Part shown: piece after piece, positions 1-37,087 of the stretch | Layout of the letters: every line of letters begins with the position of its first letter | How positions within the stretch are numbered: the stretch's first letter is position 1 | DNA from: a virus | Taxonomy: Duplodnaviria > Caudoviricetes | Strand: one strand, 5' to 3' | IMG/VR virus record: IMGVR_UViG_3300034411_000443 | Coordinates: 1 to 37,087 of that record | Length of the DNA: 37,087 nucleotides | Notes under the pieces: model-generated | Told to the model about the DNA's origin: nothing | Databases searched by the model: none | What the model saw: the letters and a program-made list of their open reading frames with translations, nothing else | Made by a program: the position numbers and the translations under genes

Positions 1-16
1 TATATATATATATATA
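1..16. repeat. (TA)8 run at left end
   Basis: tatatatatatatata at 1-16, mirrored by (TA)7 at the right end. This suggests the two contig ends join. Confidence 0.9.
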
Positions 17-55
17 GTTTTTTCGGACTACTATCAGATCAATTAAATAGTTAAC

Positions 56-1213
56 CTATTCGCTTTTAAGATTTAGTCGTAAAGAGTAGGTAGTTTGATT
101 GCCTGGGCCACCCTTTTCGATGTCAATTTTGTCCTTAATTTCGGATAGAATTTTGGTAAAAATGTGGTTATCTATTCGATTATTTGTTTGCTCTTTTAGG
201 AGGGCAATTGCTCGCTCTCTTCCGATAATCGGCTTATCTTTTAACAGCTCAAGGAACTTATCGGATAAGGCCTCATTAACCTTTTTTTGGATTGTGGAGG
301 TTTGACCTGGCTTTCTAAACTTGGCCTCGAGGTCGGGTTTATGGTGGAAGAGCGGGAAGGTATCGGCAGAGAATTCGAGGACCTTGGGCGGGGCAAATGG
401 GCAGTTTCGGGAGGTTGTTTCGAGGACTAAGTGTTCCTCCTCTTCGTGTGAAGTTAGGGTAAGGATAGCGTCAGGATCCCGGGCAAAGACACCTGAGCCG
501 GATGCTCGGTCGATATGATCGGTTTCTGATTTGTTTCCTTTGGAGAAATGATGGGCAAATACTATGGCGGCACCGGTTTCCTCGGAGAAATCCTCGATTA
601 GATTTACGATTTCGCCTACTGCCTTGGCATCGTTTTCATCAATACCGGTTGCCAGCTTGTAGTATGGGTCGAGGATAATTAAGTCATATTCCCGCTTATC
701 CACTCGGATCTTAGTTAGGAGGTCGAGGAGCTCAGTCCTGTGGCCTCGTAGTGGCCAATAGTCTAAATGATGGTTGGGCTTAATCTCTCCTTTAAACATC
801 GCCTTGGCTACCCGCTTAATCCTGTCAGTACCAAAGTATTTCTTCAACTCGAAGTCCAGGTATAAGACTTTACTCTGCTTAACCGGCATCCCCAGCCACG
901 GCATCCCATTGGATGCGGCGATGGCCAAGTTAATTAAGGACCAAGTCTTACCGGCCTTACTTGAGCCTGATATAATCATTTTGCATCCTTCATGCAGACA
1001 TCCCTCGATAATCTCCTCAAGCTCATTGGCGGGGTTCGTTGCATAGTCCATGCATTGTCCGAATGACATGATATCGGGAAGTGGTTTCGGATCGTCATTC
1101 CTCACCTCGATGGATCGGTTTGGCATATTGGTGACAGTTGGGGAGTCGAGCATATATTCCAGTTCTACTGCTTTAAGCTGTGCTTTATAGTATGGGTCTG
1201 TTTCAGGTCTCAT
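56..1213 (-). CDS. AAA_25/RepA-like (RecA-fold) replicative helicase
   Basis: Walker A GSSKAGKT, Walker B LIILDP, AHHFSK and RASGSG motifs typical of RepA/AAA_25 helicases. Confidence 0.85.
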   Translation of the reverse strand: MRPETDPYYKAQLKAVELEYMLDSPTVTNMPNRSIEVRNDDPKPLPDIMSFGQCMDYATNPANELEEIIEGCLHEGCKMIISGSSKAGKTWSLINLAIAASNGMPWLGMPVKQSKVLYLDFELKKYFGTDRIKRVAKAMFKGEIKPNHHLDYWPLRGHRTELLDLLTKIRVDKREYDLIILDPYYKLATGIDENDAKAVGEIVNLIEDFSEETGAAIVFAHHFSKGNKSETDHIDRASGSGVFARDPDAILTLTSHEEEEHLVLETTSRNCPFAPPKVLEFSADTFPLFHHKPDLEAKFRKPGQTSTIQKKVNEALSDKFLELLKDKPIIGRERAIALLKEQTNNRIDNHIFTKILSEIKDKIDIEKGGPGNQTTYSLRLNLKSE

Positions 1214-1406
1214 CTGTATTATTTGGTTTTATGTTATTTTTGATTAATGTTAAAATTATTTGGGGCTTTAAATTTATGTCATTTCTGACAAGCACAATAG
1301 CATCCCCTTCGGCTAACCGGTCAGCCATATGCATCGCTTTAACGGGCTTAATCCCCAGTTTAATAAACCGTCGGACGATGGTTGCTTTAAGTAGGGTATT
1401 AATCAT
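1203..1406 (-). CDS. hypothetical protein (67 aa, MINTLLK...)
   Basis: ATG at 1406 lies directly after the stop of the upstream gene (1408). It fills the gap in a tightly packed operon. Confidence 0.65.
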   Translation of the reverse strand: MINTLLKATIVRRFIKLGIKPVKAMHMADRLAEGDAIVLVRNDINLKPQIILTLIKNNIKPNNTDET

Positions 1407-1407
1407 T

Positions 1408-2235
1408 TTAGACCCCACAAAGACCCTCGCATTCAGCTTTAAAGTCCCAAGTGAGTTGACCCTTTTCCTCATCTGTCCGTAAATCTACTTCATCTAGTGG
1501 CTTGCAAGATTGATGCAAGAATACGGGCATTTTCATTTTGTCGTAAGTTAAAAACTGTTTGCGTATTTTATAATCAAAATCAATAGCCTTTTGAAATTCG
1601 TCAGGTTCGTTATCTCGAAGGTATCGCCAGTCTTCGTTATTGTGGAATGGGCAGTAATAACAAGCTGATCGAGGAGGCTCTGGGTATCCGTTTTTCTTTA
1701 GCCACTTCTTACAATCTACCCTAGTCATTCTTTTCTCGATTAAAGGATATCTTTTTTCTGACCAAGGTACTCTTGAATCTTTCATCCTTTGCATTTCATC
1801 CCAAGATATCCCAATCCATTCCGATACGGTTACTTCTTTTTGCCCTCTTTTAATTCCGCAATGTTTTTTAAGGAACTTATAAATTGGTTGAATCTTAAAG
1901 TCATTTGTGCATTGCCTACCAATCGCCCCTGTTTTTTTACCATTTGGTAATATTCCAAATAGCGGAATCTCCTTTGCCATGTAGGACATTCCATCTTTTT
2001 TTCTTTTGAACGGCTTTAGGCTTTTTTCCGTTAAACTTCCAGCAGTTACAGTTATAACAGGAAAAGGTAACACTTCTTTGAGCCACTCAAGGTGCTTGTA
2101 AACGCTTTTTGGTTCTGCTTGTGTGTCACTAAATACGCACACTAAATCATCATTCGGTAAAATCTCACCATGCATCGCCATTAATGCCATAGCAGATGAC
2201 TGAACACCCGCACCTAAACTTAATATATTTTTCAT
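1408..2235 (-). CDS. PAPS-reductase-like / PP-loop adenine nucleotide alpha-hydrolase family protein
   Basis: N-terminal SLGAGVQS PP-loop variant, FSDT, CT..FKIQPI, IGIS.DE..R, YPL, RSACYYCPF, C-terminal CEGLCG. Confidence 0.8.
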   Translation of the reverse strand: MKNILSLGAGVQSSAMALMAMHGEILPNDDLVCVFSDTQAEPKSVYKHLEWLKEVLPFPVITVTAGSLTEKSLKPFKRKKDGMSYMAKEIPLFGILPNGKKTGAIGRQCTNDFKIQPIYKFLKKHCGIKRGQKEVTVSEWIGISWDEMQRMKDSRVPWSEKRYPLIEKRMTRVDCKKWLKKNGYPEPPRSACYYCPFHNNEDWRYLRDNEPDEFQKAIDFDYKIRKQFLTYDKMKMPVFLHQSCKPLDEVDLRTDEEKGQLTWDFKAECEGLCGV

Positions 2236-2242
2236 AAAATTA

Positions 2243-3097
2243 TCATTCCCGCCAAAATAAGATTGGTTGCTGGGCAGAATATTTCTCGCCCTTCTCGGTC
2301 TTCGGTTTTCTCGTTCCCCAAGGCAGTCGGACTAATCCGAGGGGTGAATTATAAATCGATGGATCGGCTCCGAGCTTCATACTCATATGTTTAAACTGCT
2401 CGGCTTTCCCTGGTATCCAATCGTACCAGCAGTGAAGACTCTGACCGCCACTATCGACTATCATCTTTAGCGGGCAGATTGATTCGAGGGCAAGTGCCGG
2501 TCCAATCTGATCAGCCTTTGTCCAAGTCGGGTCATCGATTTCGTGGACTAAATACATCCGCTCACCGGCATTCTCTTTTACACGAGGACCGATATCCTTG
2601 AATGGATTGTAAGATATAAATTCCATCTGCCCTACCCCTTGGGATATTCCCCAATCGCCCGCTGACTTGATCATCGTATTATATTTATCCGCTTGGATGT
2701 TTATCCATTGGTCAGGCTTGAAGAGTTTGGAAACCGCTTCCTCGGCATTCAAAGGAATGGCGGAGGAGCGGAGCTGTAGCATTTCGAGATCCTCGGGTGT
2801 ACCCTTTGCGTTAGATGAGATTCCAGTATCAATTGATACTTTCTTGGTCGGACTGATAATCTTCTCACCTGACAGGATTTGATATGCACCGGTTAGAGCA
2901 TTGCGGATTTCGTTTGGCTGGAGCGGTCGGCGGGTAAATTCCTTGGCCACCTCGATGCAGTAATCATGTGCCTTTTCAAAGTCCGATTGATGCATGGCGG
3001 CACGGAGGGTGAGGCGGGCAATAAAGGTATGATGGCCAAAGTCTCCTTGCGGGAGTCGGTCGAAGAATCCCGCCATATCTGCTGATAGGATAGCCAT
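2243..3097 (-). CDS. AEP-superfamily (RepB'-like) DNA primase
   Basis: Acidic motif LVHEIDD, DSGGQSLHCWY and LVRLPWG match AEP primase motifs I-III. The gene lies near the helicase. Confidence 0.7.
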   Translation of the reverse strand: MAILSADMAGFFDRLPQGDFGHHTFIARLTLRAAMHQSDFEKAHDYCIEVAKEFTRRPLQPNEIRNALTGAYQILSGEKIISPTKKVSIDTGISSNAKGTPEDLEMLQLRSSAIPLNAEEAVSKLFKPDQWINIQADKYNTMIKSAGDWGISQGVGQMEFISYNPFKDIGPRVKENAGERMYLVHEIDDPTWTKADQIGPALALESICPLKMIVDSGGQSLHCWYDWIPGKAEQFKHMSMKLGADPSIYNSPLGLVRLPWGTRKPKTEKGEKYSAQQPILFWRE

Positions 3098-3321
3098 TAG
3101 TCGGAACCCTCGCCCTCTATAAACTGGGCTATATATTCAGTCAGCTTCGTAATCGCCTCGGCCTCGATCTTGCGAATTGTTCTCCTAGGTATCCCTGATT
3201 TATCTGCCAGTTCCCTTTGGGACATTCCGGCATGATCCTCGGGGAGTTTAAGAAGCATATTTTTCAGCTTCGCTTCGGTGGCCATCTGCTTGGCTATGTC
3301 CTTAGATTTTCCCATCCTCAC
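3097..3321 (-). CDS. HTH protein resembling sigma-70 region 4
   Basis: MSQRELADKSGIPRRTIRKIEAEAITKL HTH pattern. Confidence 0.65.
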   Translation of the reverse strand: MRMGKSKDIAKQMATEAKLKNMLLKLPEDHAGMSQRELADKSGIPRRTIRKIEAEAITKLTEYIAQFIEGEGSD

Positions 3322-3811
3322 CCACCGACACCCATTGATCGATCATCCCTTTAGGTAGTCCCGCCTCTGAGACATGATTATCATTCGGATCGGGTTCATG
3401 TCCCTTCCGAGAGATGTGGACTATCTCTGTAAGCACTTCGTGGGTACATCCCCATCTTCGGATCGCCCATGCTTCGTTCGGAAATCTTATATCATCAAAT
3501 ACGATGGTCCGCTTGCCGATGTACGGGAGAGCCGCCTTATAGGCTAAGTCGATCCATATGTTCGGATAAACCCCTTCCCTTCCCCACTCCGTCCCGAGGC
3601 TTTGTAATAACTGCCTGGTATTAATATTGTCGGGAAAGTTGGGAATGGGTTCTTCTTTAAAGTGCAGATACTTTTCCCCCGGCAATATCACCTTGAGCAT
3701 TTCTTTGATGGGAGTGGCGAAAGATAGGGTTACCGCATCGACATAAGATTTAGCATATGTCGATTTGCCTACCATTTTTGGACCTGTCAGTCCGATAATT
3801 TTGTGGTTCAT
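3302..3811 (-). CDS. deoxynucleoside monophosphate kinase (T4 gp1-like)
   Basis: IIGLTGPKMVGKST P-loop, SFATPIK, RQLLQSLGTEWGR, DDIRFPNE, HVSE. Confidence 0.9.
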   Translation of the reverse strand: MNHKIIGLTGPKMVGKSTYAKSYVDAVTLSFATPIKEMLKVILPGEKYLHFKEEPIPNFPDNINTRQLLQSLGTEWGREGVYPNIWIDLAYKAALPYIGKRTIVFDDIRFPNEAWAIRRWGCTHEVLTEIVHISRKGHEPDPNDNHVSEAGLPKGMIDQWVSVGEDGKI

Positions 3812-3927
3812 GTAGTGTAGAATAGTGATGTTATTATTGTTAAAATGAATGCGACCACGATGTAGGCTAAGACGAGGACTGCGGTGATGAATAGGGCGAT
3901 TAACCCGATGGAGCGGAGGAGTTTCAT
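3808..3927 (-). CDS. small membrane protein (39 aa, MKLLRSIGLIALFITAVLVLAYIVVAFILTIITSLFYTT)
   Basis: Translated by hand; not in the ORF track. It has ATGA overlaps with both neighbours and one long hydrophobic stretch. Confidence 0.7.
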   Translation of the reverse strand: MKLLRSIGLIALFITAVLVLAYIVVAFILTIITSLFYTT

Positions 3928-4376
3928 TTCTCCGAAAAGTGAGTTAGGAGTGCCTTACTAAAATCCGTGCATGACTTAATAAAATTTCGATCTGACAGCT
4001 TTGCACATTTTTCTGTTAAGACTTTTATCTCGCTCTTTTTATCCTCACAATATTTGTCGATCCTATCTTTTTTCTCCTCTAGCTTTTTAAGTTCTTGCCC
4101 TAATTTAATCTTAAACTTATCGACTTGAGCAGATGCTTTTTCGACCTCCTTGTTTACTGAAATTAATTCCAGTTCTTTTCGGAGTATCTTAGATTCAATC
4201 TGAGGGGAAACAGGTATGCCCTTTGTCGGCTCAATTAAATCGAGGTCAAAGAATAAAGTTCGGACATTGCCCATCCCTTCCACTCGGACATATATTTTAT
4301 TATCCTCCGCCCGCCATGCGAATACGCTGTCGAATACAGCATCATGGCCTTTAGTCTCTACTTTCTTTTCGATCAT
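3924..4376 (-). CDS. hypothetical protein with C-terminal coiled coil
   Basis: 150-aa ORF abutting the polymerase stop; K/E-rich heptads. Confidence 0.7.
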   Translation of the reverse strand: MIEKKVETKGHDAVFDSVFAWRAEDNKIYVRVEGMGNVRTLFFDLDLIEPTKGIPVSPQIESKILRKELELISVNKEVEKASAQVDKFKIKLGQELKKLEEKKDRIDKYCEDKKSEIKVLTEKCAKLSDRNFIKSCTDFSKALLTHFSEK

Positions 4377-4377
4377 A

Positions 4378-6132
4378 TCAGTAATGCGTTTTAATTTCCC
4401 CCTCTGCCGCCAAGGGTAAACCAGGCATATAAAGAGGTTCTTCGGTTAGTAGTTGGATCATTAAATCGAGTGCTTGTTGCCCCTCCGATTCGGCAACTTC
4501 CACAGTTACGGAATCGTGGACATGAAGGACAACGGGCAGACCAGCGGCCTCAATTCTTAGAAGTGCATCCGCCATGATATCCCGAGCAGTTGCTTGAACT
4601 AAGTTTTCAACGAGAAGTCCGCCATACAGCTTCATCGACCCTTGCCCTCTTACCTTCTGACCGGTCAGTTCCTTGCCATTATCGTTTACATTGAAATATC
4701 GGATCAGATTCCCTGATCTCATGTTCATAATTGCACACTCGGGAGTCTGCTTGGCCTCCTCTCGGATGTGGTCCTCGCACTTCTTCCAAAGCTCGACAAT
4801 CTTGGGATTTTGATTCCTAAAATCTTTGACCTGTTTTCGGCTCTCAGCATCGGTCATATTTAGCTTTCCACCGGTAAGGGCTTGTGCCACTTGGCCGAAT
4901 TTCTTCGGACCGCATCCATATCCCAATCCCAACACACGGGCTTTACATAAGTGGCGGAGTTCGGGGGCTAAATCCTTCATTGGCTCATCCTCGTTATAGA
5001 GTCCAGTTGCACGGCCATGTGCTTCGTAAAGATCAATCCCGCCTCTGACCAAACCTAAGAAATCGAAGTCCCCGCATAGATAAGCCAGCACCCTCGGCTC
5101 GATTTGCGATAGGTCGGCAGAAACCATTACTCGGCCTTTACCAGGAGTCAGACATTTCTTTGCCGATGTACCCTCAACTTCGTCCCGAGGAATGCCCTGA
5201 AAGTTTAATCCACCCGCTCCACTCCAGCGACCGGTGTGTGGCGCACCGCAGTATTTCAGACGGGTGGAAACTCGATGGTCGGGACGGACTCGTAAGATCA
5301 TAGATATATAAGTCTGCCTCGCTTTATTGGCTTTCCTCCATCGGGTCATCGCTTCAAGGATCGGAGCATACTGCGGATTCTTAGCCTTCCATAGAAGCAG
5401 TTCAGAATCTCCCTCCTGAGTAGACTTCGGAGGTTCGACATTTTGCATCTTTAAATAGGCGGCCATTGCAACTGTCGAAGTGGGTTCTCCTCCACCTGGT
5501 CCAACCCAAGGCAGAAAGGTTTCGACCTCTTTCATAATCGCCTCAGTCTTATTTATATATTCTTGGCAAAGTTTCTGATCGATTGCCATCCCTCGGCTTG
5601 CCGTCCTTCGGGTAAATGCGGACAATAGAAATTCTTTCTCGGGGAAGGATATTTTCAGTTCATTATATATCCGAATACACGCTCGGGAATCCATCAGTGC
5701 ATACTCTTTAAACGATTCATTCTGAAGGATCTCTTCGGGGCGAAGTCCGCTCATTTCATTGCGGGCATCCTTATTCAACTCCTCGCCAAATAGTTCCTTA
5801 TGGCATCCCGCCAATGACCTCGGCAACTGATGCCAGCTCGCCATATCCGCCGTGCAAATCCATTCCTTCGGAGTGAACTGTGGCATCTGCCCCCGCGCCA
5901 TTGCCATTCGACAGCATACCGAATCAAACTCGGCATTATGGGCGCAGATTGATTGTCCGTTTAAGATATCGACCGGTAAGTCTCGGGGATCTCCAACCCA
6001 CTCGAATCCATCATCGGCTACCAGGGAAACTATGGTTACCCGAAAGTCAGGGTGCTTGGCATAGCGGTCGAGTCCCATCGTGGCCACGCTGTACTGCTTG
6101 GACCAAACTGTTTCAACATCAAGGGCGATCAA
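4378..6132 (-). CDS. polA: family A DNA polymerase with 3'-5' exonuclease domain
   Basis: Exo motifs ALDVET, AHNAEFD, YALMD. Polymerase motifs TGRWS, ADLSQIEPR, RHLCKARVLGLGYG, HVHDS. Start placed at TTG 6132 after an AAAGGAGG RBS, with a TTGA overlap with the upstream stop. Confidence 0.95.
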   Translation of the reverse strand: MIALDVETVWSKQYSVATMGLDRYAKHPDFRVTIVSLVADDGFEWVGDPRDLPVDILNGQSICAHNAEFDSVCCRMAMARGQMPQFTPKEWICTADMASWHQLPRSLAGCHKELFGEELNKDARNEMSGLRPEEILQNESFKEYALMDSRACIRIYNELKISFPEKEFLLSAFTRRTASRGMAIDQKLCQEYINKTEAIMKEVETFLPWVGPGGGEPTSTVAMAAYLKMQNVEPPKSTQEGDSELLLWKAKNPQYAPILEAMTRWRKANKARQTYISMILRVRPDHRVSTRLKYCGAPHTGRWSGAGGLNFQGIPRDEVEGTSAKKCLTPGKGRVMVSADLSQIEPRVLAYLCGDFDFLGLVRGGIDLYEAHGRATGLYNEDEPMKDLAPELRHLCKARVLGLGYGCGPKKFGQVAQALTGGKLNMTDAESRKQVKDFRNQNPKIVELWKKCEDHIREEAKQTPECAIMNMRSGNLIRYFNVNDNGKELTGQKVRGQGSMKLYGGLLVENLVQATARDIMADALLRIEAAGLPVVLHVHDSVTVEVAESEGQQALDLMIQLLTEEPLYMPGLPLAAEGEIKTHY

Positions 6133-6341
6133 ATCCGATCCTCCTTTAAAATGGTTTCTGCGGACATTACCGCATTCTGCAAAGTGGGATATTCCAGTTC
6201 GGGGAGGTCGGGGGTATCGAGCTTGACCCGCCAATTCATTTTGTCGGTGTCTAGGATCACATCCGCTTGCCGACTGCCCACTTTTACGACTACCTTCTCG
6301 CCCCGAGGTAATCCTCTGCCCATCTTATATAATGTTTTCAT
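6129..6341 (-). CDS. hypothetical protein (70 aa)
   Basis: Start and stop overlap both neighbours. Confidence 0.7.
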   Translation of the reverse strand: MKTLYKMGRGLPRGEKVVVKVGSRQADVILDTDKMNWRVKLDTPDLPELEYPTLQNAVMSAETILKEDRI

Positions 6342-6484
6342 TTCGTTATTTCCTTTTCCACCGCCTTAATAAATTGTTTAAGCGGGTCTTTATGCATCTT
6401 GCGGATCCGAGCGTTTCCGATCTGTGCGGTTAAAATATCCAGCCGCTTATATGCTTCAGCTATCTGTTCCTTTGTAATCGTCAT
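6338..6484 (-). CDS. hypothetical protein (48 aa, MTITKEQIAEAYKRL...)
   Basis: Translated by hand; ATGA overlap with 6129..6341; fills an operon gap. Confidence 0.6.
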   Translation of the reverse strand: MTITKEQIAEAYKRLDILTAQIGNARIRKMHKDPLKQFIKAVEKEITK

Positions 6485-6677
6485 ATTTCGTCCCTTTCTT
6501 ATTTCTGAAATCTAATTCACCCTTGGATTTAGGGCGGACCCTCGGCATGGTAGTCCGCACGGTCCGCCCTTCCCCATTCTCCCAAACCGTAGTCAGTTGG
6601 TTCTTCGCCCAAAAACGCTCATACGCTTCGGACACTTCCCTTGAGAGATTACTTCCGAAATCCGAGAAATCGCTCAC
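6456..6677 (-). CDS. hypothetical protein
   Basis: Track ORF 6456..6692; GTG at 6677 gives a GTGA overlap with the upstream stop. Confidence 0.6.
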   Translation of the reverse strand: MSDFSDFGSNLSREVSEAYERFWAKNQLTTVWENGEGRTVRTTMPRVRPKSKGELDFRNKKGTKYDDYKGTDS

Positions 6678-6895
6678 AGTGTGTCGTACCATTCCTTGAA
6701 CTCTTTGTCCTTCAGATGAAGGTCGGTAATGATCAGCCCGAGAATATACCGGCTAACCGATAATTCGTAAGACATGGCCAATCGCTTGACCCCATCCTTC
6801 ATTCGATTCGGGCAACAAATATTAATTGCCGACTCGTTCATTGCATCGCCGAATATATAACCAGGTGTCCTAAACCTTACTGACTTCTTCGCCAT
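6674..6895 (-). CDS. putative ribbon-helix-helix DNA-binding protein
   Basis: AINICCPNRMKDGVKRLAMSYELSVSRYILGLI fits the CopG/Arc strand-helix-helix pattern. Confidence 0.55.
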   Translation of the reverse strand: MAKKSVRFRTPGYIFGDAMNESAINICCPNRMKDGVKRLAMSYELSVSRYILGLIITDLHLKDKEFKEWYDTL

Positions 6896-7010
6896 CCTCG
6901 CATTCCTCCAATAATTCCTCTTCCCGCTTCGCTTTTGCCAATGTCATGGCACATCGATCATCCTCCTCCGGCTCTTCCAAAGGAACTTCATGCCAGTATT
7001 TATTCTCCAT
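6870..7010 (-). CDS. small acidic protein (46 aa, MENKYWHEVPLEEPEEDD...)
   Basis: Translated by hand; overlaps both neighbours; very Glu-rich. Confidence 0.55.
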   Translation of the reverse strand: MENKYWHEVPLEEPEEDDRCAMTLAKAKREEELLEECEDGEEVSKV

Positions 7011-7818
7011 GACTTCGAGGATCGTAGTTTTTAAGACTCCGCCAAAGCTGACAGAGAGCAGTAAAGTCGACCCATGCCTTGGCGAGGTCTTCGGGAGAAT
7101 ATTTAATTACCTCAAACCTACCAGGCTCAGTCGAACTGATGTAGCAGTTAGCTCCGTGGACGCTATGCCCCAACACCGCCTCTTCGCCCCAATAGGTTGC
7201 GGCATAGGCCGCTATCTGATGGATTTGAAAGTCATAAGACGACACCTTCACTCCTTTCTTGGTCTTACGAGTCTTCCAATCCAATATGAACTTAGCACCT
7301 TCCGCTCCCTGTCCGACAATATCGACTGTGCCGGCAAATCCATGATTCGTATTAACCAGCATCTTTTCAAACTCGATGAAGTTTAGACCATGCTCCTGTT
7401 TCCAATCAAGGGCGGGCTGAATATACTCTAATAGTTCATCGGGTATATGCTGACCGGTGAAATAAGCTTCAATCGCATCGTGAACCTTCGTCCCGAAGTC
7501 TGCCGCTTCTTCGACTGGTTTTTCATGCTGAACGAGGCATCGGTCTGCATAGTTTTCAAAACTCTCGTCAAGCTTCGCCGGATTATCGAATGCTATACGA
7601 AGTAGCTGGTCCTGTTTCCATCGCTCTAACCCCGGCTTGGCAAACAGGCCAAGAAGAGTTGTAACGGATGGGAATAGCCCCAACTTCTTAGCATCCCGAA
7701 GAGTAGTATTCCGTTCGCCGTCACCCTTTGCCCGAGGCATGGTATGCTTGGCCTTCCCCTCACGGGTGTACCAATGCCCACCTCCGCCTCGCTTAGGTTT
7801 TTCGGTTAGAATAGCCAC
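7000..7818 (-). CDS. PD-(D/E)XK exonuclease (RecB/Cas4-like phage family)
   Basis: FPSVTTLL, GTKVHDAIE, GFAGTVD, ILDWKT, QIAAYA. AAGGAGG precedes the GTG start. Confidence 0.9.
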   Translation of the reverse strand: MAILTEKPKRGGGGHWYTREGKAKHTMPRAKGDGERNTTLRDAKKLGLFPSVTTLLGLFAKPGLERWKQDQLLRIAFDNPAKLDESFENYADRCLVQHEKPVEEAADFGTKVHDAIEAYFTGQHIPDELLEYIQPALDWKQEHGLNFIEFEKMLVNTNHGFAGTVDIVGQGAEGAKFILDWKTRKTKKGVKVSSYDFQIHQIAAYAATYWGEEAVLGHSVHGANCYISSTEPGRFEVIKYSPEDLAKAWVDFTALCQLWRSLKNYDPRSHGE

Positions 7819-7885
7819 GGATTACCTCCTTCCCATATTTCCAAAGAAAGATTACCAGGTGGATCGCTCGTTTCAGATATTTCAT
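7793..7885 (-). CDS. possible 30-aa peptide (MKYLKRAIHLVIFLWKYGKEVIRGYSNRKT)
   Basis: ATGA overlap with 7882..8166; bridges to the exonuclease gene. Confidence 0.4.
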   Translation of the reverse strand: MKYLKRAIHLVIFLWKYGKEVIRGYSNRKT

Positions 7886-8166
7886 CCTAATTTAGCCTCC
7901 ACTCTCTTTACTAAGGATTGCAGTGAAGAATCCGTCTCAATGTATCCGCTGTAATTCTTCCAAGTAGATGAAACTTGACTGTGGTCACGATCAAATGCTT
8001 TCCCAATTTCCACACAAGTTTTACCCGTCTTTAATCTGCTAAGATAAATAGCGATAGAACGGGCGAGGGATACTTGTTTAGCTCTCCCCCGCCCATCTAT
8101 ATCACTTACCTCAACACCACATTCGTCAGCAGAAACTCTTTTAATATCCTCGATGGTCATGCTCAC
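7882..8166 (-). CDS. stand-alone DnaA C-terminal (domain IV) HTH protein
   Basis: IEDIKRVSADECGV...DI.G..R.K.V.LARSIAIYLSR..TG.T..EIGKAF.RDHSQV closely follows the DnaA domain IV signature (RDHTTV in bacteria). Confidence 0.85.
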   Translation of the reverse strand: MSMTIEDIKRVSADECGVEVSDIDGRGRAKQVSLARSIAIYLSRLKTGKTCVEIGKAFDRDHSQVSSTWKNYSGYIETDSSLQSLVKRVEAKLG

Positions 8167-8229
8167 AGCACCATGTCAGTTATTACAGCCGCCCATCCGA
8201 GTATTAATAAAAATGATATCGGATTCATC

Positions 8230-8925
8230 TTAGAAAGGTACATTCGTGGACTGAGGTCCAGTAAACTGAGTTCCCATTGTTGCCTGTTGAGGGGCGGGCT
8301 GTTGTACGGGTTCTTGTACGGCGGGAACCGGTTGAGGCTGATCAACATTCACTTGTGTTGCAGTTTGCATCACTTGAGCTTGAGGTGCTTGCTGAATCGG
8401 AGCTTGCATCGGTTGAACAGGTTGAACAACGGGAGCCTGTTGGATAGGTGCTGGTGCTTCGTCTCCACTGGGGATGACAAATCTTGATCTGTCAGGTACT
8501 TGAGCTTCCATCCCCGCCATGACCGGCATGATGGCTGTGATATCTGCATACTCACGACCTTTTTGGCTGGTCTTATTAATAATATTCAGAGTTGCTCCCT
8601 TGCCTACCATTGTTTCAGTGTCAAAGCCCGAAAAAGGCATAGTGCCGTTCCATGAGGTAAGAGTTTTAAACAGCTTACTTTTTTCATGGAGCGATATCAC
8701 CATTTCACCGGTTTGAATCATTGTTCCGTCAGTTAAGCCGAAAAGAAAACGGCAGAAGTTTTTAGTCTCAATGACAGATGGATCTTCGTATGAAGGTCTC
8801 TGAATATTCATTGAGTCTTTTACCGCTAAACAGACTGCAAAGGTCTGTCCTTGAGGGGCGAGTGTTGTGAGAGGCCAACCGGTTATCGGTCCACTTCCGT
8901 TAGATGATTGCTGTAGTATTGCCAT
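8230..8925 (-). CDS. putative ssDNA-binding / replication protein
   Basis: Beta-rich N-terminal domain (SLHEKSKL, GREYADI), Gln/Pro-rich linker, C-terminal VPF reminiscent of SSB tails. Lies between the exonuclease and resolvase genes. Confidence 0.55.
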   Translation of the reverse strand: MAILQQSSNGSGPITGWPLTTLAPQGQTFAVCLAVKDSMNIQRPSYEDPSVIETKNFCRFLFGLTDGTMIQTGEMVISLHEKSKLFKTLTSWNGTMPFSGFDTETMVGKGATLNIINKTSQKGREYADITAIMPVMAGMEAQVPDRSRFVIPSGDEAPAPIQQAPVVQPVQPMQAPIQQAPQAQVMQTATQVNVDQPQPVPAVQEPVQQPAPQQATMGTQFTGPQSTNVPF

Positions 8926-8969
8926 GATATGTATTTATTTCTATCTCCATTTTTACGGGTGGAGGCCCA

Positions 8970-9428
8970 TTATTGATTAATAAGAAAATGTCTTAAAATG
9001 AGGATCGCATCGGCTGTCTTGAGGGTAATACCCTTAGTCGATGGGAAAAATTGCTTGGCATGGTTCGCCAAAACCTTTTTTCGCTTTCCCGAAGTTAACT
9101 TAGTCAACCCACTTAGTCCCTTTTGCCATTCCTGTGGGCGAACTAAAGTAAATGGAATTTCTGCCATTCGTAGAACGCCATTTATAAATCCGCATGATTT
9201 GCCTAATTTGAATGAGCTACTAGAAGGTATCATCTTACCCGCAAAAGGTGGGACCAATTCAACTACCGCCTCAATCGATGTAACAATTGGATGGTCTTGA
9301 AGGTCTTGGATGTGTTCGACAAATTCAAAGTCTTCATCGAGGGTGTGCAGTTTAATATCATGCAAACCACCCCAAGCGATTGCGTAACCTCCGCTCTTAC
9401 CTGGATCAATTCCGATGGTCAATTTCAT
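8970..9428 (-). CDS. RuvC-like Holliday junction resolvase
   Basis: IGIDPGKSGG, VVE, P.EWQK, ADAILI. Confidence 0.85.
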   Translation of the reverse strand: MKLTIGIDPGKSGGYAIAWGGLHDIKLHTLDEDFEFVEHIQDLQDHPIVTSIEAVVELVPPFAGKMIPSSSSFKLGKSCGFINGVLRMAEIPFTLVRPQEWQKGLSGLTKLTSGKRKKVLANHAKQFFPSTKGITLKTADAILILRHFLINQ

Positions 9429-9616
9429 GCGGCCTCCTCTGAAAAGATGGCAATTACTTTTCGGACATCGGAAGCTAAATAATGCTGGCCTCTTTTCCGA
9501 ATGCCAAACTCTCGCTTAAAAGCATTGAGAGCCTTATCAGACTTTAGTCTGAAAATCTCTTTGACCTCACATTTAGTGAGGAATAGACTGTGATATTGGT
9601 TTAGTAGTTTTTCCAT
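9425..9616 (-). CDS. small winged-HTH protein (excisionase/MerR-like)
   Basis: FLTKCEVKEIF...RKRGQHYLASDV. First gene of the replication operon. Confidence 0.55.
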   Translation of the reverse strand: MEKLLNQYHSLFLTKCEVKEIFRLKSDKALNAFKREFGIRKRGQHYLASDVRKVIAIFSEEAA

Positions 9617-9786
9617 TTTGCCGGTTAATGTTAAAACCGGCTGGAAGAAAACTAAGGTCTACTTGCTCACTTTTTTTGTAAGAATAAACCCGTAATGCAT
9701 ATTGTGCGAAACATAATATGCGCCAACCGGTACTTGTTAAGAATTTTAAAGATCAACTTCAACCCATCCACTGGTTGAATAATGCT

Positions 9787-9815
9787 TTTAAATGGAATAA
9801 ATCGGATCATGTCAA
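9787..9815 (-). promoter_or_regulatory. candidate sigma70-type promoter of the replication operon
   Basis: TTGACA on the minus strand at 9810-9815 with AT-rich upstream DNA. The -10 element (TTTAAA at 17 bp) is weak. Confidence 0.4.
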
Positions 9816-9864
9816 CAAGTTTTAACTTTTTCTGCTATAAATTTTATATTTTCTATATTAATAT

Positions 9865-10266
9865 TCATTTTTTCCTATTTTTCTTTGACTCTTTAATCGT
9901 TCTTTTTGCTCGGAGTAAGCGGTAATAATTTGAATCTCCCCGAACTTTTTTCTTACCATAGCCAGCTTGGCCGCCAACCTGACCCAACAGCCTAGCCGCC
10001 TCTTTAACCTTGTCCTTGCGGTCAATGATAGTGTAGTTAATTCGTTCTCCAGTTGCACAGATTGTGTGACCATGCCATTCATTCTGACTGATTTGTTCCA
10101 AGCTGTCACTATTCATATTGCACCACAATTTCCACTTCCGCTGGACCGCCTCGGGAAGCTTCAGTCTCATATGCCTAAAATCTTGCGCAAAACACTTACG
10201 AGTTTCGCCCTTATAGTATAATGTGCAACTTAGGTCGTTTATCCATTTTTTAGTTCCTTTTCTCAT
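9865..10266 (-). CDS. hypothetical basic protein
   Basis: 133-aa ORF preceded by AAAGGA. C-terminal AARLLGQVGG..G motif and basic tail suggest nucleic-acid binding. Confidence 0.7.
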   Translation of the reverse strand: MRKGTKKWINDLSCTLYYKGETRKCFAQDFRHMRLKLPEAVQRKWKLWCNMNSDSLEQISQNEWHGHTICATGERINYTIIDRKDKVKEAARLLGQVGGQAGYGKKKVRGDSNYYRLLRAKRTIKESKKNRKK

Positions 10267-10425
10267 ATTATCCTTTCTCTACTGCTTGCCTACATTAACG
10301 GCATGAAATGTCCCATGCAAGGACTAAAATGGCATAAAATGGACTAATTCTAACGCAAGGGTTAGCGAAATAAATATGTGGCTGTTAATACTTTACTCAT
10401 GTAGCTTTGGGTTATTTAATTGGGA

Positions 10426-10668
10426 ATGGTTAACGATCCTAATTCATTCGAGGCAAAGTTCCCAAAGTTTATCATCGGCGATACAGAGGATCAGACATTC
10501 GTTGTCCACCTCCATAGTCCAAAGTTTATAGCTGAACTGATAGAATCAGAAGATGGCGAAACATTCGACCCTACCTTTATCGATCCTCCTGGTAATGATC
10601 CCGCCCTACTAGCTAAGTTGATGCGAGAGGTCGGAGATTTCTATGTCGCTGAGATTGAGCGGGAATAG
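10426..10668 (+). CDS. hypothetical acidic protein
   Basis: Only plausible plus-strand gene here. It converges on the stop of the 1857-aa gene. ATG at 10426 lies 5 nt after a TTTACT-N17-TTTAAT promoter-like sequence. Confidence 0.7.
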   Translation: MVNDPNSFEAKFPKFIIGDTEDQTFVVHLHSPKFIAELIESEDGETFDPTFIDPPGNDPALLAKLMREVGDFYVAEIERE

Positions 10669-10669
10669 A

Positions 10670-13600
10670 TTACCGAAATCTTTCGGATAATTTAGCACCG
10701 GCACTTGCGGCTGGGGCCATGAATCGATTACCAGGCATAGCTGGTGCTTGGCGGGTAATGCGATTGGCGGGTTGAGCCTTTGGGGCTTTGGGGTCTGAGG
10801 GCATGAAACTTACATCACCTCGTCCTAGCTTATCCAACATTACACCAGCACCCATAGCTACTCCGATATTAGCCTCTCCATCCGATCCTCGTAAGTCTTG
10901 CCTTGAGGATAAATCCTGAATATCAGCAAATTCCTTCAAGAATGCTTTCTCCTTTAATGGTATTGACCAAGGATAGGCAGTATTTAGATCGGGACGGTAA
11001 ACAGCATCTGTCCCATCATATTCAGCAATCGCTAAAAGAGATCCTTTCTGAATATCATTGTATTCGGGTTGGCGAGTTTCTCTTAAAATGGTATCGGTAT
11101 CTAATCCTAATTTTTTTAAGCGAGCTTGAGTAATTGGTAATTCCTTTTTGATATTAAGTTTATCGTAAATTATTGGAGTTGCTTTCCAAGGTATAAGCTC
11201 CTTATCGGGGAATACTCTTAAAAAGTCTTCAATCGTTTTAACAGTTTTAAGTGCCGCTTTCTGATTATCAGTAAGACCTTTACCTTTGATAGCTCGCTTT
11301 AATGCCGCCCTAATGTGTCGATTTACTGTATTCTCGGAAATCTTACCTTCATTGATGGCCTGCATAAACTTCCGAACATAATACTCACGGGTTAAAGACG
11401 ATGCCTTGTGGTTGTCTTGCTTCATCGAAGTAATACCGATCAAAGGTTTTCCATCCCTCTCCCATCTAGTTTTAAAACTTTTGGCAGAACCTTCATTAGT
11501 AAACCCCCAAGCATCATTGACAGACAAATAACCTGGACCGCCAGTAAATGCCACATCAACGCCATCAGCTTTCTTATTTCCAACTACTGAAAGATCCGAT
11601 GTAAGGACTTGAACATTCTTACCTTTAAAGTCACTAAGCGATGCATTCGGATTACTTGGTGAAGGGAGGAAGAGCTTGAGCGACTTATCGTCAAGGGTGA
11701 GCATATCGCCCGACTTAGGAATCTTCCCCTTAGTCGCACCCGCTTCGCTTGCTGGCATGAAGAGTTTCTCGGTCACCGTGACATCGGCTTCATCGAAGAT
11801 TACATAATTGTAATCGCCCTCGCCTTTGGATCGGGATGCTCCATCTAAATATTTGATGCCTGGTATGCCGGCTTCTTTTAATCGCTTGGAGATTTCAGCC
11901 TCGGGCATATCATCGAGTACATTATTAGTTATGTCCCGATAATCCTGTTCTTGTCGGTATTGCCAAGTATCCTCGCCCTCCTGTTCCCGTAGGAACTTCT
12001 TGAGCTTATCCTGTACCCCTTTGGGCTGTTCGCCTAAAGTCTTATCATAAAGCAGATACTCGTTCTCCTTGGGGGCTAGTTCGACTTTGTAGAGGGAGCC
12101 AGCTATAGTTACATCAGCTTCATTTTGATCTCTCAAAGTTTTTATGACTTGCTGAAACTCTTGGTATTTACCAGTAGGATAGTCACTAGGATTATTTTGT
12201 ATGTCTTTTAGGCTAGACTCCATCCAACTTATTAAGTCTCTGCGAGCCGATGATTTATTCGAGTTAAGGGACATATAATTACCTACACCCATTTCATCAG
12301 CTAAGTAATCTGCCGCTAAATGCTTTATATTCGTGCTATCTTTAGCTTTGCCATCAAATAACCTGTTTTCCCCGTCTCTCGATTGCTTTCTGTAAAACTC
12401 TGCTACTTCCCTCTTCCCCGCAAAGTAAAGCCCATGCCCATAGGCTTGACTACCCTCGCCTGTTCCAATCTTCGATGTTCTGAATCTGCCCAAGGGTGCG
12501 CCCGCTTCGGGGGCTAGGGTGTGCGGTGTGCCGTGGAAGGCTGGGATGAACGCTTTATTAATCTTATCGTAATCAATAAATCGGGTTCCCGATAGTTGGT
12601 CCATCTTTCCGATCCGCTCAATTCTTCTTGAGCGATAGACATCTCGGGGGTTCTTCTTTCCTAGGCTTGCTCGCCAAGGATTTGAACTAGCTTCCGCTTT
12701 TGAGCCACTACCGAATGCCGAGTTTATAAAGTCTGCTTTTGCTTTGGCGATATTCTGATCTGCATCCAATCCCGTCCTACCAGGTTGGCCGTCTGCATGA
12801 TTGCGGTGATATCTGTCTAAGTCTTGTAAGAGTTTAACTTTAGCCTGGGCAATATCTGCACCATATAAACGAGTGAGTTCTGCCTGTTGCTGTCTTGCCA
12901 ACTGATCGACATTCTTGACTAATTGATTAACCGAGACAGTGCGTAGGATGATGTTATTCTTTTGCGTAATCTCGAACCCATAAGGCACTTCGATATGGTT
13001 CTCTACCTTCGCATTAACATACTTACCCCCACCCTGTCCGGCGGCTTTAAAGTAGGATATTAAATACTCGTTTCCACCTTTATTTTGAATGTTAGAATTA
13101 ACATCTCTAAGTGTCTGTATTTGCTCTTTATTCCAGTTGCCTGATTTTTCGAGTTTATCAATTATAGACTTATCTAAGTATCGGCCGACAAATCGGATTT
13201 TACCTGTCTTTTCGTTTACTTCGGGGCGAACATGACCTTCCGGCAATCCCTCATTTGCCTCCTTTTCCTGAATTGCTTCTTTCATCTTCTCCGCAAATGA
13301 GCGATTGTATTTACCTTGCTCTCTTGCGGTCATGGCGAGGTTAGGTATTACATTCCCATCTTTATCGATTTGTAGGAGTGTGCCGGATCGAAGTAGTTCA
13401 GCGAGTTGCGGGCTTTTGGCAAGCTCGGCAGATTTAATATCGACCACTACTTCTTTAGTGGCTTTCCCGCCTGACTTAATATTACCGCCTTGAATCTCTC
13501 CGCTTGCTTCCTGTGCCTGTCTCTTCTGCGGACTCATGCCCTCCAGCTGATTATTATACTTCCTAACCAGTTCGGTAATTTGCGGATATCTTTTAAGGTT

Positions 13601-16243
13601 GGAGAATAATTTATTATCAGTAATCAGTTGCCCATCGGGTCGGAATGTACCGCCCATCATGGCAAGAGTTTTACGGAGGGCTGGGATATTTTGGACTAGC
13701 TCAGTATCAAGGATCGAACCCATAATATTACCGATTGTACCTTTATTCTTATCTCTGTACTTCCGTTTATCATTAAGTAGAAAGTCAGTTCCATGCTCGG
13801 CCACTATTTCGCTTACTGTCTGCTCATCAGTCATTATCTTGGCAAGGTCGGAATCGGACATTTTATTGCCGTCTGAATCGAGTAGAGTATCTTGTAACTT
13901 CTTTCCGTATTCGGATCGGGCTTGTTCAAATTCCATACTTAGGAGGAATCTACGATTTGCCCCCTCGCCTACCATAATCGGATCTCCAACCTTGAGGTCG
14001 GGATATCTAGATTTATTCTGCTGGGTCACTCGTTGGACGAATATACCAGGCTTTCCGATGACTGGGTTGCCAATCAGAAGGTCGATAAATTTACGCTTTC
14101 CACCTGTCTGTTCTAAGTAGTGGGTAAACTCATGGGCAAGTAATGGTTCGATTGCTCGGGGAGAATCTACATTTATAACGATGTCACCAGTTACCCGATC
14201 AAAATATCCGCCCTCTCCGTCTTTTCCATTACTTACATATTCGATAGCTAGACTGGGATTCGCCACAATCTTATTTGCGACTGCCATCTGAACATCTCGA
14301 TTTAATTTATTAAAAGATTCCTTTTGCCCAGCTGGAAGGTAGTTCTCTGCATAGTGGTATAAATCACCATATCGGGCTTCCATGTGATTGATCGGACCAT
14401 TAAATCGTGCGACCTCTCCACCTACTGCACCAGCAGAACCAAAGAGCATACCCGCCCCTATTCCACCATAAAATGCTTCGGGCATATCCATCCCGCCACT
14501 TGCCGCGAGGCCGAAGGCTCCGCCAACCGCGCCACCCGCTCCAACTCCTTTTGCCATTCTGCCGGTAGATTCGACATAGCGACCTAATCCTGATCGGTCT
14601 AAAAAGTTTACTGTTGCCTGTCCACCTGGTGACATATTGCCGAATGCTTGAGGACCGCCCATTCTGCTTAATACTTTACCTTCTGCCGCTCCCGTTACTT
14701 GTCGGGCAACTGATTCAACCGGTACTAATGCAGTCCGATCTATTAGCTGGGTAGTCATCTTCTCAGCATCCTTCGATGCGAGTCTCGTGAAGAAAGGTAA
14801 ATCGCTTGCTGGCTTCATAGCTTCCCGCCCAAGGATTGCTGTATTTCTACCAAATCGAGCGAGGAATTGTGGTCCGAGTAATGCACCAACTGCTCCGCCT
14901 AGTTTTCCGAGTTCACTATCAGTAAACTCTCCAGTAAGAGAATATCCGCCGTACCCTACTCCTCCCATTACTCCGCTTTTTATTAATGCGTTTGCCTGTT
15001 GCTCGGTCACTTCCATACCCACTTTATCGCCCGCCTTCATAAGCATATTTATGGCGGTTTCTTGCGGAAGTGTTTTTATGAACTGTAAAGCATTACCTAA
15101 ATATTCTATCGGTTTTCCAATTGCGATAAGCCCAGCCCCTCCCACTTTATTGGTGAGGTTGAGAGGTTGTTTAATTGGAACTTCTTTCAGAGCATCATTA
15201 AGAAAGTCTTTTAAAGGGTTTCCCATTGGTAAATCGGATGCGAGTTGTGTCAGTGCCATATCCCGCTTGGCCGCTAATGGTTTTAACTTAGCCTTGTTTT
15301 CGGCAATCTTTTCAGTGACCTCGGTTAAACCTTTTTCTAGTCTCGCTTTTACGGGTGCTTGTTTAATTGCCAGTCTTCGACTCTTTATAGAGTTATCCCC
15401 TACCCTCGACAACGCCTTAGTCATATCATCCTGTAGTTTGGCAAGTTGCAGAGTCTCATTAATTAAAACCTTTTCTGCACCCTTTAATGTAGCTCGGCCT
15501 GTGCCTGTTGCCATTTTAAATGCCGCACCCATTGGGATAAAGTTTGTAGGGTCTGATGGTAACGATCCGCCTCTTGCCGCTTTCATGTCGGGTGTGACTT
15601 GCTGAGAACGAATAACTTGTCTCTCTTCTTCGGACATACCAAGAGTTAAAAACTCGGGTGACATACCAAGAAATCCTTCGGTTACCATTTCAGCGGCCTT
15701 ACCCTGGCGTTGCTGTTCGAGGTCTGCCTGAGTCTTAAAAAATTCATACGATGAACGAAGATCCTCTTCTGTCTCCGCATCGCCAAATACTTTATCAACC
15801 CCTCGGGATATACCCGCTCCGATTGATTTGTAATCGAGTTCGAGGTTTCCAATAGTCTGCAAGGTTGTAGCCTTTGCCTTTGTTTTTACCTTCCCAAGTG
15901 GTTTATAGGTATCACTTACCTTATCGAGAAATAAAAAGTTTGAGGCTAACCGCATCGGTAATGTCTTTGCCCAATGACCTAAGTCTGATGCCATCCCCGA
16001 AACTCCCTCGGTAACCATTTCCGTTGCTGTCTTGCCCGAATCAAATGCACCGGCTTTTCTGAACATTTTAAATGTCTCAAAGTCCGATGTCATTTCTTGC
16101 ATCGTAGGCTCTCGGATTTCAGGAGTAATATACTGAAGATCCTCCTCGGTTGCCGGCACTAAGCCAGGAGATTGAGGTTCGGGATTTAAATACTGCAAAT
16201 CCTCCTCGGTTGCGGGGATAAGGCTAAGAGTTTGCTCGTCCAT
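10670..16243 (-). CDS. large internal virion / ejection polyvalent protein with HExxH metallopeptidase-like and ADP-ribosyltransferase-like domains
   Basis: 1857 aa and last gene of the virion operon. Gly-rich hydrophobic segments, LLAHEFTHYLE, FHGT...GLYFA...YKVEL...GIKY...YVIFD. Confidence 0.75.
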   Translation of the reverse strand: MDEQTLSLIPATEEDLQYLNPEPQSPGLVPATEEDLQYITPEIREPTMQEMTSDFETFKMFRKAGAFDSGKTATEMVTEGVSGMASDLGHWAKTLPMRLASNFLFLDKVSDTYKPLGKVKTKAKATTLQTIGNLELDYKSIGAGISRGVDKVFGDAETEEDLRSSYEFFKTQADLEQQRQGKAAEMVTEGFLGMSPEFLTLGMSEEERQVIRSQQVTPDMKAARGGSLPSDPTNFIPMGAAFKMATGTGRATLKGAEKVLINETLQLAKLQDDMTKALSRVGDNSIKSRRLAIKQAPVKARLEKGLTEVTEKIAENKAKLKPLAAKRDMALTQLASDLPMGNPLKDFLNDALKEVPIKQPLNLTNKVGGAGLIAIGKPIEYLGNALQFIKTLPQETAINMLMKAGDKVGMEVTEQQANALIKSGVMGGVGYGGYSLTGEFTDSELGKLGGAVGALLGPQFLARFGRNTAILGREAMKPASDLPFFTRLASKDAEKMTTQLIDRTALVPVESVARQVTGAAEGKVLSRMGGPQAFGNMSPGGQATVNFLDRSGLGRYVESTGRMAKGVGAGGAVGGAFGLAASGGMDMPEAFYGGIGAGMLFGSAGAVGGEVARFNGPINHMEARYGDLYHYAENYLPAGQKESFNKLNRDVQMAVANKIVANPSLAIEYVSNGKDGEGGYFDRVTGDIVINVDSPRAIEPLLAHEFTHYLEQTGGKRKFIDLLIGNPVIGKPGIFVQRVTQQNKSRYPDLKVGDPIMVGEGANRRFLLSMEFEQARSEYGKKLQDTLLDSDGNKMSDSDLAKIMTDEQTVSEIVAEHGTDFLLNDKRKYRDKNKGTIGNIMGSILDTELVQNIPALRKTLAMMGGTFRPDGQLITDNKLFSNLKRYPQITELVRKYNNQLEGMSPQKRQAQEASGEIQGGNIKSGGKATKEVVVDIKSAELAKSPQLAELLRSGTLLQIDKDGNVIPNLAMTAREQGKYNRSFAEKMKEAIQEKEANEGLPEGHVRPEVNEKTGKIRFVGRYLDKSIIDKLEKSGNWNKEQIQTLRDVNSNIQNKGGNEYLISYFKAAGQGGGKYVNAKVENHIEVPYGFEITQKNNIILRTVSVNQLVKNVDQLARQQQAELTRLYGADIAQAKVKLLQDLDRYHRNHADGQPGRTGLDADQNIAKAKADFINSAFGSGSKAEASSNPWRASLGKKNPRDVYRSRRIERIGKMDQLSGTRFIDYDKINKAFIPAFHGTPHTLAPEAGAPLGRFRTSKIGTGEGSQAYGHGLYFAGKREVAEFYRKQSRDGENRLFDGKAKDSTNIKHLAADYLADEMGVGNYMSLNSNKSSARRDLISWMESSLKDIQNNPSDYPTGKYQEFQQVIKTLRDQNEADVTIAGSLYKVELAPKENEYLLYDKTLGEQPKGVQDKLKKFLREQEGEDTWQYRQEQDYRDITNNVLDDMPEAEISKRLKEAGIPGIKYLDGASRSKGEGDYNYVIFDEADVTVTEKLFMPASEAGATKGKIPKSGDMLTLDDKSLKLFLPSPSNPNASLSDFKGKNVQVLTSDLSVVGNKKADGVDVAFTGGPGYLSVNDAWGFTNEGSAKSFKTRWERDGKPLIGITSMKQDNHKASSLTREYYVRKFMQAINEGKISENTVNRHIRAALKRAIKGKGLTDNQKAALKTVKTIEDFLRVFPDKELIPWKATPIIYDKLNIKKELPITQARLKKLGLDTDTILRETRQPEYNDIQKGSLLAIAEYDGTDAVYRPDLNTAYPWSIPLKEKAFLKEFADIQDLSSRQDLRGSDGEANIGVAMGAGVMLDKLGRGDVSFMPSDPKAPKAQPANRITRQAPAMPGNRFMAPAASAGAKLSERFR
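16131..16222. repeat. imperfect 60-bp-period direct repeat encoding L[IV]PATEEDLQY twice
   Basis: atcctcctcggttgc at 16139-16153 and 16199-16213. Confidence 0.85.
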
Positions 16244-17763
16244 TATTGGGCGGGTTGTACGAATATTTTTCCGTTAACTTCGATAAGTTTATCGCCATTA
16301 GGCTTAGTACCTACCACTTTACCATTTACATTTCCTTGGGGTGACCTGAAAGGTTGCTGTTCTGATGTTTCCCCGGCAATAGGCGAAAGGATTTCTGACA
16401 GATCATTATCAAGCATATAATCCTCAAGTTTATTTCTTTGTTCAGTAATAGAAACCCCGTCTCGCCTCATTTTTTGGATAAACTTAACCTTTTCTTTATC
16501 TCTTTCAGCTTTCTTTATAACATAATTTAAAAGAGTTTTATTCGCTTCAGGTGTCATCTGTAAACCGGGAGAAATCTTCGCAAATATATCCATCTCTTTT
16601 TCTGAGATTGAACCCTTCGTATTACTGATATTTTCAAATAAGAATTTCCCGACTTCTGCTCGAAAGTTTTGAGTATTTGAAACCTTGTCCATAGTTTCCT
16701 TATCGATGGGGATTCCCAAACTATCAAGCATTGCAATTGCATTGGTTTTTAATTCAGAAATACCTCCAGTCTCTAAATCACCTTTTTCAAGTAAAGTTAA
16801 TGCTCGTGTTGCGGGTCTTATTGATTTAGCAGAATCTAAAGCACTATTCCTCTGAGCGTTTACAAACTCATTTGCATTATCGACTGACAATGTTTTAGCC
16901 CTTGCATCGGCTTGCTGTTCAGGAGTTGCAAACATCCCCGAAGGTTTAGGCGGACCGAAGTTCCTTATCGGATTGCCCGCACTATCAACTCCGACTTGCT
17001 GAAATCCTCCCTGTCCGTCTTCCATATTAACAACCCTCGATATAGATGGAGCATCCTTCTGCCTAGCTTGCATGAAATTCAATGCCAATTGCTGAACCTC
17101 GGGGGATTTATCCGCAAACTGCTGGGCAAATCGATTGCCAGTCATATCCATAACAGGTTCGGTCTGTTGGAACTCGGGATTCTGTAAAGTCTCTTGGATA
17201 AATGCATTTGTGCGAGGGTCTTCGGGAGCGGCAAATGCTTGGTAGTTTGCCACTGTTTCCTGTCCAGCCTCGTTCAATTCTCCAGTCGGGGCAGAAGAGA
17301 AATATTCGCTTAAAAAATCACCTTTTGCTTGCTTATCCTCTCGAATCTCATCCTGTTGAGTCCTGAATAATTCTTCCTTCATATCCATCTCACGATTCTT
17401 TTGGAATGCTTGCGAGGCGGAGCTTCTTTGTTGGGCGGCTAATTTTTGGGCTTCCATTTTTAGGCGGTTGCCTTCGATCTTCATCTGCTGTTCAGCACCT
17501 TTTTTCCGTTGGTACTCTTTTTGCAAAAATGGATTCTTTGCGATTGCCTTGGCATCTTTTTCGGAGACTCCCTGGTTCATCAGATAGCCCGTCATTTCTT
17601 CTGCCCGTGCTCGCTTTTCCTGTCCCTCAATGAATCCTTTCGCTACCTGGTTAAGAGCATTGCCGAATGCTTTATTTGCATTTGCATTAGCCTGTCCCGC
17701 CCTTTCATAGGCAGAGGTATCGATTCTCATTAAGCCCGCCTGAACTGTATCTCCTATTGCCAT
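16243..17763 (-). CDS. putative internal virion / DNA ejection protein
   Basis: Helical Q/E/K-rich protein with a GSISEKEM motif, positioned among three large post-tail genes as in podoviruses. Confidence 0.6.
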   Translation of the reverse strand: MAIGDTVQAGLMRIDTSAYERAGQANANANKAFGNALNQVAKGFIEGQEKRARAEEMTGYLMNQGVSEKDAKAIAKNPFLQKEYQRKKGAEQQMKIEGNRLKMEAQKLAAQQRSSASQAFQKNREMDMKEELFRTQQDEIREDKQAKGDFLSEYFSSAPTGELNEAGQETVANYQAFAAPEDPRTNAFIQETLQNPEFQQTEPVMDMTGNRFAQQFADKSPEVQQLALNFMQARQKDAPSISRVVNMEDGQGGFQQVGVDSAGNPIRNFGPPKPSGMFATPEQQADARAKTLSVDNANEFVNAQRNSALDSAKSIRPATRALTLLEKGDLETGGISELKTNAIAMLDSLGIPIDKETMDKVSNTQNFRAEVGKFLFENISNTKGSISEKEMDIFAKISPGLQMTPEANKTLLNYVIKKAERDKEKVKFIQKMRRDGVSITEQRNKLEDYMLDNDLSEILSPIAGETSEQQPFRSPQGNVNGKVVGTKPNGDKLIEVNGKIFVQPAQ

Positions 17764-17767
17764 AATT

Positions 17768-19162
17768 TTATCCTCTGCTTAGAAAGCCACCGCCTAATGT
17801 CCCAATCGCACCAAATAAACCCTGTGCCATTCCACTCGCCGCATTCTCTCGGGCGGCATAATTAGCCGAGTCGTAGTTCGCTTTATTGGCATAACCTTGC
17901 ATACCAATATTTACTCCCGCATCGGGATTTATCCGAGTTACTGATTCCTGTGGCATTCCGAAAAGTGCGGACCTTTCGCCAAATCCTTGGGCGGTATAAT
18001 TCTGTCCACCTCGGAGCATAGCCAGTGGATCGACTGATGTCTGCCTATTTAAATTCGATGCATAAGATCCAAGGCTTTGTGCTTGTTGGCGATTCTGTCC
18101 GATAATATCTCTTAAATAATCCTCTCGGCTCATGGCTTCAGCGGCAATGCCCGCATTATCCATTCCCCTACCCCGTGCGACTAATCCTTCACGAGCGGAC
18201 TGAGTAGCCCGCCTTCGCATCTCGGGCGATAGGTCAGTCATCTGTGCTTCATTGAAAGCCTGATCGGCTAACTGGTTAGCTTGCTGTGTACGAGCTTGCA
18301 TGAGTGGATCGGATGCACGGTATGCCTCGTTCATGTCCGCACCAAATCGACCCATCATGGAAATATCTGATCCAGCCTGTCTTTCCGCCATCCTTGCACC
18401 AAAATCCTGTGATCGAATAGCATTCGATTCTGCCAAGCTTGCCATGGGATCGGCGGCCCGTTTAGCGAGTCCCATCTGTAAATCCTGATATTGAGGATCG
18501 TACTTTTGGCGAACTCCTAAAAGCTGATCTTGAAGTCCCGAGTCGGCCATTGCTCCGACATAATCTTGGGCAGATTTACCAACATTAAATTCGGGTAAGG
18601 GAGGGGGAGCTTTTCCACCTCCAAAGAGTTTTTGTAAGAAGAAGGAAGGAACTCCCGAGGAGTTAACTGGTTCACCCGCTCCACCGGCATCCTTGAGCAT
18701 TTGTGCCTCTTCTTGATTAATGTACGCTAATCCTTCACCTTCCGGTGCGGCATTATTTAGAACCATAGCCGCTTGTTTAAGCGGATCTTCGGGGGCATAT
18801 GAAACTACTCCATCTTTTGTCATTTTACCTGATGCTCCCGACTGCATTAAAAGTTCCCGTTCGATTGGATTAATGTAGGCTAAAGATTCGCCGTCAGGAG
18901 ATTGGCTTGCTAAATATTTAATTACCTGGTCCTGGGAAATATTTTGATTGAAACCATCGGGATTGGTGTCAGCGAATTGCGTAGGATTTCCCCGTCTGAG
19001 CATCATCGCATGGGTATCGCCATAAGTTGGGTGTAGCGGATCTTGCGATTTCAAAACTTGAGTTGGGGAAATTTGTGCATCCCTGACAGCTTGAAGTCGA
19101 TATTCTGCCTCTTCGGCAATTTCCTCTTCCGATGGGCCGATTAATTTTTTTATGAAGTCCAT
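17768..19162 (-). CDS. putative DNA pilot / ejection protein
   Basis: Ala/Gln/Gly-rich with an amphipathic C-terminus (GMAQGLFGAIGTLGGGFL) and a duplicated GExLAYIN motif. Confidence 0.6.
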   Translation of the reverse strand: MDFIKKLIGPSEEEIAEEAEYRLQAVRDAQISPTQVLKSQDPLHPTYGDTHAMMLRRGNPTQFADTNPDGFNQNISQDQVIKYLASQSPDGESLAYINPIERELLMQSGASGKMTKDGVVSYAPEDPLKQAAMVLNNAAPEGEGLAYINQEEAQMLKDAGGAGEPVNSSGVPSFFLQKLFGGGKAPPPLPEFNVGKSAQDYVGAMADSGLQDQLLGVRQKYDPQYQDLQMGLAKRAADPMASLAESNAIRSQDFGARMAERQAGSDISMMGRFGADMNEAYRASDPLMQARTQQANQLADQAFNEAQMTDLSPEMRRRATQSAREGLVARGRGMDNAGIAAEAMSREDYLRDIIGQNRQQAQSLGSYASNLNRQTSVDPLAMLRGGQNYTAQGFGERSALFGMPQESVTRINPDAGVNIGMQGYANKANYDSANYAARENAASGMAQGLFGAIGTLGGGFLSRG

Positions 19163-19163
19163 A

Positions 19164-19937
19164 TTAAGTCTTAATTATGTAATTTAAAATGATGGTGGGC
19201 TGAACATTGTTGTGTGCTCCGCCTCCTCCTGTTGATGTTGCACCACTAGCATAAGTCGCAGTTGTCGGACTTGCTAAGTCTGAGCCTTTTGGGACATTTC
19301 CAGCCACTCCAACAGCCGAGTTATTAGCAAAGCCCGTAGTGACTCCGTGGGTATGGGCGGGCAATTCCGAGGTTGCTAGGGTGTGCGTTTCTGCACCGCC
19401 TGATCCGCCTAAAACATCTCCGTCAACTCCACCAGTTAAACCGGTTAATCGATTGGCAGAAGAACCTCCCATATCGTCCTGTCCGGCAATCACTCGGCCT
19501 CGTAGGTCGGGGATGTTATAAGTCGATGAACCATCGCCCGATCCGTAGGTCGTAGCTAATACACCAAACAAAGTCGAATAAGTAGAGCGTGAAATTGCCG
19601 CACCATCGCAAAGTAAATACCCAGTCGGAGCAGATGATCCAGCAAAAGACATAATTGATCCTGTGGGCATTAAAACAGATACTGCCGCCGCATCGAGCTT
19701 GGCGGAGGTTACTGCTCCATCTTGAATCTTGGCAGTAATTACTGCATCTGTTGCAAGCTGAGTCGCTGTGATTCCGGCATCTTTAACTTTTAATTTACTT
19801 GAACCTAGAGTAAGGGTCGAATTGTCAGTAGTCGAGGCGGCCGAAGTAAAAGTCGCTTGACCAATTATGTCGTTTAATTTCTGAGCGGTTACCTGGTCAC
19901 CACTGCTAAAACTTTGTCCTGTGCTTAATACTGCCAT
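19164..19937 (-). CDS. tail fibre protein with tail collar domain
   Basis: MPTGSIMSFAG..APTGYLLCDG.A.SR.TY..LF, PDLRGR, HTH motif pair, AHNNVQP..ILNYIIK. Confidence 0.9.
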   Translation of the reverse strand: MAVLSTGQSFSSGDQVTAQKLNDIIGQATFTSAASTTDNSTLTLGSSKLKVKDAGITATQLATDAVITAKIQDGAVTSAKLDAAAVSVLMPTGSIMSFAGSSAPTGYLLCDGAAISRSTYSTLFGVLATTYGSGDGSSTYNIPDLRGRVIAGQDDMGGSSANRLTGLTGGVDGDVLGGSGGAETHTLATSELPAHTHGVTTGFANNSAVGVAGNVPKGSDLASPTTATYASGATSTGGGGAHNNVQPTIILNYIIKT

Positions 19938-19947
19938 AATGTTTCTC

Positions 19948-22389
19948 CTATGAAATTGAAGTCGTACTTCTGTCTGTTACTCGGGCATCGATCTTAACTG
20001 CCCGTAAAAATGGTCTGCCCGCTGTGGGCTTAAAGTCTGTTTGGATTCCAAATCCCCTTTTTCTTACTCCTAATCGGATGGAAGAATCTTCGCTTGCCGG
20101 TAATGTCGAACCTATTAAACTAGATATCGATGTGGCCGAGGATGTTGAGTCGGGATCTTCTGTTATAAAACTGATATCACCATCGGATAATCCATCGTCT
20201 GAGCTTTTTATATGTAGCTCGGAACGGGCGAACATTTTCCTGTCAGCAGTATCGGCATCATATTGTCGGGTTGTGCATTGAGAAACGACTGCTATGGTCT
20301 CGGGGACCGCCTGACCGGCAGTCATACTTACCACATCCCCGCCATCTGCTCCATCGACTTTATGAATGCCTCCCTCTTCTGTGGTCAGATAAAGGGCATT
20401 TTGTGAACCCTCTTTGCCGACTATTAATTCACGAATTGCAAACTCGGTAGAGTTAACTGTGTCGATGCTTTCAAAGCCTCCGTTAAGGAAGCTGTACACG
20501 ATTATAGTGTTAAGCTTAGTTGCATCTCCCCCGCCTGGAACAATGTCTAATGGTAAGGCCAGCCAGTAACGATTATCGAAGTAAACTCCGCAAGACAGAT
20601 GAACATAATCCTGATTAATTCGGTCGATAAAGGGCTGGATGGTTTCCGAGATTGGAGTGCCTGTTCCTCGTAAATTATATTCATCGAGGAACTCGACCGC
20701 ATAAATTCCTTGGTCGGATAAAAACATTATCTGATTGGCTACTTGGACAACTGATTTCCTTGCCGAGCATCCAATTTCTGTGGTTACCACATTAGTGGAA
20801 ACATCGGCAAGAGATCCGCTAATCCCACTCATCAGATGGATTGATTTGCGATTAAATACTACAAGAGAATCCTTAGTGAATGGAGTAAGCTGGACCAAGT
20901 AATCGCTTTGCCCGGCGGATGGTCTAAACTGATTGCCAATCACATCCACGGTATCGAAATCCATTATATCAGATGCTACAATTTCATCCCTTATTCCTCG
21001 GTCCGTAGGATTAGTTTCCGAGGTGTACCAGTAAGGCATCCAAAGCCTTCGTTCGTGAACGATTCCCCAAGGTGCGGCGGGTTGGTGGATGTAGCCTTTT
21101 CCGACTGCTAGTGGTTTATTAACTGTTAAAGTTTTAGACTGCCCGATTGAGACATTTGCGACTTCTAAGTTAAAAGTAAATTGATTGACTGTGGGTGCTC
21201 CCGTAACTCTGACTTTTTGATCGGCAAATAGATCAAATGGGCTTGTACCTGACTGGATGGTTAAATCATCCCCAGCGGATAGTCCGTGGGAAGTGATGTC
21301 CATCGTTACCACTCCATCCTGTGCCACGGTTGTCGTATCAGTCAGATAAACCGGTGCAGTATAAGTTCCGTTTGCCACTTTACTGAAGTCCGAGAAATAT
21401 TCCACCTGTGCGCCGGAAACATTGAAGGTCGTATTTTGGCTCGTTGCCATTGTGACGGTAAACTGATTTGTCGATGCAGTGGCCACTTGGTAACAATCAT
21501 TTGGATTATTAGTCCAATTCCCTAGACCGGTTAAAGTAACATAATCATTAGCCGAGCGGCCATGTGCCGTGGCATTTACTGTTATTGTCTGCCCACTTTG
21601 TGATGCAGATGAGATATCCACTCGCTGAACCTCGGGGCTAGCCTCGAGAGTTGTCTGACGAGTCCTAAAGATATACATCTTCCCGAGTCCCTGAGTCATC
21701 TGAACCGGTCCATCGACTGACTCTCCTCCCGCTTCATACCGACACTTAAAAAGTGCAGAGTCTTTCAGACGCAGAATGATACAGGTGGTATCTGTGGCGG
21801 TAAAAATATAGTCATCATTATTCGATGTGGCATCAGAGAAAACTGCCGATCCGAAGACTTCGTTTACTCCGTTATCGTTGAGGGTAAAATTTAAAGTTGT
21901 ACCTATGGATGTGCCAGCAGATACGACTGAAGTATTACCGACATTTTCGCCATTAACCGTAAAAGTGGTATCAGATCCGGTATTACTAAAAGTTAGTGTC
22001 TTAGTCGTAAAATTGACCGAGGCTAAGGTTTGAGTGCCGTTTACTGAAGTATCTAAATCATCTATATGAAAAGAATCGCCAGGTATAAAGGAGAGAGATG
22101 GAGTAGCATTTAAAACTAAGGTTACCACATTGCTCTGCCTCTGAGCCGATAAAATAATGTAAGGCAACCGGATCGCATTTGTCCCCGAAGTGATTGAGCC
22201 AAACAGAGTCGATAACCCTTTGCGAGTCTGCCAAGTTCCATCCTTATTCATTCGACCATTCTTCGACAAAGCTACCTCACCAGGCTTCAACTGGTTAGGC
22301 CGTAGACGGGCATTCATCCGCAGAAAAAAAGTATCCCCTTCCGATGTGAATGGATCGTCTAACTTGCCGTATGAACGATACCGGCTCAC
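19948..22389 (-). CDS. tail tube / nozzle protein (P22 gp10 / T7 gp12-like) with inserted beta domains
   Basis: 813 aa; beta-propeller-like C-terminal half (IGCSARKSV, FLSDQGIY, RYWLA). Repeats of the T.T....HG....D.V type. AGGAGG RBS before GTG. Confidence 0.7.
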   Translation of the reverse strand: MSRYRSYGKLDDPFTSEGDTFFLRMNARLRPNQLKPGEVALSKNGRMNKDGTWQTRKGLSTLFGSITSGTNAIRLPYIILSAQRQSNVVTLVLNATPSLSFIPGDSFHIDDLDTSVNGTQTLASVNFTTKTLTFSNTGSDTTFTVNGENVGNTSVVSAGTSIGTTLNFTLNDNGVNEVFGSAVFSDATSNNDDYIFTATDTTCIILRLKDSALFKCRYEAGGESVDGPVQMTQGLGKMYIFRTRQTTLEASPEVQRVDISSASQSGQTITVNATAHGRSANDYVTLTGLGNWTNNPNDCYQVATASTNQFTVTMATSQNTTFNVSGAQVEYFSDFSKVANGTYTAPVYLTDTTTVAQDGVVTMDITSHGLSAGDDLTIQSGTSPFDLFADQKVRVTGAPTVNQFTFNLEVANVSIGQSKTLTVNKPLAVGKGYIHQPAAPWGIVHERRLWMPYWYTSETNPTDRGIRDEIVASDIMDFDTVDVIGNQFRPSAGQSDYLVQLTPFTKDSLVVFNRKSIHLMSGISGSLADVSTNVVTTEIGCSARKSVVQVANQIMFLSDQGIYAVEFLDEYNLRGTGTPISETIQPFIDRINQDYVHLSCGVYFDNRYWLALPLDIVPGGGDATKLNTIIVYSFLNGGFESIDTVNSTEFAIRELIVGKEGSQNALYLTTEEGGIHKVDGADGGDVVSMTAGQAVPETIAVVSQCTTRQYDADTADRKMFARSELHIKSSDDGLSDGDISFITEDPDSTSSATSISSLIGSTLPASEDSSIRLGVRKRGFGIQTDFKPTAGRPFLRAVKIDARVTDRSTTSIS

Positions 22390-22529
22390 TTCGTTTTTAC
22401 CTCCTGGTAAATTTTTACCGCCATATAAATGATGGTCATCCCGCCGGCGATGATGCCGATAAGCTCATGAAAAGATCCGCTTAAACTGGCAAGCGATCCA
22501 CCAAACCCAGCTAATGCGGTTCGGTCCAT
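22386..22529 (-). CDS. holin-like small membrane protein (47 aa)
   Basis: MDRTALAGFGGSLASLSGSFHELIGIIAGGMTIIYMAVKIYQEVKTK, translated by hand. Hydrophobic core, basic C-terminus, overlaps both neighbours. Confidence 0.6.
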   Translation of the reverse strand: MDRTALAGFGGSLASLSGSFHELIGIIAGGMTIIYMAVKIYQEVKTK

Positions 22530-22645
22530 TAGAAAAGCCAATCGAGGATTATAATGCCAACGACAAGGCCAGCTAAAACAGTAAACATCTTTGCTTTTGT
22601 TGAAAGTGTTGAGAATTGATCTGCTAATAATTTAAGATTTTTCAC
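22529..22645 (-). CDS. small membrane protein (38 aa)
   Basis: MKNLKLLADQFSTLSTKAKMFTVLAGLVVGIIILDWLF (GTG start), translated by hand. One C-terminal TM helix. Confidence 0.6.
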   Translation of the reverse strand: MKNLKLLADQFSTLSTKAKMFTVLAGLVVGIIILDWLF

Positions 22646-23093
22646 GGGAAGGAGGTTTTACGGGAAAGGGTGCGCGGGTCTGATGTTTGATTGCTTCGGT
22701 TTGAGAGCATTGACGGGCAGTTCTTTTTGCTACGAAAATGGGGATACCCAAGTACCCTCCGAGCAGTATTGCCGCTCCGATTAAAATCTTTTTTATGTAC
22801 GATGTGAATGCCTCGAATCCTGTCTTATGTTCCTCCATACCTTGAGCAACCAAGGCAGATACATCACCATGACTTAACGCCTCTATGGTTTCTTCTGCTT
22901 CGATTAGGGCATCTTTGTTTTTTAATGCTTCTCCAGCAAGTACGCCAGCACCAGCAGAGAGTCCACCAACTACAGGGCCACCCGCAAGCGTTCCGGCACT
23001 TCCGCCAATCACTCCGCCCAAGGTTGGGTAGACAGAGCGAAAATTGCACCCTGTGAGGCATATCGCCAATAATAGTATGGCGGTGTAAATCAT
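22632..23093 (-). CDS. lipoprotein with glycine zipper and C-terminal TM helix (u-spanin-like)
   Basis: MIYTAILLLAICLTG-C lipobox, GxxxG repeats, second hydrophobic helix ILIGAAILLGGYLGIPIFVA. ATG at 23093 overlaps the upstream stop. Confidence 0.65.
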   Translation of the reverse strand: MIYTAILLLAICLTGCNFRSVYPTLGGVIGGSAGTLAGGPVVGGLSAGAGVLAGEALKNKDALIEAEETIEALSHGDVSALVAQGMEEHKTGFEAFTSYIKKILIGAAILLGGYLGIPIFVAKRTARQCSQTEAIKHQTRAPFPVKPPSREKS

Positions 23094-23323
23094 TCGCCAG
23101 GAGGAGTATCGCCAGCCCACTCAGCAGTTGCTAGAATTGTAAGTATTTCAGAATGCGTGTATTGCGTTTTGCCTTCTAAAAAACTTGGTGTATCCCCATC
23201 AAATTTGAGTACAACTTTTGTTCGGGCGATATTATACAAAAGCGTGTTAGCCGAAGTTTCTAATACTTCACTAAAATCAACTTCTGAAATTTCTGAAGAT
23301 TCAATTATTACATAATTTTTCAT
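23090..23323 (-). CDS. small acidic protein next to the fibre gene (possible fibre assembly factor)
   Basis: 77 aa from ATG 23323 (MKNYVII...), immediately after the LamG fibre gene. Confidence 0.65.
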   Translation of the reverse strand: MKNYVIIESSEISEVDFSEVLETSANTLLYNIARTKVVLKFDGDTPSFLEGKTQYTHSEILTILATAEWAGDTPPGE

Positions 23324-23330
23324 AATTTTA

Positions 23331-24608
23331 TTAGCTAGGTACACTAGTGTCTTGTAAGTTTACTCCATTGGCGGCTTCTAAAGCTTCGCTCCCAATTTGG
23401 TCAGTAATCGTAGTTCCAGAGAACCCGTCTCCCATTCTCCACAATCCTGTCGCATTGTACCCACTAGAAACATCGATAGGTACGCCACTGTTATACATAG
23501 CAGTAACTTGTGTGGAGGTTAATCCTGTGCTATGGAAACTTATTTCATCCATTAATCCGTCAAAGTTATAACCTGGACCACTGTAACCGAAGTTTCCAAT
23601 ATCAAGTGCAGTTGAGTTACTAATGCTACTTTCTTCAGTGCCATTAATATAGACTTTTTGCGTGCCACTTGTCCTTTCTATAACGAGGTGATACCAATTA
23701 TTTATTGAGTAGGCTGATGTTATATCAACTTGAGTACCCCAACTTTTTAGAGTAAGAGTACCGCCAAGAATGTATGCTCGACCAGATGCCCCTTTGAATA
23801 AAAAATCTTGAGAAGTGGATTGAGGGTAAAACCACAGCGACAAAGCTAAGTCAGTTGTGCCCAAAGTTATATAGCGATTAGTTGCGGAAGTGCCGAAATG
23901 TAAATGGTCATCAACTCCATCAAAATCTGCTGAATAAGTATTTAAAAAAGGTGCTTTGTCGGAGTCCCCTGTAATATAATAACTATCGGTTGCTATTGGT
24001 ACTATTTTAATGACTCCGTATTGTCCAATCGTTGCAACCCCTAAATTATATCCAACAGCACTAACTCCTGACCCCGCTAATATAACTACCCTACCTACAC
24101 CCTTTTGTACGACTTCGCAGTTAAAACCACTTCCTAAACTTGCTGGTATGGTTATGTATGCAGTACTTGATTCATTAACCACTATAACCTTTCCATTTTC
24201 GGAAGCAGTGAGAGTAAAAGCTAGAGGTGTTCCTGAAAAAGTAGGTGTGGTTATGCTAAGAGACGGACTTGAAGCTGGCAAGTTAGTTAACTGTGATCCG
24301 TTAACTGCGGGTAATCCTGTCGAATCTAGTACGACTACATTCCCATTTGATGTCCCTGTGTTTGCGACTGCCGCAGTACCAAGTCCAAGATTTGTCCGAC
24401 TCGTTCCGGCATTCGCAACATCAGATAAATTATTGCTTGCGAGTAAATCACCTTGTGGGGCGGCCGCTACCAGATTGGCAACTGTGACTTTTTTAGTAGT
24501 ACCTTGTGCCGAGCCGGTGGTGTCCGAGACATCGGTGATTGGAATGATATCTGCGGTATTAGGTGTACCGCCGAGAGATGAAAGTGAACTAATGCGCCGA
24601 TTTGCCAT
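23331..24608 (-). CDS. tail fibre / receptor-binding protein with concanavalin A-like (LamG) domain
   Basis: NNLSDV...RTNLGLG fibre repeat; FDGVDD, SLWF, WYHLV, KVYING, FDGLMDE, GLWRMGDG. Confidence 0.85.
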   Translation of the reverse strand: MANRRISSLSSLGGTPNTADIIPITDVSDTTGSAQGTTKKVTVANLVAAAPQGDLLASNNLSDVANAGTSRTNLGLGTAAVANTGTSNGNVVVLDSTGLPAVNGSQLTNLPASSPSLSITTPTFSGTPLAFTLTASENGKVIVVNESSTAYITIPASLGSGFNCEVVQKGVGRVVILAGSGVSAVGYNLGVATIGQYGVIKIVPIATDSYYITGDSDKAPFLNTYSADFDGVDDHLHFGTSATNRYITLGTTDLALSLWFYPQSTSQDFLFKGASGRAYILGGTLTLKSWGTQVDITSAYSINNWYHLVIERTSGTQKVYINGTEESSISNSTALDIGNFGYSGPGYNFDGLMDEISFHSTGLTSTQVTAMYNSGVPIDVSSGYNATGLWRMGDGFSGTTITDQIGSEALEAANGVNLQDTSVPS

Positions 24609-24619
24609 AATATTTTTCC

Positions 24620-24763
24620 TTAATCAAATGCTAAAATGTTTCCGTCTTCTGTGTTTAAATAGGGTCCGCTTTCTGCTTGAATCGCACCATCGACTCCGAT
24701 GGGGGGGATGTGCGAATCTGCATCCGCCTCCCCGATCATTAAGCCTAGTGCGAGATCCGGCAT
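24620..24763 (-). CDS. small virion protein (47 aa, MPDLALGL...LNTEDGNILAFD)
   Basis: Translated by hand. It fills the gap between structural genes and has an L.TEDG..L motif. Confidence 0.6.
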   Translation of the reverse strand: MPDLALGLMIGEADADSHIPPIGVDGAIQAESGPYLNTEDGNILAFD

Positions 24764-24766
24764 CGC

Positions 24767-25036
24767 TTATCCCTTATAGAGAATGCAAGCTCCCGAAGTG
24801 AGCGAAACCGATGTGCAAGGTACATACAGAACTTGCCCGGCGGCGAAGGTAACTGCATCAGAGATTAAGTCCGCTGAGTCATCCATTTTGCCGACTAAAG
24901 CGGCCAAGACCGAGTCCTCGGTAAATTGGATCGCTGTCCATCCCGCTGTGCCGTTTGTGTGGCTGGCTGTATCATTTACATAGGCACACCCATTGGCTCC
25001 CATACTGTTGTTTACATTAATTGCTGAGATTCCCAT
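24767..25036 (-). CDS. small structural protein
   Basis: 89-aa beta-rich ORF within the structural operon. Confidence 0.65.
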   Translation of the reverse strand: MGISAINVNNSMGANGCAYVNDTASHTNGTAGWTAIQFTEDSVLAALVGKMDDSADLISDAVTFAAGQVLYVPCTSVSLTSGACILYKG

Positions 25037-25040
25037 AATA

Positions 25041-25673
25041 TTATACTGTTGTTAAAATGTTAACTCCGAAGCTGTAGCTCGGATATGTGTTGACCGATAT
25101 TTTATTCATTCCTTCAAGGCGTTCGACTCGGTCGATTTCGAGTGCCAAGGTTTCTTCAGCTAATGCCTCTTGTTGCATTGATTTCTCCAACTGGCCGTCT
25201 GATTTGTACCAGTCAGAAATTGTAGCTAAAAGTAAGTACCTCTCCAAGAATCTTGGAAGGTCAGGATCTCCCGACTCGCCATAGCTTGAAGGAGTTACCT
25301 GGTTGCCCATTACAAAGACTGAACTTTGAGACGAATTGGCGGGTAATACTAAATACCCATTGATTAAATTGTAATCCAACTTGAATGCTGTGCGATCTGA
25401 TAATGGATTCTTATCAAAGACCGAAAACACATCCATTAAATTTGCATCGTTGTCGATTTGAACCGCTTTGTCTGCAACTATGGGCGAGGTGACGGCGGCA
25501 ACAGTCTTTTCGACTACTGTCAAAAGCTCAGGCCACTGTGCGCGGGTCCATGCTCCTTTTACTCGGTCGTTTAACGAGTTTTTGAATGCTGTTTCTTCTA
25601 CCGATAATAATGTATCCACCCCGATGGCCGAGGTGAATCGATTTTTAAGTTCGGTGTAGGTTACAGTTCTCAA
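25041..25673 (-). CDS. putative head-tail adaptor / tail tubular protein A
   Basis: About 210 aa, downstream of the capsid gene. N-terminal helices, WP motif, LPRFLERYL and a C-terminal helix. Confidence 0.6.
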   Translation of the reverse strand: MRTVTYTELKNRFTSAIGVDTLLSVEETAFKNSLNDRVKGAWTRAQWPELLTVVEKTVAAVTSPIVADKAVQIDNDANLMDVFSVFDKNPLSDRTAFKLDYNLINGYLVLPANSSQSSVFVMGNQVTPSSYGESGDPDLPRFLERYLLLATISDWYKSDGQLEKSMQQEALAEETLALEIDRVERLEGMNKISVNTYPSYSFGVNILTTV

Positions 25674-25975
25674 GATCCGATTACCGTTTCGGGGTTGGCT
25701 TTTGCGAAGTCTTTAGAATATTGAGGATCGGACATACATCCTGGTCTTTCCTGTTCATGCCTCATGTAAGTAGATAAATCTACGGACCGGACGGCTCGGA
25801 GGTTCTTACCCCCGCCGACAGATTGGCCGTATTTACGAGCGGCTAATGCTCTTTGCTTATAACCCGCTTTTTCTTGTGCGGCTTGTCGGTCAACTTTCTT
25901 GGCTAAATACTGAGCCATTTCTTCGCCCGACATTCCACTTCTCTTACCACCTTTTACTATTATATTGAGACTCAT
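25670..25975 (-). CDS. hypothetical protein
   Basis: 101-aa ORF directly after the capsid terminator; TTGA overlap with the next gene. Confidence 0.7.
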   Translation of the reverse strand: MSLNIIVKGGKRSGMSGEEMAQYLAKKVDRQAAQEKAGYKQRALAARKYGQSVGGGKNLRAVRSVDLSTYMRHEQERPGCMSDPQYSKDFAKANPETVIGS

Positions 25976-25984
25976 ATTTTAAAG

Positions 25985-26020
25985 AAAAAAGGGAGGCCGG
26001 CCACTACCAACCGGCCTCCC
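25985..26020 (-). terminator. Rho-independent terminator after major capsid gene
   Basis: Minus strand GGGAGGCCGG-ttggtagtgg-CCGGCCTCCC followed by TTTTTT (perfect 10-bp stem). Confidence 0.9.
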
Positions 26021-26042
26021 TAAATAACAATAATAAACCAAC

Positions 26043-27071
26043 CTAAACTATTGAACCAAGTGCGCGTGGATTGCTGACACGAATTGTAGCCATACACTCT
26101 GTGAATGCGCGTTTTCCAGCACCGCCGTCAGGAAGATCCTGAACAGTCATGCCTTCCAAGAATTTCAAGGAAACCGTGTCATCAGATGGAAGGAGATATC
26201 CTCGATCTGTATTAACAGTTCCAAGTGCTGTACTTGTTCCGCTTGCTCCAGCATCCCTTCTACCATTCCAAAGAGTAGGAATGATATCAACAACCCCATA
26301 GTCCGAAATGTACTGGACTACTGATAATTTCAAGATACCATCCTTAACATCCTGGTTGAAGTTAAAGTCACTGTTTGCAGTGGTGGATCTTGTGTAGTCA
26401 GTAATTTTATTTACGACTGATGGGCCTCCAAAAAGTTTGAAAGAGCCTTTAGAACCGGCGGCAGTGTAAACAGCTTGAAGGAGTCCACGGAAAGCAGATT
26501 CTGTCAAACTTGCAAGACTTACACGGGAGCCACTTACTGCACGGAAACCTTGCTTTAAGGATGTGTCGAAAGTGTTGCCGGTCGCAGTTGGGTCAGACCA
26601 AATTCCAAGTCCGCACATGGTAGCTCCAGCAGAACCTGAGCCAGCGGCTTGATCGTTGTTTGAAGCGATTGCCACTTCAAGGCTGTTCTTTAACTGAATT
26701 AAAGATTTTGCAGTTGAGGCCGCAAAGAGAGATCCACCAGGAGCAACATCAACCATTTCAGCCTGACGGGATACTGCGAAGATATCTCTAAGTGTTGCCA
26801 CCCGGTTACCTAGGCGAGCGCGGCTATCAATTAAGTTAGCGGCATTCGACAGACTAATATCTACACCGTCTGCGTTTGTTGCGGCACTTGAACCAGCGGG
26901 ATCAGCGAGTGAATCAACTAACCATTCATTAAGAGTCGCTTTGGGAGCGGCGGATTGAGAAATCGTGCTGTAAATTGGAGTCTCTTGTGGAGAAACCGTT
27001 TTCATCACATTTTCCAAATTTTCGCGTGAGCCCTTGGTACTCAACACGTTATACGAAGTTGCTATAGCCAT
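26043..27071 (-). CDS. major capsid protein (HK97 fold, DUF5309/SU10-like)
   Basis: RENLENV...SPQETP, EW.VD.L, R.GN, Y.SDYG.V. It follows the scaffold gene, has a TAAGGA RBS and precedes a strong terminator. Confidence 0.85.
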   Translation of the reverse strand: MAIATSYNVLSTKGSRENLENVMKTVSPQETPIYSTISQSAAPKATLNEWLVDSLADPAGSSAATNADGVDISLSNAANLIDSRARLGNRVATLRDIFAVSRQAEMVDVAPGGSLFAASTAKSLIQLKNSLEVAIASNNDQAAGSGSAGATMCGLGIWSDPTATGNTFDTSLKQGFRAVSGSRVSLASLTESAFRGLLQAVYTAAGSKGSFKLFGGPSVVNKITDYTRSTTANSDFNFNQDVKDGILKLSVVQYISDYGVVDIIPTLWNGRRDAGASGTSTALGTVNTDRGYLLPSDDTVSLKFLEGMTVQDLPDGGAGKRAFTECMATIRVSNPRALGSIV

Positions 27072-27107
27072 TTTATATATTCCTTATTTTAAGATTTTTA
27101 AATTTTT

Positions 27108-28121
27108 TTAGTCCGCTAAGAATGCGGCGAGATCGTTGACCGAGAGATTTTTACGCTCCAAAATCTTTTGTTTATTTGCAGTCTGCCTAGAGGCTGAGGT
27201 TTGTACCGGTGGACTTGAATCGCCCATCGATGACGGAGGTGCTTTGGCTACCCTTTTGGCTTTAGGCTTGGCTGTCTTGGCCGCCTGGTCTTGCTTGATT
27301 GCTTCAACTCCTCTTACGAGTGTTGCGGCAACAAAATCACCATTGGGTAGGGATTTTAGAATGTCCGCATACTGACTTTTTATCTGACCTAAAACGGATC
27401 TCCGTTCTTCGGCGATGTCGGTATCGACTGTTTCTGAAATCCACGGGTGAGCATTAATCGTATCCTGTTGCCACTGAGCCGCTGATTGGAGATATTGCGC
27501 CCGTTCGGGTATTTTCTCCGTAAGATAATCTTCTGCTTGGGTGAGAATATTTCTGATATCTTCATCAGCAAATTCTTTCCCATCAGCTTCGACATAATCT
27601 TTCCCAATGTGCTGTAATGCCCATTTTTTGGCGGCAAGAGCTTCCTTCCGAAGAGTTTCCAACGATTGAAAATCTTGGACTTCTTCCAAAGCTGGCTGAC
27701 TGGATTCCGATTGCTTCTGTGGATTTGTCTTTAGTGACTCGATTTGAGCTTGTAATGCTTCAGCTGTTTCTTCGGCTGACTTTGCTCGGGCGGTCAGTTT
27801 ATTGACCTGTTTTAGCAATTTGCCGACAGCTTTGGGCGGTTCAGCTTCTTCCGATTCTGACTCCTCCTCTTCTGCTATCTCTTCCGTTTCCTCCTCCGAT
27901 TCCTCGGTTTCGGTTGACTGTAAAAGAACATCTTCTTGGTCGGTTTCCGTATCTGTGGGCTGAGTCTCGGACTCGGCGGTCACCTCGGATTCCTCTTTCG
28001 CTTCACTCGTATCTACTTTGTCAACGAACGATGCCGTCAACTCTTCGAGAGTCGTGATGCTTTGCGTGTTTGTTTCTGCTCCCGAATCAGCCGGAGCCTC
28101 GCTTAATTCTGTATCTGCCAT
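27108..28121 (-). CDS. capsid scaffolding protein
   Basis: Very acidic N-terminus, coiled coil (QVNKLTARAK.AEE), basic/Pro C-terminus. Located immediately upstream of the capsid gene. Start moved to ATG 28121. Confidence 0.8.
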   Translation of the reverse strand: MADTELSEAPADSGAETNTQSITTLEELTASFVDKVDTSEAKEESEVTAESETQPTDTETDQEDVLLQSTETEESEEETEEIAEEEESESEEAEPPKAVGKLLKQVNKLTARAKSAEETAEALQAQIESLKTNPQKQSESSQPALEEVQDFQSLETLRKEALAAKKWALQHIGKDYVEADGKEFADEDIRNILTQAEDYLTEKIPERAQYLQSAAQWQQDTINAHPWISETVDTDIAEERRSVLGQIKSQYADILKSLPNGDFVAATLVRGVEAIKQDQAAKTAKPKAKRVAKAPPSSMGDSSPPVQTSASRQTANKQKILERKNLSVNDLAAFLAD

Positions 28122-28216
28122 ATTTTCTCTGCGTTTGGAAAGTTCGCACTCTTGCGTTTTCTGCGGACCGATATGGTTCGCCATTTCCAATTATGACAGG
28201 GGGGCGGATAAAATTT

Positions 28217-28639
28217 TCAGGCAGTTTTAAATATTTCCCAATTCTCCCGATATTTTTCGTGCTTGGCTTTGGAATTGGGGTTATGAGGGTACACCGCCAC
28301 CGTTAATGCTCCATCGAGGGCCATGCATGGAATCAGATACCAGGTATTCATGTCTGCACAAAATATGGCCACTATATCGACTTTGGTGCAGTCGAGTGGG
28401 TGCTTTACCACCCGCCCAGTGGAAGTGGAAATTTTATATCGATTCTTATCCGACTCGTTTGACTTTTCAGTCCCTTTAATTTGAACATTAAAATTTTTAC
28501 CCGCCGAATTTACTACGATGCAGTCTACCGGCAAATGATCCCCGAGGGGTATAAAAACTTCTAAGCCATTCTTTAAGGCTTCAGTAAAAAACGTTTGCTC
28601 GTAAATATAGCCTTTACGCTTCGTGTTCTTCGTCATCAT
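28217..28639 (-). CDS. PD-(D/E)XK endonuclease (group I intron-associated type, free-standing)
   Basis: KG..YE..F, P.GD..PVD.IV, VQIK, VDIVAI, WYLIP. Confidence 0.8.
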   Translation of the reverse strand: MMTKNTKRKGYIYEQTFFTEALKNGLEVFIPLGDHLPVDCIVVNSAGKNFNVQIKGTEKSNESDKNRYKISTSTGRVVKHPLDCTKVDIVAIFCADMNTWYLIPCMALDGALTVAVYPHNPNSKAKHEKYRENWEIFKTA

Positions 28640-28811
28640 CGAGGCTTATGTCGCACTCAAACTCGACCACCTCTTCATCCATCCATTCCTCTATATCGGA
28701 AAGAGCGATCTTGGCCATATCATGGTCCTCAATATCCGATTCCTCAAGCCAGCGATTAAGCAAAGCCCGATGCTCGTTTTTAAACTGCTGGTGGGGTGTC
28801 AGTTTCGGCAT
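28614..28811 (-). CDS. hypothetical acidic protein
   Basis: 65-aa ORF overlapping both neighbours. Confidence 0.65.
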   Translation of the reverse strand: MPKLTPHQQFKNEHRALLNRWLEESDIEDHDMAKIALSDIEEWMDEEVVEFECDISLDDDEEHEA

Positions 28812-29004
28812 TTTCTAAGCTTTCTATAATTCTTGTAAGTCCAGCAATTTCACCCGACAGTCGGGCGAGTTTTTGCGGGTTATCGACATGGGTGTAGTCC
28901 TGAAAATCGACCAGGCATAAGTCCCGTTGTTCTTTAATAAAATCCTTTACGACCTTAAACTCGGTTTGGTCTCCAAGTCCGGCGATAGCATCTCCTAGTG
29001 TCAT
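28780..29004 (-). CDS. hypothetical head-module protein
   Basis: 74-aa helical ORF with an ATGA overlap. Confidence 0.7.
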   Translation of the reverse strand: MTLGDAIAGLGDQTEFKVVKDFIKEQRDLCLVDFQDYTHVDNPQKLARLSGEIAGLTRIIESLENAETDTPPAV

Positions 29005-29351
29005 TTTTTCCTTCTTATTGGTTTAACTCTTCTACCCATGCCGACCTTCGATTTCTCCGCCTTCTTCTGTTTCAGTTGGCTTTTGCTCATCTCCGATTTT
29101 AACTTGGGTGTTTTACTCGAAACTCTCTTTGTTGGGCGGCAGTATTCATTCGCCTTACCCTGTCCGCATGGTTTTCCGGTCCGTGTATCTTTCCACTTCT
29201 CAGCACCCCATCTTTTTAATGAAGATCCAGCCGTAGACTTTCGAACTTGTCCCTTGGACTTCCGGCACTTGGCAATCTGTTGCGATGCTCGGGCAGATGG
29301 AAATACCTTTACCCGAGCCTTTACCTTTTTATAGCAAGCGTCCTTTGGCAT
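29001..29351 (-). CDS. highly basic Cys-containing protein
   Basis: KDACYKKVK...PSA.AS...KCRK...LKRW..EKW.D...CG...YCRP. Resembles from memory a family of marine phage basic proteins (DUF5872-like; unverified). Confidence 0.75.
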   Translation of the reverse strand: MPKDACYKKVKARVKVFPSARASQQIAKCRKSKGQVRKSTAGSSLKRWGAEKWKDTRTGKPCGQGKANEYCRPTKRVSSKTPKLKSEMSKSQLKQKKAEKSKVGMGRRVKPIRRKK

Positions 29352-29352
29352 C

Positions 29353-29613
29353 TTACCACTTCTTACAGGACCAATATCCCGCCGTTAGCTTCGATTTTTC
29401 CTCATCGCAACTGTGCCTTGCTCGAAAAGATTTACGGGCAGATGGGTTAGACTTTCTGATCTTCATCTTGGCATCCCCATAGCGAATTGTCTTCTGTTTA
29501 CCACCTTCAGATGCTCGGACCACAAACTTCTTAACCCCATACCCAGCTTCACCCTTTCGGATTCTTCTCGGGCTGTTAACCTTACTTGGCCTTCCGAGTG
29601 CTTTTCTTGGCAT
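29353..29613 (-). CDS. highly basic protein
   Basis: KKFVV...IRYGD..M...ARKSFRARH.C...AGYWSCK.W. Confidence 0.75.
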   Translation of the reverse strand: MPRKALGRPSKVNSPRRIRKGEAGYGVKKFVVRASEGGKQKTIRYGDAKMKIRKSNPSARKSFRARHSCDEEKSKLTAGYWSCKKW

Positions 29614-29707
29614 AGCTTACCTTTTTACCCGATTTCTTAGCGGCGGCTTTAGCTTTAGCCATTCCTTTGGGCGTGTACGAATAATGTTTCTTTCCTACTT
29701 TTGGCAT
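29582..29707 (-). CDS. Lys/Ala-rich 41-aa peptide (MPKVGKKHYSYTPKGMAKAKAAAKKSGKKVSYAKKSTRKAK)
   Basis: Translated by hand; AAAGGA RBS right after the portal stop. Confidence 0.75.
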   Translation of the reverse strand: MPKVGKKHYSYTPKGMAKAKAAAKKSGKKVSYAKKSTRKAK

Positions 29708-29724
29708 AATATATTTCCTTTTAA

Positions 29725-31797
29725 TTAAGCGGCGGCTGAAGTACCCGGCACATTGCCGGGGGCAGTACCTAGCTGGCCAATTAGTGCGTTCCGATTCTGT
29801 GCTTCCATTTGTTCGAGCTGACCGGCATATGTCTGAAGTCTCTTCGCAAAGTTTTCATCCTCTTGCATACGATTTTGAACATCGGTCGCTGGCACTTCGG
29901 GAGTACCTTGCAAGTATTGCTGAAGAACTTGCAGACGAAGCTGGGAATTAACCCCTTGCTGTGGTGCATTAACCACTTGTCCCGAGAATATCTTAGCAAT
30001 ATCGGCAGAAGTTTCCTTAACCTCTTTGTCCGTTGCCTCTTCGGCTGGTGCAATCAATTGGCCGGCAAGATTAGGATCAATAGCCTCAAGAACTTTACGA
30101 AGATAAATGTCATACCGAGCTTGACCTTGTCTGTCGTACTGCGACATTAACTTACCAACTGTATCCAACTTCTGAAGAACCTTTTCCTCATCCTGGTTCA
30201 TGCTGTTCCAAGTGATATTAAAATCGTAAACTTCGGCAGTCTCATCAAGCATGAGTTGAGCACCTTGCTCGTTATTCGTTACCCGAAACCATATCTGTGG
30301 ACCGCCATAAGTCCTGTCTAGACACCATACCCGATTTAAAATCTGTTTGAATCCATTGAGCCATTGGTTGACGAGGTGCTGGCGGATGCTGTTTGCTTCA
30401 ACTGCGTCTAATTCCGAGGTTGGGCGACCTGTGATCTTGTCCGCTATTTGGCGAATCTGCATTTCCACATCCATACTTGCCGGTGAATAGCGAGGGATTT
30501 CCATGAAACCAACTTCTCCCCTTCGGCGAACTGGAATCTGTGCGCCTGGACCAATACGATCAGGTTTGCGGCCTTGCAAATGTTCAACGGGAGGCAATGT
30601 ACTCATTGAGGCACGGTCTCTTCGGGCATCCATTTCAGTCTTAACTGCAATCTGATAAGACTTTAAAAGTTCAGGGTAACCTCGGGAATCGAGTAGTCGG
30701 TGATTGAGGTTCTCTCTTGTGATACAGACGAATGGATATTTGCCCTCATCATATTCCATCGGACTATGAAAACCATGTCCTTCTGCTTCATCCGCCCAGC
30801 AAGTAATCGTGCAAATAGGTACATCGTCTTCATCGAGTTCCTTACGATAAGTTGTAATTACTCGAACCATACCTTCGTAATTCTGTGTGCCGTAAAAGTT
30901 GCCGGAGTCGTAAGACATTAAATCAGTCGAATAACTTTCGTCCGCATAAAAGCCTTTCGAGTTCTCAAGGACTTCTTCGATCCACTTTTTATCCCATCCC
31001 TCACTTACCTTCTGCATTAATGCTTCGGGGCTGTAGTAGTGGATGCAATGGATTGACCTGGCAGATTCTAAATCGATCACATTAGAATCGATGATTATTT
31101 CTCTTCCCAGTTCATAAGCCTTTATTGCTGGACGATTAACAACAGCTTTTTCAGTCGGGACTTTCGATACTCCTTTGCTCCGAAGTTCGCTAATCATCTT
31201 TCTGACTCTTCGCTTTTTCAGATTAGGGAATAACGGAAATAGCATCTCTTCGACTCCCTCCTTCATCTCGGGATCTTGAATAGCCATTGCCAGCTCGGGA
31301 CTCATTTGAGCAATCTCTTCGAGGCTGATATCCTTAAATACCCGAGTAGTTTCCCGCTTCCAGTAAGTGCCGAAAAATGTAATTCCGTTCTGTAATAAAT
31401 AGTTTGCTCCGATGGCGGCTTCCCGTGGAAGTTCCGTCATTGAATTCATCCGCCACTTCAAAAATTCACTCACCATCTTTGCACTGCCAATGTCGCCACT
31501 TTCGACGGGAGCGGCTACGAGGTTAGCCTGTGATAATGATTGAGAAAGTAGGGCTACATCTCCATCAATCAACGGATTAACCAAGTTTGGATCTAAATCA
31601 GATGCCCCATCGAATGGAAATGCCTCCGGTCCATTCTTCTTGCCTGACTCGTCCTTACCAGCCCATTCGTTAAACCTACATTCCCTACCCTGTTCGGCTT
31701 TATCCATCCAAAAGCTCAAGTCTGCTTTCGCATCATCGAACTCCTTTTTGATGGCATCTACATCCGGTCCTTTTTCGCTAAATTCCTGTATTTCCAT
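29725..31797 (-). CDS. portal protein
   Basis: About 690 aa, between terminase and scaffold genes. YPFV, RG.PE.L...Q, PGA.I and a Gln-rich C-terminal barrel as in P22-like portals. Confidence 0.85.
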   Translation of the reverse strand: MEIQEFSEKGPDVDAIKKEFDDAKADLSFWMDKAEQGRECRFNEWAGKDESGKKNGPEAFPFDGASDLDPNLVNPLIDGDVALLSQSLSQANLVAAPVESGDIGSAKMVSEFLKWRMNSMTELPREAAIGANYLLQNGITFFGTYWKRETTRVFKDISLEEIAQMSPELAMAIQDPEMKEGVEEMLFPLFPNLKKRRVRKMISELRSKGVSKVPTEKAVVNRPAIKAYELGREIIIDSNVIDLESARSIHCIHYYSPEALMQKVSEGWDKKWIEEVLENSKGFYADESYSTDLMSYDSGNFYGTQNYEGMVRVITTYRKELDEDDVPICTITCWADEAEGHGFHSPMEYDEGKYPFVCITRENLNHRLLDSRGYPELLKSYQIAVKTEMDARRDRASMSTLPPVEHLQGRKPDRIGPGAQIPVRRRGEVGFMEIPRYSPASMDVEMQIRQIADKITGRPTSELDAVEANSIRQHLVNQWLNGFKQILNRVWCLDRTYGGPQIWFRVTNNEQGAQLMLDETAEVYDFNITWNSMNQDEEKVLQKLDTVGKLMSQYDRQGQARYDIYLRKVLEAIDPNLAGQLIAPAEEATDKEVKETSADIAKIFSGQVVNAPQQGVNSQLRLQVLQQYLQGTPEVPATDVQNRMQEDENFAKRLQTYAGQLEQMEAQNRNALIGQLGTAPGNVPGTSAAA

Positions 31798-32026
31798 TTT
31801 CAACCCCACATTCTAACATTATTAATTTAAGTTTTTTCAGTGCCTCCTTTTCCACCCGATGGACAGTTACGAGTGGCACTCCGATAAATTCGCTAATCTC
31901 CTTCAGCGTGAAATTATTAGGCTCACGCCCAGCCTCAAATGCCGCCAAGCCCTCCTCAACCACCATTTCACGCAACATCAGATCAATCCGCTTGTCCGTC
32001 TGCTCAGGCGATTCGATACAAATCAT
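31778..32026 (-). CDS. sigma-70 region 4-like HTH protein
   Basis: FTLKEISEFIGVPLVTVHRVEKEALKKLK. Start moved to ATG 32026. Confidence 0.7.
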   Translation of the reverse strand: MICIESPEQTDKRIDLMLREMVVEEGLAAFEAGREPNNFTLKEISEFIGVPLVTVHRVEKEALKKLKLIMLECGVENGNTGI

Positions 32027-32360
32027 CTTCCCCTTCAATCTTTTTGACATAGACTTCCGATTTTGGAGGGTGATTGGCTTCCGGTCTCTTGACACATCGA
32101 GCAATCCCTTCCCGATCATCGAAATGGATGAGCATAAGGCGGGGATTGGGGACGAGTTTGAGTACCCTCGCCTTTTCAATCTGTTTTGCCGGTGGAGCGG
32201 GTAAAGCCACTTCCCCATCCGAATCCTCTACCCATATCCCCCGACAGGTAGAACGAGGGATGTCCAACTGCTTACTGATCTTTGGCCAACTTAATCCAGT
32301 CTTTCGCAGAATCACCACCTGGTCCCTCTGCATTTTAGTCCATTTTTTTACTTTTCCCAT
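32004..32360 (-). CDS. HTH-domain protein
   Basis: VVILRKTGLSWPKISKQLDIPRSTCRGIW, followed by a small beta domain. Confidence 0.7.
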   Translation of the reverse strand: MGKVKKWTKMQRDQVVILRKTGLSWPKISKQLDIPRSTCRGIWVEDSDGEVALPAPPAKQIEKARVLKLVPNPRLMLIHFDDREGIARCVKRPEANHPPKSEVYVKKIEGEDDLYRIA

Positions 32361-32362
32361 AA

Positions 32363-33997
32363 TTAATATCCCCCTCCGCCTGTTGATACCATTTCCTCCT
32401 CACTGAAATACTCGAAGTTCCCGATGCAAAAATATCTACAGACATCAACAAAATCTTTTGGGGCGGCCTTTAAATCACCAGGTACATAAGCTTGCAGACA
32501 ACTTATTAGATTTTGGCATTCATCCGAAAACATCAATTTGGGCTTATTATCCAAATCCATCTCTTTTTCCCGATCCCATGCGAGTAAATTGTTTATTGCC
32601 TGTAATCCTGTCTCGATATCGAGGGCTTCTGCCGGTTGAACGATGATATCTTCATCAGCTAAATCATCGATTATGTTGGAAGATCCTTCCGCCTTCTGAT
32701 AGCTCGCCGCTCCTAAACGGGGGTCGATTATGCGGATGACCTCACTATCCCCGCAAATCTTCTCCATTCGTCTGATCTCATCGGCATAATCCCGTAAGCC
32801 GTACCCGTTCGGTTGGGCAGCCTCGCCAGCGGATAATTTGTCCTTCGTTAAGTCAATCCATCCACCCCAGGTATCGAAGTCAGGAAATTCCTTTACCGCC
32901 CAGGCTACCCCGTGAGGATCGATGGCAAATAGGACCATTGTCCAAGGCTTCGCTCCCGCCGGATCAATCGATAATACCCAATTGGCATCCGTAAAATCAG
33001 GGAGTTTTTCCGATTGGACGAAGTTTTTATCGGTTAAATTGGGAAAGATTGCCCGACTTTGACGCACAGGGACTCCATACGCACGGCAAAGGATAGTTTC
33101 CCGCTTCTCCCCTTCTAATTGATTCTTCATCGCCGCCCAGCCTCCAAAGGGATTCGCCGCTGTGTGGAAATAAACCACTGAACTGGCTTTGCGGATGGGC
33201 TGTTGAACGAGGGGGACTTCTTCGCCGTTTAATAGGTCCGCCTTCGTTGATTCGACTGTTCTTGCTCCTGTTAGCATACTCTTAACGACCGAGTTCCATC
33301 CGTCTACTGCAGTGAAGGAAATTAAGCCACTTGCCGGGCGAACTACTCCATCATGTGGACTTTCATGCGACCTTGTCACACATCTAAATCTGAGCGTATT
33401 CACCCAAGACATTGGCACAAGCTCGTCAGCCCAAAATCCAATGTTGTGGGTGCCGGTTGCCGGTGGAGACGGACATCCGATTTCTCCACCTTCGATTGTG
33501 CTGATGTCCTGGCTCCAATTTCTAAAGATACACTCGGATCGATTAGGCAAAGTAAACTTTGAGGCCGTAAATCCATTACGAAGTGAATACATGACATATC
33601 CAACCTTACCTCTGCCTAACGATTTTAACTCTTTTGGGAGGTATTTAAATACGAGTTTCTGCTGAAATTGGATCGAATTTGCCGATGTTTCTGTTAAGCA
33701 CCAAATAATTGTGCCGGGATTTTCGACTAAAGTCTGAACCACTCTCTTCGCACAAAGCTCGGACTTTCCAGCCCTATTCCCTCCCATAAGCAGAATTTCC
33801 GAGTGAGTCTTTAGTTCCTTATCCGCTAATTTCCAAGTATCCAGTTCAAAGCCAAATCTATAAGGATCATCCTTTTCGAGCTTGATCGCTTCCTCCCTTT
33901 TCTCCCAATATGCGAGGATTGACTCGGGAGTCATGGACAGCATCTCTGATTTTGTCAGAGGCGGTAAGGCGGGGTGCGGTGTCCAAGTAAGTGGCAT
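32363..33997 (-). CDS. terL: terminase large subunit
   Basis: Walker A GGNRAGKS, Walker B FWADE, nuclease SIDP ... KDFVDVCRY. Start placed at ATG 33997. Confidence 0.92.
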   Translation of the reverse strand: MPLTWTPHPALPPLTKSEMLSMTPESILAYWEKREEAIKLEKDDPYRFGFELDTWKLADKELKTHSEILLMGGNRAGKSELCAKRVVQTLVENPGTIIWCLTETSANSIQFQQKLVFKYLPKELKSLGRGKVGYVMYSLRNGFTASKFTLPNRSECIFRNWSQDISTIEGGEIGCPSPPATGTHNIGFWADELVPMSWVNTLRFRCVTRSHESPHDGVVRPASGLISFTAVDGWNSVVKSMLTGARTVESTKADLLNGEEVPLVQQPIRKASSVVYFHTAANPFGGWAAMKNQLEGEKRETILCRAYGVPVRQSRAIFPNLTDKNFVQSEKLPDFTDANWVLSIDPAGAKPWTMVLFAIDPHGVAWAVKEFPDFDTWGGWIDLTKDKLSAGEAAQPNGYGLRDYADEIRRMEKICGDSEVIRIIDPRLGAASYQKAEGSSNIIDDLADEDIIVQPAEALDIETGLQAINNLLAWDREKEMDLDNKPKLMFSDECQNLISCLQAYVPGDLKAAPKDFVDVCRYFCIGNFEYFSEEEMVSTGGGGY

Positions 33998-34336
33998 TAG
34001 TCCGAGTGTACCATTTTTCAAGGCTGGTGGTACGCAATTGATGGAAATTAGTGAAATTTTGTTCGGACATACTGATTACCAAGCACTTACGAGGAGTGGA
34101 TTATCGATATCGATTAATCGTACCTTGCGTAAATGCGTTCGGGAGAAAAAAGCTTCGGAGGCGGGCAATTGGTGGAAATTTTTTTATGGGACACAATCGG
34201 TCTCGGTGATCGGCGGGCCGCCAAATCCGACCCCCCTCCCCCCCTGTTGGGGTTAACCGATTAAATTACACAACTTGCACGATCCTAGCCGTTTTGCGTA
34301 AGTAGTTGATTTACAAGGTACTTAATATTTAAACTA

Positions 34337-34364
34337 ATTTCGTAGAATAATGATTATGTCTAAT
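34337..34364 (+). other. dif-like XerC/XerD recombination site
   Basis: ATTTCGTAGAA-TAATGA-TTATGTCTAAT has the 11-6-11 layout. The right arm matches 9/11 of the E. coli XerD arm TTATGTTAAAT. Confidence 0.7.
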
Positions 34365-34403
34365 TGTACTTGCCAAATCCCTTATTGATAATTCATTATC
34401 AAT
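34364..34403 (+). promoter_or_regulatory. promoter TTGTAC-N17-GATAAT with overlapping perfect palindrome
   Basis: -35 at 34364-34369 and -10 at 34387-34392. ATTGATAAT-tc-ATTATCAAT at 34384-34403. Confidence 0.55.
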
Positions 34404-34420
34404 TGCTTGCACCGATAGAA

Positions 34421-34936
34421 ATGCCTACCGAAAAAAAGAGGATAACGATTGAAGCTGATAACCTTCCGGCTAACCTGACAGTCGAGGAGACTTGTCCATC
34501 AGTCTACACCGCTCAAGGTTTATTCGACAAGAGACCAGGAGACTATGCCAAGCTGGTTCAAATGCTTACCGATGGAATACCGGTCACTCGGATCAAGAAG
34601 GAACTGAAGGTATCCCACAATACTATCGCTGTGGTTCGGTCTCGAGAGAAAGAGGTAATCGAAGCCTCGAAGAAAGTAATGAGAGGATTGATCGGCCATG
34701 CTTCACAGCTTGCAGTCGAAAAGATGATCGAGAAGCTGGACAACGATGAAATACCAAACGGAGTCCTACCCATCGCTACCGGCATTCTAATCGACAAGCA
34801 TCGCCAGTATGAAGGTGAACCGACTCAGACTATCGAAGTGAAGAAATCTTTATCCCTGGATGAGATCCGAGCCGAGTTGGCGAATCTGAAAGATGAGAAA
34901 GTGGTTGAAGCTGAGATTACTGATGTGGAATCGTAA
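34421..34936 (+). CDS. HTH protein, candidate terminase small subunit
   Basis: HTH (GIPVTRIKKELKVSHNTIAVV), helical middle, ATGILIDK...GEPT motif seen in TerS-like proteins. Adjacent to terL. Confidence 0.55.
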   Translation: MPTEKKRITIEADNLPANLTVEETCPSVYTAQGLFDKRPGDYAKLVQMLTDGIPVTRIKKELKVSHNTIAVVRSREKEVIEASKKVMRGLIGHASQLAVEKMIEKLDNDEIPNGVLPIATGILIDKHRQYEGEPTQTIEVKKSLSLDEIRAELANLKDEKVVEAEITDVES

Positions 34937-34969
34937 TTTTTTTCGTCCCCTAGCTCGTTAATTATTAGC

Positions 34970-35041
34970 CACTTACAACATTATTAAAAATAAATGTAAA
35001 ATATATCTTGCTTTTATGTATAGATAAGCTAGATTGAGGGT
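34970..35041 (+). promoter_or_regulatory. 72-bp promoter repeat, copy 1
   Basis: AT-rich UP-like tract, then TTGCTT-N16-TAGATT. 70/72 identical to 35942-36013. Confidence 0.8.
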
Positions 35042-35081
35042 CTACAGTTTAACTTTAACCCAACAAAAAGAGACCAACCAC

Positions 35082-35285
35082 ATGAACGATACAAAAAAAC
35101 AATTCATCTACAAAGGTTACACCTTCAACTATCACCTTGAGAGCGATCCATCCTTCACATGGACAATCGTTACTCTTAACAACAACTCTGTTTATCACGG
35201 AAAGAATTTTGAAATAGTAGGCGATGGTCTTGCTGAAGCGAAGTGGTTAGCTACTCGAAAACTTAACGAAATTATTTCCAACTAA
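35082..35285 (+). CDS. small early-type protein (67 aa)
   Basis: AAAAGAGACCAACCAC-ATG leader after promoter copy 1. Confidence 0.75.
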   Translation: MNDTKKQFIYKGYTFNYHLESDPSFTWTIVTLNNNSVYHGKNFEIVGDGLAEAKWLATRKLNEIISN

Positions 35286-35299
35286 AGGAGACTGACCAC

Positions 35300-35476
35300 A
35301 TGAACATTTACGATCAATTCACATACAATAATAAACACAAGTGCGGAGAGAGAGGGCTTTATATTGATGGGAAATTTATATTGTCATCAAAATCCTCCAC
35401 CAATGCTCTTTGGTTGTTCGCAATAGAAAACGGTGCAAAGCCAGATTTAGTAAGGATAGAGTTTCGATCAGCATAA
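35300..35476 (+). CDS. small early-type protein (58 aa, MNIYDQFTY...)
   Basis: Translated by hand; AAAGGAGACTGACCAC-ATG leader. Confidence 0.75.
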   Translation: MNIYDQFTYNNKHKCGERGLYIDGKFILSSKSSTNALWLFAIENGAKPDLVRIEFRSA

Positions 35477-35488
35477 GGAGACCAAAAC

Positions 35489-35605
35489 ATGAGTAAATCC
35501 ACATCTAAAGACTATCAGCTTAATGTTAACCTATTCACCGCACTTCTAGATGGTACATTTGAGAAGGTTGTGAAGCAGAAGAAAGTTAAAAAGGTAAAGA
35601 AATGA
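35489..35605 (+). CDS. small basic protein (38 aa, MSKSTSKDY...)
   Basis: Translated by hand; TAAGGAGACCAAAAC-ATG leader. Confidence 0.65.
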   Translation: MSKSTSKDYQLNVNLFTALLDGTFEKVVKQKKVKKVKK

Positions 35606-35721
35606 ACGATGACAATTATTACACCTGTCCGATCTGCCAGCTAGTCTGCCATATCGATGACACAGAGGCTTGTACTTGCTTTCATACCGAAAACGATATT
35701 GAAGACCAAGATGAGTGCTAA
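35602..35721 (+). CDS. Cys-rich acidic peptide (39 aa), possible zinc finger
   Basis: MNDDNYYTCPICQLVCHIDDTEACTCFHTENDIEDQDEC; ATGA overlap with the upstream ORF. Confidence 0.55.
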   Translation: MNDDNYYTCPICQLVCHIDDTEACTCFHTENDIEDQDEC

Positions 35722-35914
35722 TTGGGAAGTAGCAGAAGCAAAAAAGGCCGCAAAGGTTTTTAGGTCTTTTAAAATTAAATGTCGTGTTATCGTTTGCAAG
35801 CACTACTCATCGTACTTGAGGGTTTATGATGATACTGCTAATGATTTTTCGGAACGATACAATAAAGCAAAAAAGAACTGCAATGAAATGGGTATAGAAG
35901 CATGGATAGTATGA
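35711..35914 (+). CDS. hypothetical protein (67 aa, MSANWEV...)
   Basis: Part of track ORF 35657..35914; ATG 35711 overlaps the previous ORF. Confidence 0.6.
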   Translation: MSANWEVAEAKKAAKVFRSFKIKCRVIVCKHYSSYLRVYDDTANDFSERYNKAKKNCNEMGIEAWIV

Positions 35915-35941
35915 CCAACCGAATGCTTAAAACTTTACGAG

Positions 35942-36013
35942 CACTTACAAGATTATTAAAAATAAATGTAAAATATATCTTGCTTTTATGTATAGATAAG
36001 CTAGATTAAGGGT
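35942..36013 (+). promoter_or_regulatory. 72-bp promoter repeat, copy 2
   Basis: Near-identical to copy 1 and followed immediately by ATG 36014. Confidence 0.8.
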
Positions 36014-36241
36014 ATGAACAGACCGACTTTAAAGAGATCAACTAACCCTTCGGTTAATACTCGAAGACGCAGAAAGTATTATATTGAGCTTCGAGATTAT
36101 TATTCCGATATTTATGATAATGCTAAATCCGATTCGGAAAAAGCTGAAGCGCTAGAATCTTTAAACGCTACTCAGGCTAAACTCGACAGGCTCATTTCAA
36201 ATATAATTGCTAGAATGCCTAAAAGGAAACCTTTACTGTGA
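36014..36241 (+). CDS. hypothetical protein, probably leaderless
   Basis: ATG begins 6 nt after the -10 hexamer. Confidence 0.7.
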   Translation: MNRPTLKRSTNPSVNTRRRRKYYIELRDYYSDIYDNAKSDSEKAEALESLNATQAKLDRLISNIIARMPKRKPLL

Positions 36242-36435
36242 CCGATAAAAAACAATGGGGCGGTAAGCGTCCAAACCAAACAGGCAGACCTCCGAACCGA
36301 AAAGGAGTCAAACGAGTCCAATTCCATTGCATGATCGATCCAGCTACCAGGGATCAGATTAAGCATATCTCCGAGCTAAAGAAATTATCTGCCGGACAAA
36401 TCATTGACGAGTGGGCTGAAGGGAGTAAGGTATGA
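36238..36435 (+). CDS. putative DNA-binding protein (GGKR..GRP hook plus RHH-like)
   Basis: WGGKRPNQTGRPP followed by a strand-helix-helix pattern; GTGA overlap. Confidence 0.65.
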   Translation: MTDKKQWGGKRPNQTGRPPNRKGVKRVQFHCMIDPATRDQIKHISELKKLSAGQIIDEWAEGSKV

Positions 36436-36626
36436 GCATGGAAGATTTCCCTTGGAACAAAGAACCCGATCAAAAGACACCGGCTAAAGAATATGCCGAG
36501 TGCCACAATTTGGATTTAGCTGAGACCGAAAAGAAATTTGAAGAGGCGAGGCTAAAAGTTATATATGAGACTGATCCGAGATTAGACCCTAACTTTGAAT
36601 CTTCTGATTCTAATACCGACATATAA
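36432..36626 (+). CDS. hypothetical acidic protein
   Basis: ATGA overlap and GGGAG RBS. Confidence 0.6.
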   Translation: MSMEDFPWNKEPDQKTPAKEYAECHNLDLAETEKKFEEARLKVIYETDPRLDPNFESSDSNTDI

Positions 36627-37073
36627 TCTCAAGATAGCCCGAATAATCGCCTAGAAGGCACACAGGGCTGTCTTTTGCCGCCTGACCTATATAATCTACC
36701 ACGCTAGGGTGCAAGACCGCCAATCCCGCCATTCCTTGGAATGCCCGATTTGCTGTGATTGAATTTAGTCCGAGTGATACCGAGTCCAGTATTACCTGAG
36801 TAATTACATTCAGGCTAGCTGGCAGATGTCTTGAACGAGTGATACCTGTTCTGTCGGTTAATCGGTTAGGCGAGTGGATCGGTTTTAATCTTCTTTTCGA
36901 GTGAGCTTGTAGGCTGGCAATGTAGTCCACCTGGTACGGCCGCCTAAAGCGGTTGGCGGACTGGTGCGTAAGCTTTAGCTTTTGGGCCGGCTTACGGGCC
37001 AAAGCATTAGTCCGAAGGAGGACTACTAACAGCCTGTATTTTTTCATGTTGGAGAGTACGACGAATTTAATAT

Positions 37074-37087
37074 TATATATATATATA
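37074..37087. repeat. (TA)7 run at right end
   Basis: Matches the left-end (TA)8. Confidence 0.9.

What the first reader, a model, noticed from the sequence alone, without database searches (positions are those of the whole stretch)
34337..34364. dif-like XerCD site in a tailed phage with no integrase
Seen: ATTTCGTAGAA-TAATGA-TTATGTCTAAT in non-coding DNA between the divergent terL and TerS-like genes. Known: dif sites have an 11-6-11 layout. The right arm is 9/11 to the E. coli XerD arm (TTATGTTAAAT). The left arm is 10/11 to the Acinetobacter pdif XerC arm (ATTTCGTATAA) and 9/11 to the B. subtilis dif left arm (ACTTCCTAGAA); all consensus sequences are recalled from memory. No tyrosine or serine recombinase ORF is visible in this apparently complete genome. 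Inference: the phage borrows host XerCD, either to integrate at chromosomal dif (best described for filamentous phages such as CTXphi, TLC and other IMEXs) or to resolve genome multimers next to the packaging region. Either role would be a poorly described lifestyle for a podovirus.
Basis: partly seen in the sequence, partly recalled or inferred. Interest (0 to 1): 0.85.

Follow-up and report, generated by a model that had tools for sequence, protein, structure and literature searches.

The report
Host dif site inside phage ends
A marine tailed virus with no detected recombinase gene carries a close copy of the chromosome-untangling (dif) site of Opitutales bacteria inside what is likely the short repeat at both ends of its DNA, so it probably borrows the host's XerC/XerD enzymes to close its own genome into a circle rather than to insert into the chromosome.

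Summary
The site is real (34337-34364, 11-6-11). It is present in 65 of 65 close relatives with enough flank. Its right arm equals that of the Opitutales chromosomal dif (pattern in 178 of 301 order genomes, 1 of 251 Pseudomonadota; at the GC-skew switch in 2 of 2 chromosomes tested), which points to the likely host. No integrase was found in the window, and no phage-host junction was seen anywhere. New here: the site lies inside a predicted ~215-bp direct terminal repeat (34199-34413). One complete relative carries that repeat, with the site, at both ends, and independent contigs stop at the same ATC^GGT boundaries. Distant relatives keep the end module without dif, or with dif inverted, so it is an optional cassette and not the packaging signal. 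Best reading (0.5, inferred): host XerCD recombines the two end copies and circularises the injected genome. VGJphi-like integration is not excluded (0.18). One relative has captured a host-type xerC. Not found in print in my searches. This scan noted the same arrangement before on other DNA (rV5-like coliphages); I confirmed the rV5 site but not its repeat.

The parts
34337..34364 (+). dif-like XerC/XerD core site, 11-6-11
   Evidence: arms match Opitutales dif
34337..34347 (+). left (XerC) arm; in relatives only C5, G6, A10, A11 are near-invariant
   Evidence: column counts on 30 distinct sites. XerC/XerD arm assignment by analogy to known dif (inferred)
34348..34353 (+). 6-bp central region TAATGA; matches the host-family spacers at positions 1, 2 and 6 only
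   Evidence: 1 of 132 phage contexts equals a host-family spacer, 87 of 132 differ at 3 positions
34354..34364 (+). right (XerD) arm, identical to the Opitutales chromosomal arm
34199..34413 (.). predicted 215-bp direct terminal repeat (physical genome ends) that contains the dif-like site
   Evidence: by homology to the 214-bp terminal repeat of G456 and clustered contig ends; not shown for the window itself (uninformative)
34196..34201 (+). left end motif ATC^GGT (predicted terminase cut)
   Evidence: present in 114 of 118 contexts; 3 of 14 left contig ends start here
34411..34416 (-). right end motif, the same ATC^GGT on the bottom strand, 49 nt from the XerD arm
   Evidence: CACC ends at +49 in 109 and +50 in 6 of 118 contexts; 4 of 13 right contig ends stop here
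34231..34244 (-). G-tract (C-tract on +) inside the repeat; contains a KOPS-like GGGNAGGG pointing away from the XerC arm
   Evidence: 114 of 114 predicted repeats; also present in dif-less relatives, so not tied to dif
34370..34402 (+). sigma70-like promoter candidate for the TerS-like gene, overlapped by a 7-2-7 palindrome that covaries in relatives (candidate operator)
   Evidence: promoter scan not above background (8 found, 5.6 +/- 2.3 expected)
32363..34021 (-). terminase large subunit (probable start ATG near 33997)
   Evidence: PHROG 2, E 3.9e-9; relatives align from residue 9
34421..34936 (+). 171-aa HTH-like protein, putative small terminase (label unconfirmed)
   Evidence: no family hit; viral HTH look-alikes; homologues lie co-oriented just upstream of terL in L091 and L134
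10374..10447 (.). empty recombinase slot: relative G010 carries an xerC-like gene exactly here; G459 and G006 carry integrase-like genes in the same part of the genome (between the large virion gene and the resolvase gene)
8970..9428 (-). Holliday junction resolvase; could finish a XerC-made junction (inferred)
   Evidence: PHROG 1770, E 1.3e-20

Best explanation
The 28-bp site matches the dif site of Opitutales bacteria and likely lies inside the phage's ~215-bp direct terminal repeat, so the injected linear DNA would carry two directly repeated copies that host XerC/XerD likely recombine to close the genome into a circle. Shown: the sequence match to the host site, its conservation, a relative with the site-bearing repeat at both ends, and clustered contig ends. 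Inferred: that these ends are the virion ends in the window's phage; that XerCD binds and recombines. Crossover between the copies would give a unit-length circle with one repeat plus a 215-bp linear leftover. The left copy's XerD arm faces the genome interior, where FtsK could load; the right copy has only 49 bp on that side. This fits in vitro data that FtsK loading on one XerD-side arm is enough (PMC2673442). Alternatively XerC could make a Holliday junction that the phage resolvase finishes, as at cer. The same reaction between two molecules would join genomes head to tail, and between sister copies would resolve multimers. It would work like P1 loxP/Cre (recalled), but with a host enzyme.
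For: Host match: pattern in 178 of 301 order genomes (9 reversed-pattern control hits, my count) and 66 of 76 family genomes (control 0), against 1 of 251 Pseudomonadota. GC skew and GGGNAGGG polarity flip at the site in 2 of 2 long chromosomal contigs. Ends: G456 (37,447 bp) has a 214-bp terminal repeat with 1 mismatch that holds the site at both ends. 4 of 13 right contig ends fall 49-50 nt past the XerD arm and 3 of 14 left ends start at the GGTC/GTC boundary; without G456, 3 of 11 (P 6e-5) and 2 of 13 (P 4e-3). Both boundaries read ATC^GGT; the ATC on the right was not demanded by the pattern and is 100% conserved in 114 contexts. Sequence is conserved beyond both boundaries, so allele branching does not explain the stops. 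Relatives at 54-59% TerL identity keep the end module without dif (L150, L155, L157, L086), and L153 has dif inverted inside the same module; two copies of a terminal repeat stay direct repeats in either orientation. 11 of 14 near-complete records have the site and no tyrosine recombinase; G459 has both the site and an integrase-like gene. G010 has the site and an XerC-clade gene. In other phages, 25 of 43 dif-like loci have a terminase gene within 1.5 kb (20 belong to one clade). Coliphage rV5 has such a site in its gene-free gap.
Against: No binding or recombination data. The repeat is shown in one record; the other support is 5 further contig ends, and no raw reads were available. The site is dispensable in part of the family: not found in 13 of 18 loci at <=62% TerL identity with >=480 nt upstream (my count; some may be too short, e.g. 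L092; for whole records). The phage encodes an exonuclease and a resolvase, so it may join ends without Xer. The XerC arm is more variable than the host's (25 inner-arm variants in 132 contexts against 2 in 31). Self-recombination needs no particular spacer, yet the spacer is conserved (0.84 against 0.43-0.48 in the left flank); a leftward -10 candidate overlaps it. Linkage does not drop across the site (Spearman 0.25 against 0.31 and 0.32), so there is no sign of an inter-phage crossover hotspot. KOPS enrichment on one strand (8 against 2.8, P 0.007) is matched by 2 of 8 control octamers. FtsK is septum-bound (PMC5357621), so its access to incoming DNA is uncertain.
Confidence: 0.5

Rival explanations
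1. The site is attP: host XerCD integrates the circularised phage at the chromosomal dif (between lepB and malQ in the likely host family). XerC would exchange first over the two matching spacer bases, and replication or the phage resolvase would finish, as for VGJphi.
For: No integrase in 11 of 13 site-bearing near-complete records, and the one complete record without the site has an integrase-like gene. The spacer matches the host on the XerC side and differs towards the XerD side, as described for VGJphi attP (PMC5357621 passages). Prophages that keep dif motifs are rarely detected (PMC7062461 passage), and most contigs here come from viral collections, where attP is the expected form. A weak repressor-like HTH gene is present. 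In a second phage clade 16 of 45 spacers equal host-family spacers. Two earlier AI notes report tailed prophages at dif in other bacteria (not tested here).
Against: No junction: the TerS-like gene lies beyond the site in 56 of 56 metagenome contigs and terL in 65 of 65 TerS-anchored contigs. 29 of 29 family dif loci keep lepB and malQ adjacent, and no window protein hits 74 host dif loci. Of 401 order genomes only G001 has a close terL, on an unbroken phage contig beside an empty chromosomal dif. G459 has both the site and an integrase-like gene. Integration does not explain why the site stays 49-50 nt from the genome end.
Confidence: 0.18
2. The site serves only to resolve dimers or catenanes of replicating phage circles (a plasmid cer/psi-like role), not to join the ends of the incoming genome.
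For: It uses the native activity of XerCD; sister copies always share the spacer. The difference from the host spacer would limit integration.
Against: Resolution would work from any position, so it does not explain confinement to the end module. A lytic phage needs concatemers for packaging. No cer-type accessory region was identified.
Confidence: 0.12
3. XerC/XerD (and FtsK) bind the ends without productive crossover: a protective cap against host exonucleases, a decoy that drains XerCD and blocks host chromosome segregation, or a regulator of the divergent promoters beside it.
For: The XerD arm is invariant while the XerC arm drifts. The site sits 49 nt from the end and overlaps or abuts promoter candidates. 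No crossover hotspot is visible.
Against: The 6-bp spacing and the C5/G6/A10/A11 pattern are kept in all 30 distinct sites, as two-protein synapsis needs. A relative captured a whole xerC gene; its activity was not tested.
Confidence: 0.14
4. The motif is a phage promoter or terminase-binding site and resembles dif by chance.
For: AT-rich region; a -10 candidate overlaps the spacer; the site lies in the packaging module.
Against: An 11-of-11 match to a lineage-specific chromosomal arm. Orientation and position change relative to terL and terS (L091, L134, L153). Relatives package with the same end module and no such site.
Confidence: 0.04

Closest known systems
Chromosomal dif/XerC/XerD/FtsK dimer resolution (PMC5357621 passages; dif predicted in 3 of 3 Verrucomicrobia, PMC3025954 passages)
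   Same: 11-6-11 layout; right arm identical to the Opitutales site; hosts encode XerC and XerD
   Different: On a phage, in a predicted terminal repeat; different spacer; XerC arm more variable; activity untested
IMEXs: VGJphi, CTXphi, TLCphi, GGI (PMC5357621 passages), dif-type double jelly-roll prophages (PMC12715192 passages), enterogokushoviruses (PMC7062461 passages)
   Same: A virus without its own integrase carrying one dif-like site; spacer mismatch towards the XerD side as in VGJphi attP
   Different: Those are non-tailed phages or islands shown integrated at dif. This is a 37-kb tailed phage with PolA and primase; no integrated copy was found. TLC and GGI have a degenerate XerD arm, whereas here the XerD arm is the invariant one
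Phage P1 loxP/Cre cyclisation of the terminally redundant genome (recalled; searches and passages gave no confirming text)
   Same: A tyrosine-recombinase site placed so that it occurs twice in the virion DNA
   Different: P1 encodes Cre and packages by headful; here the enzyme would be the host's and the ends appear fixed
T7/T3-type short direct terminal repeats, 160 and 231 bp (PMC5557969 passages)
   Same: Short fixed repeat of similar size (predicted 180-249 bp, median 212, n=114)
   Different: The repeat holds a host recombinase site; both boundaries share an inverted ATC^GGT motif
Plasmid Xer sites cer (ColE1) and psi (pSC101) (PMC5357621 passages)
   Same: Host XerCD acting on an extrachromosomal replicon; at cer XerC makes a junction finished by a resolvase
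   Different: No ~180-bp PepA/ArgR accessory region identified; 6-bp rather than 8-bp centre; viral ends

Membership tests
dif-type XerC/XerD core site | two 11-bp arms separated by 6 bp, non-coding | tested here: met
dif-type XerC/XerD core site | arms match the cognate host's chromosomal dif | tested here: met
   right arm 11 of 11; inner left arm 4 of 7 in the window, 7 of 7 in 22 of 132 relative contexts; host site at the skew switch. Host identity itself is inferred from MAG bins and the arm
dif-type XerC/XerD core site | cooperative XerC/XerD binding and strand exchange | not testable with these tools
   needs gel shift and recombination assay
IMEX (integrative mobile element exploiting Xer) | no own integrase | tested here: met
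   window; but 2 of 13 site-bearing near-complete records carry a tyrosine recombinase
IMEX (integrative mobile element exploiting Xer) | found integrated at host dif with attL/attR | tested here: inconclusive
   no junction; MAGs and viral collections are poor at showing prophages
IMEX (integrative mobile element exploiting Xer) | central-region homology enough for the first strand exchange | tested here: inconclusive
   2 bp on the XerC side and 1 bp on the XerD side match host spacers; fits the VGJphi type, not the TLC/GGI type
Short direct-terminal-repeat phage (T7-like ends) | same short repeat at both physical ends | tested here: met
   met in relative G456 (214 bp, 1 mismatch) with independent contig ends at both boundaries; transferred to the window by homology
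Short direct-terminal-repeat phage (T7-like ends) | read-start peaks and doubled coverage over the repeat | not testable with these tools
   only assembled contigs were served
P1 loxP/Cre-like cyclisation | site present twice in virion DNA in direct repeat | tested here: met
   G456 positions 50-73 and 37283-37306, same strand
P1 loxP/Cre-like cyclisation | phage-encoded cognate recombinase | tested here: not met
   absent from the window and from 11 of 13 site-bearing near-complete records; so it may work like it, but is not a member
cer/psi plasmid resolution sites | ~180-bp accessory region bound by PepA/ArgR or ArcA | not tested
   left flank is poorly conserved (0.43-0.48); no binding-site search done

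The most novel reading that the evidence does not exclude
Tailed phages with fixed ends have repeatedly placed a copy of their host's dif inside the terminal repeat, so that host XerCD, activated by FtsK travelling along the injected DNA, circularises or concatemerises the genome: a host-powered lox/Cre shared by this Opitutales clade, a second Opitutales-type clade and rV5-like coliphages, with occasional capture of xerC itself.
Probability: 0.4. Interest if true: 0.88.

Novelty: new variant of a known kind. Interest (0 to 1): 0.72.

Why it matters
In the papers I could search, Xer hijacking is described as a way for non-tailed phages and islands to integrate. A dif site inside the terminal repeat would give tailed, apparently lytic phages a host-enzyme route to circularise or concatemerise, a step that is poorly understood for phages with short fixed ends. 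It predicts xerC, xerD and ftsK as host factors, which can be tested directly with rV5-like phages in laboratory E. coli. The lineage-specific arm also works as a host tag for uncultured phages (here Opitutales) and as a marker of genome ends in assemblies.

Tried and rejected
(1) Integration junctions: terL-anchored, TerS-anchored and genome scans gave none. Twenty stretches around distant terL homologues in 8 Opitutales genomes had no dif-like site (best score 16.5). (2) Two-site contigs in G436 and G307 looked like elements inserted at dif, but the second match lies inside a host gene: rejected. (3) Laid contigs of 8 runs list no host junction at the site, though the tables were cut. The four possible source runs pass through the region in one contig, so they say nothing on ends. 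One contig over the repeat in run X6 had higher depth (71 against 27-54 in the other listed pieces) but X5 did not; not used. (4) Crossover-hotspot test: negative. (5) KOPS polarity: not specific. (6) Promoter scan: background level. (7) 'The spacer always avoids the host's' fails as a general rule: L153 and 16 of 45 contexts of the second clade equal host-family spacers. (8) For the second clade I could not show that the site lies in a terminal repeat; contig ends did not cluster near it. (9) Terminal overlaps of G460, G463, G006 and G010 (37-134 bp, at unrelated places) were treated as assembly overlaps. (10) No tRNA gene in the window. No cultured close relative in the phage collection (best 31%); verrucophage P8625 (PMC4642752 passages) was not examined for the site. 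(11) The Xer tree used two truncated host ORFs (G002, G003) and serves only to separate XerC from XerD.

Full report
Observation. The 28-mer is at 34337-34364 as reported, in non-coding DNA between terL (minus strand) and a divergent 171-aa ORF. The window is a 37,087-bp IMG/VR record rated 100% complete. It encodes an SU10-type capsid, a tail collar protein, PolA, a primase/helicase, an exonuclease and a Holliday junction resolvase. No integrase was found among 51 ORFs, nor by six-frame search for PF00589 or PF00239. The TerS label for the divergent ORF rests on position and HTH-type look-alikes only.

Conservation. Of 80 IMG/VR relatives with TerL 84-96% identical, 69 carry one such site on the same strand. 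That includes all 65 with at least 480 nt upstream of terL; the 11 misses have 351 nt or less. Across 30 distinct sites the right arm is TTATGTC(T/C)AAT, and the left arm keeps mainly C5, G6, A10 and A11. Metagenome contigs, which overlap the IMG/VR set, gave 56 of 56. In 119 distinct contexts the left flank is 43-48% conserved per column, the left arm 70% and the spacer 84% (the right arm was fixed by the search pattern). At 62% TerL identity or less the site becomes patchy: 5 of 18 loci with at least 480 nt upstream have it (my count).

Host. The three closest terL hits among species-representative genomes are phage contigs in Opitutales/Verrucomicrobiota MAGs (95, 84, 70%). Each of these MAGs has a second match of the pattern among housekeeping genes. 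The pattern occurs, nearly always once, in 178 of 301 genomes of that order and 66 of 76 of the family, against 1 of 251 Pseudomonadota with a slightly stricter pattern. In two long chromosomal contigs GC skew changes from positive to negative at the site, and GGGNAGGG octamers converge on it (G162: 9:0 before, 2:10 after; G070: 8:1 before, 0:8 after). This is the chromosomal dif. The phage right arm equals it; the window's inner left arm matches 4 of 7; the spacer matches only at positions 1, 2 and 6. One of 132 phage contexts has a host-family spacer and 87 differ at three positions. These hosts encode XerC and XerD. The host call rests on binning and on the arm, not on spacers or isolates.

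Integration. No phage-host junction was found. The TerS-like gene lay beyond the site in 56 of 56 metagenome contigs, and terL in 65 of 65 TerS-anchored contigs. All 29 family dif loci fetched (of 66 genomes with a match) keep lepB and malQ adjacent, and no window protein hits 74 host dif loci. Of 401 order genomes, 10 have a TerL match and only G001's is close; it sits on an unbroken phage contig while the chromosomal dif is empty. Of 14 records at least 90% complete, the window included, 13 have the site and 3 have a tyrosine recombinase: G010 (site plus XerC-like), G459 (site plus integrase-like) and G006 (integrase-like, no site). These negatives are soft: most contigs are viral, VGJphi integrates with a spacer that differs on the XerD side (PMC5357621, passages), and dif-retaining prophages are rarely caught (PMC7062461, passages).

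The site lies in the terminal repeat. Record G456 (37,447 bp, TerL 88%) has the site at both ends, within a 214-bp direct repeat with one mismatch. The repeat starts at GTC just after ATCG and ends at CACC just before GAT; the window equivalent is 34199-34413. Among distinct contig ends within 280 nt of the site, 4 of 13 on the right stop 49-50 nt past the XerD arm, and 3 of 14 on the left start at the GGTC/GTC boundary. Leaving out G456 and one non-family locus, this is 3 of 11 (P 6e-5) and 2 of 13 (P 4e-3) under a uniform model. The two boundaries are inverted copies of ATC^GGT; on the right the ATC was not part of the pattern and is present in all 114 contexts. Sequence stays conserved past both boundaries, so a branch between alleles would stop later. 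The distance from XerD arm to right end is 49 nt in 109 and 50 nt in 6 of 118 contexts. Predicted repeats are 180-249 bp, like the 160 and 231 bp of T7 and T3 (PMC5557969, passages). For the window itself the ends are inferred: only assembled contigs were served, and they run through the region.

An optional cassette. Relatives at 54-59% TerL identity (L150, L155, L157, L086) keep the same end module, with a T-run, a C-tract and the CACC motif before the TerS-like gene, but have no dif. L153, at 58%, has dif inside that module, inverted, with a host-identical spacer. So the site is not the cut signal, nor a promoter for a fixed gene. G010 and two partial records carry an xerC-like gene, inserted where the window has about 70 bp (10374-10447). 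It groups with host XerC, not XerD (split supported 100/100).

Beyond this clade. About 640 stored IMG/VR stretches match the pattern; 32 of the 120 returned hit the window's TerL or TerS-like protein, some only distantly. From the first 80 loci I took 46 non-family loci with a dif-like left arm and scanned 81 of their 109 ORFs, from 43 loci: 25 have a terminase gene within 1.5 kb, 20 of them from one clade. In that clade 55 of 80 loci have the site, in both orientations, and 16 of 45 distinct spacers equal host-family spacers; I could not place it in a terminal repeat. That this gap holds the rV5 terminal repeat comes from earlier AI notes and was not checked.

Mechanism (inferred). A site inside a terminal repeat is present twice, in direct repeat, on the injected DNA. 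One crossover gives a unit circle and a 215-bp leftover; between molecules it gives head-to-tail concatemers. The left copy's XerD side faces the genome interior and the right copy has 49 bp. In vitro, FtsK loading on a single XerD-side arm suffices and the partner may carry 3 bp (PMC2673442, abstract and passages). KOPS-like octamers in the window point towards that arm (9 against 1), but 2 of 8 control octamers are as enriched, so this is weak. Against my reading: no crossover hotspot is visible, the spacer is more conserved than self-recombination needs, the XerC arm drifts, and part of the family does without the site. I put end-joining at 0.5, integration at 0.18, binding without crossover at 0.14, multimer resolution alone at 0.12 and coincidence at 0.04.

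Known systems and novelty. It would work like P1 loxP/Cre (recalled; searches gave no confirming text) but fails that membership, having no own recombinase. It is not shown to be an IMEX. Eight searches (listings and abstract starts only) returned no paper on a dif site in the terminal repeat of a tailed phage. Passages of 10.1101/633727 and PMC12715192 concern non-tailed phages; passages of PMC3025954 confirm that dif is predicted in Verrucomicrobia but I did not open its supplement. The library lacks most subscription journals. This scan had noted dif beside terminase genes in other tailed phages and inside rV5 terminal repeats. The notes moved me towards self-recombination; my terminal-repeat lead preceded. 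Verdict: a real, conserved host-type Xer site in the predicted genome ends; new variant of a known kind; interest 0.72.

Noticed in passing
L166:1456-2421 (G010); also L214, L215: A close relative carries a 321-aa XerC-clade recombinase inserted in a slot that is empty in the window (10374-10447); G459 and G006 carry integrase-like genes in the same part of the genome.
   Followed up: partly
window 34385-34402: A 7-2-7 palindrome over the -10 of the candidate TerS-gene promoter covaries in relatives; it resembles a Fur box (recalled, 7-1-7) and may be an operator.
   Followed up: no
window 34970-35041 and 35942-36013: A 72-bp direct repeat (97%) upstream of small plus-strand ORFs, likely an early promoter and a hotspot for gene gain and loss.
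   Followed up: no
window 34196-34201 and 34411-34416: Both predicted genome ends are cut in the same inverted ATC^GGT motif, a symmetric design for a direct-repeat phage.
   Followed up: partly
L719-L798: A second, unrelated marine phage clade (PHROG 15524/38 TerL; 433 relatives found) carries the same Opitutales-type site after terL in both orientations.
   Followed up: partly
window 37070-37087: The record breaks at a TA run where the two transcription directions converge; this is likely an assembly break and not the virion end.
   Followed up: no
window 7882-8166 (-): A small ORF with a DnaA C-terminal DNA-binding domain (PF08299, E 1.4e-16), another host chromosome-cycle mimic.
   Followed up: no
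L366 (G001:C43:2506-3399): G001 has a second XerC-like gene about 20 kb from its chromosomal dif on the same contig.
   Followed up: no
L800:5143-5170 (DQ832317 about 105,142-105,169): Coliphage rV5 carries an unannotated dif-like site in its 2.6-kb gene-free gap.
   Followed up: partly
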